Source of the DNA: Candidatus Multivoradales bacterium
GTDB lineage: Bacteria; Acidobacteriota; Thermoanaerobaculia; Multivoradales; J023
Assembly (NCBI GenBank): GCA_965248925.1
Contig: CBDFLE010000006.1
Coordinates: 1,600,001 to 1,664,000 of the forward strand
Reading direction: 5' to 3'
DNA length: 64,000 bases
Shown here: piece by piece, positions 1 to 64,000 of the stretch
Position numbering within the stretch: the stretch's first letter is position 1
Layout of the letters: each line of letters opens with the position of its first letter
Position numbers and translations under genes: made by a program
The notes under the pieces: model-generated
Told to the model about the DNA's origin: nothing
The model's database searches: none
The model's input: only the letters and a program-made list of their open reading frames with translations

Positions 1-826
1 AGCAGAGATTGTTGAGCGCAATCGCCGCGCCATAGCGGTTGCCCAGGGCCTGCTGCAGGGCCAGCGCCGCCTCGAGTGCGGTCTGCGCCTCGGTACTCTC
101 GCCCAGCCGCCAATGAGCCAGGCCAAGATCACTCAGGGCGACCGCTTCGGCCTGCCGTTCACCCAGCTGCCGCAGCAAGGGCAGGGCGGCGCGGTAAGCG
201 GTGATCGCCAACCGCGGCTGGTCCAAGGCGGCCCGCGACGCACCCAAACCAAAGAGCGCTCGCGCTTCGCCCTGCCGATCGGCCAAGGCGCGCCAGGAGC
301 ACAGTGCTTGTTCGAGTTGCTCGGTCGCTCGCCGCCGATCTTCGACCGTTGCCAGGAAGTTCAGCTGCCCCGCTTCACTCACCGCCGCCAGGGCTAACAA
401 CCGCTCCGCTCCAGCATCGGTAACCTCGACCAATTGGATGCGATAAGCACCCGGACCGACCGCTGCCGACGCCGACTTGACGGTGATCCGCCAACTGCCG
501 GCAGCCCGCGGTGGAAAAAGAATCGACTCCCAGCCATGGCGGTAGGTCGGCGCATTGACCACCAGGGGAGCGTTGTCGGCCAGCTCTGCTTCGAGAATGA
601 TATCGATACCGCGCTGCTCGAGTTGCACCAAGTATCGATGGCGAGGGTCGAGCTCGGCCTGGTAGCTTTGTACCTCCGCGGCCTCGAGGCGGCGTTCGAT
701 CACCCGCTCACTCGCGCTGAGATAGCGGGGCACCGTAGGCGGCTCACCGGCGAGCAACAGCGGGCAGGCCAACAACACGGCAAACATCCACCACCGCAGG
801 AGGCGGCTTGGCTCAAGCAAGGGCAT
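1..826 (-). CDS. Secreted TPR-repeat protein, probably CHAT-domain type; runs off the left edge of the window
   Basis: Manual translation from ATG at 826: signal-like MPLLEPSRLLRWWMFAVLLACPLLLA, then QLEQRGIDIIL and TPR helices (ALSDLGLAHWRLGESTEAQTALEAALALQQALGNRYGAAIALNNLC). Missing from the ORF track because no stop lies in the window. CHAT domain is inferred, not seen. Confidence 0.6.
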   Translation of the reverse strand, partial: MPLLEPSRLLRWWMFAVLLACPLLLAGEPPTVPRYLSASERVIERRLEAAEVQSYQAELDPRHRYLVQLEQRGIDIILEAELADNAPLVVNAPTYRHGWESILFPPRAAGSWRITVKSASAAVGPGAYRIQLVEVTDAGAERLLALAAVSEAGQLNFLATVEDRRRATEQLEQALCSWRALADRQGEARALFGLGASRAALDQPRLAITAYRAALPLLRQLGERQAEAVALSDLGLAHWRLGESTEAQTALEAALALQQALGNRYGAAIALNNLC

Positions 827-962
827 GTCTCATCCTAACTCGCCGGGCGGCGGCAGCGCCGCGATCGGGGTGGACCTTGACCCATCGCCGCCAGTGCCAT
901 AGAACTTTGGGCCAATTTGCTCGACTCCTTTTCCCAACGAATTTCTTATTAGGAGACCATCC

Positions 963-1679
963 ATGACCGCAAACAACAACCAACTTGAAGGACAACGCGC
1001 CCTGGTCACCGGCGGCAGCACCGGTATCGGCCGAGCCATCGCCGAAGCCTTGCTGCGCCAAGGTGCGACGGTGGTGGTGAACTCACGCAATGAAGAGCGT
1101 CTGGCGAAAACCGCCAGCGAACTGGGTTGCCATCATGTTGCTGGCGATGTCGGATCAGAAACCGACGCCCGGCAGATCGTCGCCAGAGCAGTCGAGATCC
1201 TCGGTGGCCTCGACATCCTGATCAACAATGCCGGCTTTGGCACCTTCGCGCCGCTGATAGAGACCGAGCTGGCGGACCTGGAAGCGGTGCTGCGCACCAA
1301 TGTCATCGGCGCCTTTTTGATCGGTCGCGAGTCGGCGCGTCACTTCGTCGACCAAGGCTCGGGAGCGATCGTCAACATCGCCTCCACCGCCGCCACCAAA
1401 GGGTTTCAAGGAGGCACCGTCTACACCGCCTCCAAATTCGCCCTGCGCGGCATGACTGAATGTTGGCGCGAGGAGCTGCGCCGCCACGACGTGCGGGTGC
1501 TGCTGATCAACCCCAGCGAGGTGATCACCGAGTTCGCCCAGGTCGCTGGCTACGAGCAAGAGACCAGCGACAAAAAACTACGGCCCGAAGACATCGGTGA
1601 AGCCGTGGTGGCGGTGCTGGCGATGAACCCGCGAGGCTTCATTCCTGAGCTCAGCGTGTTCGCCACTAATCCGTTCTGA
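963..1679 (+). CDS. Short-chain dehydrogenase/reductase (SDR)
   Basis: TGGSTGIG Rossmann motif, INNAG, catalytic YTASK; RBS AGGAG upstream. Confidence 0.93.
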   Translation: MTANNNQLEGQRALVTGGSTGIGRAIAEALLRQGATVVVNSRNEERLAKTASELGCHHVAGDVGSETDARQIVARAVEILGGLDILINNAGFGTFAPLIETELADLEAVLRTNVIGAFLIGRESARHFVDQGSGAIVNIASTAATKGFQGGTVYTASKFALRGMTECWREELRRHDVRVLLINPSEVITEFAQVAGYEQETSDKKLRPEDIGEAVVAVLAMNPRGFIPELSVFATNPF

Positions 1680-1701
1680 GCGATGCTCATTGAATGGTAC
1701 A

Positions 1702-1733
1702 CTTGTTGTGCGCTGAGCAATGCGCACAACAAG
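1702..1733. promoter_or_regulatory. 12-bp perfect inverted repeat, probable antitoxin operator
   Basis: CTTGTTGTGCGC-N8-GCGCACAACAAG, overlapping the AAGGAG RBS of the antitoxin gene. Confidence 0.55.
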
Positions 1734-1742
1734 GAGCCCCAG

Positions 1743-2000
1743 ATGCCACGCATGAACGTCTCCCTACCGGAACCCTGTTTGAAAGCGCTGCGCGAGCAGG
1801 TACCCAACCGACAGGGTAGCCGCTTCGTTGCCGAGGCTGTGCAAGAGAAACTTGACCGGTTTCGGCAAAAGCTAGCGGTACGCGCAGCCGCGAATAGCTG
1901 GAGCAACGAGGGGCGTGGCGATGTGGGAACAGAGGTTCGCGCCTTGCGCCGAGGGTGGCACGAAGCCCGTCGTTCGAGAACCAACCCAGCCGGGGATTGA
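1743..2000 (+). CDS. Ribbon-helix-helix (CopG-like) antitoxin
   Basis: MPRMNVSLPE..LKALREQVP..QGSRFVAEAVQEKL RHH pattern; directly upstream of a PIN gene. Confidence 0.7.
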   Translation: MPRMNVSLPEPCLKALREQVPNRQGSRFVAEAVQEKLDRFRQKLAVRAAANSWSNEGRGDVGTEVRALRRGWHEARRSRTNPAGD

Positions 2001-2001
2001 A

Positions 2002-2548
2002 ATGCCGGTCGACGCTATTCTCGATACGGATGTGGTGATCTAGCACCTCCGTGGCCATCCATCCATCGTCGAGCAAGTCACAGAACTCGCCGGGCACGCT
2101 AACACTCGGAGTGTCGGCAATTACCCGCGCCGAAGTCATCCTCGGAATGCGAGATTCTGAGAGAGCATCCACCTTCGAACTGCTGGACTCGCTCCGCAAG
2201 TTGACGGTAGACGCTTCAATCGCCGACCGAGCGGGTGAGATCATCCGTGATTTCCGCCGCCGCGGTATCACTCTGCACCTACCCGATGCCTTGATTGGCG
2301 CCACCGCAATTCTCGCCTCTGCGCCCCTGCTCACCGGCAACGCCCGCCACTATCCAAGCCCAGATCGAGCTGAGAGAACTCGCCATCTAGTGCAGCGCGT
2401 TCCACAGCTGGCTCTACGATTTCGAGACCCGGCAGAAGAAGTGTCTGGCACCTCCTCCGGCAGCACCTCCTCCGGCAGTGACGTCACGCCGCGGGATACC
2501 TTCGATCATCGCGGCCTCGCAGGAAGAAATAGGTTGAAGAACAAGTGA
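2002..2548 (+). pseudogene. VapC/PIN toxin pseudogene
   Basis: ATG 2002 gives MPVDAILDTDVVI*HLRG (in-frame TAG 2041-2043), then a frameshift near 2090 into VSAITRAEV...DALIGATA...LLTGNARHY; PIN homology ends near 2360. Confidence 0.75.
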
Positions 2549-2674
2549 TCAGATTCGGGGTTCATTCTCGCCTCTTCTACCTAGAAGGCGTTCGAGCCGC
2601 CTTGGAAGTTACAACACGGTGCGGGCAAATTGACTGCCCTTTTCACCAATACGTCCCAGATGAGGTCTTCGGCA

Positions 2675-4110
2675 ATGCGTTCTGAACTCTTGAAAATTCT
2701 GACTCTCACCGGTTGCATTCTATCCTTGTCGTCGCCGACCCGCGCTGCTGACGACATCTTTATCGTGCCTCAGCCAACAGGGTCCTTGCCTGTCTCTTTC
2801 GAGATTCAAGATCCGGAGTTTTGAGCAACGACGGCCAAGGTGCCGAGGTCGTATCCTTCACCACCACCAGCCGCGGCACCCTGGAGCGAGGTGGAAGCGG
2901 ATTCGTCTACCACCCGGAGGCCGAGTTCTGGAGCAAGGGAACGGACTTCTTCAGTTACAGATTCGATCAGCTGCCGGAGGAATCGGCGATCGTTTTTCTT
3001 CTGGCCGATCCACTGTCGGAGCCGACGATGGTGATTGATCTGGAGCTGGAGCTGGAGCTACCCATCCGGCTCACCGCCCGCCAGGGCACCCTGGCCGCCC
3101 AGGGCAACGTCGACCGTCTCGGCTTGGGAACGGAGGCCGAAAGTTCCTTCGTCTCGGCTATGCTCCGCAAACCGGTCAAGCCTGCCGGCAACAAGGTCAC
3201 GACCGGTCTCAATCCCGGCCAAATGACTCTCATCAACGGTGAGGAGGTCACCTTCGCCAGCATCGGCCAACTAGATTTGGTGGTCGGCTTCGACGGCACT
3301 TCTTACTCGCTCAAAGCCCGGCGTAGCTCCACTGGCGAAACCCCCATTTCAACCCTCTTGCAGCAGAGTCCACAGTCGGTCGCTGCTCGCTGGTGGAGTT
3401 CGGGCGCAACAGCGGACCGCGATCGCGGACTCATCTTGCAGGTCGGTAACCGAGTCGCTGCCAGCCTGCCCGACGCCAAGCGCTTCGATGACCCTTCGCC
3501 GACCATCGAGCTGCGCTTCGGGGCACTGAGCCTAGGGCCAGGCGCTTCGGGGCTCCTCGCCTTGGACGGCATCGAGGCTTGGATCGAGCCGGCGAGTTCG
3601 CCACACCTGCTGCCAATATTCGCCGACGGCGTCGAGAGAGCTGGTCTCGACGCCTGGGCTGCCACCACTGGCAACCTCGCGGTCACCGGTCTAGCAGCGA
3701 TCAGCGGCAACCTGGGAATCGACGTTGCCGGCCCCTTCCCAGCCTACCTGGAAGCCCCTTCGGTGGGCGGTCTGCCCCGTTACCGTGCCCGTTTCAGCTT
3801 CGATCCGGCCCAGCTCAGTTGGACGGCTGGCGATGCAACCACCATTTTGGAGGGCATCGATGAGCACAGCTCAGAGACCCTCTTCATCGTCGAGCTACGT
3901 TGGTGGTCAGCCGACGACACCAGCAGCGATGACGGCGGCTTGAGAGTCTGGCTCGACGATGGCTCCGGCGGCGGCAATCAACTGATCGGCGAGGTTTCGA
4001 ATCTGGCCAACAGCTCGCAAGACCTCGGCGAAGTGCGCTTTGGCGCCATCGATCCCCAAGGCACGGCTGACGGTCCACTGTACCTCGACGACCTCGAGTC
4101 TTGGCACTAG
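2675..4110 (+). CDS. Secreted protein with cadherin/Ig-like N-terminus, split by a 1-nt frameshift at about 2820
   Basis: Signal peptide and AADD in ORF 2675-2824; one extra T in GAGTTTTGAGC gives E-F-L-S-N-D, joining ORF 2821-4110 (FVYHP..GTDFFSY Ig-like motif, IFADGVE motif). Confidence 0.55.
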
Positions 4111-4130
4111 CCGCGGCGCGGCAGGGGCTC

Positions 4131-4158
4131 TTGACAGCCAGTAGATCCCAAATATAAT
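4131..4158 (+). promoter_or_regulatory. Consensus sigma70 promoter for aibABC
   Basis: TTGACA (4131-4136), 16 bp, TATAAT (4153-4158). Confidence 0.75.
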
Positions 4159-4279
4159 GCCGCTTGCTCGATACCAAACGAACGGTCGGTCTGTTTTCTA
4201 CTACCCGTCGAGGCCCTCCCATGAATCTACCCGGCAGAATTCAGCAGCAAAGTGCCGCGGCGAGCACCCGGAGATCGCC

Positions 4280-5107
4280 GTGAGTCGGGCCACCTGGGTC
4301 AGTCTCGAACAGGCTGTGCGCACCATCAGCGATGGCAGCAGCCTGGCGATCGGCGGCTTCATGCTGGGCAGCGCGCCAATGGCGCTGATCTTCGAGTTGG
4401 TGCGGCAAGACCGCCGTGATCTGCATGTATTGTCGTTGCCCAACCCGCTGCCGGTGGAAATCCTGGTAGCGGCAACAGCGGCACGCAAGGTGGAGTTCCT
4501 ATTCACCGCGATCAACGTCGCCGGCCGGGTCTACCCGATGCCGAGCCTCAAGCGAGCGATCGAGCAAGGCACCATCGAATGGGCCGAGCACGATGGCTAT
4601 CGCTTGGTCCAGCGATTGCGCGCCGCCGCCCTGGGCCTGCCATTTCTGCCCGTTCCCGACTTCGGTGGCACCGACCTGGCGCAACGCGACCCGCTGCCCG
4701 AAGTCGAGGATCCATTCACCGGCGAGAAGGTGCCGGTGGAGCAGGCTTTCTACCCCGACGTGGCGCTGATCCACGCTCAGGCGGCTGATGGCGAAGGCAA
4801 TTTGTGGATCGATGATCCGGCGACCGAACGTTTGCTAGCGGGCGCCGCCCAGCGAGTCATAGCCACCGTCGAACAACGCCTGGAACGCTTGCCGGGAGTC
4901 GCCACGGTGCCGGGGTTGATGGTCGACTTGGTGGTCGAAGAACCCCGTGGCGCTTTTCCCACCGGCTGCCTGGGCCACTACCAAGCCGACGACCCGCACC
5001 TACTGCACTATCTGAAACTGGCCAAGGCAGGAGAGCAGCAACGCTACATCGACCGAGTGATCCGCCCTTCGACTCACCAGATCGATCTGGTCGGGGAGGC
5101 GGCTTGA
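4280..5107 (+). CDS. aibA: AibA-like 3-methylglutaconyl-CoA decarboxylase subunit A (CoA-transferase fold)
   Basis: DGSSLAIGGFMLGSAPMAL, SLPNPLP, EHDGYRLVQRLRAA, EDPFTG, AFYPDVAL match my recollection of Myxococcus AibA; GTG start 4280; synteny with aibB and aibC. Confidence 0.85.
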   Translation: MSRATWVSLEQAVRTISDGSSLAIGGFMLGSAPMALIFELVRQDRRDLHVLSLPNPLPVEILVAATAARKVEFLFTAINVAGRVYPMPSLKRAIEQGTIEWAEHDGYRLVQRLRAAALGLPFLPVPDFGGTDLAQRDPLPEVEDPFTGEKVPVEQAFYPDVALIHAQAADGEGNLWIDDPATERLLAGAAQRVIATVEQRLERLPGVATVPGLMVDLVVEEPRGAFPTGCLGHYQADDPHLLHYLKLAKAGEQQRYIDRVIRPSTHQIDLVGEAA

Positions 5108-5847
5108 GCGATTCTGACCACACCGCCGCCAGCCGTGCCGAGACCCTGGTGGCGGCGATGGCCCGACGACTCGAAGATGGCTCGGTGGTGGCCACCGGGG
5201 TAGCTTCCTCGCTACCTATCCTGGCCATCGCGGTGGCGCGGGCTACTCATGCACCACGCCTGACTTACCTGGCCAGTGTAGGTGCGATCGACCCGGACAT
5301 CGATCGGCTGCGGCTGGGTTCCGAAGACCTGGCTTACCTCGACGGTCGGCGCGGCGAGTTGACCATTCCCGATCTCTTCGACCACGCCCGGCGCGGACGC
5401 ATCGACGTGATGTTCTTCGGCGCCGCCGAGGTCGATGGCCGCGGCAACACTAACCTCACCGCCATCGGCCCACTCGAAGCGCCGCGCTACAAGCTGCCCG
5501 GCGTGGCCGGCGCCGGCACGCTGCGCCGCTGGGTCAAGCGGCCGGTGCTGCTGGTAACCCGCCAGAGTCGCCGCAGTCTGGTGTCCAAGGTGCAAGTGAT
5601 CTCGACCAGCGACGCCAGCCGCCCGACGCCATTGATGACCAATCTCGGCACTTTCGAACTCGGCCCGGCGGGCGCCCTCCTAGTGCAGCGCTACCCCTGG
5701 GCCGAGGTGGCCGAGATCGAGGCCGCCACCGGCTTCGAATTTCACTCCAACGAGCCGGTGGGGCTAGCCCCCGAGCCGTCCGCCGAGCATTTGCGGGCAA
5801 TCCGCGCCATCGACCCCGACGGGCTGCGTGAGAGCCTGGTCGCTTGA
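5104..5847 (+). CDS. aibB: AibB-like decarboxylase subunit B
   Basis: VVATGVAS, AVARATHAP, TIPDLFDHARRGR, FFGAAEVD, PGVAGA; 4-nt overlap with aibA. Confidence 0.85.
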   Translation: MSDSDHTAASRAETLVAAMARRLEDGSVVATGVASSLPILAIAVARATHAPRLTYLASVGAIDPDIDRLRLGSEDLAYLDGRRGELTIPDLFDHARRGRIDVMFFGAAEVDGRGNTNLTAIGPLEAPRYKLPGVAGAGTLRRWVKRPVLLVTRQSRRSLVSKVQVISTSDASRPTPLMTNLGTFELGPAGALLVQRYPWAEVAEIEAATGFEFHSNEPVGLAPEPSAEHLRAIRAIDPDGLRESLVA

Positions 5848-5869
5848 CCGAAACACAGGAGAGATTGCC

Positions 5870-6904
5870 ATGCAAGCCGTTGTGCTGAGAGCTTTCGGAG
5901 GTCCTGAAGGACTGAGTCTGGAGACCGTGCCCGACCCCAGTCCGGGGGCCGGTGAAGTGCTGCTGCAGGTCCGCGCTTGCGGCGTCTGCTTCCACGACGT
6001 GATCAACCGGCGCGGCAATTTGCCCCGCACCTCGGTGCCGGCAATCCTCGGCCACGAGGCCGCGGGCGAGGTGGTGGCGGTCGGCGAAGGGGTCAAAGGC
6101 TGGGCAGTGGGCGATCGGGCGGCCACTCTGCAACGCCTGTCCTGTGGCAGCTGCGCCCGCTGCCATAGTCGGCGGGCCAGCCTGTGCAAGGTCGACCGCC
6201 GATTCTTTGGCGAAGAGATTCCCGGCGGCTACGCTGAGTTCATGACCGCGCCGGTCGCCGGTATTGGCAAGATTCCCGACGATGTTCTCTGGCCAGTCGC
6301 CGCCACCGCCTGTTGCACCACCGGCACGGCGGTGCATGTGGTGCGCAGCCGCGGCCGGGTGCAGGCCGGTGAGACGGTGGTAATCACCGGTGCCAGCGGC
6401 GGGGTCGGCATCCAGGCGGTGCAACTGGCCCGGCTCGATGGCGCAAGGGTGATCGCGGTGACCTCGGGAGAGCAGAAAGTCGCGGCCCTGGAGCAAGCCG
6501 GCGCCCACGATGTCATCGTCGCCTCCGACTTGTTGTTTTCCAAACAGGTACAGCAGCTGACCGATGGCGAAGGCGCTGACCTGGTGTTGGAGATCGTCGG
6601 CAGCGCCACTTTCGAGCAGAGCATGCGCTGCCTGGCCCCAGGCGGCCGCCTGGTGGTGGTGGGTAATTTGGAGAGCGGTCTGGTCGAGATCAATCCCGGC
6701 CTGGTGATTGTCAAAGAGTTGGAAATCATCGGCGCCTACGCCACCACTCAGAACGAGCTACGCCAAGCCCTAGCATTGCTCGAGAGCAAGGCCGTGAAAC
6801 CCTGGATTGCAGAGGTTCTGCCGCTCGCCGAGGCGGCGCGCGCCCATCAATTGCTCGAAGACCGCGCCGTTGCCGGGCGCCTGGTGCTGGCACCACGCCA
6901 CTGA
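5870..6904 (+). CDS. aibC: AibC-like Zn-dependent MDR reductase (dimethylacrylyl-CoA reductase)
   Basis: CGVCFHDVINRRGNLPRTSVPAILGHEAAG, structural Zn cysteines, TGASGGVG; RBS AGGAGAG. Confidence 0.85.
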   Translation: MQAVVLRAFGGPEGLSLETVPDPSPGAGEVLLQVRACGVCFHDVINRRGNLPRTSVPAILGHEAAGEVVAVGEGVKGWAVGDRAATLQRLSCGSCARCHSRRASLCKVDRRFFGEEIPGGYAEFMTAPVAGIGKIPDDVLWPVAATACCTTGTAVHVVRSRGRVQAGETVVITGASGGVGIQAVQLARLDGARVIAVTSGEQKVAALEQAGAHDVIVASDLLFSKQVQQLTDGEGADLVLEIVGSATFEQSMRCLAPGGRLVVVGNLESGLVEINPGLVIVKELEIIGAYATTQNELRQALALLESKAVKPWIAEVLPLAEAARAHQLLEDRAVAGRLVLAPRH

Positions 6905-6920
6905 GGCCAGCGGCAACGAC

Positions 6921-8249
6921 TCATCCACGGGTCTCGCGCTGCTCCCCGGATAGCGGCTGCAAGAGAGGCCCCAGACTGGCCAACCGCGCCTCCAGGAAAC
7001 GACGCTCGGGAGCGCTGCAGGTACAGGCCAAAGCCTGCCGATAGCTAGCCGCCGCCCCTTGCCGGTTGCCGATCTCGGCCAACAGCTCGCCGCGGGTCGC
7101 ACCCAGCAGGTAGTAGCCGGCCACTGCCGGACGGCTCTCGATCTGCGCTAGCGCTCCAAGCCCCGCCCGCGGTCCCAACGCCCGCGCTACCGCCACCGCT
7201 CGATTGAGCGCCACCACGGCGCTGGGATTGAGCGCGAAGAGTTGATCGTAGAGTTCCAGGATCGACCGCCAGTCGGTAGTCTCGGGAGAGGCCGCCATGG
7301 CGTGGTAGGAAGCGATCGCCGCTTGCAGATGGTAAACCCCCTGCTGCCGGCCGCTGGCCGCTTGGCTCAGATGACCGAAAGCCCGACGCAACAGGCCGCG
7401 GTCCCAGCGCGAGCGATCTTGATCTTCCAACCGCACCAGATCCCCGGCGGCGTCTAGCCGGACTGGCAAGCGCGAAGCCTGGAAGGCCAACAGAGCCGCC
7501 AGAGCATGGCTCGCCGGCCGCATGGTCAGTTTCAGGCAGGCCAGTTGCTCGGCCAAGTGCAGGGCCTCGCAGCAAAGCTCGGTCCGTACCAAGTGCTCGC
7601 CATGGTGGGCTGAATAACCCTCGTTGAACATCAAATAGACCACCTCGAGAACCGTCTCGAGACGCTCCGGCAATGCCTCACCCGTGGGCATTTCTAGGGT
7701 CAAGCGGCGAGCCGTGATCAGCCGCTTAGCCCGCACCAGGCGCTGCGCCAAAGTTGCTGGAGGGAGCAGAAAAGCACCAGCAATCTCGGCGACACTGAAA
7801 CCAGCTACTACTTTCAGGGTCAACGCAACTCGTGAATCCCGTGGCAACTCTGGGTGGCAGCAGAGGAAGATCAGGCGCAGTTGGTCGTCACTCAGCTCCC
7901 CCCCGAGGCGCACCTCGGCCGCGCTAGCAGAGCCGGGCACAGCCACCAGGCGAAGGCGTAGTTCGGCTTCTTTGCCGCGCAATCGGATGTCGCGACGCAG
8001 CCGATCAAGGGCTAGGTTGCGGGCCACCCGGTAGAGCCAGGCGACGGGGCGTTCAGGAATACCGCTAAAGGGCCACCGCCGCAAGGCTTGCAACATCGCC
8101 TCTTGGACGACTTCTTCAGCCAGACCAAGGTGAGCCGAGCCAAACGAACGGCTCAGCAAAGCCACCAAGCGACTCGCCTGGCGTCTGAACAGGTGATCGA
8201 CGAGGCCATGCACTTCGCCGCCTCGCCCTGGCTCTGCTTTCTCGTCCAT
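6921..8249 (-). CDS. ECF sigma factor with C-terminal TPR-like extension (ECF42-like)
   Basis: AEEVVQEA, WLYRVARN..LDRLRR, DDQLRLIFLCCHP, VYLMFNEGY, LEDQDRSRWD; paired with a YciI/DGPF gene. Confidence 0.88.
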   Translation of the reverse strand: MDEKAEPGRGGEVHGLVDHLFRRQASRLVALLSRSFGSAHLGLAEEVVQEAMLQALRRWPFSGIPERPVAWLYRVARNLALDRLRRDIRLRGKEAELRLRLVAVPGSASAAEVRLGGELSDDQLRLIFLCCHPELPRDSRVALTLKVVAGFSVAEIAGAFLLPPATLAQRLVRAKRLITARRLTLEMPTGEALPERLETVLEVVYLMFNEGYSAHHGEHLVRTELCCEALHLAEQLACLKLTMRPASHALAALLAFQASRLPVRLDAAGDLVRLEDQDRSRWDRGLLRRAFGHLSQAASGRQQGVYHLQAAIASYHAMAASPETTDWRSILELYDQLFALNPSAVVALNRAVAVARALGPRAGLGALAQIESRPAVAGYYLLGATRGELLAEIGNRQGAAASYRQALACTCSAPERRFLEARLASLGPLLQPLSGEQRETRG

Positions 8250-8264
8250 CGGCTCGACCTTCGT

Positions 8265-8618
8265 TCAGTCCATCTCTTCGATGCGGCGAATCTCGATTCT
8301 ACCGCCATACTCCAAGTGTGGGCAGCTGCGGGCGATCTCCACCGCCTGGTCGTAGCTTTCGGCGGCGAGTTGGAAGAAGCCGCCCACCACCTCCTTGGTC
8401 TCGCTGTACGGCCCATCGAGTAAACGCTCACGGCCGTCTTGGCGGACGATCACCCGGCCTTCGCCGTCGGCCAGCTTCTCGCCACCGAGCAGCTGACCCG
8501 CCTCCTGCAATCCGTCCGCCCAGGCTCGATAGCTCTCGACCACTTGCTGCATCTGCTCCGGGCTGAGGTCCCCGAGACCGTCCGGATCTTCACGCAGTAG
8601 AAAAATGTAACTCGGCAT
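8265..8618 (-). CDS. YciI/DGPF-family protein
   Basis: DGPYSETKEVVGGFF..A.SYDQAVEIARSCP..IEIRRI. Confidence 0.88.
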   Translation of the reverse strand: MPSYIFLLREDPDGLGDLSPEQMQQVVESYRAWADGLQEAGQLLGGEKLADGEGRVIVRQDGRERLLDGPYSETKEVVGGFFQLAAESYDQAVEIARSCPHLEYGGRIEIRRIEEMD

Positions 8619-8894
8619 AGAAACCTCCTAGGGATGTCGGCGCGGCATGACCACAGCCAACAGGTTGGTTTTTCGTGGCGCCCAAATGATGAGCATTCGA
8701 TGAGATGACGAACGAGATGAGAAGATATCGACACTGGCGACAAAATTTCCAACTTCGCAGACCACCATTGACCTTCCAACGGCCACCGCTGACCAATGCC
8801 GGTGAGTCAACGGCGGGGGTTTGCGTAGCTAACCACAGCAATCGTCGAACTCGCCTACCACCGCCCTGACCAATGGCACCACCTGGAGGCCCCA

Positions 8895-10232
8895 TTGTCG
8901 ACAACACTCCAACTCACCGGCGCCCACAAGCGCTTCGGCTCAACCCAAGCCCTGGATGGCGCCGATCTAGAGCTGCACGCCAGCGAATGGCTGGCTCTGC
9001 TAGGTCCCAACGGCGCCGGCAAGACCACCCTGGTGCGCGCCATCGCCGGCAGGGTAAGGCTCGATCAGGGCAGCTTGATCCTCTTCGGTCAGACCCTCAC
9101 CGCCACCAACCTCGAGGCCCGCCGCCAGCGTGCTCCACCGACCGGAGGTGGTGTTGCTCGACGAACCCACCGTCGGTGTCGATCCACAGAGTCGCGAGCG
9201 CATCTGGCAAATGCTCGACGGCCTGCGCCAGCAAGGCACCGCCCTGCTGCTCACCACCCATCAGCTGGACGAAGCCCAGCAAGTGGCCGATCGCATCGTC
9301 ATCCTCGACCACGGCCGCACGGTGGCTGCCGGCACCTTCGACGAGTTGGTGCGCGCCACCATCGGCCAGAGACGACGACCCCAACCCAGCGCCCTACGAC
9401 CTGGAGACCGCCCAACGCTTGGTGCGCGGTAGCCGCTACCCTGCGGCGGTGATCCTGCCAGCCGGTTTCGGCGCCAGCTTTGGCGACTTCACCACCACCG
9501 GTGAACCGGTGCAGCGACTCGCCTTTCGCTCAGGGCATCGTCCCGGTACAAGCGATCGACGTGCATTCCCTCGACCAGAACTCCAAACCGAACCGCCCCA
9601 AACGCTCGATGGTGGCCTACTATGCCGCCGGCATCAGTGTCATGTTCCTGCTCTTCTCGATGAGCGGCGCCGCGGGCTCGCTGCTCGACGAAGAGGAGTC
9701 CGGAGTGCTCGAACGGCTGCTCTCGACCCGCGCCTCGATGACCTCTCTGCTGGCTGGCAAATGGCTTTTCTACGGCCTGATGGGCTACTCCCAAGTGCTG
9801 CTGATGTTCGGCTGGGGAGCGCTGTTCTTCGGCCTCGACTTGAGCACCCCTAGACGCCTGGTCGGCCTGTTGGTGATGGCCCTCTTCACCTCTCTGGCGG
9901 CGTCGGGTTTCGGCTTGGTGCTGGCGACAGTCTGCCTCACCCGCGGACAGCTGAGCGGCGCCTCGACGGTGGCAATCTTGCTCATGTCGGCGATTGGCGG
10001 CAGCATGTTTCCTCGCTTCATGATGCCCGAGCTGATGAACAAGGCGGCACTCTTGACTTTCAACGGCTGGGCTCTCGATGGCTTTCTGAAGATCTTCTGG
10101 TACGACGATCCGGCGGTTGGCCTGAGCGGCGCGTTGCTCGACCTGCTACCCCAGTTAGCCGTGCTGGCGGCGATGACGGTGGGCTTCGTCGCCCTCGCCC
10201 GCCACTTGGCGCGGCGCTGGGAAGCAGTCTGA
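8895..10232 (+). pseudogene. Internally deleted ABC-2 exporter (ATPase and permease fragments)
   Basis: Walker [10 protein letters not shown] jumps in another frame to [10 protein letters not shown] with no Q-loop or LSGG between; then frame-shifted permease pieces ([11 protein letters not shown]; EEESGVLERLLST...MSAIGGSMFPRFMMP). Confidence 0.8.
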
Positions 10233-10324
10233 GTTCAGCTGCCACAACACTCTCGTACCGCCTCCGCGGTTGTGATTGAATCCTAGTCGTAATCCGACCA
10301 CGCCCGACCGCGGAGAAGACCCCC

Positions 10325-11725
10325 ATGGCCACCCAGCCTGTCACCGACAGCAGCCCGAAGAGCCAGCGCCTATCGCCCGTCGACCTCTCCTGGTTGCGCA
10401 TGGACGAGACGGCGAACCGGATGATCATCACCGGCATGATGTTCTTTGAGCGGCCGCTTGAGCAGGACGAATTCAGCCAGCTGCTCGACCAACGCCTGGC
10501 CTCGATTCCCCTCTTCCGCCGCCGCATCGTGGTCGGCCCGCGCGGCCGCGCTCACTGGCAGGAAGATCCAGCCTTCGACATCGGCCATCACCTGCACAGC
10601 TTGGATCTAGATCCGCCGGTCGATAAAGCAGCGCTGGAAAGGGCGGTCGGCAGCTTGATGAGCCGCCCTTTGAACGACAGCCACCCGCCGTGGGGTTTCT
10701 GGTTGGTGCCCTTCGAGGGTGGAACGGTCATGCTGTCGCGGCTGCACCACTCAATTGGCGATGGTGTCGCTCTGATGCTGGTGTTGTTGTCAATGACCGA
10801 GTTCGAACCTCCGGTGGCGGCTCAAGCCGAGAGCGACAATCCAATCCGCACCCTCCTCTGCGGCGGCGAGGTCGACCCCCGTGGCCTGGAGATCGCCCAT
10901 CAGATCATGCCCGAAGTGATGGGCCTGATGACCCGTCGCGGCGGCGGCAGCCCGCGCGGCAGCAAGCTCGGCCTGGGACTCAAGTTGTTGGGCTCGCTGA
11001 CCAGTTTGACCTTTCGTTCGGCGGATCCAAGCACCCGCTTCAAAGGCTCGCTGACCACCGACAAGCGCGTCGCCTGGTCCGAGTCCATCGATCTCGACGA
11101 GGTGCGGGCAATCAAGCAGCATCTCGGCGGGACGCTGAACGATCTCTTGCTGACCGCCCTGACCGGCGCCTTGCGGCGCTACCTGGAAGCCAAGGGGGAA
11201 TCAGTCTCTGGGCTCGACTTCCGCGCCACGGTGCCGGTTTCGATCCGCAAACTCGAAGACTTGAGCGCCCTGGGCAACCGTTTCGGTTTGATCTTCCTCT
11301 CCTTGCCGGTAGGCATCGCCGATCCCGTCTCTCGGCTCGCCGAGCTACAGCGGCGCACCACGGCCCTCAAGGGTTCAGTCGAAGCCGGCGTGGTCTACGG
11401 CGTCCTCCACGCCCTGGGGCACTCGCCACGCTGGGCTCATCGCTTGGTGTTGAAGATCTTCGGCACCAAAGCGACCGCCGTGGTCACCAATGTGCCCGGC
11501 CCGCGGCAACAGCTCTACCTCTGCGGCAATCCGATCCGCGACATGCTCTTCTGGGTCCCCCAAGCCGGCCGGCTGGGGCTCGGCATCAGCATCGCCAGCT
11601 ACAACGGCCAGGTCCGCCTCGGGGTCACCACCGACGCCGCGCTGGTGCCCGACCCGAGCAGCATTGTCAGCGCTTTCCACGACGAACTCGAACACCTGCG
11701 CACCCTGCTGCCGGCTGCACCTTGA
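10325..11725 (+). CDS. Wax ester synthase/diacylglycerol acyltransferase (WS/DGAT)
   Basis: RLSPVD, HHSIGDG catalytic motif, GTLNDLLL, VPVSIR, VTNVPGP, SYNG. Confidence 0.92.
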   Translation: MATQPVTDSSPKSQRLSPVDLSWLRMDETANRMIITGMMFFERPLEQDEFSQLLDQRLASIPLFRRRIVVGPRGRAHWQEDPAFDIGHHLHSLDLDPPVDKAALERAVGSLMSRPLNDSHPPWGFWLVPFEGGTVMLSRLHHSIGDGVALMLVLLSMTEFEPPVAAQAESDNPIRTLLCGGEVDPRGLEIAHQIMPEVMGLMTRRGGGSPRGSKLGLGLKLLGSLTSLTFRSADPSTRFKGSLTTDKRVAWSESIDLDEVRAIKQHLGGTLNDLLLTALTGALRRYLEAKGESVSGLDFRATVPVSIRKLEDLSALGNRFGLIFLSLPVGIADPVSRLAELQRRTTALKGSVEAGVVYGVLHALGHSPRWAHRLVLKIFGTKATAVVTNVPGPRQQLYLCGNPIRDMLFWVPQAGRLGLGISIASYNGQVRLGVTTDAALVPDPSSIVSAFHDELEHLRTLLPAAP

Positions 11726-11744
11726 AGTCGCGGGCAGACCGCCG

Positions 11745-12965
11745 ATGAGCCCCAAGTCGAAGTCCGCGAACGATGCGGAGACCCTGATCCTGAGCTTAGC
11801 CCAAGCCCTGCACGCCTACGGCACGCCGGCCCACCGGCTTGAAGAAGCGATGAGCCTACTGGCCCGGCGACTGGGGCTGACCGGCCAATTCTTCGCCACC
11901 CCGACCGCCCTCTTCGCCGCCCTGGGCAGCGGCGACGAACAACGCACCCGCTTGCTGCGGGTCGAGCCCGGCCAAGTCGACTTGGAGAAACTCTCGCGCC
12001 TTGACCGGGTGCTGACCCGAGCCCTGGCTGGCGAACTCGGTCCCCGCCAAGCCATCCGGCACATTCACCGGGTGGTCGCGGCCGCACCGCGCTACGGCCG
12101 CTTGGCTACCACCCTGGCCTTCGCTCTGGCTTCGGCAACCGCGGCCTACTTTCTTGGCGGCGGCTGGCCCGAGATCGGCGCTGGCGGCGCCGTCGGCTTG
12201 GGTGTCGGTTTGATGACCCTGCTGATCGACCGAATACCGGCCAGCCGCCGGCTGTACGAAATTCTGGCGGCGACTCTGGCCGCTGCACTGGCCACTTCGA
12301 TAGCCGCACTCAGCGGCCAGCTGGCAGCGCCGATTGCCACCCTCGCCGGTCTGATCATCCTACTGCCGGGACTCAACCTGACCATCGCCATGAGCGAACT
12401 CGCCACTCGCCATCTGGTCTCAGGTGCTTCGCGAATGGCCGGCGTTTCGCTGGTTTTCTTGACCCTCGGTTTCGGCACCGCTCTCGGCCGCCACCTGGGC
12501 ACCTTGGTGGCCGGGCCGGCACCGATAGTGATTCCGCAACCGCCGCCCTGGCCAACCGTGTTGGTGGCACTACCGCTGGCGGCCTTGAGCTTCGTGGTGC
12601 TGTTCCAAGCCCGACCACGGGAGTTCGGCTGGATCACCTTGGTGGGCGCCGCGGCGATCGGCGGTGGCCGGCTAGGGGTAGCCTGGCTCGGCGCCGACCT
12701 GGGGCCCTTCCTCGGCGCGCTGGTGGTTGGTTTGGCCAGCAACTTGCTGGCCCGCTACCGCGATCGTCCCACCGCCCTTACCCAGCTACCGGCGCTGATC
12801 TTGTTGGTACCGGGCTCCCTCGGCCTGCGTAGCATCTCCGCCCTACTGGCCAGCGATACCCTGGCCGGCGTGCAGTCCCTCTTCGGCGTCGCCCTAGTGG
12901 CGGTGTCCTTGGTCGCCGGTTTGCTGATGGCTAACGTTCTGCTGCCGCCACGACGGGTTCTGTAG
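11745..12965 (+). CDS. ThrE-family threonine/serine exporter
   Basis: ALHAYGTPAHRLEE, VDLEKL, IILLPGL..TIAMSELAT.HLVSGASR, LLVPGS; many TM segments; ATG 11745. Confidence 0.88.
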   Translation: MSPKSKSANDAETLILSLAQALHAYGTPAHRLEEAMSLLARRLGLTGQFFATPTALFAALGSGDEQRTRLLRVEPGQVDLEKLSRLDRVLTRALAGELGPRQAIRHIHRVVAAAPRYGRLATTLAFALASATAAYFLGGGWPEIGAGGAVGLGVGLMTLLIDRIPASRRLYEILAATLAAALATSIAALSGQLAAPIATLAGLIILLPGLNLTIAMSELATRHLVSGASRMAGVSLVFLTLGFGTALGRHLGTLVAGPAPIVIPQPPPWPTVLVALPLAALSFVVLFQARPREFGWITLVGAAAIGGGRLGVAWLGADLGPFLGALVVGLASNLLARYRDRPTALTQLPALILLVPGSLGLRSISALLASDTLAGVQSLFGVALVAVSLVAGLLMANVLLPPRRVL

Positions 12966-12977
12966 GTTGTCCTCAGC

Positions 12978-13367
12978 CTACCAGGCGTCGATCTGGAGGC
13001 TCTCGACCTGGTCGAAGTGGCGGTCTCGGGTGGCTAGGATGAGGTTGTGCTGGAGCGCACTGGCGGCAATCCAGATATCGTTCTCCGGGATCGGCCGGCC
13101 CATTCTCTGGAGCTGTGCCTTGAGTGCTCCGTAATGTTCAGCCGTTCTTAAATCGTGCGGTAGCAACGAGCAGAGGTCAACCAGCCTCTCGACCCGCTCC
13201 CGGTTGACCTCAGAGCGGGCTGACTTTGCCGCTCCAAAGAGAAGTTCGCCGACGACCGTCAGGCAGAGGAGCACCTCGATTCCACTACCCCGGCGAGATT
13301 CGAGGTCCACTTCCTGGTTGAGCATGCGGATGGCAACATTGGTATCGAGCAGATATCTACCATTCAT
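12978..13367 (-). CDS. vapC: VapC/PIN toxin
   Basis: YLLDTNV, VVGELLFGA.KS, PIPENDIWIAASALQHNLILATRD.HF. Confidence 0.92.
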   Translation of the reverse strand: MNGRYLLDTNVAIRMLNQEVDLESRRGSGIEVLLCLTVVGELLFGAAKSARSEVNRERVERLVDLCSLLPHDLRTAEHYGALKAQLQRMGRPIPENDIWIAASALQHNLILATRDRHFDQVESLQIDAW

Positions 13368-13587
13368 CGAGATCCACCTGCTCGCAGCCCTTCTCGACAG
13401 CCTCCATCATCTCGCGGGCTGACCTGTCGTCCAAAGTGCCAGCAACTTTCATCAGGTCCTCGACCGAAGCTCCGGTGACCCTGGGTGATACCAAGCCATG
13501 GACGAGATCAGCAGCACGCTTCTGTTTGGCAGGTGAAAGTTTGTTCAGGTCGTTAAGGATCTGCTTTTGGATCGCTAGCTGCACCAT
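13357..13587 (-). CDS. Putative antitoxin of the PIN toxin
   Basis: Small ORF overlapping the vapC start; C-terminal AGTLDD..AREMMEAVEKGCEQVDLDEW typical of these partners. Confidence 0.75.
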   Translation of the reverse strand: MVQLAIQKQILNDLNKLSPAKQKRAADLVHGLVSPRVTGASVEDLMKVAGTLDDRSAREMMEAVEKGCEQVDLDEW

Positions 13588-13712
13588 GGTTAGTGACCTC
13601 CTCGGCACCCACCGCGGGCACTCCATTCATTGTAACCGACAGCGTAGTGCGGTGGCTGCACCACTACTGCCAAACTGCCGAGAGCCCCGCGCCACACGAA
13701 AACCGAACTCAC

Positions 13713-15590
13713 TCAATCAATCTCTTCGAGCTTCTTCGCCAGCGTATTGCGGGCGATGCCCAGCAAGCGGGCAGCACGGCTTCGATTGCCGGCGGCAACT
13801 TCCAAAGCGCGGCGGATGAGGGTGTGTTCGAGACGGCGGGTATTGGCCTTGAGATCGAGGTCGCTATCCGCCGGCACCACCTCTGCTCGCCGCTCAACGC
13901 TGGCGGGGGTGGCCTGAAAACGAATTTCCAGTTGCCCGAAGTCGATCGGCCGACCGCCGACCGCCTGGCGCACCAGGCGCCGGGCCACATGTTCGAGTTC
14001 GCGAATATTACCCGGCCAGGCCCAGCGCTCTAGCGCCATCAGCGCCTTGCGGGTCAACCCCGGTATGTGCTTGCCTTCGGCGGTGGCGAAGCGACGGAGA
14101 AAATGCACTAGAAGCGATTGCATATCGTCCAGGCGATGACGCAGCGGCGGCAGGCTCAACTCGCAGGCGGCCAGGCGAAAATATAGATCGCGACGGAAGT
14201 TACCCTGCTCCATCGCCTGCTGTAAGTCACGGTTGGTGGCGGCAACGATTCGTGCACCAAAAGAGGTTGGCCGGCCACCGACCGGGGTGATTTCGTTCTC
14301 CTGCAGGGCACGCAGCAACTTCGCTTGCAACGTCAGAGCCAGGTCGCCGATTTCGTCGAGAAAGAGAATTCCCTCACCGGCCCGCGCCAGGACACCCGGC
14401 CGCGACCGCACCCCAGTGGCGGCGCCGGGAGCTACACCGAACATCTCAGCTTCCAACAGGTCAGCTGGAATGGCGGCGCAGTTGACCGCGACGAAGGGCT
14501 GCGCCGCGCGCGCTGAGGAGCGGTGGATAAGCCGCGCGATCAGCTCCTTGCCGGTGCCGGTCTCGCCGGTGATCAGGACCGGCGAATCATCCCGCAGCAG
14601 CGCTCTGACCTCGGCCAAGAGCGCCGCCATCGCTGCCGAGCTGCCGACGACAAAACCCGGCGGAAAGCGCAGCACGGCGGGCTCGCTGGGTGGCACGGGC
14701 CCATCGACCGAGCTACCGGGCAGGCCCAAAGCGAGAATCCGCAGCACTAGCCCGAGCAACGGCCGGCTGTGCTCGGCACCCTCAAATTCACCCAAGAACA
14801 CCAGCGCCAAGGAAGGTCTCCCCTGGCGGCCGGCCACCACCCAGGTCGATGACGACCCACCGATAGCAGAGCACTCGAAGACAACCTGGCCAGGCTGCCG
14901 TTCCGCCAAGCGGCCTTCGAGCGCAGGCAAAACGGCGAACTCAGCCAGTGGCAACTCCCCCGCTTTGGCCAACACCACAGGGTCTTCGGCCGACGACAAC
15001 TCGAGCAACGCCGCCCCATGAAGCCGTAGTTTCTCGACCAAGTGATGCAAGACCGAAGGGCCGAATTCGAACCCGGCTCCGGCCTCCGAGACCACCCTCG
15101 CCGCGGCTTCGAGGGACAACTCCACGGCTTGTAATGCCTCGGTCTCGACCCCACTCAGTCCAGTCATGGCGGTGAAGCGAGTCTCCGCTCGACTGCGCAG
15201 CGAATCGCCCACCTGGGCCGCCACCGAGGTCTGCTCCACCGCCAGCACGATTTCGGCGTCGTCGCGGTCTACCTTTTCGAGCCGCAAATCTACCTTGCCG
15301 AAGCGAATTTCTGCCCCGGAAGACACCACGCCACTGTCCACCGGCAGGCCATCGACGCGAGTGCCGTTCTTGCTCCCCAGGTCTTCGACCAGCACCTGCT
15401 CACCCTGGTCGGTCAGCCGAGCGTGGTATCTCGAAACACTGCGGTCGGCCAAGACGATCAGGTTGGAGGGGGCGCTACCCACCGTAGTCTCCACCTCGCG
15501 GAGGGCGAAAAAGCGCTCATCGCCCGCGCGAGCCCCCACCAACCTCCAGCTGGTCGACGAGTTTCGTTGCGCTGCTTTCTGGGTTGTCAT
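13713..15590 (-). CDS. FHA-domain NtrC/Fis-type enhancer-binding protein
   Basis: FHA (VSRYHA, EDLGSKNGT), AAA+ (GETGTGKE, VNCAAIP, LFLDEIG, FRRDLYFRL, WPGNIREL), C-terminal Fis HTH; GAFTGA loop reads GAATGV. Confidence 0.92.
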   Translation of the reverse strand: MTTQKAAQRNSSTSWRLVGARAGDERFFALREVETTVGSAPSNLIVLADRSVSRYHARLTDQGEQVLVEDLGSKNGTRVDGLPVDSGVVSSGAEIRFGKVDLRLEKVDRDDAEIVLAVEQTSVAAQVGDSLRSRAETRFTAMTGLSGVETEALQAVELSLEAAARVVSEAGAGFEFGPSVLHHLVEKLRLHGAALLELSSAEDPVVLAKAGELPLAEFAVLPALEGRLAERQPGQVVFECSAIGGSSSTWVVAGRQGRPSLALVFLGEFEGAEHSRPLLGLVLRILALGLPGSSVDGPVPPSEPAVLRFPPGFVVGSSAAMAALLAEVRALLRDDSPVLITGETGTGKELIARLIHRSSARAAQPFVAVNCAAIPADLLEAEMFGVAPGAATGVRSRPGVLARAGEGILFLDEIGDLALTLQAKLLRALQENEITPVGGRPTSFGARIVAATNRDLQQAMEQGNFRRDLYFRLAACELSLPPLRHRLDDMQSLLVHFLRRFATAEGKHIPGLTRKALMALERWAWPGNIRELEHVARRLVRQAVGGRPIDFGQLEIRFQATPASVERRAEVVPADSDLDLKANTRRLEHTLIRRALEVAAGNRSRAARLLGIARNTLAKKLEEID

Positions 15591-15729
15591 TCGCTAGTCA
15601 CCGAGCTAGTTCAAACGGATCCTTGCGCCGCCGTCTTGGGCGAAGAATACCGTATCTGATATTGAGATTCGCCATTCGCCGCAGGCTGCTAGGGTCTGGC
15701 ACCAAGAATGACAATTGTGGGAGAAGAGG

Positions 15730-17262
15730 ATGACCGTTGAATTACAACAGCGCCCCAAACGCCCCAAATCGAGCTGGAAGGTGTTGGTTGGGGCTAGCCT
15801 GCTGAGCCTGGTGGCGATTCCCGTGACCGCCCAGACCAACGACGAGATCAATGCCGGCCTCCAGCTCAGCTTCGCTCCCCCCGGCGCCCGCAGCCTGGCG
15901 CTGGGCGGCGCTTTCAGCGGTTTAGCCGACGACGCCACCGCCGCCTACTCCAATCCCGCCGGGTTGATTTGGTTGAGCGAGTCGGAGATCTCGCTGGAAA
16001 CCCGCCATCGCACCTACCGCACCCGCTACCCGGACACTGGTTCCGCCACCGGCGAGGCCACTGGAATTGGTCTCGATACGGTCGATTCGTTGGTTCTTGC
16101 CGAACGCGAGAGCAGCACCGCTGGGCTTTCTTTTCTGTCCTACGTTCAGGTCATCAATCGCGACTGGCGCGTCGCCCTCTATCGCCACGAACTGGCCGAT
16201 TTCAAGGCCGAGATCGAAAGTCAGGGGCCGTTCATCCGCAGCGATGCCGGCGCCGGCTCTCGCAGCCGCCTGTCGGCGCTCAGCGGCGCCATAAACTTGG
16301 CGATCGACAGCCTGTCGCTCGCCACCGCCTACCGCTTCAACGATCGTTTGTGGCTCGGCGCCGGTATCTCCTGGTTCTCGATCTCGATGCATGCCACCAC
16401 CCACCGTTTCTCCTCCCTGCTGCCCCGCCATCCGAGCAGCAGAGCACGCTTCGACCGGGTGCCGCTGGTCGACGAAAACGAGAACGACCGCCATACCCAA
16501 CGCGCCGACAGCAGTGACCTGGCGGCGCATTTCGGCATCCTGTGGAAAGGTCAGAACAATCGCTGGAGCGTTGGCCTGGCCTACCACTTGCCCCCCACCT
16601 TCGACCTCGACTACGACTTCGAGTGGGGCGCGCGAGCGATCGCCAACGCCGCTGGCGACGCCGATGGGGATGGCATCATCGAAGCCAGCCCCAACCTCAA
16701 CTTCACCGACCCGGCCACTGCCCGAGCCCTCTCCGGCAGCGGCAAATTCCGCGTCCCCGACGTGCTTAGCCTCGGCGCCATGATCCGCCCACGGGTGGCG
16801 CTCACCCTCTCGGTGGAACTGGTGGCGGTGGGCTATTCCCGGCTCGAACCGCAAAGCAATATCCTCCTGCTCGGCTTGGCCAACGGCGGCTCCTGCGGCA
16901 GCTTCGGCCGCGACGGGCAGCCCCACGACGTGCCCTGCACCACCGCCACCGACCGCTTGGCCCGCTTCCGCATCGACGACGCCCTCGAAGCCCATCTCGG
17001 AATCGAATACGTGCTGCGGCGGCGCTGGCCGCTGGCCCTGCGCCTGGGAGCCTGGCACGACCCGGACCACCAACTCCGCTTTGACGGCACCAGCAGCCGG
17101 CCGCCGAACGACCGTTTCGCCCCCCGCTTTCTACCTGGCGAGGACGAAATCCACCTCACCGGCGGCCTCGGCCTGGCCTTGAAGCAGCTGCAAATCGATC
17201 TCGGCGGCGACTTCTCCGACCGCGCCGAAGTGGTCTCTCTTTCTGGGGTCTACCGTTTCTGA
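15730..17262 (+). CDS. FadL/OmpP1-like outer-membrane beta-barrel
   Basis: Signal peptide, PGARSLALGGAF..LADDATAAYSNPAGL, C-terminal YRF. Confidence 0.8.
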   Translation: MTVELQQRPKRPKSSWKVLVGASLLSLVAIPVTAQTNDEINAGLQLSFAPPGARSLALGGAFSGLADDATAAYSNPAGLIWLSESEISLETRHRTYRTRYPDTGSATGEATGIGLDTVDSLVLAERESSTAGLSFLSYVQVINRDWRVALYRHELADFKAEIESQGPFIRSDAGAGSRSRLSALSGAINLAIDSLSLATAYRFNDRLWLGAGISWFSISMHATTHRFSSLLPRHPSSRARFDRVPLVDENENDRHTQRADSSDLAAHFGILWKGQNNRWSVGLAYHLPPTFDLDYDFEWGARAIANAAGDADGDGIIEASPNLNFTDPATARALSGSGKFRVPDVLSLGAMIRPRVALTLSVELVAVGYSRLEPQSNILLLGLANGGSCGSFGRDGQPHDVPCTTATDRLARFRIDDALEAHLGIEYVLRRRWPLALRLGAWHDPDHQLRFDGTSSRPPNDRFAPRFLPGEDEIHLTGGLGLALKQLQIDLGGDFSDRAEVVSLSGVYRF

Positions 17263-17492
17263 GCGTGTGGACCGCGGCCAGCCTTTGCCCGTCCCAGCCC
17301 CCACTTTTCCAGCAGCCACAGAGAAGCGAGTGTCGCCACCCCAAGCCACGACTGTAGGCTGACCGACTGCCCCCGTGAGAGCTCCAGCGAGGGCCACATC
17401 GCGATTAGCAAGACCACCAAGCAGCCGGTCGACAGCAGGATTCCGAGCAAGAAGCAGCCGAGACTGGAGAGCCCGACGATCAATCTCGACAC
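17250..17492 (-). CDS. Small two-TM membrane protein
   Basis: Two hydrophobic stretches; start overlaps the end of the upstream lectin gene. Confidence 0.4.
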   Translation of the reverse strand: MSRLIVGLSSLGCFLLGILLSTGCLVVLLIAMWPSLELSRGQSVSLQSWLGVATLASLWLLEKWGLGRAKAGRGPHAQKR

Positions 17493-18754
17493 TGGCCCGG
17501 CAAGCTGACTGAATAGCGCCCATTGGCACTATAAGTGGCAGCGACATGCCCCACCCCGCCACCGACAAATGTCCACTCGACCACCCCGGTTGCGGCCCCG
17601 AGGTCGAGAGAGGCGGCGGTGATCGACGCAGCGTGCGGAGCGACAATCTCGATCGTCTTGATGAAATTGCCAGCCTCGTCGAAGACCTCGCCGATGGCGA
17701 GCAAGGCAGTGCGACCGCCCTCGACGGCGTAGAAGTCAAACACCGTACCGCCGCTAAAGCCACCGCCGACCAAGAACCGCGTATCCCAGCGGCGGCACAA
17801 CGCCGGTGGACTCGACCAGCTGCCTTTGCGAGTCAGCAAGCCACCGCTGGCAAAGTTCTCCTGAGAATCGAGGGAAAAGTAGTCGGCGTAAATTGGCGGG
17901 CTGTCGACCGGATCAAGGGTCTCCGGATCGAAGGCGTCGACAGTCAGAAAGCCCCGGAAAACAAAGTCAAGCTGCCGCAGGTTGAGGGTCGAAACCCCAC
18001 CGGCAGCCAGCTCGACGGTGATCGTCTTCTGCGGACTGACCGAAGGAGTCTGCTCCCAGAAGAGGCTCAAACGGAGGGTCAAGGGTGATTCCCCGGCATT
18101 GCGTATCGCCAACAGAGTACTCTTCGGGCCACCTCCACCATCGAATCTGAAGTACGGAAGCAGCAGCTGATCCCGTGGCGCGGATGGGAAAGACCAACGT
18201 TGATTCACGTCGCCATGACAGGGAAATACGATCAACGATGTTCCATTGGCCGTTCCTTCCTGAAACACATCGAGGCATTCGTCCGTTGAAAACCGCTTGA
18301 GCTGGAAATCGTCGGGAAAGGAGCCGACAATCTCCCAGTCTAGTGCTTCAGTACCCACCCGGCAATTGCGCAGCACCATCTCCGAGTAGCCAGAGGCGCC
18401 AACCGCCCCGGGAACCAAGCAGGTATCATCCAAGCCCCGAATTCCGATATTGCCGAAGCCGTCGGTGACCAGATCCCACTGTTGATTGTCCTCGCCATGG
18501 CATCCATAGAGCACCACCGGCGTGCCCACGGCAGCGTCTCCACCGAGGATATCCACACACTTGCCACCCACCCCGAGCAGCGGACCCGAGCGCAGCGACA
18601 GAAAAGCTGATGGTTGTGCCGGGTGCTTCGCCTGACCAACAGCAGGCAACCCCAGCCAGCAGAGAGTCACGGTCAAGCAGCCCAACGCCAGTCCACAGAC
18701 TTGGCCAAGGCATGATCGAGGTGAGAAAGAGTACATCGATGGGTAGTGCTTCAT
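17480..18754 (-). CDS. Secreted ricin-B (beta-trefoil) lectin domain protein
   Basis: GKCVDI..CHGEDNQQW and CLDV..CHGDVNQRW (QxW repeats) after a signal peptide; unknown C-terminal domain. Confidence 0.8.
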   Translation of the reverse strand: MKHYPSMYSFSPRSCLGQVCGLALGCLTVTLCWLGLPAVGQAKHPAQPSAFLSLRSGPLLGVGGKCVDILGGDAAVGTPVVLYGCHGEDNQQWDLVTDGFGNIGIRGLDDTCLVPGAVGASGYSEMVLRNCRVGTEALDWEIVGSFPDDFQLKRFSTDECLDVFQEGTANGTSLIVFPCHGDVNQRWSFPSAPRDQLLLPYFRFDGGGGPKSTLLAIRNAGESPLTLRLSLFWEQTPSVSPQKTITVELAAGGVSTLNLRQLDFVFRGFLTVDAFDPETLDPVDSPPIYADYFSLDSQENFASGGLLTRKGSWSSPPALCRRWDTRFLVGGGFSGGTVFDFYAVEGGRTALLAIGEVFDEAGNFIKTIEIVAPHAASITAASLDLGAATGVVEWTFVGGGVGHVAATYSANGRYSVSLPGQCRD

Positions 18755-18892
18755 GATTTATTCTCCTATGTTGAGTTCATCGATAGACCGTTGCCGAAAA
18801 CGAACTCCGCCCACAGCAGACCGCCGCAACAGTCCTGTAGCGAGAAAGGTGCCAACTTGAAGCAGATCCTGTAAGTTCTGCAATGATGAAAG

Positions 18893-19392
18893 TTAAGAGA
18901 CTTCTTCCGAGACCAGGCCCGCCTCTGACCTCAGCTCCGCCTGCTCAACACCTGGGCGGTTGCTCACTTGTTGAGCAGCGTATTCGGCCATCGGGTAGGG
19001 GAAACTCTCCAGCAATCGGAGTGGAAGGAGGCCAATGCACACGTCTCGCGTAAGACGTCGCCGTACCCCGTCCCATCTAGCGGCCCGATCTGCTGCATGG
19101 TGATTCTCAAGAGGAGATCCACCATGCAGCAACGAATCGCGAGCTGTCGTCATCAGGTCGAGATCCACTTAGGCAGCCGCCGAGGTCGCGGCGACCTTCT
19201 ACAGCCTGACCGGGTGTGCCACGCTCGGCGGCGGCGAGCCCAATGCGTACCGATTCAAGGCGCCGCGAGCGGCTCTCGAAAGGCCCGGCACTACCACCCT
19301 GCCAGCCCGACCCGGCGAAAGACCAGCGCCAAACTGATCTTCCCTCTTCGAATCTGAGGCCGCTGTCAAGGCTTGGCAAGGAGAACTCTTAA
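18893..19392 (+). mobile_element. Degenerate IS66-like remnant
   Basis: Frame 19182-19337 reads EVAATFYSLTGCATLGGGEPNAY..ALERPGTTTLP, resembling an IS66 TnpC C-terminus; short imperfect IRs TTAAGAG (18893) and CTCTTAA (19386-19392). Confidence 0.45.
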
Positions 19393-19484
19393 GCCTAGGC
19401 CGTAGAATGTACATTCGGACCAGCCGCTCGCTCCGTACTAAGAGCCGTTGGCGGCTTACTATCAATTCGGAGTACAGCGCTGCC

Positions 19485-19826
19485 CTAATCGAACAAATGC
19501 ACAACGAGTTTGAACAATCTCTCAGCCGATCCGAGCAGTGTACCCACATAGAACCCCAAAACAAATTCCGGAAATATGAAGCCGAGCAGGGCGGACCCCA
19601 GGGACATCCACTTGAATACGTTCAGCGCAGAGTTCGGTGTTTGCCAGGCAGCGACGAGCAGAATTAATAACCCATAAATCCCCAAAGCAAAGAAGACAGC
19701 AGAGACGGCGCCGATAGCACCCAGCAGTCTGAACATGCAGCCTGGAGATTTCTTCTCTTCAGCCTCCGCCGGGCCGCTCCCGTTGGCAACCTCTTGATCT
19801 TGCTGCTTCATGATTCCGATCTCCAT
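19485..19826 (-). CDS. Small membrane protein
   Basis: Two to three hydrophobic segments; lower GC; co-oriented with the upstream gene. Confidence 0.55.
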   Translation of the reverse strand: MEIGIMKQQDQEVANGSGPAEAEEKKSPGCMFRLLGAIGAVSAVFFALGIYGLLILLVAAWQTPNSALNVFKWMSLGSALLGFIFPEFVLGFYVGTLLGSAERLFKLVVHLFD

Positions 19827-19850
19827 TGTCTATCAGGACTTATCGTCTAG

Positions 19851-21155
19851 CTATGAATCCGAATTCTCTTCCAGAGCCTCCCGGAGGCTCTTCGGCCGCA
19901 TATCCACCCACACCTCTTCGATGTAGTCGAGGCACTCTTGTTTGCTCCCGGTCTTGCCGACCCTCCTCCAGCCAGAAGGAACCTCTTGATCCGCCGGCCA
20001 TATGGAATACTGCTCTTCTTCGTTCAAGACCACGACGTAGACTGTCTCGGCTTCCGTGGTCTCACCAGTGAAGTCCCCACCGCGATCGAGATTCTCAGCC
20101 AGCTGGCCCGTAGCGGCTAGATGTGCCAGTAAAGACACCCGCTGAATGTTGTCGACCGATTCCTCCCCGCCGAGCATCCATTCCGTAATCCAGTCGTAGA
20201 CCCAGCCGTCTTCGAGCGAGATCCCTAGATCTCGAAGCTGGAGTAAGGTGCGTGCCCGAAAGAACATTGCCGGCGAGTCGTATATGATTCGGCGCCAGCT
20301 CTCCACATCGTCAGCGAGTTCCCACAGCTCATTTGAACTCGTTTCGAGGAAGAGAAACTTCCCGTCCGAATCCCGCAACATGAGGTCTCCGAAAGCCGTG
20401 ATGCGAAATATTTCCACATCAGAGCCCACTCGCCAACGCCAAGACTCCAGCCAGTCGCCCTTTTCAGCAGCCTCGAAGGGAATGAAGAGATCGCCAGCAG
20501 CGTCATCAAGCGCCTCGGCACCAAGGTCCGCTGTGATAAGTCGAATCTCGTCATAACCAACGCCCGCCAGGACTAAATTGTCTTGATACAGTACCGGCTG
20601 GTAACCAACGGCCTCGATATCGAACGCGCTATGCCAGGGGAAGTTCCCCGACTTGTCAGGCCAGTACAGTTGAACCACCGGAAAGCTGTTGCCGCGGTAG
20701 TAACCTAAAGCTGTCCCGAGGAAACTCGCAAACCACTTGGGAAGGACACTCCGCACCCTGGCTGGATAGTCACCAAACGCCCCATCGATCGAGTCTCCAG
20801 CATTGAATTTCTCACCACTGGAAATTCTCTTGACCAAGGATTTGACCACACCACCCAGGGGCACAGGATCCTCGCTCGTTGCAAAGACGAGAATCTCAGG
20901 GTGCTTAAAAGACTCCCAAAGGCCGATGGTGAAGAGAAATCCCGCCCTCCCCTCCCCTGGAACTGCAACCATATGCCAGCCATGCTCGGCAATGTCCGCA
21001 CGGACCCTGGCGAGAATCTGGCTTATTTCATCCTCTTCACCGCTGGCAAGCTGCCCCGGCACCGACTCTTGCTGACCTAGCAAAGGCCTGCGGATCACCA
21101 ACAGCCAACAAACCATCACGATCGCGAAGACCACCAAGGTCAATCCTATTCGCAT
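19851..21155 (-). CDS. Membrane-anchored DUF4262 + Tdi1/DUF1851-like + MbtH-like fusion
   Basis: N-terminal TM; HGWHMVAV..FLFTIGLWESFKHPEILVF (DUF4262-like); WRWRVG..ITAFGDLML..LGGEESVDNI (Tdi1-like); C-terminal NEEEQYSIWP..VPSGW..CLDYIEEVWVDMRPKSL (MbtH signature). RBS GGGAG. Confidence 0.8.
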   Translation of the reverse strand: MRIGLTLVVFAIVMVCWLLVIRRPLLGQQESVPGQLASGEEDEISQILARVRADIAEHGWHMVAVPGEGRAGFLFTIGLWESFKHPEILVFATSEDPVPLGGVVKSLVKRISSGEKFNAGDSIDGAFGDYPARVRSVLPKWFASFLGTALGYYRGNSFPVVQLYWPDKSGNFPWHSAFDIEAVGYQPVLYQDNLVLAGVGYDEIRLITADLGAEALDDAAGDLFIPFEAAEKGDWLESWRWRVGSDVEIFRITAFGDLMLRDSDGKFLFLETSSNELWELADDVESWRRIIYDSPAMFFRARTLLQLRDLGISLEDGWVYDWITEWMLGGEESVDNIQRVSLLAHLAATGQLAENLDRGGDFTGETTEAETVYVVVLNEEEQYSIWPADQEVPSGWRRVGKTGSKQECLDYIEEVWVDMRPKSLREALEENSDS

Positions 21156-21523
21156 ACTCTACTCCCTTAGGTTCAGGTAGGAGATTCACTCCCCCATCCT
21201 TCTATAGGCGTTGCCAAGCCCGCAAAAGTTACAGCCTTCTTGAGACCCAACGACCAGCACTCCAGCAAACTCATCATGGTCCCCACGTTGTCAGTGCCCA
21301 ACAACCAAGATTACGCTGTAGAGACATCGAACTGCGCCTGGCGAGGGGAAGTGTCTCGGATCTCTGGGGTTGATCGGTAGAGCAAGAGCGATGCCAGTCG
21401 GCAGCCTCGCCGCCCAACCCTTGTAACAGCTAGGGCTAGCGATATTGAGCGGATTTAGGGGAGCCATTTCAGTCGACCAAACTGCTCAGAAGCTGAGCAC
21501 TTGCGCAGACTCTGCGCAGCCGC

Positions 21524-22774
21524 TCAGTGATCGAGGCTGGCGGCAAAGAAGCTCCTGAAACCGGGTGGGAAGTAGGGCCCCTGGGGCCGCAAGTCGGGGT
21601 CTGCTGCGAAGCTGGCGGCGGCGAGACGCTGCGCGCTCGCCAGCCGCTTGCTGGACTCTGCCGGGCGCAGCTGGGCGAGGGCGAAGTGAGCGGCGGCAGC
21701 GAACAGGCGGGCCTGCGCTCGCGATCTGGGACGCTCGAAGTCAGCACTGTCAGCCCGCGCCAACAGACTGTCGTAACGGCCCTCGAAATAGGCACTGGCC
21801 AATGCCATCAACCCGGTGGGTAGGCGTCTATCTTGGGTCTGACCTCGCAGCTGTTCGAGCTGTGAGTGCGAGGCATTGATTCGCTGTAGTTCTGCCTCTA
21901 GCTCGCTGGCGGTGTTCACCGACGGCCTTGGATGAGTGGTGAGCCGATCGGCACGGGTGATGGCTGTGGTCAGCTCTTGCACCAGACTCGATGGCAAGGG
22001 CAGCTGGTCAGACGCGAAGTGCTGCCGACTCTGCTCAGCCAGCTCGGCCAGCTGCCGGCCGGCAGCTGCTACTTGGCTTTGCAGAGCTTCTACTTCTTGC
22101 AGCAAGGCAGCTTCCACTTGGTCTCTCAGCTGGTTGGCTTGCTGTTGCAGCTGCACCAACTCGGGCAAGGCTTGGGCTAGACGGCTCAACTCGCTCGCCG
22201 CCAGCGCCTGGTCGGTGAGGCGATCGAAGGCCGCTCGCAGTTGGGCTCGGCGCGCCACCTGGTCCACCGGCCAGCGGGCGGAACTCACTCGCCAACGATC
22301 CTCGAGCCGATCGAGCTGACGCCGGGCGGTCGAGCGCGCCTGCTCGAGCCGTTGACGGATTTCCGGCAACAGTGTTTCCTCGCATTGCCGACGCTCAGCC
22401 AGCAAACCGGTGGCTGCCGGAGATTGCGCCACCACCGCTTGCCGATCCGCTTCTCGCCAGGCCGCCAAGGCGGCTGCGAAATCGCCCAAGCGACACTGAC
22501 AGAGGCCGAGGTAGAAGTGCGGCAAGTAGGGCTCGAAGCGCATGCCATAGGGGCGGGTCACCAAGCTGGCCGAAGCCTCTGGCCGGCGCGCCGCGGTCGC
22601 TGTCAGCAGGTTCAGGGCCTCTTCCAGGTGGCCATAGCCGAGCTGCCGTAGGCCCTGCTCGTAGTCCCCGTAGCCACCATCGGCCGGTGCCGCCGAAGAC
22701 GCCCCCAGGCCGAGCCAGGCAACCACCAACCACCAACTCAAGAAGTTGCGCGCGAAGCCCTCCTGGCCTACCAT
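21524..22774 (-). CDS. Secreted TPR/coiled-coil protein
   Basis: Signal peptide, PYLPHFYLGLC TPR-like segment, long helical region; overlaps the kinase stop. Confidence 0.6.
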   Translation of the reverse strand: MVGQEGFARNFLSWWLVVAWLGLGASSAAPADGGYGDYEQGLRQLGYGHLEEALNLLTATAARRPEASASLVTRPYGMRFEPYLPHFYLGLCQCRLGDFAAALAAWREADRQAVVAQSPAATGLLAERRQCEETLLPEIRQRLEQARSTARRQLDRLEDRWRVSSARWPVDQVARRAQLRAAFDRLTDQALAASELSRLAQALPELVQLQQQANQLRDQVEAALLQEVEALQSQVAAAGRQLAELAEQSRQHFASDQLPLPSSLVQELTTAITRADRLTTHPRPSVNTASELEAELQRINASHSQLEQLRGQTQDRRLPTGLMALASAYFEGRYDSLLARADSADFERPRSRAQARLFAAAAHFALAQLRPAESSKRLASAQRLAAASFAADPDLRPQGPYFPPGFRSFFAASLDH

Positions 22775-24342
22775 CCGGTGCTCCTGAAATACTCCAGTGG
22801 ATCTCTACTTGGGAACTCGACACGAACCAGCGCCAACTGCTCGGCGACTACCTGCAGCTCGATCCGCCGGCGCCCACCGCCACCGCTGGCCAACACCACC
22901 GCCCGGTAGCTGCCGACCGGCAGCTCAAACTGGCATGGGGTCTCACAGCCATCTGGCAACAGCTGCACCTGGCCACTGGCATCACCCAGCTCCATCACTC
23001 TTCCCCACGGAACCGCCTCGACGATCACCCGGCCCAATACTTCGTCGGCCAGTTCCGGCTCGCCGACAGGCACGGGACGGATCAGCTCCGCCTGGGGCCC
23101 GCGCCCGGCGACTTCGTCCGCCGCCTGCCAACCGAGCCCGACCGAAAGATCCGGCTTGGGTCCAGGGTTGCGCAAGGTCGGCACCATGGTCGGCACCCAC
23201 CAGCTGCCCAGAGCCACCGCGAAGGCAAAGCCCAGCGCTAGCAGAATCACCCAACTGCCCCGCCGGGCCAACGACCCCAGATCTTCTGCACTCGCCACCA
23301 AGCCCGTCTCCTGACCGACGGTGTCAGTTCTCGCGCCCCAGGAATCGCTGGCCACGGTGGTAGCGGTCGAGAAACCCGCCGGGGCTATGTCGGCGGACTC
23401 CGCATCTGTCCTCGGCAATGCCGCGCGGACCTGCTCCAAGGCTTCGGCCAAGCCCTGGGCACTGGCGATTCGCCGGCTGGGCTCGAGCGCCATCGCTTGT
23501 TCGACCACCTCCACCAGTGGCTCTGGCAGCGACGGTTGCAGCTGCGCCAGGGGCTCCAACTGCTGCCCCCGCCAGCGCCGCAACGCCGCCATGGGCTGGC
23601 GGCCGCCAAGCAGCTCGTAAAGGGTAGCGCCGCAGGCGTAGACATCGCTCCAAGGACCGACCGGGCCACCGATTTCGCAGTACATCTCGGCCGCGGCATA
23701 GCCATGGGTGAGAGAAAAGGCACGCTGGCCAACGCTGTCGCCCACCGCCACCCGCGCCGCGCCGTAGTCGAGCAGCAAGATCTCGCCATCGTCAGTGAGA
23801 TAGATGTTGGGAGGCTTGATATCGCAGTGCAACACATCTTTGGCATGCGTCGCCTCAAGACCGTGCAACACCGCCACCAGGGTTTGCAACGCCGTCGGCC
23901 AAGGCAGCCGACCGCCAACCCGGTGCACATACTGAGCCAAAGAAGCACCACGGTGATACTCCATCACCAAGTAGGCGGTACCGTTCTCCTCGAAGAAATT
24001 GAGCACCTTGACCACATTGGGATGGCGCAGGCTGGCCAGCACCCTCGCTTCGGTCAGGAAGCGGCCCACGGCAAGACCAAACTTCCCTTCGCTACCCACT
24101 CCTCGCGACTCGACCGCCACCCCGTCACTGGCCCGAGCCACCAACCGACGGGGCAAGAATTCCTTGATCGCCACCTGCAAACGCAAAGTGGCATCCCAGC
24201 CTAAGTAGGTGATGCCGAAGCCACCAGGATGGCCGAGGATATTGCCGATCAGATACCTATTGAAAAGCCGATGCCGCAGTGGCAAGGACTCCGCCGGTCG
24301 ATCATTCGCCGCGCTGAAGAATTCGTCTGCTGGTTGCTCCAT
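22768..24342 (-). CDS. Membrane Ser/Thr protein kinase with C-terminal PEGA-like domain
   Basis: [37 protein letters not shown]; TM helix; [19 protein letters not shown]. Start at MEQPAD is a choice. Confidence 0.85.
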
Positions 24343-24467
24343 GGTGCAGGCCGAGGATATCCGACCCAAAGGCTGCCAGGGGCGGCAGCAGCCTGGCAGC
24401 GCTGCAACTGCGATATAACTTACTCCTCTATGCAACTCCCCACCCAGACCGCCGAGGACCGCCGCCG

Positions 24468-27400
24468 ATGACCATCGCAGTGGTGGCCGAGAAGCCCTCC
24501 GTGGCGCGCGATATCGCCCGCGTCCTGGGAGCCAGCCAGAAGGGCAAGGGAATACTCTCTGGCTCCGGCTACGTCGTCACCTGGGCCATCGGGCACCTGG
24601 TGACCCTGCCCCAGCCGCACGAGATCGAAGCAGCCTGGAAGGGCTGGCGCCGCGACACCTTGCCGATGCTGCCCCAGCGCTGGCCGCTGCAAGTGAGCCA
24701 CCGCACTCGCGAGCAATTTCGCGCTGTCAAGAAAACGATCTGCGCGGCGGACGTCGAGCAGGTCATCTGCGCCACCGATGCAGGCCGTGAAGGCGAGCTG
24801 ATCTTCCGCTACATCTACGAAGCCGCCCGCTGCCGCAAGCCGGTGCAGCGGCTGTGGATTTCGTCATTGACCCCCACCGCTATCCGCCGAGGCTTCGCCG
24901 AGCTGCGCGCCGGCGATCAGTTTGACGGCTTGGCCGACGCCGCCCGCGGTCGCAGCCAGGCGGACTGGCTGGTAGGGATGAATCTGTCGCGGGCGATCAG
25001 TCTGGTGGCCGACGAAACCCTCTCGGTCGGTCGGGTGCAGACCCCCACCCTGGCGCTGCTGGTAGAGCGCGAGCTAGCCATCCGCAACTTTGTGCCCGAG
25101 GACTATCAGGAAGTGGTCGCCAGCTTTGCGCCCACCACCAACGCAGCCACTGCCAAAGACCCCGCAGCCGCTTATCAAGGCACCTGGTTCAACGGCGACA
25201 AGCCCGCCAGCGGCAAACCCTCAGCCAAGGCCAGCCGGCTGCCGGCCGATGGCCAGCAAGCACAGCGGATCGTCGACCGACTGGCTAACGGCGAAGCGAA
25301 AATCGCCAGCGTCGAGCGCAAGACCCGCCGCCGCCCAGCTCCCTTGCTCTACGACCTCACCGAGCTACAGCGGCACGCCAACCGGCTCTTCGGCTGGAGC
25401 GCCAAGAAGACCCTCGGTATCGCCCAGAGTCTCTACGAAAGCAAGAAGCTGATCAGCTACCCGCGCACCGACAGCCGCCATCTGAGTCGCGATGTCGCCG
25501 CCGAGCTACCGCGAATCGTCGCCGCCATCGCCGGCCCTTATGCTGAGCTGATGGCTCCTGGCAGCGGTGAGAAACCCCTCGGACGGCGTTTCGTCGACGA
25601 GGCTCGGGTCGCCGACCATCACGCCATCCTACCCACCGCGACCGCGGCAAAAAGCGCCCGGCCGAATGCCGACCAAGCCAAGCTCTACGACCTGATCTGC
25701 CGCCGCCTGCTCTGTGCCTGGCATGGACCGCAAGTCAGCGCCATCGTCGAAGTGGTCACCACCGTCGACAGCAGCCCAGAGACCGCCGAGCAGGGAGACG
25801 AAGTCGTCGATCACTTTTTTAGCAGCGGCACCAGCATTCTCGAGCAAGGCTGGACCGTGCTCGATATCAGAGTACGCAAGAAGATAAAGAAAGAACAGCC
25901 GGTTGTTCTGCCAGCTGAACTTGCTCAAGGTCTAGCGCGTCAGGTCAGCGCCGTCCAAGCCATCGAGAAAACCACTCGCCCGCCGCGCCGCCACACCGAC
26001 GCCACCCTGCTGACCGCGATGGAGACCGCTGGTCGCAGCCTCGACGACGAAGAACTCTCCGCGGCGATGAAAGAACGCGGCCTGGGCACCCCCGCCACCC
26101 GTGCCGAGACCCTCGAAACCTTGTTGCGCCGTGACTACGCCCAACGGCAGCAAAAAGCTCTCATCGCCACCGACAAAGGCATCGCCTTGATCGACCGGGT
26201 CCATCCGAAAGTCAAAAGCCCGGTGATGACCGGCGAATGGGAGGCCGAACTCAAACGGGTCGAGCGCGGCGAGCTTGAACTGAAAACCTTTCTGGCACGG
26301 ATCGAAACCTACGTCCGCGAAGTGGTGCGCAGCATGCTCGCCCACGGCCATCGCCCTCTCGGCCAAGCGACCGGCAGACCCCGACCCCAGGTGGTTGAGA
26401 CCAGCCACCAAGCAAAGAGCGAGGCTCGGAAGCCCGCAGGTGGGCCGGTGTTCACCGGCAGACAGCCCTTCCCTTCCAGGCATTTATCGCCGACGCCCAC
26501 CGCTGCATCCAGTAGGCCAGCGCCAGCCAACGAGATTCCGGCGCCGAGCCTCACCACCCAGCCATCGTCCCCCAGTGAACAGAGCTGGCGCCCCACTGCG
26601 GCCTTGGCCGCCGACCAACTAGGTCAGCTGCTCACTCAGCCATTTGGTTTTGACGGTTTCCGCCCCTACCAAGAGCCGGTCTGCCGCGCCGTCGCCAGCG
26701 GCCAAGACGTCCTCTTGGTGATGCCGACCGGCGCTGGTAAATCCCTCTGCTACCAGCTCCCCGGCCTGGCCCGCGCCGGCACTACGCTAGTGATCTCGCC
26801 GTTGATCGCGCTGATGGAAGATCAGGTGGCCAAGCTGCAAGCGGTGGGCATCCGCGCCGAGCGCATCCACTCCGGCCGCGGCCGGGGGGCTTCGCGCCAG
26901 GCCTGCCGGGACTACCTCGATGGCCGCTTGGATTTTCTCTTTATCGCTCCCGAACGACTCGGCGTGCGCGGCTTCCCCGAACTGCTGGCGCGGCGCAAGC
27001 CAAGCCTGGTGGCGGTCGACGAGGCGCATTGCATCTCGCAGTGGGGCCACGACTTCCGGCCCGACTATCGGCGCCTGGGTGAACGTCTGCCTGAGCTGCG
27101 GCCTGCGCCGGTGGTCGCCCTCACCGCCACCGCCACCCCAGTGGTGCAAGACGACATCGCCAAACAACTCGGCCTGAGCAGCGGCCAGCGATTCATCCAC
27201 GGTTTTCGCCGCACTAACATCGCCATCGAGAGCGTCGAGCTGCGTCCCTCGGAGCGGCGGGGGGCGGTTCGCCGTTTGCTCGCCAACGACTCCAACCGAC
27301 CGGCGATCGTCTACGCCCCGACCCGCAAAGAAGCCGAGGGGTTGGGAGCCGAGCTGGCCGAACTGCTGCCGGCCAGCGCCTACCACGCCGGCCTGAGCGC

Positions 27401-28619
27401 CAGCCACCGCGACCGCGTGCAGAGCGGCTTCCTGAGCGGCGAGCTGGAAGTGGTCGTCGCCACCATCGCCTTCGGCATGGGTATAGACAAAGCTAATGTG
27501 CGCACCGTCATCCACACCGCCTTGCCCGGCAGCCTGGAGTCTTACTATCAGGAAATCGGCCGCGCTGGCCGCGACGGTCTACCCTCCCGCGCCGCCCTAC
27601 TGTGGGGCTATAGCGACCGCCGCACGCACCAGTTCTTTTTTGATCGCGATTACCCCGAGGTGGCGGTTCTGCAAGGCTTACTCGGCGCCCTCGGCCAGGC
27701 CACCCTCGGCCGCGAGGCGCTGGCCGTCCGCAGCGGCCTCGGCGAGGACACCTTCGAGCGCGCCTTGGAGAAGTTGTGGATCCACGGCGGGGTCGAAATA
27801 ACTACCGAGGACAGCGTCCGGCGTAGCAACAGCACCCGTTCCGGCGCCAGCTGGCAGCTAGCCTACGAGGAGCAACGGCAGCAAAAACTGGCTCAATTGG
27901 GCCAGATCACCCGCTTCGCCCAAGCCCGCCAATGCCGCATGCTGGTGTTGGTGCGCCACTTTGGCGATCAAGAAGACAGCGGCGAGCGCTGTGACGTTTG
28001 TGACCACTGCGCGCCGGAGAACTGCCAGGCGCTGGCCTTTCGCCCGCCCACCGGCACCGAGGTCGGCGCGATGGAGCGCATCTTGGCCTCCCTGCGCCAG
28101 CGTGACAGCCAAGGAACAGCCCAGCTGTTTCGCGCCAGCTGTGAACCCCGAGGTCTCGACCGGCGCACTTTCGACACCCTGCTCGCCGGTCTGGTGCGAG
28201 CCGAGCTGGTGGCAGTCAGCGAAGAGTCCTTCAACAAGGACGGCCGCACCATCCACTTCCAACGCGCCTCCCTGACCGCCGACGGCTACCGCGATCTACC
28301 GATGCTCGGCGCACGGGTGCGGATGGTCGACGAGGTGCCGTCCAGCGGTCGATCCAAACGCCGCCAGCGACCCTCCAAGGCGGCGGCAGACCTCGCCGCC
28401 AAAGCTCCCACGCAGTTGGTGGCCAAGCTCGAGCACTGGCGCAAGGGCGAGTCGCGGCAGCGCGGTGTGCCAGCTTTCAGAATCCTCCGCCAAGCGACCC
28501 TGCGAGCCATTGCCGCCGCGCGGCCTAGCGATCAGCAACAACTGGGGGCGGTGCGTGGCGTCGGTCCCGCCTTGCTGCAACGCTATGGCGATGAGCTGCT
28601 GCGCTTGCTGCGCCCATGA
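24468..28619 (+). CDS. DNA topoisomerase III - RecQ helicase - HRDC fusion
   Basis: [45 protein letters not shown]; Pro-rich linker; [53 protein letters not shown], Zn motif [10 protein letters not shown]-terminal HRDC; one 1383-aa ORF. Confidence 0.95.
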
Positions 28620-28727
28620 GGCCGCCCGCCGCGGCTTGGCTGGCGATATCCTGGGCCCCGGAATCCACCGATCGGTCATCGCGCCGAAAACTCAATTCAA
28701 AGGACCGCAGCTTTTAGGACAGATACG

Positions 28728-31304
28728 TTGGCCCAGCACAAAATCATCTTCTGGCTGACCTTCCTCACCCTCCAATTGGCGTTGGTCAGCAGTGCCCAGC
28801 AGTCGATGGATTGGCAGCAGCTATCGTTGACCGAGGCCTTGATCGAACTCCGCCAGCAAGGGCTCGGCCTGCTCTTCACCAGCCAGGTAGTTCGGCCCGA
28901 GATGCAGGTCGAAGCGGCCCCCACCGCGACCTCCAAGCGACAGATTCTCGATCAGTTGTTGGCACCGCACGGGCTCGCGGTGGAGCTTTCGCCAGCGGGC
29001 ACTTTAGTGGTAATCAAACAACCCTTACCGACCACCGGCAGCTTGACAGGGCAGGTTTGGGAACGACGATCGCGACACCCACTGGCCGGAGTCCAAGTGC
29101 TGCTGCCCAGCACCCCGTTCGCCACCGTCAGCGACGGTGACGGGCATTTCGAGTTGGGCGAGCTACCGGCCGACGAACACCTCCTGGAGCTGCGCCGCGC
29201 CGGCTTCGTGGTCGAGCAACGCCAGATCACTGTGGTCGCCGGCCAGGCACTCGAGCTAGCGGTCGGACTGGTGCCCGCGCCGCTAGCCTTGGGCGAGATC
29301 ATTGTTACCCCGAGCACTATCTCCCTCCTGCGAACCGACCCCCTGCCCCAGCTGGCCTTAGAGCGGGACGAGATCGCCGCCCTGCCCCACCTCGGCGACG
29401 ACCTCTTCCGTGCCCTCGATCTGCTGCCCGGGGTCTCTGGAAACGAACTCACAGCCCAGTTCAATATTCGCGGCGGACGGGCCGATGAAGTGCTGGTAAT
29501 CCTCGATCAGCTGGAACTCTACGAGCCCTACCATCTACCCGATTTCAGCAATGCGCTGAGCCTGATCGCACCACCGGTGATCGGCGAGATGGACTTGATC
29601 CTGGGCGGCTTTCCCGCTCAATTCGGCGACCGCATGGGCGGCGTACTCGACATGCGAACCACCGAACCCGCGGCAGATCGCCACGGCCAGTTCGGCCTCG
29701 GCATCATCAGCGTTCTGGCCAGCAACTCGGGGAGATTCGCTCAGCAGCGTGGCAGCTGGTTCACCGTCGGCCGGCTCGGCTCGCTCGAGCTGCTGTCGGA
29801 TTTTCTCAGCGAAGACGAGCAACCCCATTTTGGCGACGGTTTTGGCAAGCTCGAATACCAGCTCGTCGACACCCAGCGGCTCGGCCTGCGAGTGCTCCAC
29901 GGCGAGGACAGCCTGCAATTCCAAGTCACCGAGGAAGGCGATCAGGAGCAGGCCCGAACCGAATACACCAACACCTATCTATGGCTCACCCACCAAGCAC
30001 TGCTCGGCGACCGCCTGTTTGTCGACACGGTACTGTCGCGCGGCCGAGTCCAGCGCGGGCGCAGCTCCAGCGAGATCGAGCCTGAAGATCAGGGTTTCCA
30101 GCTGCGCGACCAGCGCAACCTGGAGATCTTCGGTCTGAAGCAAGACTGGAGCTCGCAAACCCATGGCGATAGCGACGGCCACTACCGACGCTGGGGGTTC
30201 GACCTGCGCCACCTGCGAGCGGATTACGACTATTTCAACAATCGCCAACTCGAAGATCTCTTCGACGCGATTCGCAGCGAGCCCCGAGTTGGCACCACTG
30301 AATTCCACCAGCGGTTGAGCGGCGAGCACTACAGCCTGTATTTCAGCGATCGCTGGCGTTGGCAACAGCTGACCACTGAATTCGGCCTGCGTTTTGACCG
30401 CCACACCGCCACCGCCGACAGCGACCTCAGCCCGCGGCTCAACCTGGTCTGGGCGCTGGGCCAAGCCAGCACCCTGCGAGCCGCCTGGGGATACTATTTT
30501 CAGAGCCAACGACTCTACGAGCTGCGGGTCGAAGACGGTGAGACCGAACTCCTACCTTCGGAACGCACCGAACAATTGGCGCTGGGCTTGGAGCACCTCT
30601 TCAGTAGCGGCATCACCCTGCGGCTCGACCTCTACCGCCGCGACATCAGGGATCCTCAACCGCGCTACGAAAATATTTTCGACCCGGTCAGCCTGTTTCC
30701 GGAAATCGAGCCCGACCGGGTGCGCTTCGCGCCTCAACACAGCAGGTCGAGCGGGGTCGAACTCTTCGTCCGCGGGCCGCGGGGCAACCAGTTCGGGTGG
30801 TGGGCGAGCTATGCGTTCTCGCGGGTGGAAGACGAGATTGACGGCGTCGACCTGCCGCGCAGCTTTGACCAACCCCACGCCCTGAATGCCAGCCTGAGCT
30901 ATCAACCAGGGCCTCGCTGGACCTTCAACCTAGCCTTCCGCTACCACACCGGCTGGCGCACCACCGCCCTCAGCGGCGAACTGGAACTTGACGACGACGG
31001 GGAACTAGAAGATGACGAGGAAGAGGCCGAGCCCGAGCTGGTGCTGCGTTTCGGCCCGCTCTACGGCGAGCGGCTGCCCGACTACCACCGTCTCGACCTG
31101 CGCATCAGCCGCCAGTGGTCACTGCGCAACGGCAAGATCACCCTGTTTTTCGACCTCCAGAACCTCTACGCACGTAAGAACCTAGCTGGCATTGACGTCG
31201 AGATCGATTTCGAGCTGCAAGACGATGGCGCCGTGCGGCTGCTACCGATCGAAGAGACCTGGGGCGGTCTGCTACCTTCCCTCGGTTTCCGCTGGGAGTT
31301 CTGA
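28728..31304 (+). CDS. TonB-dependent receptor with N-terminal signalling (STN-like) and carboxypeptidase-regulatory-like domains
   Basis: Plug LPGVS..FNIRGG, GGFPAQFGDRMGGV, PRLNL, LPDYHRLDL, C-terminal WEF. Confidence 0.9.
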   Translation: MAQHKIIFWLTFLTLQLALVSSAQQSMDWQQLSLTEALIELRQQGLGLLFTSQVVRPEMQVEAAPTATSKRQILDQLLAPHGLAVELSPAGTLVVIKQPLPTTGSLTGQVWERRSRHPLAGVQVLLPSTPFATVSDGDGHFELGELPADEHLLELRRAGFVVEQRQITVVAGQALELAVGLVPAPLALGEIIVTPSTISLLRTDPLPQLALERDEIAALPHLGDDLFRALDLLPGVSGNELTAQFNIRGGRADEVLVILDQLELYEPYHLPDFSNALSLIAPPVIGEMDLILGGFPAQFGDRMGGVLDMRTTEPAADRHGQFGLGIISVLASNSGRFAQQRGSWFTVGRLGSLELLSDFLSEDEQPHFGDGFGKLEYQLVDTQRLGLRVLHGEDSLQFQVTEEGDQEQARTEYTNTYLWLTHQALLGDRLFVDTVLSRGRVQRGRSSSEIEPEDQGFQLRDQRNLEIFGLKQDWSSQTHGDSDGHYRRWGFDLRHLRADYDYFNNRQLEDLFDAIRSEPRVGTTEFHQRLSGEHYSLYFSDRWRWQQLTTEFGLRFDRHTATADSDLSPRLNLVWALGQASTLRAAWGYYFQSQRLYELRVEDGETELLPSERTEQLALGLEHLFSSGITLRLDLYRRDIRDPQPRYENIFDPVSLFPEIEPDRVRFAPQHSRSSGVELFVRGPRGNQFGWWASYAFSRVEDEIDGVDLPRSFDQPHALNASLSYQPGPRWTFNLAFRYHTGWRTTALSGELELDDDGELEDDEEEAEPELVLRFGPLYGERLPDYHRLDLRISRQWSLRNGKITLFFDLQNLYARKNLAGIDVEIDFELQDDGAVRLLPIEETWGGLLPSLGFRWEF

Positions 31305-32324
31305 TACCGACAGCCGGCCAGCTTCGAGCTGGTAGGAGAGTCCGCTACCGGTCAGTGCCGAAATCACCGCTTCTTGCAGATTCTCGCCCACCGGTGGGCC
31401 ATAGATCTGGATCTCCGCCGCCAGCTCGGCCAAAGCCTGATCGGCGTAGTGCAGCTGCCAGCCGCCTTCGCGAGCCACCCAGGCGAGCACTTCGGCCAGC
31501 GACCGACCCTCGATCTCATAGCCCGGCCCCGCCACCACCACCCAATTCCAAGTCGGCCCGAAGGTCGGTACAGAACCGCGCACTACTGAGCCATCGGCCA
31601 GCACCGCCAACTGCTCACCCGCGGCAGCGGTATGTCGGTCATCAGCCAGCTCGAGTTCCACCCGTCCTTCGCGCACCCGGATCCGTAGTGAGCGGGTCGA
31701 CGCCATCAGCCGGACCTCGAATTGGGTGCCGATATCCCGCGCTGTGCCCAAGGCGGTGCGCACTTCGAACGCCGCACCCGCCACCGCTGAATCCAAGTAA
31801 ACCGCGCCCCGTTCGAGTTCGAACTCAGTCGCCGAGAGCAAGCGCAGCCGGCTACCCGCAGCGAGGCGCAGCGAGCCGCCAGCCGCCAGCCGCAGCGCCG
31901 TGTGAGCCACCGTCTGCGCCGCTGCCGCGGTCTCGATCAGCGTTCCGGCGACCAGCTCCACACCACCCTGTGCAACGGTCCCGGCACCGCCGTCGACGAA
32001 GAACGTAACCCCGCCCGCAACCCTCTCGACGGTGGCGACCGGCAAGCCAGAAGGCAGCAACCACCAGCGCCACAGACCACCGCCGAGCAGCAACAACAGC
32101 ATCGCTGCCAGCGCCAACAAGGCGCCGCGCCGGAAGCGATTGCGCTGCCTATTCGTCGCCACCGTGCGCCGCCACTCGGCATGCGCCGCCGCTTTCACCT
32201 GCGCCGCCACCGCGGCCGGCACCGGCGGTCTGGGACCGGCGAGATCCAGCAGTCGAGCGACCGCCCTATCCTCGCCTGGGGGAATATCAGCCAGAGATCT
32301 CGGTCCTTTGTATTGCTCGTTCAT
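31272..32324 (-). CDS. FecR-family anti-sigma factor
   Basis: TM helix, LERGAVY, RDIGTQFEVR, VREGRV; ATGA overlap with the ECF sigma stop. Confidence 0.88.
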   Translation of the reverse strand: MNEQYKGPRSLADIPPGEDRAVARLLDLAGPRPPVPAAVAAQVKAAAHAEWRRTVATNRQRNRFRRGALLALAAMLLLLLGGGLWRWWLLPSGLPVATVERVAGGVTFFVDGGAGTVAQGGVELVAGTLIETAAAAQTVAHTALRLAAGGSLRLAAGSRLRLLSATEFELERGAVYLDSAVAGAAFEVRTALGTARDIGTQFEVRLMASTRSLRIRVREGRVELELADDRHTAAAGEQLAVLADGSVVRGSVPTFGPTWNWVVVAGPGYEIEGRSLAEVLAWVAREGGWQLHYADQALAELAAEIQIYGPPVGENLQEAVISALTGSGLSYQLEAGRLSVSELPAETEGR

Positions 32325-32947
32325 GCTCCACTCCAAGCCGCGCAGCCACCGCCGATGGATGAAAAGGAATGTTGGAAAGCGCGCCGGGCGCGGGTCAGCA
32401 GCGATTCAGCAGCCTTCGGGCCAACTTCGAGCCGGCGAGCGATCTCCTTCACCGGCAACCCTTCCAGGTACTTCCATTCGAGAGCCTGGCCGTAGCGCGG
32501 CGGCAACTCGTCAAGCACCGCGTGGACGGCGGCGGCCACCTGCTTGCGTTCCAACGACTGCTCAGGGCCGTCGATGCCCGCGGCCAGCCCATCGAGCGCC
32601 GCCCGCACCTCCGGCGCTTCTTCGACCAGCTCCACTGCCGTCGGCGACCGGCGCAAACGACGGTAGTGACCGCTGATCTCGTAGCGGCAAATAGTAAACA
32701 ACCAGCCCGCCAGCGAAGAGTCGCCACGAAAGCCACGCAAATTGGCGATCGCCTTGCAGATCGCCGTCTGCACCACTTCGCGAGCCAACTCCGGGTCGCT
32801 CAGCCTGGCCAAGGCGAAACGGTAGAGACCCGGAAAGTGCCCCTCGAAGAAGTCCTCGAAAGCCGCTTCGTCTCCACCGAGCATGCGCTCGACCAAGGCC
32901 CGATCACCTGCCTCGGGCGGGCTCGGAGATTGCCGTGAGAATCGCAT
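32321..32947 (-). CDS. ECF sigma factor
   Basis: GDEAAFEDF, LYRFA, FRGDSSLAGWLFTICR, LPVKEIARRL..AESLLTRARRAF. Confidence 0.92.
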   Translation of the reverse strand: MRFSRQSPSPPEAGDRALVERMLGGDEAAFEDFFEGHFPGLYRFALARLSDPELAREVVQTAICKAIANLRGFRGDSSLAGWLFTICRYEISGHYRRLRRSPTAVELVEEAPEVRAALDGLAAGIDGPEQSLERKQVAAAVHAVLDELPPRYGQALEWKYLEGLPVKEIARRLEVGPKAAESLLTRARRAFQHSFSSIGGGCAAWSGA

Positions 32948-33130
32948 GTAGATATGGAGTCCAGCGTTTGGTGAATCCTTCGCCCGACTATTCGATCACT
33001 TTTTCGTCGCCAATGCGAGAAGGATCGCGGCCCAGCTGGACTCATCACAAACGCAGCCAAACCGGCTAATAGCCAGGCGGCGGCATGAGGACTAGAGAGA
33101 CCCTTACCGCGACCCAAGAAAGGAAAAGAG

Positions 33131-34207
33131 ATGAAGAACCTACCGCGAACCCAACAGCTCTGGAGCACTGTCTTGATTCTCGGCCTGCTGCTCCTGGCCC
33201 CGGCTCTACTGGCCCAGGACGACGAGTTCACCGACGAGTTCAACCGCGAGGGATGTACCTTCACCAGCACCGGCAACAACCCCTACTTCCCCCTCACGCC
33301 AGGCTACGTCTTGGACTACGAAGGTCAAGAAGAGGACGACGAGGGTGAGCTGGTGGATATCGCTCTGACCATTACCATCACGGCCGACACCGAGCTTGTT
33401 GATGGCGTCATGACCCGCGTCCTAGAAGAGGTCGAGAGCGAGGATGGTGAGTTGGTCGAGGTATCGCGCAACTTCATCGCCATGTGCCGCGAGACCGGCG
33501 ATCTCTGGTACTTCGGTGAAGATGTCGACGACTATGAAGACGGCGAGATCGTCGGCCACGAGGGGGCCTGGCGAGCAGGCCAGAACGGCGCCGCACCCGG
33601 CATCTTTCTCCTCGGCACACAGATTCTCGGCGCCCGCTACTTCCAAGAGGTGGCCCCCGGCATCGCTCTCGACCTGGCCGAAGTGATCAGCCTCGACGAG
33701 CAGCTCATCGTCCCCGCTGGCACCTTCGAAGACCTGCTTTTCATCGAAGAAGGCTCCGGCCTCGAACCCGATGCCGAAAGTAGTAAGTGGTATGCCCATG
33801 GTATCGGTCTAGTCAAGGACGACGATCTCGACTTGATCGGCATCACCCCACCCCCCTGCCAGCCCGGCGCCACCACCCACTGCCTGGCCGATGGCCGCTT
33901 CAAAGTTGAAGTGGCTTGGCAGCGAGCCAACGGCAACGAGGGCCTGGGCAACGCCCTCCTGGGCAACAATTCGAGTGGCGAATTCTGGTTCTTCGGCAGC
34001 GACAACACCGAGCTGTTGGTCAAAGTGCTCGATGCCTGTGACGGCACCTTCAACAGCTTCTGGGTATTCGCCGCCGGCTTGACCAACGTCGGTGTCACCT
34101 TGACCGTCACCGATACTCAGAGCGGCCAGATTCGCGAGTACGAGAACCTGATCGGCGCCGATTACCAGCCGGTCCTCGATACCCAAGCCTTCCAGACCTG
34201 CCCCTAG
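33131..34207 (+). CDS. Secreted acidic hypothetical protein
   Basis: Signal peptide; NPYFPL, WYFGEDV, WYAHGIGLVK; C-terminal CLADGRFKVEV..FWFF..NTELLVKVLDAC..FWVFAAGLTNV module. Confidence 0.75.
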   Translation: MKNLPRTQQLWSTVLILGLLLLAPALLAQDDEFTDEFNREGCTFTSTGNNPYFPLTPGYVLDYEGQEEDDEGELVDIALTITITADTELVDGVMTRVLEEVESEDGELVEVSRNFIAMCRETGDLWYFGEDVDDYEDGEIVGHEGAWRAGQNGAAPGIFLLGTQILGARYFQEVAPGIALDLAEVISLDEQLIVPAGTFEDLLFIEEGSGLEPDAESSKWYAHGIGLVKDDDLDLIGITPPPCQPGATTHCLADGRFKVEVAWQRANGNEGLGNALLGNNSSGEFWFFGSDNTELLVKVLDACDGTFNSFWVFAAGLTNVGVTLTVTDTQSGQIREYENLIGADYQPVLDTQAFQTCP

Positions 34208-34310
34208 CCGCCCGCCTGGCCCCCAGGACAGGGCGGGTGCGTCTGATCACCGGCGTACCCGCCCCTTTCCTTCCACATTGCTACCAGGGCCATGGGGGAT
34301 CCGCAGCCAG

Positions 34311-36011
34311 CTAGGAGCACTCGTCCGGAATGCCGTCAAGGTCGAGATCGAGAGATTTCTTGCGGTAAATATCGGTCCAGTCCGGAATGCGGTTGCCGTT
34401 GCAGTCCTTGGCCGTCGGATCAGGCTCGGTCTTCTCTTGCAGCAAGGTCAGTGGGCCGGTGTTCTTGGCCACCATGAGAATCTCAGTCTGGGCGGTGGGC
34501 AAACGATCATGACCCTCGGAGAAGACCTCCCAATTGTCGGCCAGGAACGTCCCGCGATCGGGAATCCGCAGCGGTGCGATGGTCGTCGCACCGCCAGTGA
34601 CAATGATGTTGCCACAGCGGTCCAGGCGGCAATCCTCGCCGCTAATATCGATCACTTGGGTCCAGAAGCTACCCTCCGGAAGACCCGTTTCGTCGGCCAC
34701 CAAATAGGCACCGTTGTAGAGCATGATGCGGTAGCTCTCGGTGTTGAGGTACGAGAAATCGGTCTTCAAGCGCAGCATCGGCCCCTCCTCGGTCATTTCA
34801 TTGCTGATCCTGAAGAAAGAAAACCGCTGCCCCGGCTGGCCATCGACGATGCCCGTCTGGTAGGTCACCAGTGACGCTCCTGGAGCACTCAAGGAGAAGT
34901 TGGGAGAAACTAGTCGAGTATCCATGTCGAGGGTCTCGGGCACATACTGCAGCAGCCGCATCTGCGAGCCAGTACCATCGATCTTCAGCACCTCTTGACT
35001 ACCGTGCTGCTCCAGAGTAAGCGTAACGTTCCGGCTAGCGGTGTTGAGGAAGCCGTCGAAAGTACAGGCATTGTTGCCGATCACCGCATTGGGCATCGCT
35101 GGCTTCCAGGCCAGATCACATTCGTCCGGTACCCGATTGCTGAGCACGTTGAGCGAAGCGCCGCTGGCGATATCACCATAATCCGGCAGACCATTGCGGT
35201 TGCAGTCTTTGGCGTTAGGCGGCGGGATCGTGGTTTCCTTCAGAATCTGCAGCTCATCCAGGTTACTGGCCACCATCTCGATCGAAGTCTGCACCAGCGG
35301 CTGACGGCTATGACCCGCAGAGAAAATCTCCCAGTTGTCGGCCAAGAACTCGCCCACCCCAGTGATGGTGAAGATCGTCGGGTCCGGCAGATCGCCGGTG
35401 ATGATGATGTTCCCATCGTCGTCAATGTTGCAGTCCTCGCCGCTGATGTCGCCGATCGGAATCGACATATGTCCACGCCGCAGGCCAGCAGCGTCAGCAA
35501 CCAGCGAGTCGCCATTGTAGAGCTTGATGCGATAGGACTTTGCGCCGATGAACGAGTAGTTGGCTTCGAGATCCAAACGGGTGCCCCGATTGTCGACCGA
35601 GAAGGACGAGAAAACCTGGTCCACCAGGCCGTCAACCGTTCCCCGCTGTATGGTCAACAAGCTCGCTCCGCGACGGCTCAAGGAGAAGTTAGGAGTCACC
35701 AGACGGGTATCCATGTCGATCGAATTGGGCACGTACTGAGTAACTCCAAAGGGCGCTTCAGGGTTCATGTTCTTCACCCGCAGCACCTCCGTAAGCTGCC
35801 CTGACGGCGACGGCACAGAAAGCAGTGAAAGCTCACTCCCCCCAGTGCTGACATTGAGGAATCCCGAGAAGGTACATCTCGTGGCATCGAGGCATTTGTT
35901 GGGCAACACGGGTTCGGGCTGAACGGTGATGATGGCTAGGCTAGGATTAGCGAGCACCGCAGATAGTAGAAATCCAAGGATAGTGAGGTTAATCGATCTC
36001 GTTTTCATCAT
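34311..36011 (-). CDS. Secreted protein with two tandem ~255-aa repeats
   Basis: Signal peptide; CTFxGFLN..QYVP..DMDTRLV.PNFSLS..SYRI.LYNG..DISGEDC..FLADNWE.FS..AKDCNxNxxPD occurs twice. Confidence 0.75.
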   Translation of the reverse strand: MMKTRSINLTILGFLLSAVLANPSLAIITVQPEPVLPNKCLDATRCTFSGFLNVSTGGSELSLLSVPSPSGQLTEVLRVKNMNPEAPFGVTQYVPNSIDMDTRLVTPNFSLSRRGASLLTIQRGTVDGLVDQVFSSFSVDNRGTRLDLEANYSFIGAKSYRIKLYNGDSLVADAAGLRRGHMSIPIGDISGEDCNIDDDGNIIITGDLPDPTIFTITGVGEFLADNWEIFSAGHSRQPLVQTSIEMVASNLDELQILKETTIPPPNAKDCNRNGLPDYGDIASGASLNVLSNRVPDECDLAWKPAMPNAVIGNNACTFDGFLNTASRNVTLTLEQHGSQEVLKIDGTGSQMRLLQYVPETLDMDTRLVSPNFSLSAPGASLVTYQTGIVDGQPGQRFSFFRISNEMTEEGPMLRLKTDFSYLNTESYRIMLYNGAYLVADETGLPEGSFWTQVIDISGEDCRLDRCGNIIVTGGATTIAPLRIPDRGTFLADNWEVFSEGHDRLPTAQTEILMVAKNTGPLTLLQEKTEPDPTAKDCNGNRIPDWTDIYRKKSLDLDLDGIPDECS

Positions 36012-36327
36012 TCATCATCTCCAGAAACTAGAAAGATCGCACATGGCCATTTCACCCTAGGGAATAGGCCGGAGGAACATAGTTCGGAATGGGCCCGCCT
36101 GACGATTGACTGACTTACAGTGCGAACGTCGGCAGGCAGCCGCCAAAGAGATCTCGCTTTGACGGGAGTAAGGGCGGCGCTCTGGCCTGCCGCGGCAACG
36201 CACTCTCGATGAGGCGATGTTGCAAGGAGCCTCCCAAGTCTGAGAACGAATTCTCGAACAAAATTAGTACATTTCGACATGCAACTATACGAAGGTCCGC
36301 CATTCCGGTCAAGAGAAAAAACCTATT

Positions 36328-36353
36328 AAACCCTGCACCAAGGTGAAAGGTTT
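36328..36353. promoter_or_regulatory. MerR-type dyad (upstream copy)
   Basis: AAACCCTGCACC-AA-GGTGAAAGGTTT, 10/12 symmetric, similar to the dyad in the merR promoter. Confidence 0.45.
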
Positions 36354-36492
36354 AGCAGCAAGATATTGACACCACTGCGCTTAGCCGGTGAGTGGTAAGC
36401 CCTGGGAGTTTGTAGGCACGCATGGCAGGTGTTCGACTTCGACAACCGAGCCAGCAGGCTCACCTGGCGCTCCTACGGGAAGTTCACGCCCC

Positions 36493-36524
36493 TTGACTCT
36501 GCATCTAGGTATAGGGTTTAAACT
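36493..36524 (+). promoter_or_regulatory. MerR-family long-spacer promoter/operator
   Basis: TTGACT, 20 bp, TAAACT, containing the imperfect dyad ACTCTGCATCT/AGGTATAGGGT; ATG follows at 36532. Confidence 0.7.
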
Positions 36525-36531
36525 AGGGGTC

Positions 36532-36942
36532 ATGCCTGGATTGACCATCGGCAAGCTAGCGCAGCGGGCTGGGATCGCGGTCCAGACCATCCGCTTCTAT
36601 GAGCGGCGCGGCCTGATCCCGGACCCACCGAGGAAGGCTTCGGGCTATCGTCAGTATCCAGCGGGGACTCTGCGCCGCCTGCGCTTCATCCGCCGCGCCA
36701 AAGAGCTGGGATTCTCCTTGCGCGAAATCGAGGAGCTACTCGCCCTACGGCTGGAGCCGACCACCCCCTGCGCCGCGGTGCAGCGGCAGATCGGCGGCAA
36801 GCTGCAAGACGTGCAGGAACGGATTCGTGATCTGCAGCGCATGGGACGCGCCCTCGAGGAGCTACACACCCTGTGCGAGACCAACGATCCGTTGGGCGAT
36901 TGCCCGATTCTCGATCTGCTGGAGCAGACCGGCAATGAATGA
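36532..36942 (+). CDS. MerR-family heavy-metal regulator (MerR/ZntR/CadR-like)
   Basis: LTIGKLA..TIRFYERRGL, SGYRQY, RAKELGFSLREI, three metal cysteines (TPC..LC..DCPIL). Confidence 0.93.
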   Translation: MPGLTIGKLAQRAGIAVQTIRFYERRGLIPDPPRKASGYRQYPAGTLRRLRFIRRAKELGFSLREIEELLALRLEPTTPCAAVQRQIGGKLQDVQERIRDLQRMGRALEELHTLCETNDPLGDCPILDLLEQTGNE

Positions 36943-36984
36943 CTACAGAAGCACCGCCAGGAACTTGCTGCGAGGAATCCCTGG

Positions 36985-37458
36985 ATGAGCGACGACTGCT
37001 GTAGAGCACCGATGAGCAAGAACGGCAGCGGCCGCTGCCCGATCTCGGGAGGGGTCGGACAGTCGGTCAAGTGGACCACCATGGTGGCCCTCTCGGCGGT
37101 GCCGATTCCCCCCCGTCAGGCCATCTCGCTCTGTCTCGATATGGACTGCGAGGTGGTCTACTTCGGCGAGAGTGGCCTCGAGCTGCGGGGTGCCGACCTG
37201 CACACCGTCCCGGGTTTCAAAGTTGGCGGCGACAATCTGGTTTGCTACTGCTTCCAGCATTCTCGCTCGGCGATCGAGCAAGAGGTGCGGACCCTGGCCA
37301 GCAGCCCGACCTTCGACGAGATCCGCAAACAAGTGAAAGCGAAGAACTGCGCTTGCGAGGTGCGCAACCCGACCGGCAAGTGCTGCCTCAGAGACATCCA
37401 ACGAATTGTCGAGGAAACCTCGATGAAAGGAGCTGCCCCATGCCAGCGATCTGCCTGA
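36985..37458 (+). CDS. Cys-rich metallochaperone (CopZ N-terminal Zn/[2Fe-2S]-like)
   Basis: CP.SG, CLDMDCEVVYF, VCYCF, CACEVRNPTGKCC. Confidence 0.8.
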   Translation: MSDDCCRAPMSKNGSGRCPISGGVGQSVKWTTMVALSAVPIPPRQAISLCLDMDCEVVYFGESGLELRGADLHTVPGFKVGGDNLVCYCFQHSRSAIEQEVRTLASSPTFDEIRKQVKAKNCACEVRNPTGKCCLRDIQRIVEETSMKGAAPCQRSA

Positions 37459-37541
37459 TCTGCGGCGCCCTGGGTACTGCCTGCGGCGCCTTGTGTACCG
37501 CCTGCTGCGCCGTCGGTGCTGCCTTGTTCATCGCCCCCTAG
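37440..37541 (+). CDS. Putative 33-aa Cys-rich hydrophobic peptide
   Basis: AAAGGAG RBS 7 nt before ATG 37440; MPAICLICGALGTACGALCTACCAVGAALFIAP with six Cys. Confidence 0.5.
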   Translation: MPAICLICGALGTACGALCTACCAVGAALFIAP

Positions 37542-37559
37542 CCACTGCGAGCGTTGCCA

Positions 37560-37931
37560 ATGGCCAACCAACGCAATCTCCGGGCTTGGGGCGCGGCCTC
37601 CACCGGCGCTGGCGCCGCGGTGCTTGCCACCGCGGCGACGGCTTGCTGCGTTCCCATTCTCGCGCCCTTTCTGGTCAGCGTGCTGGGAGTCAGCGGCTCG
37701 ATCTGGGCCGCTGGCCTGAAACCCTACAGCCTGATCATTCTCGCCATCGCCGGCTTACTGCTGGGCTACGGGTTCTGGACCGTCTACCGCCGCCGAGCGC
37801 TGGTCGAGGGTGAGACTTGCGCCGCCAGGCCGCCGTTGATGGTGCGGCCAGTGCTGTGGTTCTCTGCCTTGCTGTGGCTCCTGGCCTTGGTCGCCAACAC
37901 CCTGCAATTACTCGCCTTGAGGAGTGGATAG
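37560..37931 (+). CDS. MerT/MerF-like metal transporter
   Basis: TM1 with ACCVP cysteine pair, LKPY, VYRR..ETC loop, three TM segments. Confidence 0.8.
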   Translation: MANQRNLRAWGAASTGAGAAVLATAATACCVPILAPFLVSVLGVSGSIWAAGLKPYSLIILAIAGLLLGYGFWTVYRRRALVEGETCAARPPLMVRPVLWFSALLWLLALVANTLQLLALRSG

Positions 37932-38543
37932 ATGGGAATAACACGAGTTCTCAAACTCGAACTGATCATCTTGGCGGTGATCGTCGCTACCCTTGCCCTG
38001 GTAGGTTTGGGCAGAACGCTGGCGTCATCCGCTAGCCAAGAAAGCGAACTGAGCTACGAGATCATCGATGCGGACTTGCAGCCCTTTCGCGAGTCCTTTA
38101 ACGCCGCCTCCGAGCATCTCCGCGCCGTCCTCCTGGTGGGCCCTACGTGAGGGGTCTGTCTTCGGGGGGTCTCCGAAGTCGACAAAGCGTTGGCCGCCGC
38201 CAACATTCCAAATCTCTCCGTTTTTGTCATCTCCTCCAGCCAGCTCGGCGCCAAAGAGAAACACGTCGCCAACGCGATGAAGCTGATGCAAGGTGGCCAC
38301 GTCCGCCACTACTGGGACGCTGACCGCCACGTCGGCACCGCCGTGCAGCCTCTGGTCGCCGGTCTCGACCAACCGGCCTGGGACTTCTGGATGCTCTACA
38401 AACCAGGTCAGACCTGGGGCGAGGAAACCCCCGAGCCAGATTGGTGGGAACACCAACTCGGCGACCTCAGCCGCGAGTTCAAACAGCGCCGGCTCGACGC
38501 TGAGCGATTTGCCGGCAAGGCCAAAGAGCTCGCCGGCCCTTAG
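37932..38543 (+). CDS. Membrane-anchored thioredoxin-like selenoprotein (UxxC)
   Basis: ORFs 37932-38150 and 38190-38543 are in frame; TGA 38148-38150 reads VGPT-U-GVC-LRG; SECIS-like hairpin directly downstream. Confidence 0.8.
38157..38184 (+). promoter_or_regulatory. Putative bacterial SECIS element
   Basis: CTTCGGGG-GGT-CTCCGAAG stem-loop with a G-starting loop 18 nt after the UGA. Confidence 0.65.
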
Positions 38544-38619
38544 GCCCGGCTCCCTGTGCGATGGGCGCGTCCGATACCACCTACGCACCCATCGATTCAC
38601 CTCTCTAGCGCGATAGGAC

Positions 38620-38653
38620 TTGATGACTATACGGCCAGGCCGTATAGTCATCA
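38620..38653 (+). promoter_or_regulatory. TA promoter inside a perfect 16-bp inverted repeat
   Basis: TGATGACTATACGGCC-A-GGCCGTATAGTCATCA (38621-38653) covering TTGATG-17-TATAGT; toxin ATG at 38657. Confidence 0.7.
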
Positions 38654-38656
38654 TCT

Positions 38657-38935
38657 ATGGAGTTGGAATGGGATGAGCACAAGCGGCATCGCAATCTGGC
38701 CAAGCATGGCGTGGATTTCCGCGACGCTGTACGGGTTTTCCTCGATCCGCATCTGCTTTGGGGATTCGATGATCGACATAGTGACCATGAAGACCGTTGG
38801 TGGAACCTCGGCATCACCGTGGGAGCGGTCCTGTTGGTCGTGACCACCGAGCGAGGCACCGTGCAACGCATCATTTCGGCAAGAAAGGCCACTCAAGATG
38901 AGCGAGCAGCGTATTACGAGAATCTCACTCGCTGA
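38657..38935 (+). CDS. brnT: BrnT-family toxin
   Basis: MELEWDEHK..NLAKHGVDF.DA..VF.DP..EDRW..RIISARKAT..ER. Confidence 0.92.
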   Translation: MELEWDEHKRHRNLAKHGVDFRDAVRVFLDPHLLWGFDDRHSDHEDRWWNLGITVGAVLLVVTTERGTVQRIISARKATQDERAAYYENLTR

Positions 38936-39275
38936 GCGAGGCGAGACCAAGACTTTGAAGGGCGAGACCGACTGGCATCGGCTGGACGCGATGGACGACC
39001 TGGAAGTTCGCCGAGCTGCCGAGAGCGACCCCGACGCGCAGCCCCTGACCGCTCGCCAGCTCGCCAGGGCTTGCAGAGTTCCAGAAGTCGACGTCCGGGA
39101 GGTCCGGCGACGGCGAAACATGTCCCAGGCAGCCTTTGCCAACAGCTACGGTCTGACGTTGGACGCGGTGCAGGACTGGGAACAAGGGCGGCGTCCTCCA
39201 AATCGGTATGCCAGGATATTGCTCGCGGTAATCGATAGAGAGCCAGAGGCTGTCAAGCGGGCTCTGACGGGTTAA
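38898..39275 (+). CDS. HTH (Xre) antitoxin
   Basis: TDWHRL..AAESDPDAQPL N-terminus, then MSQAAFANSYGL..VQDWEQGRR.P..ARILLAVI. Confidence 0.85.
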   Translation: MSEQRITRISLAERGETKTLKGETDWHRLDAMDDLEVRRAAESDPDAQPLTARQLARACRVPEVDVREVRRRRNMSQAAFANSYGLTLDAVQDWEQGRRPPNRYARILLAVIDREPEAVKRALTG

Positions 39276-39471
39276 TTGCCTGCGCCGTCGAAACATCGCG
39301 GGAGAAACTCGCCGACCCGAATCTCCAAGCGCGCGGGCAGGCCACTCGACGTCAACCCACGCCGCCGGCCAGAAAGCCGGTGTGCTACGGTTCTAGCTTC
39401 GCAAGATTGAAAGAACTCAATTCTCTGGAACTGGAGATCAAGGCTCGAGCCAGAGCTGAAAGGAATTTAGG

Positions 39472-40449
39472 ATGAGCTTTTTCGCCTTCCTTTTTGGATT
39501 GCTCGTCTATGTCGCCCTGGGCATTGGAGCGCGAGGTTTCTTCACCGTGCGGCCCAATGAACGGGCAGTAAAAACCTCTTTTGGCCGCGCCGAAAGACTT
39601 GAGGGAGCACCTAGCGGGGCTCCTGATCTCAGCGCTGAAGAGCAGGACCGCTACCGCTATCCGCAGCTCCGCGTCATCCCACCGGGCGGTCCCTATTTGA
39701 AGATGCCCTGGCAGCAGGTACATAAAGTGTCGGTGGCCACCCAAGCGGTCGATCTGGTGTGGGATCCGACCAAATCGCAGAACACCATCGAATCGGTGAC
39801 CAAGGACAACCTGACCACCGGCGTCAACGGCCAGCTGCGCTACCGGGTGAGCGAGAGCAACCTCTATCCCTACCTCTTTGGCGTCACCAGCCCGCTGGAA
39901 CATGTCATGGGCTTCTTCGTCTCGGTGCTGCGCGAAAGAATCTCCAATTTCGTCGACCCAAAAGGCGCCAGCCTGATCAGCGACAGCGAACTCGACGGCG
40001 ATGAGCAGCCGGCGGCGGAGCTTTCAGAAGGGGTATCGATCAACGATCTACGCAAGAACCTGCCATTGCTCAATCAGTACATGGAACAGCAATGTCATTC
40101 GACGGCCGGACGCTATGGCATCGAGCTAGACGCCGCCCTGGTGACCGAGATCGATCCGCCGTCTGAGGTCGACCACGCCCTATCGGCGATCAACTCGACC
40201 CGCAATCAGGTGGCGGCGGACATCTCCACTGCCCGCGCCGACGCCGAGCAGCAGATCACCCTGAGTGAGCGCGCCGTCGAGATCGCCCAAAACAACGCCG
40301 AGGCCGAGGTCGCGCCGCTGCGCGAGTTAGCTACCATCTTGTCGAAGATTAAAGATCAGGGGGGCTCGGCAGCGTTGGGAGCCTACCTGCGCAACATGCG
40401 CGTGCCCCTCTTCGAACGTGCCAACCGCGTCGTCATTACCAGCGACTGA
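39472..40449 (+). CDS. SPFH/band-7 protein
   Basis: N-terminal TM, FFTVRPNERAVKTSFG, TKDN, YGIELD..VTEIDPP, coiled-coil tail. Confidence 0.85.
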   Translation: MSFFAFLFGLLVYVALGIGARGFFTVRPNERAVKTSFGRAERLEGAPSGAPDLSAEEQDRYRYPQLRVIPPGGPYLKMPWQQVHKVSVATQAVDLVWDPTKSQNTIESVTKDNLTTGVNGQLRYRVSESNLYPYLFGVTSPLEHVMGFFVSVLRERISNFVDPKGASLISDSELDGDEQPAAELSEGVSINDLRKNLPLLNQYMEQQCHSTAGRYGIELDAALVTEIDPPSEVDHALSAINSTRNQVAADISTARADAEQQITLSERAVEIAQNNAEAEVAPLRELATILSKIKDQGGSAALGAYLRNMRVPLFERANRVVITSD

Positions 40450-40462
40450 GGGGACAATAACC

Positions 40463-41359
40463 ATGCCAATCTTCCCCGTAATATCATTCCTTTTCGGCCT
40501 GCTCTTGATCCCCATCCTGCTGCGCTTGGCGCGGCTGTTCGGCCTCTACACCATCGTCGGCGAATGCGAATCACAGGTCTTCACCCTCTTCGGCAAAGTT
40601 CTGGGAGTGCTCGACGAGCCCGGCCTGAGCTTTCCCGTCGCCCGCTTCGGCCCAAAAGCGTTCTTGATCCCCTTCTTCGGCCGCCGCCAAGTGGTATCGA
40701 CCGCGCTGCGCCAGCACTACCTGCGCAGCCAGATGGTCAATTCCGAAGAAGGCACGCCGATGGGCGTCGGCATCTGGTACGAGATGAGCGTCAACGACCC
40801 GACTTCCTATCTGTTCACCAACGCCAACCCAGAAGGATCCCTCCAAGCCAACGTCACCAGCTCGACCATCTCGACCCTGTCCAATCTGCAGATGGAAGAG
40901 ATGCTTGAGAATCGCCACAGTTTGAGCCGCACGGTGCGCGCGGCGGTCTCCCCCTTGAGCGAAAAGTGGGGCTATCAGCTGGGCTCGGTTTACATCCGCA
41001 AAGTCGCCTTCACCGACCGCTCGATGGTCGAGAACATCACCGAAAAAGTAGTCAAACGCCTGGTCCAGGTAACCAGCGCGATGAAACAAGACGGAGACAA
41101 CCGGGTCGGCCTGATCCAGAGTGAAACCGCCAAGAAAGTCTCGCAAAGACTCGCCGAAGCCGCCGCCGCCCGCCCGGCGGTGGTCGGCGCAACCTTGAAC
41201 GAAATCGGCCGCCAGGACACCGAGATTCTCAGCTCAGTGATCGAAGTGATGGAAACCGACAAGCTGCTGGCCTCGGGCGCACGGGTTGATGTTCTACCCA
41301 AAGATGCCACCGTGCTGATGCAGCTGGGAGAAGGGGCACCGCCGCTGATCGGGAGCTAA
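40463..41359 (+). CDS. Second SPFH/band-7 protein
   Basis: TM, LFGKVLGVLDEPGL, WGYQLGSVYIRKV. Confidence 0.8.
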   Translation: MPIFPVISFLFGLLLIPILLRLARLFGLYTIVGECESQVFTLFGKVLGVLDEPGLSFPVARFGPKAFLIPFFGRRQVVSTALRQHYLRSQMVNSEEGTPMGVGIWYEMSVNDPTSYLFTNANPEGSLQANVTSSTISTLSNLQMEEMLENRHSLSRTVRAAVSPLSEKWGYQLGSVYIRKVAFTDRSMVENITEKVVKRLVQVTSAMKQDGDNRVGLIQSETAKKVSQRLAEAAAARPAVVGATLNEIGRQDTEILSSVIEVMETDKLLASGARVDVLPKDATVLMQLGEGAPPLIGS

Positions 41360-41764
41360 ACCAAGACGGGCGCCCAGCCGTGCGCCCCTACGCCTCCTCG
41401 GCGACCTCGCTGGGTTCCTCGTTCCGCAGAAATAGTGCGGCATGGATTTCGTGTCAAGAAGACTCGTCCGTTTGCGCGGCCTTGACCCCACCCGGCAGAC
41501 TCCGGCAATGGCTCACCAGGCAGAATCCACCAACGCCGACTTGTTGAAGGTCGATCGGATTGAGTTCGCCGTGGTGCCCTCGCAGGACAGCGGCGACAAT
41601 GTTATTACTGGCGACAGAAGAAGAAAATTAGTTCTTCAGAAAGAGTCTGTCGACGGCGACTAGCAAGGGACAGTCCCTGGCATTCACCAGATCGAGCGGT
41701 CGCGTTCTTGCGCCGCACCCAGTTCTTGGTTGATAGTAAACTTATTTCGTGAGGGTCCGATCCA

Positions 41765-44643
41765 GTGCAATATCGCCCATCCAAGCCACAAGCTCCCCTG
41801 TCCGAATTCGATCGTTACTGCCTGACCTTGCGTCTGGCGGCGCCGATAGTCCTGCCCTTTGAGCATGGCGGCGTGCTGCGTGGCTTGCTGTCGCGGGCGC
41901 TGAGCCAGCACCAACTGCCGGACGGACTGATCCTCTTTGCCGCCGAGTCGGGGCGGGTTCACTTCCGCGCCGGCGATCGCTATCGCTGGGTGGTCACTCT
42001 GGTGGGCGAGGCCCGTGGCCAGGCGGAGACACTGCTGGCGGGTATCGCCGCGGTGGGTGGCCGGGTCGACAAGGGGCCGGCACCGGTCTTGGGTGGTAAT
42101 TTCGTGCTCGAGGCCACCGACTTGCTGCCCGCCGTCGATCTCGACGCCGAGTTGGCCCAGCTCGGCGAGCGAGACGAGATCGTGCTGCTGCTGCGCTCGC
42201 CCCTCTGCCTGCCGCGGCCAAAGACTCCCCAGGGCGCACGAGGCGGCATCTTCGACCAACACTGCTTCCCGGCCGCGGCTTTCTTGGATCGACTTTGGCG
42301 CCGCCGCTTCTTCCTCCAGCACAGCCGCTATCCGCGGCCCGAAGAGCGGTCGACCCGGGCCGCGGTAGGAGAGGGTGCGACGGCCCGACCCCACCACTTG
42401 CTGGCGGTTGATCTGCCGGTTCGGGGCACCGGTGAGCACAAGCCTTCTTACAACCTTGCAGGGGTGCGCGGCCAAGTGGTCTTCGGCGGGCTGAGCGAGG
42501 AAGAGCGCTCAGGCCTGGTCGCCGGGATGTTCCTGCACCTCGGCAAGAGCGTTAACTTTGGCTTTGGCCGCTACACCCTCGAGGGCACCCTCGACCATGG
42601 CGACAAGCATTTTCTACCCAGCACCTCGCTGCTGGCTCACGCCGCCGACTCGGAGGTGCTCGAGGACGCCGTCGCCCATCTGCGCCAGAACCTGAAAACC
42701 AAGCATCAGCTGCCGGGCGATGAGGATGAGCCGATCCCCGGCCGGCTGATCGTCGATCTCTCGCGGCGGCTGCTCGACGGCAGCTACCAGCCCGGCCTGC
42801 TCAGCGGCTTCGTGCTGCCCAAGAAGGACGGCGGCGTGCGCCCTCTGGCGGTCCCCAGCGTGCGCGACCGGGTGGCGCAGCGGGCGGCGATCGAGGTCCT
42901 GGCACCGATCATCGATGGTTTGCTCGAGGATTCCTCCTTCGGCTACCGCCGGGGGTTTTCGCGGCAGGGCGCGGCGCGGGCCATAGAACGGGCCTATGCC
43001 GAGGGCTACCGCTATGTCCTCGACGCGGACATCCACGCCTTCTTCGATCAGGTCGATTGGTCGCTGCTCTTCGCCAAGCTCGAAGCGCTCTTCCCCCAGG
43101 AGCCGCTGGTGGAGCTGCTGCGGCAGTGGATCCAAGCGCCGGTGATCTTCGAGGGTCGGCGCATTCGCCGGCAACGGGGCCTGCCCCAAGGCAGCCCCAT
43201 CTCCCCTCTGCTGGCCAATCTCTATCTTGACCAGCTCGACGAGGCGTTGATCGACCAGGGCTTCAGGCTGGTGCGTTTTGCCGACGATTTCGTCGTCTTG
43301 ACCAAGGATCTCGACCGGGCACGAGCCGCCAAGCTCGCCACCGAGCGGGTGCTGCGAGAGCTGCGCCTGTCGCTCAACCAAGACGAGACCGCCATTCGTG
43401 CCATCGACGACGGCTTCAGCTACCTCGGCTATCTCTTCGTCCGCTCGATGGTGATCGAGAAACGCTCATCGTCGAGTGCCGACGGTTCGGCAGCTGAAGT
43501 GTCCCTCGACGCTGACGACGTGCCGGCTGGATCGTGGCTTGCCGGGGTGTCCCTGCGACGAATCGAGGAGCTGCTCTCCGGGCGTCGCGGGCCCAAGTCG
43601 GTGGCCGGGTTCGAACGAGTTCCTCTGGCCACCGGCGCCGCCCTCGACGCCGGCCGTTGGCCCCTCTATGTGGTGGGGCATGACACCCGCTTGTTCTTGC
43701 GGCGACGAACCGTGGTGCTGAAGCGCCCGGAACAGGAGCCCGCCGAGCTACCCATCGAGGCGCTTTCCCACGTCGTCTTTTGGGGCCGGGTGCGGGCGAC
43801 GGTACCCGTCTTGCGCGGCCTCGCACGGGCCGGTGTGCCGGCCTACTTCTGCCAGGTCGACGGCACCCTCGAAGCGGTCTTTGGTCCCTATGAAGAAAAG
43901 TGGCCGAATTGGCTGGCGCAGGCCCGCGCCGCCGACAACCCGGAGCTCTGCCTGCGTTTTGCCATGGCCACCATCGAAGCGCGGTTGCGCAACTTGCGGT
44001 CATGGCGGTGCGCTTTGGCTGGGGCGGCGGTTCGGCGCTCGCCGCTCAGCTGCGCCAGCTGGCGCGGGAAACTGTCAACAAGCAAAGCCTCGACTCGGTC
44101 CGTGGCCTTGAGGGTCGCGGCATGGCTTTGGTATTTGGAGCATTGGCGGATGCGCTCGACTCCGAGTGGGGTTTCACCGGTCGTCACCGCCGACCGCCGC
44201 CGGATCCGGTCAACGCGATGCTCTCCTTCGGCTACAGCTTGCTTTACAACCACACTGCCACGGCCTTGACCGAGGCTGGCCTCAGTCCGCGGATCGGCTT
44301 GATGCACGAACCCCGCGGCGCCCATCTCGCCTTGGCATCCGATCTGATGGAAGAAGTCCGCCACCTGGTCGAGTCGTTGGTCTGGACATTGATCCGCCGC
44401 CGGCAGGTCAAGCCGACAGATTTTCGCCCGTCGGCAGATGGCTACTACCCGGCGCTGCTGACCCAGGAGGCGCGGCGGATGTTTCTCGACGCCTTCGAGC
44501 GCCGGATGCTGACCCAGCTGACCCCGGAAAAGGGCGAAGAACCGATCAGCTACCGCCAGCTGCTGGTGCGCCAAGCCAGGCAGGTCAGGGAGCTGGTGAG
44601 CGGGCGTCAAGACAGCTATCATCCTCTGGTGATCCGTGGCTAG
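41765..44643 (+). CDS. cas1: Cas6-RT-Cas1 fusion, frameshifted at about 43995
   Basis: Cas6 G-rich loop LHLGKSVNFGFGRY; RT PKKDGGVRPLAVP, DADIHAFFD, GLPQGSPISPLLANLYL, RFADD; Cas1 N-terminus in ORF 41765, with catalytic part (GLEG, PPPDPVNAMLSFGY, GLMH, LASDLMEE) in the frame of ORF 43900-44643. Confidence 0.92.
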
Positions 44644-44974
44644 GAGGCAGAATCTTGGCTGCCGCGGGCGAGTTGTCAAGGGTAGAGCAAGGCGTCTGGC
44701 TAACGCTACGGTGTTTCCGGGGATCTCGAGGGAGAATCTGCCAAACTGGCACACGTAAGGCTTAAAGCTCTTGAAACAAACAACTTAGATGGGTCGAGGG
44801 GAGAAAGATCAGACCGAGATCCCCTGAGAGACGATAAAATCAATGATATCAATGGGATACAAGACTTCGGAAAACACGAAACCGGCACAATCGAGGGTCC
44901 AGCGCCGCATTTTGACGAGATCCCCTGAGAGCCGCCTGCAAGTCCTTTGCTTTCAAGGGCCTGGAAAGGGTAGA
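44644..44974 (+). promoter_or_regulatory. CRISPR leader
   Basis: AT-richer non-coding stretch between the cas1 stop and the first, non-degenerate repeat. Confidence 0.75.
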
Positions 44975-46839
44975 GTGGGAATCGACCTAGCCGCTCAAGG
45001 CATTGCGACCATAAATATTCGGACAGGATACACCAAGACATTTTGTGAGTGTGGGAATCGACCTAGCCGCTCAAGGCATTGCGACTTTCTGCCCCCTCGT
45101 GTCGTTATAGTCGGCGATGCCCACAGTGGGAATCGACCTAGCCGCTCAAGGCATTGCGACTTTCAACGCACGAACCATCTGATCAATGACCCAATCGTGG
45201 GAATCGACCTAGCCGCTCAAGGCATTGCGACTTCGCAAACGTTGTAGAAAAAAGTATGAGCAAGCTCGTGTGGGAATCGACCTAGCCGCTCAAGGCATTG
45301 CGACCTTTCATCCGAAAAGTTCTCAGTGTTCAGTAGGACGTCGCGTGGGAATCGACCTAGCCGCTCAAGGCATTGCGACTTCATTAAAATTTGGGTCAGT
45401 CGCTGTTCTGTACCAGTGGGAATCGACCTAGCCGCTCAAGGCACTGCGACTTTCACCAAGCGTGACGAGCCCGACAACCATGAGAACAAGTGGGAATCGA
45501 CCTAGCCGCTCAAGGCATTGCGACTTTCTAGAATTGGTTGAGAAAACTCTAGTGCAACTCTAAGGTGGGAATCGACCTAGCCGCTCAAGGCATTGCGACA
45601 CACGATACCGTACATTACCAGAAACCACGACAGTTTGTCGGTGGGAATCGACCTAGCCGCTCAAGGCATTGCGACCTTTCTGAGACCTTGCGAAGATTAG
45701 AGAAGAGCAAAGTAGTGGGAATCGACCTAGCCGCTCAAGGCATTGCGACTTTCTGCAATAAATTGACTAATCTCCAGAGCGTCATGCAAGTGGGAATCGA
45801 CCTAGCCGCTCAAGGCATTGCGACTTCGCATCTTCCGAAACTCGCCTGGAAAGTCATGCTGCTTGTGGGAATCGACCTAGCCGCTCAAGGCATTGCGACT
45901 TCAAATATGCTGGATGGACATGTTGCCTCACAAAGAAGCTGTGGGAATCGACCTAGCCGCTCAAGGCATTGCGACTTTGAGAAACGTGGTTTTCCCATTT
46001 TTATGGAGTACGAGTGGGAATCGACCTAGCCGCTCAAGGCATTGCGACTTTGAGAAGTAGTTCAGCAAGGCACAGTAGCCGCTGTGGGAATCGACCTAGC
46101 CGCTCAAGGCATTGCGACCAAACGATAGAAGAAGGTGTGCCCGAGTTCATGAGCAACCGGTGGGAATCGACCTAGCCGCTCAAGGCATTGCGACTTCTCC
46201 ATCCACAAACCTAGCAAAGGGTGTGCGGTCGAAATGTGGGAATCGACCTAGCCGCTCAAGGCATTGCGACTTCGTAGTTGGCGCATACCAGAACCACACT
46301 GCGTTGAAGTGGGAATCGACCTAGCCGCTCAAGGCATTGCGACTTTCCATCAGGGCGTTGTTGTTACTCTGAGTCATAAGTGGGAATCGACCTAGCCGCT
46401 CAAGGCATTGCGACTTTCCGATAGTCATCATCCCGCACCAGTCCAGTTTCATCGTGGGAATCGACCTAGCCGCTCAAGGCATTGCGACTTCTATAGACTT
46501 TGTTCCACCCATGTTCGTTTCTCTCGAGTGGGAATCGACCTAGCCGCTCAAGGCATTGCGACTTTAGCAACGTAGCATCCTTGATCTTGTCGAGCGGCAG
46601 AGTGGGAATCGACCTAGCCGCTCAAGGCATTGCGACCTCAAGGTCTTCGTTGGTGACCCCTGCAATGCTCGACTCTTGTGGGAATCGACCTAGCCGCTCA
46701 AGGCATTGCGACTTCCCCTCCATATCCACGAACGACCTGTTCTTGCCGTAAGTGGGAATCGACCTAGCCGCTCAAGGCATTGCGTCACAGAGTTCGTTGG
46801 CATCGCCGTGTGAGAATCGACCTAGCCGCTCAAGGCATT
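44975..46839 (+). CRISPR. CRISPR array: 26 repeats (25 full, 1 truncated), 25 spacers, type III-like
   Basis: 35-bp repeat GTGGGAATCGACCTAGCCGCTCAAGGCATTGCGAC; GCC/GGC stem followed by the 8-nt handle ATTGCGAC; spacers 35-41 bp, last 23 bp; variants at repeats 7, 25 and 26 put the trailer on the right. Confidence 0.98.
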
Positions 46840-48163
46840 GGATCTTCGTCTCCCTGTGTGGGTAAATAGCGCCGTGGCCGACAAATGGATATGCTTGCTG
46901 GATGCGAGACAAAGACCTGTAGGCGAAGATCTTGGGCGTCGAATCGCCGTGGCGAGTCACAGAAGTAGACCTGGCCTTGGATGAAGGTGAGGTTTTGGTG
47001 CACTTGGTCAACGGCGAGAAGCGCCCACCCTGTCCTGAATGCGGCAAGCCGTGCAGCGACTACGACACCCGTTCTCGTCGCTGGCGGCACCTGGATACCT
47101 GCCAGTACCGGACGGTGCTTTTGGCCCAAGTGCCTCGGATCGAGTGCCCGGATCATGGTGTGCTCCAGGTCCGTGTCCCGTGGAGTGAGCCCGGCTCTCG
47201 CTTTACGGCGCTGTTCGAGGCGCTGGTGATCGATTGGCTCCAGGAAGCAAGCGTCTCGGCCGTCGCTCGGCTGGTGGGCCTGGACTGGGGCGAAGTGGAT
47301 CGAATTATGGCCCGATCCGTGGCCAGGGGTCTGGCTCTGCGAGAGCGCAAGCTCCCTCAGCGTCTCGGTGTGGATGAGACCTCGTTCCAGAAGCGCCACG
47401 AATACGTGACCGTGGTCTGTGACTAGCAGAGAGGTGTCGTTGTGCATGTAGCCGACGGTCGGGGCCGAGACTGCCTCGACGATTTCTACAAGGGATTCGA
47501 AGAGAAAGAAAGGAAAGCTGTCGAGTCTGTGTCTATGGACATGTGGCCAGCGTACATCGGCTCGACCGAGCAGTACATTCCCGGTGCCGAGACGAAGATC
47601 GCCTTCGACAAGTTCCATGTAGCCCAGCACCTGTCCAAAGCCGTGGACAAGATTCGCCGACAGGAGAACAAGATCCTCGTCAGCCAAGGTGATGAGTTCC
47701 TGAAAGGCAGCAAGTACCTCTGGCTCCAGAACCCTGACAACATGAGCGATGAGCGCTGGGCGGGCTTTGAGGAACTGCGGGAAAGTAGCCTCAAGACCGC
47801 CCGCGCATGGGCGATCAAAGAACTCGCCATGAGTCTGTGGTACTACGCATACCGGGGCAGTGCTCGCAAAGCCTGGAACAAGTGGTACTCCTGGGCGATC
47901 CGTTCCCAGCTCGAGCCCATCAAGAAGGTTGCGAGGATGGTCAAACGCCACCTGGAGGGTATCCTCACCGCCATCGTGCGCGGCGTCACCAATGCTCGCT
48001 CCGAAGGCATCAACGCGAAGATCCAATGGGTCAAGTACACAGCCAGGGGATGCCGCAACCGGGAGCGCTTCCGCAACGCGATCTACTTCCATCTTGGTGG
48101 TCTTGATCTTTACCCTGAAAGCATCAGGCGGTGATTGCTACCCACACAAAGTATTGTAGCGCC
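46840..48163 (+). mobile_element. ISL3-family insertion sequence
   Basis: Imperfect terminal IRs GGATCTTCGTCTCCCTGTGTGGGTA and revcomp GGCGCTACAATACTTTGTGTGGGTA; no target-site duplication visible. Confidence 0.85.
46902..48134 (+). pseudogene. ISL3 transposase with two in-frame TAG stops
   Basis: MRDKDL*AKILGVESPW..CPECG..RRWRHLD..LGVDETSF..VVCD*..SMDMW..FDKFHV..TNARSEGIN; TAG at 46920 and 47424. Confidence 0.9.
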
Positions 48164-48170
48164 GTCTGAT

Positions 48171-48551
48171 TCAATCCGCTGGCAACTGGTCAAGAGGAAC
48201 TCTCTTAGACAAAAGCTCGCCCGCCTCTATGGACCCTTTCTTGGTGAGATTGAGCCAGCAAATATCGCCGAGATCCGGCCCCTTGGGCAAGGCCAGCCAC
48301 TCACTTTCAATCTGCTGAAGGGCTTGGTCAACAGGAATCTTCCAGGCTGTGAATCCTGTCTCTGTAACCATCCCGACATCCATCAAGTCTCGCCCGAGTA
48401 GCTCCCGAAGAACCCGGAGTGAGAGATCACGAACTTCGGCTTCACTCGTTGCACCACCGACCGAGCGTGCTACCCAAGCAACTTCCGTAGCATCGACCCA
48501 ATCGTCCAAACCACGTCGCAGAAGCTCTTCGACAAGATTGTGCAGGCTCAT
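48171..48551 (-). CDS. Putative cognate immunity protein of the RHS toxin
   Basis: Small acidic lower-GC ORF coupled to the RHS stop by an ATGA overlap. Confidence 0.75.
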   Translation of the reverse strand: MSLHNLVEELLRRGLDDWVDATEVAWVARSVGGATSEAEVRDLSLRVLRELLGRDLMDVGMVTETGFTAWKIPVDQALQQIESEWLALPKGPDLGDICWLNLTKKGSIEAGELLSKRVPLDQLPAD

Positions 48552-51500
48552 TGCTGTACATGCACCTTGCGCCTGGCTCCACTAGGCAGCTTGATGTCGA
48601 TGGTTGGCCCTCCAGACTTCGAGCCAGTGCGCAAGCCTACCGTCGTACCGTCGGGCAGTTTGACTAGCTTACCTGGATACCTTGTGGCGTCGACTGGTGT
48701 GCCGCCGCGGCTTAAGCGACCAAATATGCCCCCTAAATCATCAGCCGACTCGACTACTTTGACGCTAGAACTGCTCCCAGCTCGCAAGCCGGAAAGAGCG
48801 TCGCCAACAGCCTCCGCTCCCCTCCTTGCCTGTGCCGCTTGACGCAGCTTTTTGATTCTCTTCGCTCTCTTGACAGCTTTTGTGAGCTTCACCCCTTTGC
48901 TAACAACCTTGAAAAGCCCCACACCTGTGGCACCTGTCGCCGCCCCAGTGAGAAAAGCTGTGCCTACGCCCGTGGTTAGATCATCGCCCGCTATCGCGTT
49001 AATCGCAACTTGAAAACCGACATCTACGACTCCACCAAGAAACGCGGTTACCAGAAAGGCAAGTCTTCCGTCCGGGTCTACCTGGTTGATTGGACTGTTG
49101 CTGACGTAAGAGAAACGATTCCAACTCTGGGGTGAGGACCGGCTGCCCAGAGATGGATCGACACTCAAGAACCGCCCCACCACCGGATTGCAATGCCGAG
49201 CATGCATGTAGTCCAGCTCGCTCCTCACCCCGGTCCCGGTCTTGTCCCGCTCATGACCGGTAAACTTCAGCAGAATCTCATCTGCCCCCGCGCTGGTCGC
49301 CTCCTGACCAAAGGGGTAGTAGTTGTGCAACGCCACCTGCTGACCGCCACGAGTGATCTGCCGGGGCGTACCCAAATGATCAAGATGCAGATGCGAGGTC
49401 ATCTCGCCGCCGCTACCATCGGGCTCGATGGTGGCCAGCGGCTGGCCACCTCGATGGACGTAATCCCGGCTCCAGCTGAAAGCGCCGCCAGCCGGCTGAT
49501 CGTAGATTCGCAGGACTTCGTTCCCGAGCCCACGCAGGGTCCAGGTGAGACTGGCGGGCTGGGTGGTGCAAGTGCTGGTGGCGCCGGGGCCGAAGCAGTC
49601 GAAGGTGAGGATCCGCTCGTCGCTGGCGTTGTAGATGAAGACCCGCGCTTGATCGGTGTTTGAGCGCAGGTGCTTCATCATGTTGGCGCCATCGAAGGCG
49701 TAGTCGAAGCTCTCGCTGCCGAGGGTGATGTCGGTCAGATTGCCGGCAGCGTCGTACTGAGCGCCTGAGAGGCCGAGGCGGTTGGTGGTGGTGCTGGGGT
49801 TGAGGTTGAGAGCCACGAAACCGGGTGTCGACAACTGCTGGATGTTGCCGAAATTGTCATAAGTCGCCGTCTGGGTGAACCGGGTGGCACCAACGGAGGT
49901 CTGGCCGGAGCGTAATCGGCCGAGGCGGTCATAACGGTAGTCCAGGTTGCCGATGGCGGAGATATTGCCGGCTCCGTCGTAGGCGAAAATGCCGCTGCTC
50001 CAGCCCGCGGAGGTGGTCAGCTGATGCGGCCTGGCGAGGCCGTTGGAGCTGCTGACTTCCTGGGTGTCAACCACGCCATCGCCGTGGGTGAGCTGATGCA
50101 GCATGCCACCGCTCTGGTAGGTGAGGTTGTTGGCGAAGCCGGGCACGGACCTCAGCATACCCTTCTCGTAGTTGAAATTCACCGTGCGCTGCGGATCGTT
50201 GGTGGCGCAGCCGCCGTCGGCGTGTTGGCAGCTGGGGTAGTCGAGTTGCGACAAATTGCCCTGGGTGTCATAGACGAAACCGGTGGTGAAGGCGTAGTTG
50301 CCGGCGAAGAATTGGTAGCGGGTCTGCTTCTCCGACATCAGCCCCTGACGACCGGTGTAGCGGAAGCTCTCGGAGAGCTTGACGTCGAGGAAGCCGGGCT
50401 CGGGGGCCAGGGGATTCTGGATGTCGACCCAGTTGTGGCGCACGGTCTGCACCAGCTTGCCGGCCCGGTGGTCGCTGCCAGAGTTGGCGCGGGCGTAGCG
50501 GAACTGCTTCTGCAGACGCGGGGTGCTCCCCGCGCCATTGCTCGATTCGAGGACTCTGATCAGTCGGCCGGCGGCGTCGAAATCGAAGCTCAGATCGAAG
50601 GCGGTGCTGCCGATCAGATCTTTGGAGGTGGCGTTGCCGCCGGCGTCATAGCGGTAATCGATGCGGCCATTGCCCGAGGGGCCGATCTCGGGATGGGTCT
50701 CGGAGAGTAGGAAGCCGCGACCGTCATAGTCGAACAAGCGGGTCTGGCCGCAGGTCGAGCCGGCGAGGTTCTGGCACACTTTGGTCAGTCTGCCACCATC
50801 GTCATATGAGTAGCGAGTCAGCAGACCGCCACCGCCACAGCTCCCTGACCAGGGGGCGGAACTGCCCTCGCAGACCTCGGCCAGACGGCCCTGGCCGTCC
50901 ATGATCTCGGTGACGTAGGTGTCTTGCTGGCCACTGGTCAGCTGCACTTTGAAGCGCCGGGTCTGCACCCGGTCGCCTTGGTAGGTGAAGAAGGTCGCCG
51001 GCTGTTCTGGCGGCTTGACCCGGCCGGGGCGGCCGAAGCGATCGTAGGCGATGTAGGTCGTGCGCCGGCTCTCGCCGGCCGCGGAGGCGGTGGTCCACAC
51101 CGACTCGTCCGTCTTCCAGTGACGGGGGTTCCAGGTTGTGTAGCGATGCCAGAGCTCGGTCTGGCCAGCGTTGGCGACGGGGATGCGCACGGTCTGTTGC
51201 AGCCGCCGGCCGAGGCCGTCGTAGCGGTGCTCGCGGAAGCTCATCAGATCGGTGCCGCTGCAGGAGGTCTGGAAGGGCTGGCACTGTTGCTCGGTGAGCT
51301 TGGGCGCAAGACTGGGGTTGGCGGTGGTGGGCAGGGTGTAGGTCCACTGGGTCCAGCCCAGCTCGGCCGGGCGCTGGCCGGTCAAGCGGCCCAAGCGATC
51401 GTAAGTGAAGCTGGTGCCCAGGCCCGCCGCGTCGCGGCTGGTGGCCACCAGGCCGGTGTCTGAGTCGATGTCGTAGTCGGCCAGGGTGAGTATCGCGGTG

Positions 51501-53554
51501 CCGGTGCAGTCCACCGCCGTCGACTTGCGCAGGCTGCCGCTGGCGTAGACGTGGTCGGTGCGGTAGGTCGGGCCGGACAAGCCGAGGCTGCACAAGGAGC
51601 CGGTGCCGAGGTTCTGGGTGTCGCCGCCATAAATCCGCTGGCGGGTGACGAAGCCGTTGGTCGAAGTGAGGAGGCTCACCACATCGCGGCTCTGACGGCT
51701 GCTGCCAGCCAGCTGGCGGCGGCGTTCGAGAAAGCCGGTGGTGCTACTGAAGCAGAACTCGGCCTTTTCTGTGGTTCCGCCTTCGCTCACCGACTGCTCG
51801 TCCCAGGTCTCCAGGATCCAGCGTGCGTTGTGGCTTGGCAGCACGAAATCGGTTGCCGGATCGATCGAGCTGTCGTCGGGGTTGGCGATGATGTAGGTGC
51901 CGCTGTTGGCGTTGTAGGTGGTGCTGCTGGTGCGCACGTCGGCGGCGCCGAAGCTGCCGCCGGTGGTCATGGTGCGGAAGTGGCCCAGGCCATCGAAGTC
52001 CGAGAAGGTGACTTCGCGGAACTTGCCGCCGTCGTCGTGGAAGGTCTCCTTGCGGTAGCGCAAGCGGTGGGCCTTCTCGTTGTAGTTGCCGGCGTCGCGG
52101 CCATCGCTGTCGAACTCAACGAAGATCGAGCGGAGCTTGGTTCCGCCAGCGTTGAAGAGTTCTTGGGAAAGGAAGGGGCCGGCTTCTGAGAAGCTGCCAC
52201 TGATGGGATCGCAGTAGGTGTAGGGCAGGCCGTAGGACCAGCGATTGTTGGCGCCGACGGTGGAGAAATAGCTCACCGTTTCGAAGCCCAGCGGATCAGT
52301 CACTTTCATCGAGTGGAAGCAGGGGTGGCCCAGCGGATCGCCGGGGGCTTGCGGGTTTGCGGTGTCGTAGCTGTAGTTCCAGGTGGCGTAGGGGGTGGTG
52401 TCGCCGTCGTCGAGGAAGAGATGTTTGCTCTTGACTCCCCGCGCCACCGTGCCCCAGTCAGGAGCATGGAAGAGGTCGGCCAGCTGGGTTTGGAAGGGGA
52501 AGAGCTGGTAGTCGTAGCCGTAGGCGCCACCGGTGGGCAGGCGCAGTTTCGACAGGCCACCGGAGAGCAGGTTGTCGACGGTCAGGTAGTCCATCTCGTA
52601 GAACGAACCGTCGGGCAACACCACCCGGTCGAGCACCTGGGTGGTGAGGGTGTGCTCGGCTATCGGCACGCAGCCGGGACGGAAGCCGAACTGCCGTTCG
52701 AGGGTCTCGGTGCGGTACTGAAAGAGGAAGGTCGAGTTGCTTTGGCTGCCGAAGGCTTCGAGCCTCACCGTAGCGACTCTGCCACCGACAAAATCCACCG
52801 TGTGAGTGCGCCCTTGGCTGTCGGTCAATGTCCAGTCGCCATCGTTGGCATAGCGCACATTGATCCAATTGCCGAAGCGATCCTCCATCCGCGTCAGGCG
52901 CCAAATGTCCCTTACGGTAGCGTAGTTATGAAATTCATGCAGCTCGCCGCCAGGAAATTCTATGGTGAAGCAGCTCTGATCGACAAACGTACCAGCGGGC
53001 AGCTCGCACACTCCCGGATTGCGTCGGCGGAGGCGCAAATAGGTACTGTCGTTGGTGAACCAGGTGCTGGGCTGCGGGGTCGCTGGAAAGCCACCGGGGT
53101 GTAGCTCGGTGTAAAACCTGTGCTCGCCGCCGCTTGGATCGACGTAAATCTCAGGCGTTGTCGTCGGACTGTTACGCGGCGCGATCAGCTCTCCGAGGCT
53201 GACTCGCCAGCCGAAGCCTGCCCGGGTCTGGAGATCCTGGATCGGCAGACTGTAGGTGCGCAGCATGAACGGTGGGTTGATGTCCTGGCATTGGTGGTTC
53301 TCGTCGTACTCCCAGCCGCCAGAGCTGTACGAGGCGGTCAAGCTGAAGCTCAGGGACGGGCCGACGGGGTAGGTGATTCCGATCGGCAGAGATACGGTAA
53401 GGCTGCCGTTGAAAAGGTTGATTTGATCCAGGTCGCTGATCTGGTAGGCGGTGTCGGCGGTCACTCCGCGCTGGTGGCTCGGGGGGAGTTGCGCGGTCAG
53501 CGGCAGGGCGATGCAGAGGCCGAGAAGGATGAGGGTGAGAGGTCTAATTCGCAT
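48548..53554 (-). CDS. Sec-secreted RHS/YD-repeat polymorphic toxin
   Basis: Signal peptide, many YD repeats, core HLDHLGTPR..YYPFG..KFTGHERD..DYMHAR..GRFLSVDP..NSPINQVDPDG, then a hydrophobic helix and a ~90-aa lower-GC tip. Confidence 0.93.
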   Translation of the reverse strand: MRIRPLTLILLGLCIALPLTAQLPPSHQRGVTADTAYQISDLDQINLFNGSLTVSLPIGITYPVGPSLSFSLTASYSSGGWEYDENHQCQDINPPFMLRTYSLPIQDLQTRAGFGWRVSLGELIAPRNSPTTTPEIYVDPSGGEHRFYTELHPGGFPATPQPSTWFTNDSTYLRLRRRNPGVCELPAGTFVDQSCFTIEFPGGELHEFHNYATVRDIWRLTRMEDRFGNWINVRYANDGDWTLTDSQGRTHTVDFVGGRVATVRLEAFGSQSNSTFLFQYRTETLERQFGFRPGCVPIAEHTLTTQVLDRVVLPDGSFYEMDYLTVDNLLSGGLSKLRLPTGGAYGYDYQLFPFQTQLADLFHAPDWGTVARGVKSKHLFLDDGDTTPYATWNYSYDTANPQAPGDPLGHPCFHSMKVTDPLGFETVSYFSTVGANNRWSYGLPYTYCDPISGSFSEAGPFLSQELFNAGGTKLRSIFVEFDSDGRDAGNYNEKAHRLRYRKETFHDDGGKFREVTFSDFDGLGHFRTMTTGGSFGAADVRTSSTTYNANSGTYIIANPDDSSIDPATDFVLPSHNARWILETWDEQSVSEGGTTEKAEFCFSSTTGFLERRRQLAGSSRQSRDVVSLLTSTNGFVTRQRIYGGDTQNLGTGSLCSLGLSGPTYRTDHVYASGSLRKSTAVDCTGTAILTLADYDIDSDTGLVATSRDAAGLGTSFTYDRLGRLTGQRPAELGWTQWTYTLPTTANPSLAPKLTEQQCQPFQTSCSGTDLMSFREHRYDGLGRRLQQTVRIPVANAGQTELWHRYTTWNPRHWKTDESVWTTASAAGESRRTTYIAYDRFGRPGRVKPPEQPATFFTYQGDRVQTRRFKVQLTSGQQDTYVTEIMDGQGRLAEVCEGSSAPWSGSCGGGGLLTRYSYDDGGRLTKVCQNLAGSTCGQTRLFDYDGRGFLLSETHPEIGPSGNGRIDYRYDAGGNATSKDLIGSTAFDLSFDFDAAGRLIRVLESSNGAGSTPRLQKQFRYARANSGSDHRAGKLVQTVRHNWVDIQNPLAPEPGFLDVKLSESFRYTGRQGLMSEKQTRYQFFAGNYAFTTGFVYDTQGNLSQLDYPSCQHADGGCATNDPQRTVNFNYEKGMLRSVPGFANNLTYQSGGMLHQLTHGDGVVDTQEVSSSNGLARPHQLTTSAGWSSGIFAYDGAGNISAIGNLDYRYDRLGRLRSGQTSVGATRFTQTATYDNFGNIQQLSTPGFVALNLNPSTTTNRLGLSGAQYDAAGNLTDITLGSESFDYAFDGANMMKHLRSNTDQARVFIYNASDERILTFDCFGPGATSTCTTQPASLTWTLRGLGNEVLRIYDQPAGGAFSWSRDYVHRGGQPLATIEPDGSGGEMTSHLHLDHLGTPRQITRGGQQVALHNYYPFGQEATSAGADEILLKFTGHERDKTGTGVRSELDYMHARHCNPVVGRFLSVDPSLGSRSSPQSWNRFSYVSNSPINQVDPDGRLAFLVTAFLGGVVDVGFQVAINAIAGDDLTTGVGTAFLTGAATGATGVGLFKVVSKGVKLTKAVKRAKRIKKLRQAAQARRGAEAVGDALSGLRAGSSSSVKVVESADDLGGIFGRLSRGGTPVDATRYPGKLVKLPDGTTVGLRTGSKSGGPTIDIKLPSGARRKVHVQQ

Positions 53555-53567
53555 AATTGTTCCTCAC

Positions 53568-53981
53568 TCAGCAGCTAGAGGTGGCACAGGTCTCGGTCCA
53601 ATTCGTGCTATTCCCCGACTCGAAGTTGTCGCTAAAGAGAGATTCGGGCGGCATCACCTGGATGGTGGCGGTGGCAAAATTCTGCGACTCGTCCTCGATC
53701 CGGTAGGTCACCGTACAAGCCGTTCGCACCGCCGGGGTCGGGGTCAGCCGGACGACATCAAACAGCACTTCGAAAGTCAGCGGACAAGTGGTCGAGAGGA
53801 CCGTCAGGCTGAGGGCCTCGCCGTCGGGCTCTTGGTCGTTGGCCAGCACATCGACCAGTACTGGGGTGGCGACGAGCAGCACTTCGTCGTCAACCGCGAT
53901 CGGATGGTTGTCGCATTGGGCCAGAAGCGGGGCCGAAGTCAGGCAGGCCAGGAGCAGGAGTGGTGCGAGTCTTCGGTGCAT
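53568..53981 (-). CDS. Small secreted cadherin/Ig-like protein
   Basis: Signal peptide, NHPIAVDD..VDVLAND.EPDGEAL..TYRIED, C-terminal LFSDNFESG. Confidence 0.75.
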   Translation of the reverse strand: MHRRLAPLLLLACLTSAPLLAQCDNHPIAVDDEVLLVATPVLVDVLANDQEPDGEALSLTVLSTTCPLTFEVLFDVVRLTPTPAVRTACTVTYRIEDESQNFATATIQVMPPESLFSDNFESGNSTNWTETCATSSC

Positions 53982-54115
53982 TTCTTCACCCCTAAGTTGG
54001 GTTAGTGGCGTAGTTGCTAAAACTCTCGTGCTTGACGGTCGCTTCCAGGGATCGTCTACGTTGGAGAGCAGCAAACTCTAACATTTGCCAGCAAGCTGTG
54101 CTTGCCGAGGTGGGT

Positions 54116-54165
54116 GGCACGTCTGTTGGGGGCACGTCTGTTGGGGGCACGTCTGTTGGGGGCAC
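54116..54165. repeat. 15-bp tandem repeat, three copies plus a partial
   Basis: (GGCACGTCTGTTGGG)x3 + GGCAC between the divergent RHS operon and AraC gene. Confidence 0.9.
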
Positions 54166-54579
54166 TGTCATTGGCACGCCGCCAAGCCCCGTTTGGATCT
54201 CACGCGCCGGCAGGCAGCCGTTGCGCGCGGACGCTGCCAACCGGCCTCGTCGCGCTCTTGTTGGCGCTCGGCGAGAAACGGGCCGACCTCCGCTTAAATC
54301 GTTTCGGCTAACAACTCAGGATACGCCACCTGATTTTTCTCCCCATTCACCGGTTTCGACCATAGCTCCCCCGAACAGAGAGTAGGGCTTCTGCTGAGGA
54401 TGGCGCGAGACACCTTTGCGGCCGCCGCCGAAATGATACGCCTAAATGAGAAGTCGAGAGACGATGCAGGCAGCCTGAGGTGGCTGCAGTGAGTTCGAAA
54501 GCGCAGAGTGGAAGGGCAAGGCTTCTGGTAAGGTAGGTCGCGCAGCTGAAGAGTCATCGGAATCCTGGGGAGGAGCAGC

Positions 54580-56283
54580 ATGGGACTTGACCAAGACCAC
54601 GCCTTGCTCGGTGACGCTGCCGAAGCCAGTCTGGAGCAGGTCAGAAAGGATCTGGCGGAGGCCAAAGGCAGGCCCCAGCAGGTGCTGGCGCATCTGCAGG
54701 ACTTTCTCTTCGATCCGGGCTTGGATGTCAAGCAGCTGCGGCGAGTCTGCGGAATCTCGGCCCGGTCGGTGAGCGGTGAGTTTGCCAAGGCAGTGGGTAC
54801 GCCGCTGGCGATCTACGTCCGAGAAAAGCGCCTGGAAACCGCCAAGCGCCTGCTGCGCCACACCGCCTTGCCGGTGTCGAAGATCAGCGATTTGGTGGGT
54901 TACGATCAGCCGCAGAGCTTCTCCCGAGCTTTTACCGAGTGGAACGGCTCCAGCCCCACAGCTTCGCGTCTACTGGTGAAGAAAAGCTCACGGTTGCGCA
55001 GCGTGCCGTCCGACAAGATGCTGGACAAAGAGTTCATGAATCGGGTGATGCTTGGCCAGATCGACAAGCAGGAAGAGGAACAAGTCGGCCATCATCTGCA
55101 AGCGGTCTACCCGAGAACCTTCAGTCCCAACCCGCCAGGGCAGAACAGCGATTCCGAGCCCCGCCTGGAGCGGGTTGACGGGCGCGAGTGGGAGCGCATC
55201 AAGGCCATTGAGCTGTGGCGAGAGATTGCCGAGCAACCGCTGGAGCAGCAGCGCCAGCGAGTGTGCCAGGTAGCGTTCCACACCAAGGCTTTCTCCAGTC
55301 TGCTGCTGCGCAAGAGCCGCGAAGAGGGTCGCAAGGACCGCCAACGTGGGGTTGATATCGCCCTCTTGGCACTCGACAGCCTCGACACCAGCGTTGGCGC
55401 TGGGCTGCTGGGCGACGATCCCCGCATCTTGCGCGCCCAAGCCTGGGCCTGGGTCGGCAACGCCCGTCGCCTGGCCCTCGGCTTCCCCGGCGCCGAACAA
55501 GCCTTCGACCGGGCAGAGATCGAGCTGGGGCAGCGGTTTGGGCGCCACCCGCAATTCGTCAAAGCCGAGATTCTTCTCTGTAGGGGTGCGCTACGTCTAG
55601 ATCAGCGATGTTTCCAAGAAGCGCTCGTTCTGGCCGATCGCGCGGTGCCTATTTTCTGCGAGTCGGACGATCTGCATCGCTACCTGGAAGCGCGGATTTT
55701 CCGGGCTCGCGTCCTTTGCTATACAGGTGACGCCATGGCGATCGAAGAGCTCGGCGAGACTCTACGGGATCTGGCAAAGAAGCCGCAGAGGCGGCTTGAG
55801 CTTACCGCCCTCTTGCTACTGGCAATTTCCCAGGCTCTCGATGACCAGCACCAACTAGCTCGCGCAACTGTGGACAGGGCCAAAGTGCTTGCTGTTGGAT
55901 TCTCCAGCCTGTCTGTCTACGCTCACCTGGATTGGGTGGACGCCCTGGTGGCCGGCGCGGAGGGGGCGTTGGCCGATGCAGAGACTCTGCTGACTTCAGC
56001 CAGGGAAGCCTTCGGCCGCTGTGGCGAGATCGATTCTCGGGTCGGCGTTGCTCTTGACTTGGCAATCCTCCACGATAGGCAGGGTCGCTACTCGGAAGTG
56101 AAAGAATTCGTAGCCGAGGCCCTGCCAGTTCTTGAGGCGTTCAAGTTTGAAGGTGAGGTTTCCAAGGCCCTCGCTCTGCTGAAAAAGGCAGCTGCCCACA
56201 GCCAACCGGCTCTTGAGAGCCTGTTGCTGGCCAGGGCGGCCATTCAAATGGTGCTCCGGCTACCACCTACCATCGGGGAATAA
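54580..56283 (+). CDS. N-terminal AraC HTH regulator with C-terminal TPR-like helices
   Basis: YVREKRLETAKRLLRHTALPVSKISDLVGYDQPQSFSRAFTEWNGSSPT; RAQAWAWVGNARRL-type helical repeats; RBS GGAGGAG. Confidence 0.85.
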   Translation: MGLDQDHALLGDAAEASLEQVRKDLAEAKGRPQQVLAHLQDFLFDPGLDVKQLRRVCGISARSVSGEFAKAVGTPLAIYVREKRLETAKRLLRHTALPVSKISDLVGYDQPQSFSRAFTEWNGSSPTASRLLVKKSSRLRSVPSDKMLDKEFMNRVMLGQIDKQEEEQVGHHLQAVYPRTFSPNPPGQNSDSEPRLERVDGREWERIKAIELWREIAEQPLEQQRQRVCQVAFHTKAFSSLLLRKSREEGRKDRQRGVDIALLALDSLDTSVGAGLLGDDPRILRAQAWAWVGNARRLALGFPGAEQAFDRAEIELGQRFGRHPQFVKAEILLCRGALRLDQRCFQEALVLADRAVPIFCESDDLHRYLEARIFRARVLCYTGDAMAIEELGETLRDLAKKPQRRLELTALLLLAISQALDDQHQLARATVDRAKVLAVGFSSLSVYAHLDWVDALVAGAEGALADAETLLTSAREAFGRCGEIDSRVGVALDLAILHDRQGRYSEVKEFVAEALPVLEAFKFEGEVSKALALLKKAAAHSQPALESLLLARAAIQMVLRLPPTIGE

Positions 56284-56680
56284 AGTAGTGCCTCTGCCGG
56301 GATCCTCCGAGAGGGTCGAGGCCGGGCCCCCAATCTGCTGGTGACGGTCGGCGGTCACCGTTCGATCTCGAATTCCCCATAGCTAACTCCTTCTCCCGGT
56401 TGGCACAAGCCGACTCTGCATGAGCCTGTTGCCCGACCGGCTTGGGGGAACCCTAGCGACAAAGGCGCCACATTGCGCTGCCGAAATGCGATGAGGTCAG
56501 CCAGATTGCTGTGTCCTACTGCTATGTCGGCTGCCAGAGCCGATTCTGGGGATCTGATCTCTGTAGTGCTGGCGGCCACTTTGTGCAGAGACTTGCTCCT
56601 GACGTTCGCTACGCCCCGGCAGAAGATCTCGACAGCAAGAACGACCGCCACCGCAGCCGGTCGACCCTGTGGAGATCACC

Positions 56681-56932
56681 ATGCAAGACCCCGAACTCAA
56701 CACCACCCCCCAGCCACCGCCCGGCTGGCGCTACTCGTCCAATGGCCGGGCGACTCTCGACAAGGACTACGCCTTCACCCACTGGCGTGAGGCGCTGATC
56801 TTTATCGAGCTGGTGCTTTACCTCGGCGAGCTGGCCGGCCTGCTGCCGGGGATCGTGATCTGCGGCTCGCGGGTGGCGATCGAGCTTGGGGCTGATGAAG
56901 TTCAGTTCGCTCGCCTTCTCGACCCGCCTTGA
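56681..56932 (+). CDS. Small protein, weak pterin-carbinolamine dehydratase (PCD)-like
   Basis: PPGWRY..TLDKDYAFTHWREALIFI; RBS GGAG. Confidence 0.5.
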   Translation: MQDPELNTTPQPPPGWRYSSNGRATLDKDYAFTHWREALIFIELVLYLGELAGLLPGIVICGSRVAIELGADEVQFARLLDPP

Positions 56933-57052
56933 ATGGGTGGTCACCAGACTTTGTGGGTGGGTGCCCGCGTCCCTCCCCCCTCCGGGCCGGAGATTGCTGT
57001 CGCCGGTCAGGAGGTACTTTTCTCTACCTCTCACCTCGAAGGAGGGACGGCG

Positions 57053-57361
57053 ATGAAACCCGAACGCATTCAACTCGGCCTCAAGAGCCTGATCCACTGG
57101 CGCCAGTCTGGCGAGACGGAGCAAGCCATCGTTCGCCATTACCGCTTTGTCGACTCGGCTGCCACCGTCCGCTTCCTGCGCGAAAGCCTGGAGCTGGCGG
57201 AGCACCAGCAGCTGCCGATCGAGTTGCACCTGAAGAACGACGCGCTGAGTGCGCGGCTGCCCGGCGATTCAGCCTCTGAGCTGACTGAAGGGCACTTTTC
57301 TTTGGCCAGAGCGATCGAAAGCCGAGCGCTCGGCGTCACATTGGTGATCCGCGGTGAGTAG
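57053..57361 (+). CDS. PCD-like protein lacking the catalytic His motif
   Basis: LIHW..AIVRHYRFVDSAATVRFL..LAEHQQLPIEL..LTEGHFSLARAIE; RBS GGAGG. Confidence 0.6.
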   Translation: MKPERIQLGLKSLIHWRQSGETEQAIVRHYRFVDSAATVRFLRESLELAEHQQLPIELHLKNDALSARLPGDSASELTEGHFSLARAIESRALGVTLVIRGE

Positions 57362-57749
57362 CCAGCGGCAGCACGGCCGCTCGCCTAGCAGCCTGCCGAT
57401 AGGCGATCACGAGCTAAGACAGCTGGTGCATCACTGCACCGACCGGCTGGTCGAGGTTGAGGAGCGTTTGAACGATCCCCGCCTGCACCGGCTCACCGAT
57501 GCCAACATCAGCGGTCCAATCAGCACCGTGGACCTGGCGGCGATCCTGCTGAATGGCCTCTACAAACTCCACATCAAGCCGGTGGCAGCCTTGCTGCAAA
57601 TGATCGACCTGGCGGTGGATCCCGACAGCGAGGGTTGCGAGCCAGCCAAAGAGATGCTGCGCGACTGCCTCTTGCGCCCGCTGCCAGCGGCAGCAGCGGT
57701 GGAAGCGGGGCTGCGGATTCTCGGCGGCAATCGGGAGGAAGATCCATGA
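57354..57749 (+). CDS. Hypothetical protein
   Basis: Overlaps the upstream stop; host-like codon usage. Confidence 0.5.
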   Translation: MSSQRQHGRSPSSLPIGDHELRQLVHHCTDRLVEVEERLNDPRLHRLTDANISGPISTVDLAAILLNGLYKLHIKPVAALLQMIDLAVDPDSEGCEPAKEMLRDCLLRPLPAAAAVEAGLRILGGNREEDP

Positions 57750-57828
57750 CCGCCGGTGCCTGCAACCCATCCGCCGACGCGCTCGCCGACCACCCTAGCG
57801 CGTGGGTACCGAACAGCGAGGAGATGCT

Positions 57829-58527
57829 GTGAGTGACCCGCAGGACACCAGTTTCTACATGATCAAGTTCATGGAAAACGTCGCGGAGAAGTTCGAGTCG
57901 GACGAATTCGAGAGCTTCCCCGAAGATATACAAAGCAGCCTGCGGGCGCTGCATCACGGCGTGCTCTCGAAAATGTACCAGGCCCAGGTGCAGAATGCCG
58001 AGCTGAGCAGTTTCATCGAGCCTTTTCTGGCGGCGATCGAGACCGCGACCCAGAATCTTGCCGGGCCACAGGATCGTGCCACCGAGGCTGACACTTACGA
58101 GCCGGCACAGCCATTCGATGCCCACCCGGTAAAGGCGATGATGCCTGATGCCCCCCGAGAGGGCGAAGCCTTCCGCCCCTACCTCTACCATCCCTTCCGG
58201 GAATCTTGCTTGGCCGAACTCTCACCCGCCCGCGCGGAGCTGGTGCGCCGCTTCGGCATCCTGATTTGCACCGCGCTGGGCGCGTCTGCCATCTCCGGGC
58301 ACGATCGAGAATGGGAGGTCCGCGGTGGACTGCTCGACATCGAGCACGCCTTGCGAGCGCTCGGTGAGTACCCGGACCCTGGCGAGACACCGCTGAGCCG
58401 GCCACTCAAGGGTTGGTGTAAGCGCCTGTGGGTGATTGCCACCGAAATGCGAGAGGCCTTTGGTCGGCTGCCCAGCGAGCAGCCGGGCGCGGCTGCTGCC
58501 CAAGGAAGGTCACCTATCCACGGCTGA
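57829..58527 (+). CDS. Hypothetical protein
   Basis: GAGGAG RBS before GTG 57829; host-like codon usage. Confidence 0.55.
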   Translation: MSDPQDTSFYMIKFMENVAEKFESDEFESFPEDIQSSLRALHHGVLSKMYQAQVQNAELSSFIEPFLAAIETATQNLAGPQDRATEADTYEPAQPFDAHPVKAMMPDAPREGEAFRPYLYHPFRESCLAELSPARAELVRRFGILICTALGASAISGHDREWEVRGGLLDIEHALRALGEYPDPGETPLSRPLKGWCKRLWVIATEMREAFGRLPSEQPGAAAAQGRSPIHG

Positions 58528-58550
58528 TGATCGACGGCAGGGCAACGCTT

Positions 58551-58613
58551 CATCACCAACTGATACTCATCGCCGCGCCGCTTCCAGCCGGAGAGCTGCT
58601 CGAACCCTGAGCC
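58551..58613 (-). pseudogene. Internally deleted duplicate of the antitoxin at 59350-59592
   Basis: CATCACCAACTGATACTCATCGCCGCGCCGCTTCCAGCCGGAGA is near-identical to 59446-59489, then skips about 41 bp to GCTGCTCGAACCCTGAGCC. Confidence 0.7.
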
Positions 58614-58650
58614 GAGTTCGCAGTGGTGCCCTTGCAGGATAGCGACGACG

Positions 58651-58900
58651 ATGCCGCCTACAGGCAGCAAGACTCCCGAAGAGCGCCTCAGGGCCTTGGA
58701 ATTGATGCGGAGCGTGGTCTGTGGCTACGGTGAAGATCCCCCCAGACTTCAGAGAGTTCTTACAGTTATTACTCGCCAACGACGTTGAGTACCTGCTGAT
58801 CGGCGGCTATGCCGTGGGCTATCACGGCTACCCCAGGGCAACCCTCGATCTCGATGTCTGGGTCAGCAGATCTGAAGACAACGCCGGACGCCTTGCTAGG
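58651..58900 (+). pseudogene. Truncated nucleotidyltransferase pair (small partner fragment plus NTase N-terminus)
   Basis: SKTPEERLRALELMR..RLQRVL fragment overlapping PPDFREFLQLL..VEYLLIGGYAV.YHGYPRATLDLDVWV, which breaks off after about 60 aa. Confidence 0.65.
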
Positions 58901-58910
58901 CCGACTGGAC

Positions 58911-59372
58911 CTAATCGAAAGTCTCTAGGATCTCAGCCGGCGCTTGCTCCGGCGACTCGAAGGGATTCACCACCCGCAGCTGACCGAAGAGCTGGCCGTG
59001 GTTGAGATCCTCGGTCAGCAGCACCTGGCAATCGCAGATCTGGGCGGCCGCGATGATCAGCGCATCCCACCACGAAAGGGAGTGGCGCTCGTACTGAACC
59101 CAAGCTCGTTCCATGACCGCAAGATCGATCGGCAGGGCTCGCCAAGAGGTGAGGTCGCGAATCAACTGCTGGGCCTGCCCGGCATCCATCCCAGGCTTCA
59201 GCTTGTGGGTGAGGGTGACGTAAAGTTCCTGCAACACCTGATAGCTAAGATGCCCCGAACGTTGGCGCCAAAGAAGGCTGAGCCAGTCGGCGGCCCTCGG
59301 CTGCTTGGCAGGCTCGCTGGAATCATGGCGATAGACCAAGACGTTGGTGTCAACGAAGACTGGCACGGTCAT
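58911..59372 (-). CDS. PIN-domain toxin
   Basis: VFVDTNVLVY, SYQVLQELY, LSWWDALIIAAA..LLTEDL.HGQ..VVNPF. Confidence 0.92.
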   Translation of the reverse strand: MTVPVFVDTNVLVYRHDSSEPAKQPRAADWLSLLWRQRSGHLSYQVLQELYVTLTHKLKPGMDAGQAQQLIRDLTSWRALPIDLAVMERAWVQYERHSLSWWDALIIAAAQICDCQVLLTEDLNHGQLFGQLRVVNPFESPEQAPAEILETFD

Positions 59373-59592
59373 GGAGAGACTCCCGAGTCGGGTAGCGAAC
59401 TTCTGGCCGTTTCAACCCGACGGGCTCCGCGGATAGGCAGCGATCCATCGCCAACTGATACTCGTCGCCGCGCCGCATCCAGCCGGAGATTCGCTCACTC
59501 AGCCATCGCGAGACACTGCGATCATCCTCAGCAGCTCGAACTCTGAGCCACAGAGCAACTTCCTCTGGCAATGTGATGGTGACGTTCTTCAT
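59350..59592 (-). CDS. CopG/RHH antitoxin
   Basis: MKNVTITLPEEVALWLRVRAAEDDRSVSRWL..YPTRESLHDR. Confidence 0.85.
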   Translation of the reverse strand: MKNVTITLPEEVALWLRVRAAEDDRSVSRWLSERISGWMRRGDEYQLAMDRCLSAEPVGLKRPEVRYPTRESLHDRASLR

Positions 59593-59598
59593 CACAAA

Positions 59599-59627
59599 AA
59601 ATTAGTGCAACACGAGTTCCGTGTCAA
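59599..59627 (-). promoter_or_regulatory. Promoter of the PIN TA operon
   Basis: Minus strand TTGACA-17-TAATTT with CAC..GTG dyads, a few nt before the start codon. Confidence 0.55.
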
Positions 59628-59651
59628 GATAAGTTACAAAAGAAACTCGCC

Positions 59652-59727
59652 GACGCCTCCGGCGTCTTGCTGGCTCCGCCAGCAGGGCCGCTCCGCGACC
59701 CCGCGCTCCGCGCCTGGGCTACCGCCC
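59652..59727 (-). repeat. Tandem hairpins downstream of DGR VR1
   Basis: Sense strand: GGGC-GGTA-GCCC, GCGC-GGA-GCGC, GGGTCGC-GGA-GCGGCCC, TGCTGGC-GGA-GCCAGCA, GACGCC-GGA-GGCGTC. Confidence 0.85.
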
Positions 59728-60624
59728 TGAGCGCAGACCCTGACCTAGAGCAAGGCGGAAGCCCAAGAAGTCGTAGCGGAGCGACGGGTGCCAGTAGTAG
59801 CGGTAAGCCGCACGCACGTAGCGAGCGTCGTAGTTCCACGCACCCCCGCGGATGACCCGGTTGGCGCCTTCTTCAGGGCCAGTTGGGTTTCTCTGCTCAA
59901 CCGACTCGTAGCCGCCATACCAGTCGTGGCACCATTCCCAGACATTGCCAAGCGTGTCGTAGAGCCCCCAGGGGTTAGCCTCCTTCTCAGCCACCAGCCG
60001 AGTCCCCGCCCGGTGGTGGGGATGTTGCTTCTCCGGCCAGTTTGAAGAATCTTCACCCTCCGTGAGATCAAAGTCGACGCCACTGTTGCCGCCATACCAA
60101 CCGATATCATGGAGTAGCGGAGCATCGTTCGCACCGACGATTTCCAGGTCGCCGGCGTAGGTCGCGGTCTCAGTACCGGCGCGGCAAGCGTGCTCCCACT
60201 CTGCTTCGCTGGGCAAACGAAGCTCTAGTGCCGAGACTCTCCGGTTGAGAACTTGCAAGAACTCCTGGCAATCTTGCCAGCTCACCTGTTCTACCGGCCG
60301 CTGGAGCGATACAAAGCGGCTCGGATTTTCGCCGTCCATGACCGCTAGCCAAAGTGCCTGCGTACAGGGGGTGTCGGCCAGCCAGAATCCCGCGGTCAGG
60401 GTGACTCGATGCCGAATTTCGTCGTCATCGCGGCCTTGTTCCTCCTCTGGCGAGCCCATCCAGAATCTACCGGGCCGAATCCACCGTAGACGTTGCTCCA
60501 CCCCACCTATTTCAAAAACCACAAAAACCCCGTACCGATCCTCGCCCCAGGCTGTGGCCCAGCTAGGCGGGTTCCCAGAAGAGAGTGGGTGGTCCAGGAA
60601 ATCAGCCATGGAATTGGGGATCAA
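59719..60624 (-). CDS. DGR target 1: stand-alone FGE-sulfatase (CLec-fold) protein
   Basis: FWMGSP, RLPSEAEWEHACRAG, NPWGLYDTLGNVWEWC, RVIRGGAW, GFRL; C-terminal VR. Confidence 0.93.
   Translation of the reverse strand: MIPNSMADFLDHPLSSGNPPSWATAWGEDRYGVFVVFEIGGVEQRLRWIRPGRFWMGSPEEEQGRDDDEIRHRVTLTAGFWLADTPCTQALWLAVMDGENPSRFVSLQRPVEQVSWQDCQEFLQVLNRRVSALELRLPSEAEWEHACRAGTETATYAGDLEIVGANDAPLLHDIGWYGGNSGVDFDLTEGEDSSNWPEKQHPHHRAGTRLVAEKEANPWGLYDTLGNVWEWCHDWYGGYESVEQRNPTGPEEGANRVIRGGAWNYDARYVRAAYRYYWHPSLRYDFLGFRLALGQGLRSGR
59745..59870 (-). repeat. DGR variable repeat VR1
   Basis: 126 bp; 11 differences from TR, all at TR adenines. Confidence 0.95.
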
Positions 60625-60771
60625 GAATCAGCCGCCGGTGAGCTTTCGCGGCTGCTGCTGCTGCCCTACTAACACACCGGCGGCCGTCACCATGTTTGCT
60701 GCCCACATAGCAAGGGTAAGCAGACTGGACGGCGGCCTGGTCAGTGGCGGGCACTGCGGCCCGCGTCTGCG

Positions 60772-60897
60772 CTAGAGCAAGGCGGAAGCCCAAGTTGTCG
60801 TTGCGGTTCGACGGGTGCCTGTAGTTGCGGTAAGCCGCACGCACGTTGCGTGCGTTGTTGTTCCACGCACCCCCGCGGATGACCCGGTTGGCGCCTT
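60772..60897 (-). repeat. DGR template repeat (TR)
   Basis: 126 bp with nine AAC codons (GANRVIRGGAWNNNARNVRAAYRNYRHPSNRNDNLGFRLAL), intergenic just downstream of the RT. Confidence 0.95.
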
Positions 60898-60929
60898 TTT
60901 GGCCGCGCCCGAGTTGGCAATCATATCGC

Positions 60930-61961
60930 CTAGGCATCAATGCTACCTCGCTGGACGAGTTCTTCGCGGCGCCAGGCTCGCGCCTCGGCATGCGCAGTCA
61001 CGGCATAGACAGAGGCATAGCCGGCCTGCAACTGCTGACCGTCGATCAGACCGGCAAGATAAGCGGTCTCGAAACGTCGCCTGGCAGTGGCATAGCGCCG
61101 CCGACGGCGGCGGGATAGCAGCAGCCGGTCGCCGAAGATCCGAAAGCCGAGCAGCGGCAGACCGCGGCAGCTTGGTTGGACCTGCCAGTGTGGCTTGATC
61201 GTCAGGTGCAGAGCCTGATCTGCATGTGCCACGGCCTGCTGAGCCGCCGCCCGCACAACGGCTGGGCTGTTCCCCCAGATCGCCACATCGTCCATGTATC
61301 GCACCATCGCAACACCTTGCCCCTCCAACAGAAGGCGATCGAGGCTTGCCAAGTAGAGGTTGGCGAAGTGCTGCGAAGTCAGCGCGCCGATGGGCAACCC
61401 TCGAAGCCCTTCTCTGGATCCTTGGTCAGTCGCCGGAGATAGATAGCTGGCGATGATCCGGTCGATCAAGTGCAGCGTTGCCGCACCCTTGATACGCCGC
61501 CTGAGCTGGGAGCGCAAGATAGCATGATCGATACTGGCAAAGTAGGCTCGCACGTCGAGCTTGACGAACCAACCATAGCGAGCCGTATGACACTGCGCCC
61601 GCTTTACAGCTGCCAGCGTACCCTTGCCCAGCCGGCAGGCAAATGTATCGTCCACCAGCAGTCGTTCGAGTACCGGGCCTACCCGGGCCATGAGCGCATG
61701 GTGAAGCACTCGCTCGCGAAAACAAGGCGCCTGGATAACTCGCCGCTTGGGATCATGAATGGTGAACGAACGCCTCGATCCGACCCGGACCCGTTGCTCT
61801 AGTATTTCGCGCCCGAGACGTGCCAGCTCTGACAGAAGATTCGCCTCGAAGGCCCGAACCTCCGGCTGCTGGCGCTTGCCCTTGGCGGCACGCCAAAACG
61901 CTGCACCGAGGTGTTCTAGCGAGGCAACATCCTCTAGTTGCACCAGCGCCCGCTTAGTCAT
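60930..61961 (-). CDS. DGR reverse transcriptase
   Basis: DPKRRVIQAPCFRERVLHHAL, FACRLGKG, KLDVRAYFASIDH, GLPIGALTSQHFANLYL (DGR-type GxxxSQ), RYMDD; ATG 61961 after GGAGG. Confidence 0.95.
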   Translation of the reverse strand: MTKRALVQLEDVASLEHLGAAFWRAAKGKRQQPEVRAFEANLLSELARLGREILEQRVRVGSRRSFTIHDPKRRVIQAPCFRERVLHHALMARVGPVLERLLVDDTFACRLGKGTLAAVKRAQCHTARYGWFVKLDVRAYFASIDHAILRSQLRRRIKGAATLHLIDRIIASYLSPATDQGSREGLRGLPIGALTSQHFANLYLASLDRLLLEGQGVAMVRYMDDVAIWGNSPAVVRAAAQQAVAHADQALHLTIKPHWQVQPSCRGLPLLGFRIFGDRLLLSRRRRRRYATARRRFETAYLAGLIDGQQLQAGYASVYAVTAHAEARAWRREELVQRGSIDA

Positions 61962-62430
61962 GCCGCCCCTCCTGGTCCGCGGCTGAATTCCAGGCGGCAC
62001 GCAGAGCCTCCACGAACGCGGCACCGTATTTCTCAGCCCGTTTGGCGCCCACTCCTGCCAATGCTTCCAGCTCACTGGGGGTCTGCATTCGCTGGCGCAC
62101 CATGGCAGCCAACTGCGCATTAGTGAAGACAGAATAGGGTGGTACGCCGTCTCGCTGCGCAAGCTCCTTACGGAGCTTTCTCAGCTCGGCAAAGACAGTG
62201 AAATCTGCGCTCGACAACACTTCTCTATAGTCGATCTTCCCTTTTCTGATCGCCGGAATTGCTGCTGAACTCTCCTGATAATTGATGCATAACGCCCAGA
62301 AAGCAGCCCCATCGCCCACTACTAGATGGCGCTTGACCGACAGCACCCGATGGCTGCCGAGAAAGGCATTCAGCTCCGCCTCGGCGGTATCGGGAGCGAG
62401 CGCCGGCACCCCGAAGAATTTCATCTTCAT
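61954..62430 (-). CDS. HRDC-domain DGR accessory protein
   Basis: ELNAFLGSHRVLSV..FWALCINY; KIDYREVLS..FAELRKLRKELAQRDGVPPYSVFTNAQLAAM..GVGAKRAEKYG; overlaps both the target 2 stop and the RT start. Confidence 0.88.
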   Translation of the reverse strand: MKMKFFGVPALAPDTAEAELNAFLGSHRVLSVKRHLVVGDGAAFWALCINYQESSAAIPAIRKGKIDYREVLSSADFTVFAELRKLRKELAQRDGVPPYSVFTNAQLAAMVRQRMQTPSELEALAGVGAKRAEKYGAAFVEALRAAWNSAADQEGRHD

Positions 62431-64000
62431 TTTTCCGCGGCCTCCGGCCGCGAAGGGTCGCGAAACGTACTCGCCCCTGGAATCTCTGCATCCGGAGGGC
62501 GCTCCGCGCCCGCGGGCTCCGCCCGCTCTGCTTGCGGCTCCGCCGCCTTGAGCGCACCCTGACCTAGAGCAAGGCGGAAGCCCAAGTAGCCGCTGCGGAG
62601 CGACGGGAGCCTGAAGCGGCGGTAAGCCGCACGCACGCCGCGTGCGAAGTCGTACCACGCACCCCCGCGGATGACCCGGCCGGCGCCTTCTCGTGGAACT
62701 CCGTAGCTAGCGCTCCAATGATCCTGACACCACTCTTCGACATTCCCTAACATGTCGAACAGTCCCCAGGGATTCGGAGGCTTCTCAGCAACTGGATGGG
62801 TCTCTCCCCCGCTATTGTGGTGGTACCAGGCGACTTTCTCGATTTCTGGTGCTCTACCTTCCTCATCGATTGTCAGCCCACCCTGGTAGGTTGCCGTCTC
62901 GGTGCCCGCGCGACAGGCGTACTCCCACTCGACTTCCAGAGGAAAGCGACATTCGAGGCCGGGATTCTGTTCGTGCAGCGTCTTGAAGAAGCTGTCGCAA
63001 TCTTCCCAGCTGATCTTCTCTACGGGGCGGTCGTCCGCGGGGAAGTTGCTTGGATTGTTGCCCATAACAACTTGCCACAGACGTTGGGTGCAGGGGGTAT
63101 CGGCCAACCAGAACCCGCGCCGGATCACTTCGAGATGGCGGGGCCCCTCATCGTCCCAACGACCGGGCTCATCTTCGGGAGACCCCATCCAATAGCGCCC
63201 TGGCGGAATCCAGCGCAGGCGTTGACTGACTCCCTTGACTTCGAATGAAGCCCACAGACCGAAGCGATCCCGGCCCATGGCACTCGCCCAAGGGGGACGG
63301 GTGACCTGGTGGAGGGTGGCCTCGGTGCGATCGGTGCGGAGGATCACAGCCGGTGCCGAAGGCAGAAGAATCTCAGTGGACTCTGAGAGCAGCACCGGCA
63401 CCGGTACGGCCTCGGGCTCGGCGCCCCCGACCACGCGGTCGACACTGTCAACCGCCGTCAAGAAGCTGCCAGGGGGAACCGTTCTGAGAGCCGGCGCAAA
63501 GCGAATCGACTGACAGTAGTGAAAGACCTGCCAGCGTTGCAGGCGACCCTGAGAATCACTAGGAGGAATCCGATCCGAACCTTCAGAAGTCGAGGCTTCG
63601 GCATCCCCCGTCGCCCTCCAGGCACGCCAGAGGTAGGGACGTAGCGATTCGTTCTGCCACAGGGAACTCGGATGCCGGTCGCGGAGCGCCCGGCCGGCGA
63701 AAGCACCTACCGCGTCGACTACCTCTTCGTCGGTGGCCCCGCCACCGTCGACGGTCTCAGCCACCCGGCGCCACAGCAAGTGGGCAGCACCGATCTCCGC
63801 CTCGCTGAGGGTGCCTGGCGGCAGCTCGGCTTCGCTGTCGAAGGCCAGGACCTCATCGAGCCAAATCTCCTTGGCCTTGCCTGCCCGCCACGCCCGCATA
63901 GTCTGCACCACGGCTGTCTTGAGGCGCGGCGCCAGGCGGCGAAACTTCTGCTGTAGCCGGGTTCTGAGCGGCCGCGCGAGGTCTGCTGAATCGGCCAGCC
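62427..64000 (-). CDS. DGR target 2: multidomain protein with C-terminal FGE-sulfatase (CLec) domain; N-terminus outside the window
   Basis: YWMGSP, EWEYACRAG, NPWGLFDMLGNVEEWC, RVIRGGAW, GFRL; the frame stays open from 63911 to the window end. Confidence 0.9.
   Translation of the reverse strand, partial: LADSADLARPLRTRLQQKFRRLAPRLKTAVVQTMRAWRAGKAKEIWLDEVLAFDSEAELPPGTLSEAEIGAAHLLWRRVAETVDGGGATDEEVVDAVGAFAGRALRDRHPSSLWQNESLRPYLWRAWRATGDAEASTSEGSDRIPPSDSQGRLQRWQVFHYCQSIRFAPALRTVPPGSFLTAVDSVDRVVGGAEPEAVPVPVLLSESTEILLPSAPAVILRTDRTEATLHQVTRPPWASAMGRDRFGLWASFEVKGVSQRLRWIPPGRYWMGSPEDEPGRWDDEGPRHLEVIRRGFWLADTPCTQRLWQVVMGNNPSNFPADDRPVEKISWEDCDSFFKTLHEQNPGLECRFPLEVEWEYACRAGTETATYQGGLTIDEEGRAPEIEKVAWYHHNSGGETHPVAEKPPNPWGLFDMLGNVEEWCQDHWSASYGVPREGAGRVIRGGAWYDFARGVRAAYRRFRLPSLRSGYLGFRLALGQGALKAAEPQAERAEPAGAERPPDAEIPGASTFRDPSRPEAAEK
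62436..62546 (-). repeat. Tandem GGA-triloop hairpins downstream of DGR VR2
   Basis: Sense strand: GCGGC-GGA-GCCGC, GCGGGC-GGA-GCCCGC, GGGCGC-GGA-GCGCCC, CGCGGCC-GGA-GGCCGCG. Confidence 0.85.
62564..62689 (-). repeat. DGR variable repeat VR2
   Basis: 126 bp; 17 differences from TR, all at TR adenines. Confidence 0.95.

Follow-up and report, generated by a model that had tools for sequence, protein, structure and literature searches.

In mutagenic retrohoming, the chief step still to be solved is how the cDNA of a DGR locates its target and gets into it, and the only target signal dissected so far is one hairpin in one phage; the locus presented here raises the question of what is signalled where each variable repeat (VR) is followed by several small hairpins in a row. 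Mutagenic copying into the target starts at a site marked by the IMH, a sequence at the 3' end of the VR, and the hairpin after the IMH designates the VR, rather than the template, to receive the mutagenized cDNA. The DGR lies in a 64-kb stretch of DNA (64,000 nucleotides, hereafter the window) from the 7.98 Mb, 96.9%-complete genome of Candidatus Multivoradales bacterium, and was read on both strands; its sense strand is the minus strand, on which all features of the locus given below are located. Target gene 2 (62427..63911, FGE-sulfatase fold) contains VR2 (62564..62689; 126 nt aligned to the template repeat, TR, with 17 mismatches) and its frame remains open through the array up to a TGA that overlaps the ATG of the accessory gene (61954..62430), which encodes a small N-terminal beta-alpha-beta-beta domain and an HRDC domain. 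The reverse transcriptase (RT) gene (RVT_1, 60930..61961), the TR (60772..60900), a conserved structured RNA of three helices downstream of the TR (60600..60771) and target gene 1 (59719..60624, FGE-sulfatase / C-type-lectin fold) follow; the latter contains VR1 (59745..59873; 129 nt aligned to the TR, 12 mismatches), and its stop codon is upstream of the GGA array. VR3 (C6:1847039-1847164) is outside the window, 184 kb away, and is followed by four hairpins of the same kind. In a fold search the HRDC half of the accessory protein matched the HRDC domain of E. coli RecQ (1wud) with 42% identity; the N-terminal domain had no confident match in this search, which thus gave no clue to hairpin reading. 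Four public runs of one sample contain the locus as contigs, none of the listed runs being RNA; these contigs showed no variant letters in the VRs, but such contigs break at TR/VR repeats and drop rare variants. An Rfam scan of positions 59000-64000 returned one irrelevant sub-threshold match (17.1 bits, the gathering score being 48) and no family over the hairpins or over the RNA downstream of the TR.

Downstream of VR1, the four hairpins are located at 59703-59713 (4-bp stem), 59685-59701 (seven pairs, of which one is a T.G wobble when read on the sense strand and C.A on its complement), 59668-59684 (7-bp stem, holding the heptamer GCGGAGC) and 59652-59666 (6-bp stem, C-G closed), all with a GGA loop; together with a T-rich tail, the last of them has an alternative terminator-like fold. 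A further 4-bp hairpin (59716-59727) extends over the TAG stop codon of target 1, and its GGTA loop fits the published GRNA consensus. Downstream of VR2, GGA loops are carried by hairpins at 62534-62546 (5-bp stem), 62512-62526 (6 bp), 62497-62511 (6 bp) and 62436-62452 (7 bp), the latter ending 5 nt before the HRDC start codon. The eight hairpins of the preliminary description are thus present where it had placed them, with stems of 4-7 bp, one of which includes the T.G wobble, and 8/8 loops are GGA closed by 5'C-G3' on the sense strand. All three VRs of this TR are followed by four GC-stem hairpins with the sense-strand loop GGA, the first of these loops being 19-35 nt past the end of the TR/VR alignment. 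The stems had been called unrelated: they do differ between arrays, but the VR2 and VR3 arrays share partial homology, and one pair of hairpins between them shows a compensatory change of the outer base pair. Since paralogous targets can inherit their flanks, the arrays of VR1 to VR3 are not fully independent. In predicted DNA folding energy, the arrays surpass shuffled sequences only modestly (z = -2.51 and -1.37 for two of them); GC-rich shuffles also fold well, so this score is not the informative measure. The TR flank of this DGR contains no GGA triloop hairpin, in agreement with the earlier claim that no array follows the TR; the hairpin found immediately after the TR (60747-60764; 6 bp, 6-nt loop) is the first one of the conserved structured RNA.

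When considering the whole genome, the hairpin class is unremarkable, and it is the clustering that is specific. Perfect triloop hairpins whose stem has 4 bp or more number 44,202; of these, 312 are either C(GGA)G (159) or C(TCC)G (153), which rank 104 and 107 among 256 classes and together amount to about one per 25 kb. Clusters of at least three C(GGA)G hairpins (gap up to 120 nt) are restricted to the VR1 and VR2 arrays. Counting both strands, there are 1,967 copies of the heptamer GCGGAGC, and clusters of at least three (gap up to 60 nt) are found at exactly three sites in 7.98 Mb, namely VR1, VR2 and VR3. The genome contains 13 other arrays of at least three triloops sharing the same loop; eight of the 13 are tandem repeats of one near-identical unit, and the remaining five are read as overlapping registers of single GC palindromes, judging from spacings of 1-23 nt. 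To the question of the preliminary description whether such clusters mark only the 3' ends of VRs, the answer in this genome is yes, and the contrary prospect raised with it, common REP-like repeats at unrelated gene ends, was not encountered genome-wide. Such a heptamer-cluster scan provides a simple rule for remote DGR targets: it found all three targets of this DGR and nothing else in 8 Mb.

The hairpins resemble the d(GCGNAGC) mini-hairpins (PMC13037366; PMC3201870), as had been proposed: the exact heptamer GCGGAGC, hence a GNA loop closed by C:G with G-C as the next stem pair, is found in 9/12 hairpins of this genome and the 5'C-G3' closing pair in 11/12. The mini-hairpins were, however, defined on synthetic oligonucleotides, whereas the arrays are natural sequences with putatively similar stability and resistance to SSB and nucleases. 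According to these reports, d(GNA) loops gain about 2-3 kcal/mol when a C:G pair closes them (PMC3201870), and mini-hairpins made of DNA, besides far exceeding their RNA counterparts in stability, are poorly bound by SSB and withstand nucleases (PMC13037366). This match makes the signal physically interpretable, in terms of poor SSB binding and extrusion from supercoiled DNA. The stem varies with the closing pair, GGA hairpins closed by C having a mean stem of 5.1 bp (n=26) and those closed by G of 9.1 bp (n=13; Mann-Whitney p=0.0007). In 124 distinct triloop hairpins after VRs, GGA (41) far outnumbers the remaining loops of the stable GNA type (GCA 8, GAA 3, GTA 3), a strong preference which suggests that some factor also reads the loop. 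Early-promoter hairpins of the N4 virion RNA polymerase are a second parallel. As described in PMC4496689, they have short stems and C:G-closed 3-base loops with a 5' G, a purine and a 3' A; they extrude at physiological superhelicity, SSB melting the complementary-strand hairpin only; and they are strand-asymmetric, have a loop read by protein and are present in three copies per genome. In contrast to the arrays, they are promoters for a phage RNA polymerase with extra conserved stem bases and a defined start site, and neither an N4-type polymerase nor a promoter role is indicated for the GGA arrays.

Within DGRs, the closest comparison is with BPP-1, whose target needs a hairpin downstream of the IMH; this hairpin was physically detected in DNA and has an optimal stem of 7-10 bp, free stem sequence and a sequence-dependent loop of sense consensus GRNA (PMC3240598, Guo et al. 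2011). As in BPP-1, the hairpins described here lie just after the VR, have GC-rich stems conserved in structure with free sequence and a conserved sense-strand loop beginning with G and ending with A; an inverted repeat is likewise found a short distance downstream of the VR/IMH, a distance given as 4-34 bp in Guo et al. 2011. Unlike the single hairpin of BPP-1, there are four (VR2, VR3) or five (VR1, with the GGTA hairpin); the loops are of 3 nt (GGA) and not 4 nt (GRNA), a GGTA loop occurring only over the stop codon, and the stems are of 4-7 bp and not 7-10 bp. The accessory protein is also HRDC and not Avd. After the TR there is no equivalent GGA triloop hairpin, but there is a different hairpin belonging to a structured RNA. 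Group IIC introns, as discussed in PMC3240598, are DGR-related retroelements that likewise recognise a GC-rich stem-loop by structure and not by sequence; however, for these single-stranded terminator stem-loops the loop matters little, whereas here the loop is conserved and the hairpins are multiplied. Full-text literature searches turned up no DGR paper on tandem hairpin arrays or triloops; a coevolutionary-mining preprint mentions DGR RTs only in passing.

Related DGRs extend these observations. In a first set, 46 VR flanks contain 98 perfect triloop hairpins, 41 with GGA and 2 with TCC, and 32 TR flanks contain 35, none with GGA (0/32 flanks). In a second, metagenomic set, which partly overlaps the first, GGA accounts for 16/54 after 30 VRs and 1/31 after 27 TRs (1/27 flanks). 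Across 21 loci of the clade described below (35 VRs), the density of GGA hairpins in the 200 nt after VRs is 6.12/kb against 0.111 (sense) and 0.105 (antisense) elsewhere, a 55-fold difference, and the median offset of the GGA loop after the VR is 40.5 nt. At least one GGA hairpin follows 22/35 of these VRs, two or more follow 13/35 and three or four follow 5/35; the 13/35 without a perfect GGA hairpin (stem of at least 4 bp) indicate that the element is not obligatory, or is weaker there. In the RT tree, the GGA hairpins concentrate in a single clade of 24 rows (SH-aLRT 99; 17/24 with GGA, against 1/32 rows outside), which ranges over Myxococcota, Gemmatimonadota, Planctomycetota, Betaproteobacteria and others. 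Arrays of 3-4 GGA hairpins also occur in Accumulibacter and Gemmatimonadota relatives. Stem lengths in relatives range from 4 to 14 bp (11-14 bp in Accumulibacter), and across several phyla the loop is kept while the stem sequence is free, which upholds the view that structure and not sequence is conserved. The preliminary description had also proposed a possible target-marking code for this HRDC-type DGR: the hairpins are indeed tied to DGR targets, but they are not general to HRDC-type DGRs, since Bacteroidota and Anaerolineae relatives have the HRDC gene and lack GGA hairpins.

Judging from these sequence comparisons, we consider it rather probable that the arrays are cis-acting DGR target-site elements, a multiplied, three-base-loop version of the post-IMH hairpin; in our best reading, this clade has its own variant of the known DGR target hairpin, present in several copies and built from an unusually stable DNA mini-hairpin motif. 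A C(GNA)G mini-hairpin would be very stable with only two or three stem pairs, would bind SSB poorly and would be able to extrude from supercoiled DNA at physiological superhelical density. Unwinding by the replication fork, supercoiling or transcription may then let the sense strand beyond the IMH fold into a string of hairpins rather than pair again with its complement or become covered by SSB. These hairpins could hold open the adjacent IMH and VR, or stall lagging-strand synthesis before reaching them, after which the antisense cDNA would pair with the sense strand and be incorporated. Several short hairpins may substitute for one long hairpin, and the loop may be read by the RT, by the HRDC protein or by a protein of the host. 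DGR editing has been reported to be favoured when the strand complementary to the cDNA is the lagging-strand template (PMC12875486). Cumulative GC skew places the origin near C6:2.65 Mb, so that the three minus-strand targets are co-directional with replication and the sense strand of all three is the lagging-strand template; the arrays thus sit on the strand which this recent work names as the required destination of the cDNA. This 3/3 co-orientation is weak evidence, because co-orientation is the rule for most genes and one cassette accounts for two targets. Against the strand argument, the Avd-type DGRs of this genome have targets in both orientations. An RT clade spanning several phyla has a different, sharply defined putative signal, GGA triloops that are often in tandem, and it offers loop identity, copy number, closing pair and orientation as variables for experiment.

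The structured RNA downstream of the TR suggests a more elaborate and doubtful, though conceivable, variant, in which the GGA hairpins would be single-stranded DNA mimics of the first stem-loop of the template RNA, the RT-HRDC particle docking there and tethering the cDNA by the target IMH. The first hairpin loop of the RNA just after the TR indeed holds GGA in 14/20 relatives. A particle holding the RNA loop might thus dock, still on this tentative footing, on mini-hairpins exposed on the lagging-strand template, and the number of hairpins might equally tentatively set how each target competes for cDNA, including the target 184 kb away; if true, the arrays would be a sequence-specific multivalent address label for retrohoming. 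Within the clade, GGA in the TR RNA loop and GGA after the VRs show no association (both, RNA only, VR only and neither: 11/3/4/2).

The arrays are also transcribed, since they lie on the sense strand, and a role at the RNA level is thus possible, with the hairpins acting in the target transcripts and not in DNA, as a 3'-end stabiliser, in processing or termination, or in RT-HRDC binding; we regard this as unlikely. Such a role would suit the HRDC domain, which is also found in the RNA enzymes RNase D and Rrp6, and the RNA after the TR starts with a hairpin that frequently bears the GGA loop (see above). Both wobble pairs in this genome are T.G on the sense strand, although the corresponding strand test drew on only seven informative hairpins, with mismatches of G.T type in three, of A.C type in one and of other kinds in three. 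With its T-rich tail, the last VR1 hairpin can form a terminator-like site, but it is the one hairpin of nine that fits an intrinsic terminator (59664-59648, minus strand), and none does so at VR2, whose array lies without a T-tract within the operon leading from target 2 to the HRDC and RT genes; intrinsic terminators were thus rejected as a general identity for the hairpins. In published surveys, terminators follow only a minority of DGR inverted repeats (PMC5758913). The motif itself also argues for DNA: the C:G-closed GNA loop is, in the reports cited above, a DNA-specific stability motif with much less stable RNA counterparts, the way in which stem length trades off against the closing pair agrees with DNA energetics, and the BPP-1 hairpin was physically demonstrated in DNA (PMC3240598).

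It is very improbable that the hairpins are an incidental by-product of coding, in which repeated GCG-GAG-C codons would specify a C-terminal tail rich in Ala-Glu-Pro/Arg. Targets 2 and 3 are open through their first three hairpins in the same phase, yielding AEP / AER repeats, and the TGA of target 2 is that overlapping the HRDC ATG. This reading is nonetheless contradicted by VR1, where the stop codon of target 1 precedes the whole array and the hairpins are in different phases; the stop also precedes the hairpins in one relative (L003; VR frame read by eye), Accumulibacter stems reach 11-14 bp, and both the complementary stems and the compensatory change are left unexplained.

GGA in a hairpin loop is a hallmark of CsrA sites, which have larger loops of ANGGA type, and GC-rich palindromes located at the ends of genes are typical of REP elements. 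That generic (REP/BIME-like) repeats or CsrA/Rsm-type sites lie near these genes by chance is nevertheless scarcely credible, because the hairpin class is not over-represented genome-wide, is clustered at VRs only and is not scattered over the ends of unrelated genes, the one multi-copy GGA palindrome found elsewhere being within 12 copies of an apparent insertion-sequence gene, and because the array loops are of 3 nt and a search for CsrA (PF02599) that was positive in 3/14 control genomes (E. coli, B. subtilis and T. maritima) found no homologue in this 96.9%-complete genome.

The comparison of HRDC-type with Avd-type DGRs envisaged in the preliminary description can be made within the same genome, which also harbors two Avd-type DGRs. 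One long hairpin per VR is present at 3/4 of the Avd-type VRs, but a C(GGA)G hairpin also occurs after one of the Avd-type VRs.

Arrays of triloop hairpins with a GGA loop closed by a C-G pair, C(GGA)G, stand behind the variable repeats (VRs) of a diversity-generating retroelement (DGR) in this genome; they are a genuine and conserved feature that is specific to DGR targets. The DGR is complete and takes up the 3' end of the window on the minus strand, where it comprises target gene 2 (63911 to 62427), an HRDC-domain accessory gene (62430 to 61954), the reverse transcriptase (RT; 61961 to 60930), the template repeat (TR; 60900 to 60772) and target gene 1 (60624 to 59719), all on that strand. 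Both target products have an FGE-sulfatase / C-type-lectin fold. When the TR was compared with the whole genome by blastn, VR1 (59745-59873) showed 12 mismatches over 129 nt and VR2 (62564-62689) 17 over 126 nt; a third repeat, VR3 (C6:1847039-1847164), with 15 mismatches over 126 nt and in the same strand orientation, forms the end of a stop-to-stop frame of 807 residues that contains domains of Mrr-type nuclease, Ser/Thr kinase and FGE-sulfatase. Together with its own four GGA hairpins, VR3 occupies C6:1846947-1847164 (L047:2948-3165), 184 kb outside the window. The accessory protein is modelled confidently (pLDDT 93.3); in a fold search its HRDC half resembled the HRDC domain of Escherichia coli RecQ (42% identity) and its N-terminal domain gave no confident structural match.

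The eight hairpins reported in the preliminary description are all present at their positions in both arrays, and in 8/8 the sense-strand GGA loop is closed by 5'C-G3'. The VR1 array has stems of 4, 7, 7 and 6 pairs (59703-59713, 59685-59701, 59668-59684 and 59652-59666), with one T.G wobble in the second hairpin; its adjoining hairpins are separated by gaps of 0-1 nt, so that some 62 nt are nearly all hairpin. An extra hairpin with a GGTA loop (59716-59727) covers the stop codon of target 1. The VR2 stems are of 5, 6, 6 and 7 pairs (62534-62546, 62512-62526, 62497-62511 and 62436-62452), while the four VR3 hairpins include two perfect 6-bp C-closed ones, one with a T.G wobble and one 6-bp G-closed. 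The suggested likeness to d(GCGNAGC) mini-hairpins is borne out by the heptamer GCGGAGC, which is present in 9/12 hairpins of the three arrays.

Perfect triloop hairpins with a stem of 4 bp or more number 44,202 in the genome (7.98 Mb, 62% G+C); 312 of them belong to C(GGA)G and C(TCC)G, which rank 104 and 107 among 256 classes. Clusters of at least three such C(GGA)G/C(TCC)G hairpins are restricted to the two window arrays. The heptamer GCGGAGC occurs 1,967 times, and clusters of it (at least three, gaps of at most 60 nt) are found in exactly three places, the three VR flanks. Thirteen other same-loop triloop arrays of at least three hairpins exist in the genome; in eight, one near-identical unit is repeated in tandem, and the other five, to judge from their spacing, are overlapping registers of single palindromes, none of the 13 having unrelated stems as the VR arrays do. 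The VR arrays are therefore far beyond chance and are not a common repeat, and the suspicion that they might be REP-like elements scattered at unrelated gene ends is not borne out. The only other multi-copy GGA palindrome, with a 9-bp stem and 12 copies (e.g. at C6:327, C6:1685 and C4:265075), lies within an apparent insertion-sequence transposase gene and is unrelated to the DGR arrays. Arrays of 3-7 near-identical palindromes with a GTGCC-W-GGCAC core and a spacing of 20-39 nt were also seen outside the window (C5:1397785, C6:765093, C6:1089147, C6:1090017, C6:2177227 and C6:2177416).

When considering relatives, a first set comprised 44 RT-matched loci in species-representative genomes, with TR/VR pairs detectable in 31 and giving 43 VRs. 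In the 200-nt sense-strand downstream flanks of these VRs and the three of the source genome (46 in all), there are 98 perfect triloop hairpins, 41 with GGA and 2 with TCC, whereas the 32 TR flanks of the first set contain 35 hairpins and no GGA loop. A second set of 43 metagenome loci, some of them near-copies of first-set loci, yielded TR/VR pairs in 27; here GGA accounts for 16/54 hairpins downstream of 30 VRs and for 1/31 downstream of 27 TRs, that one being A-closed. In a 56-row RT tree, the GGA trait falls within one clade of 24 rows (SH-aLRT 99), in which 17/24 rows have it as against 1/32 outside; the clade includes members of the Myxococcota, Gemmatimonadota, Planctomycetota and Burkholderiaceae, Accumulibacter and a methanotroph. 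Over 21 non-identical clade loci with 35 VRs, the window excluded, the density of GGA hairpins is 6.12 per kb within 200 nt 3' of VRs and 0.11 per kb on each of the two strands elsewhere. Of these VRs, 22/35 are followed by one or more GGA hairpins, with two in 8, three in 3 and four in 2; Accumulibacter has 4, 4 and 3 per VR, and Gemmatimonadota-type loci have 3. Since several clade VRs thus have multiple GGA hairpins, tandem arrays are a recurrent feature of the clade, with the source genome at the upper end of hairpin number. Some Myxococcota-type relatives have short direct repeats, with a high content of CCAAG / AACCAG, in the interval that separates the VR from the GGA hairpin (L001:5369-5450, L004:5413-5490, L004:8102-8170 and L086:1557-1620).

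The GGA trait is not a mark of HRDC-type DGRs in general. The RT is immediately preceded by an HRDC gene in 33/44 genome loci, including those of Bacteroidota and Anaerolineae relatives, which have this gene but lack GGA hairpins; the trait is therefore that of a sub-clade. Many Bacteroidota-type loci (within L018-L035 and L065-L090) show, by eye and uncounted, a different structure behind the VR: an A-rich loop of ~5-11 nt on a short GC stem, which is nested within a longer outer one. The source genome itself contains two further DGRs, L045 (C5:142000-151000) and L046 (C6:4811000-4821000), both Avd-type, with an HTH gene, bAvd, TR, RT and two opposed target genes each; the domain scan, which covered the L045 pair, identified both as NACHT-FGE. 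One long C-closed triloop hairpin stands behind 3/4 of their VRs (stems of 12, 8 and 11 bp with AGA, GGA and GCA loops, respectively), and the flank of the fourth contains no such hairpin. Within this genome the contrast is thus one long hairpin per VR in three of four Avd-type cases versus four short hairpins behind each VR of the HRDC-type element. A C-closed GGA hairpin as such is also present behind one Avd-type VR.

A hairpin after the IMH, the sequence at the VR 3' end that marks the start of mutagenic copying into the target, has been described before, and a catalogue of 372 DGRs records GC-rich inverted repeats in 34% (PMC5758913). Among the openly accessible full texts searched, no DGR paper was found to describe triloops, mini-hairpins or tandem hairpin arrays behind targets. 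The target hairpin of BPP-1 has been detected in supercoiled DNA; according to the same report its stem sequence is free, its loop is sequence-dependent (sense-strand consensus GRNA), and it influences the efficiency of cDNA integration, not the site (PMC3240598). The C:G-closed GGA of the arrays represents the DNA mini-hairpin of GNA type, described as highly stable with two G-C pairs, far above its RNA version, nuclease-resistant and poorly bound by SSB (PMC13037366), with the C:G closing pair worth ~2-3 kcal/mol (PMC3201870). The early promoters of phage N4 are hairpins of the same form, which are reported to extrude at physiological superhelicity, to require the C:G closing pair and the loop 5'G and 3'A, and to be read base-specifically, SSB melting the opposite-strand hairpin only (PMC4496689). 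Among GGA hairpins, C-closed stems average 5.1 bp (n=26) and G-closed stems 9.1 bp (n=13; p=0.0007, the related sequences being not fully independent), and of 124 distinct hairpins 41 have GGA, as against 14 with one of the other stable GNA loops. This stem-length trade-off and the GGA preference agree with a need for stability at the DNA level combined with reading of the loop; a function of the arrays as RNA appears unlikely. That the hairpins are a by-product of repeated AEP / AER codons is very improbable. The TGA of target 2 overlaps the HRDC ATG (ATGA, 62427-62430), and its frame therefore spans the whole array, with AEP / AER motifs in a tail to which that of target 3 is homologous; both frames are open through the first three hairpins in a single phase, but the target 1 array lies past its stop codon and its phases are mixed. 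Terminators were rejected, as the one fitting hairpin is the last of the VR1 array, which has a T-rich tail, and the VR2 array lies within the operon, and so were CsrA sites, no CsrA homologue being found in the genome.

According to cumulative GC skew, the replication origin lies near C6:2.65 Mb and the plus strand is the lagging strand between 0 and 2.65 Mb; the three targets, at 1.66 and 1.85 Mb, are on the minus strand of this arm, so all three are co-directional with replication. Their sense strand, which carries the GGA loops and pairs with the cDNA, is the lagging-strand template, an orientation reported to favour DGR editing in a reconstituted system (PMC12875486). The lagging-strand polymerase would reach the array ahead of the IMH and VR, and we infer that a pause there could leave the VR single-stranded. 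The co-directionality of 3/3 targets weakly suggests such a link to replication.

The 170 nt after the TR (60600-60771, minus strand) encode a conserved RNA of three helices, with compensatory changes at 23/24 predicted pairs among 20 relatives' sequences and no match to any Rfam family. Its first hairpin lies directly 3' of IMH*, the TR counterpart of the IMH, and has GGA in a loop of 4-6 nt in 14/20 sequences, which raises the possibility that the GGA loops of the template RNA and those behind the target are recognized by a single factor. The window's own first loop differs and is not among these 14, and within the clade GGA in the RNA loop shows no association with GGA in the VR flank (both, 11; RNA loop only, 3; VR only, 4; neither, 2). 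Directly past the VR1 array, a gene pair on the minus strand (58911-59595) encodes an 81-aa protein with a weak ribbon-helix-helix match and a 153-aa PIN-domain protein, and is probably a VapBC-type toxin-antitoxin pair.
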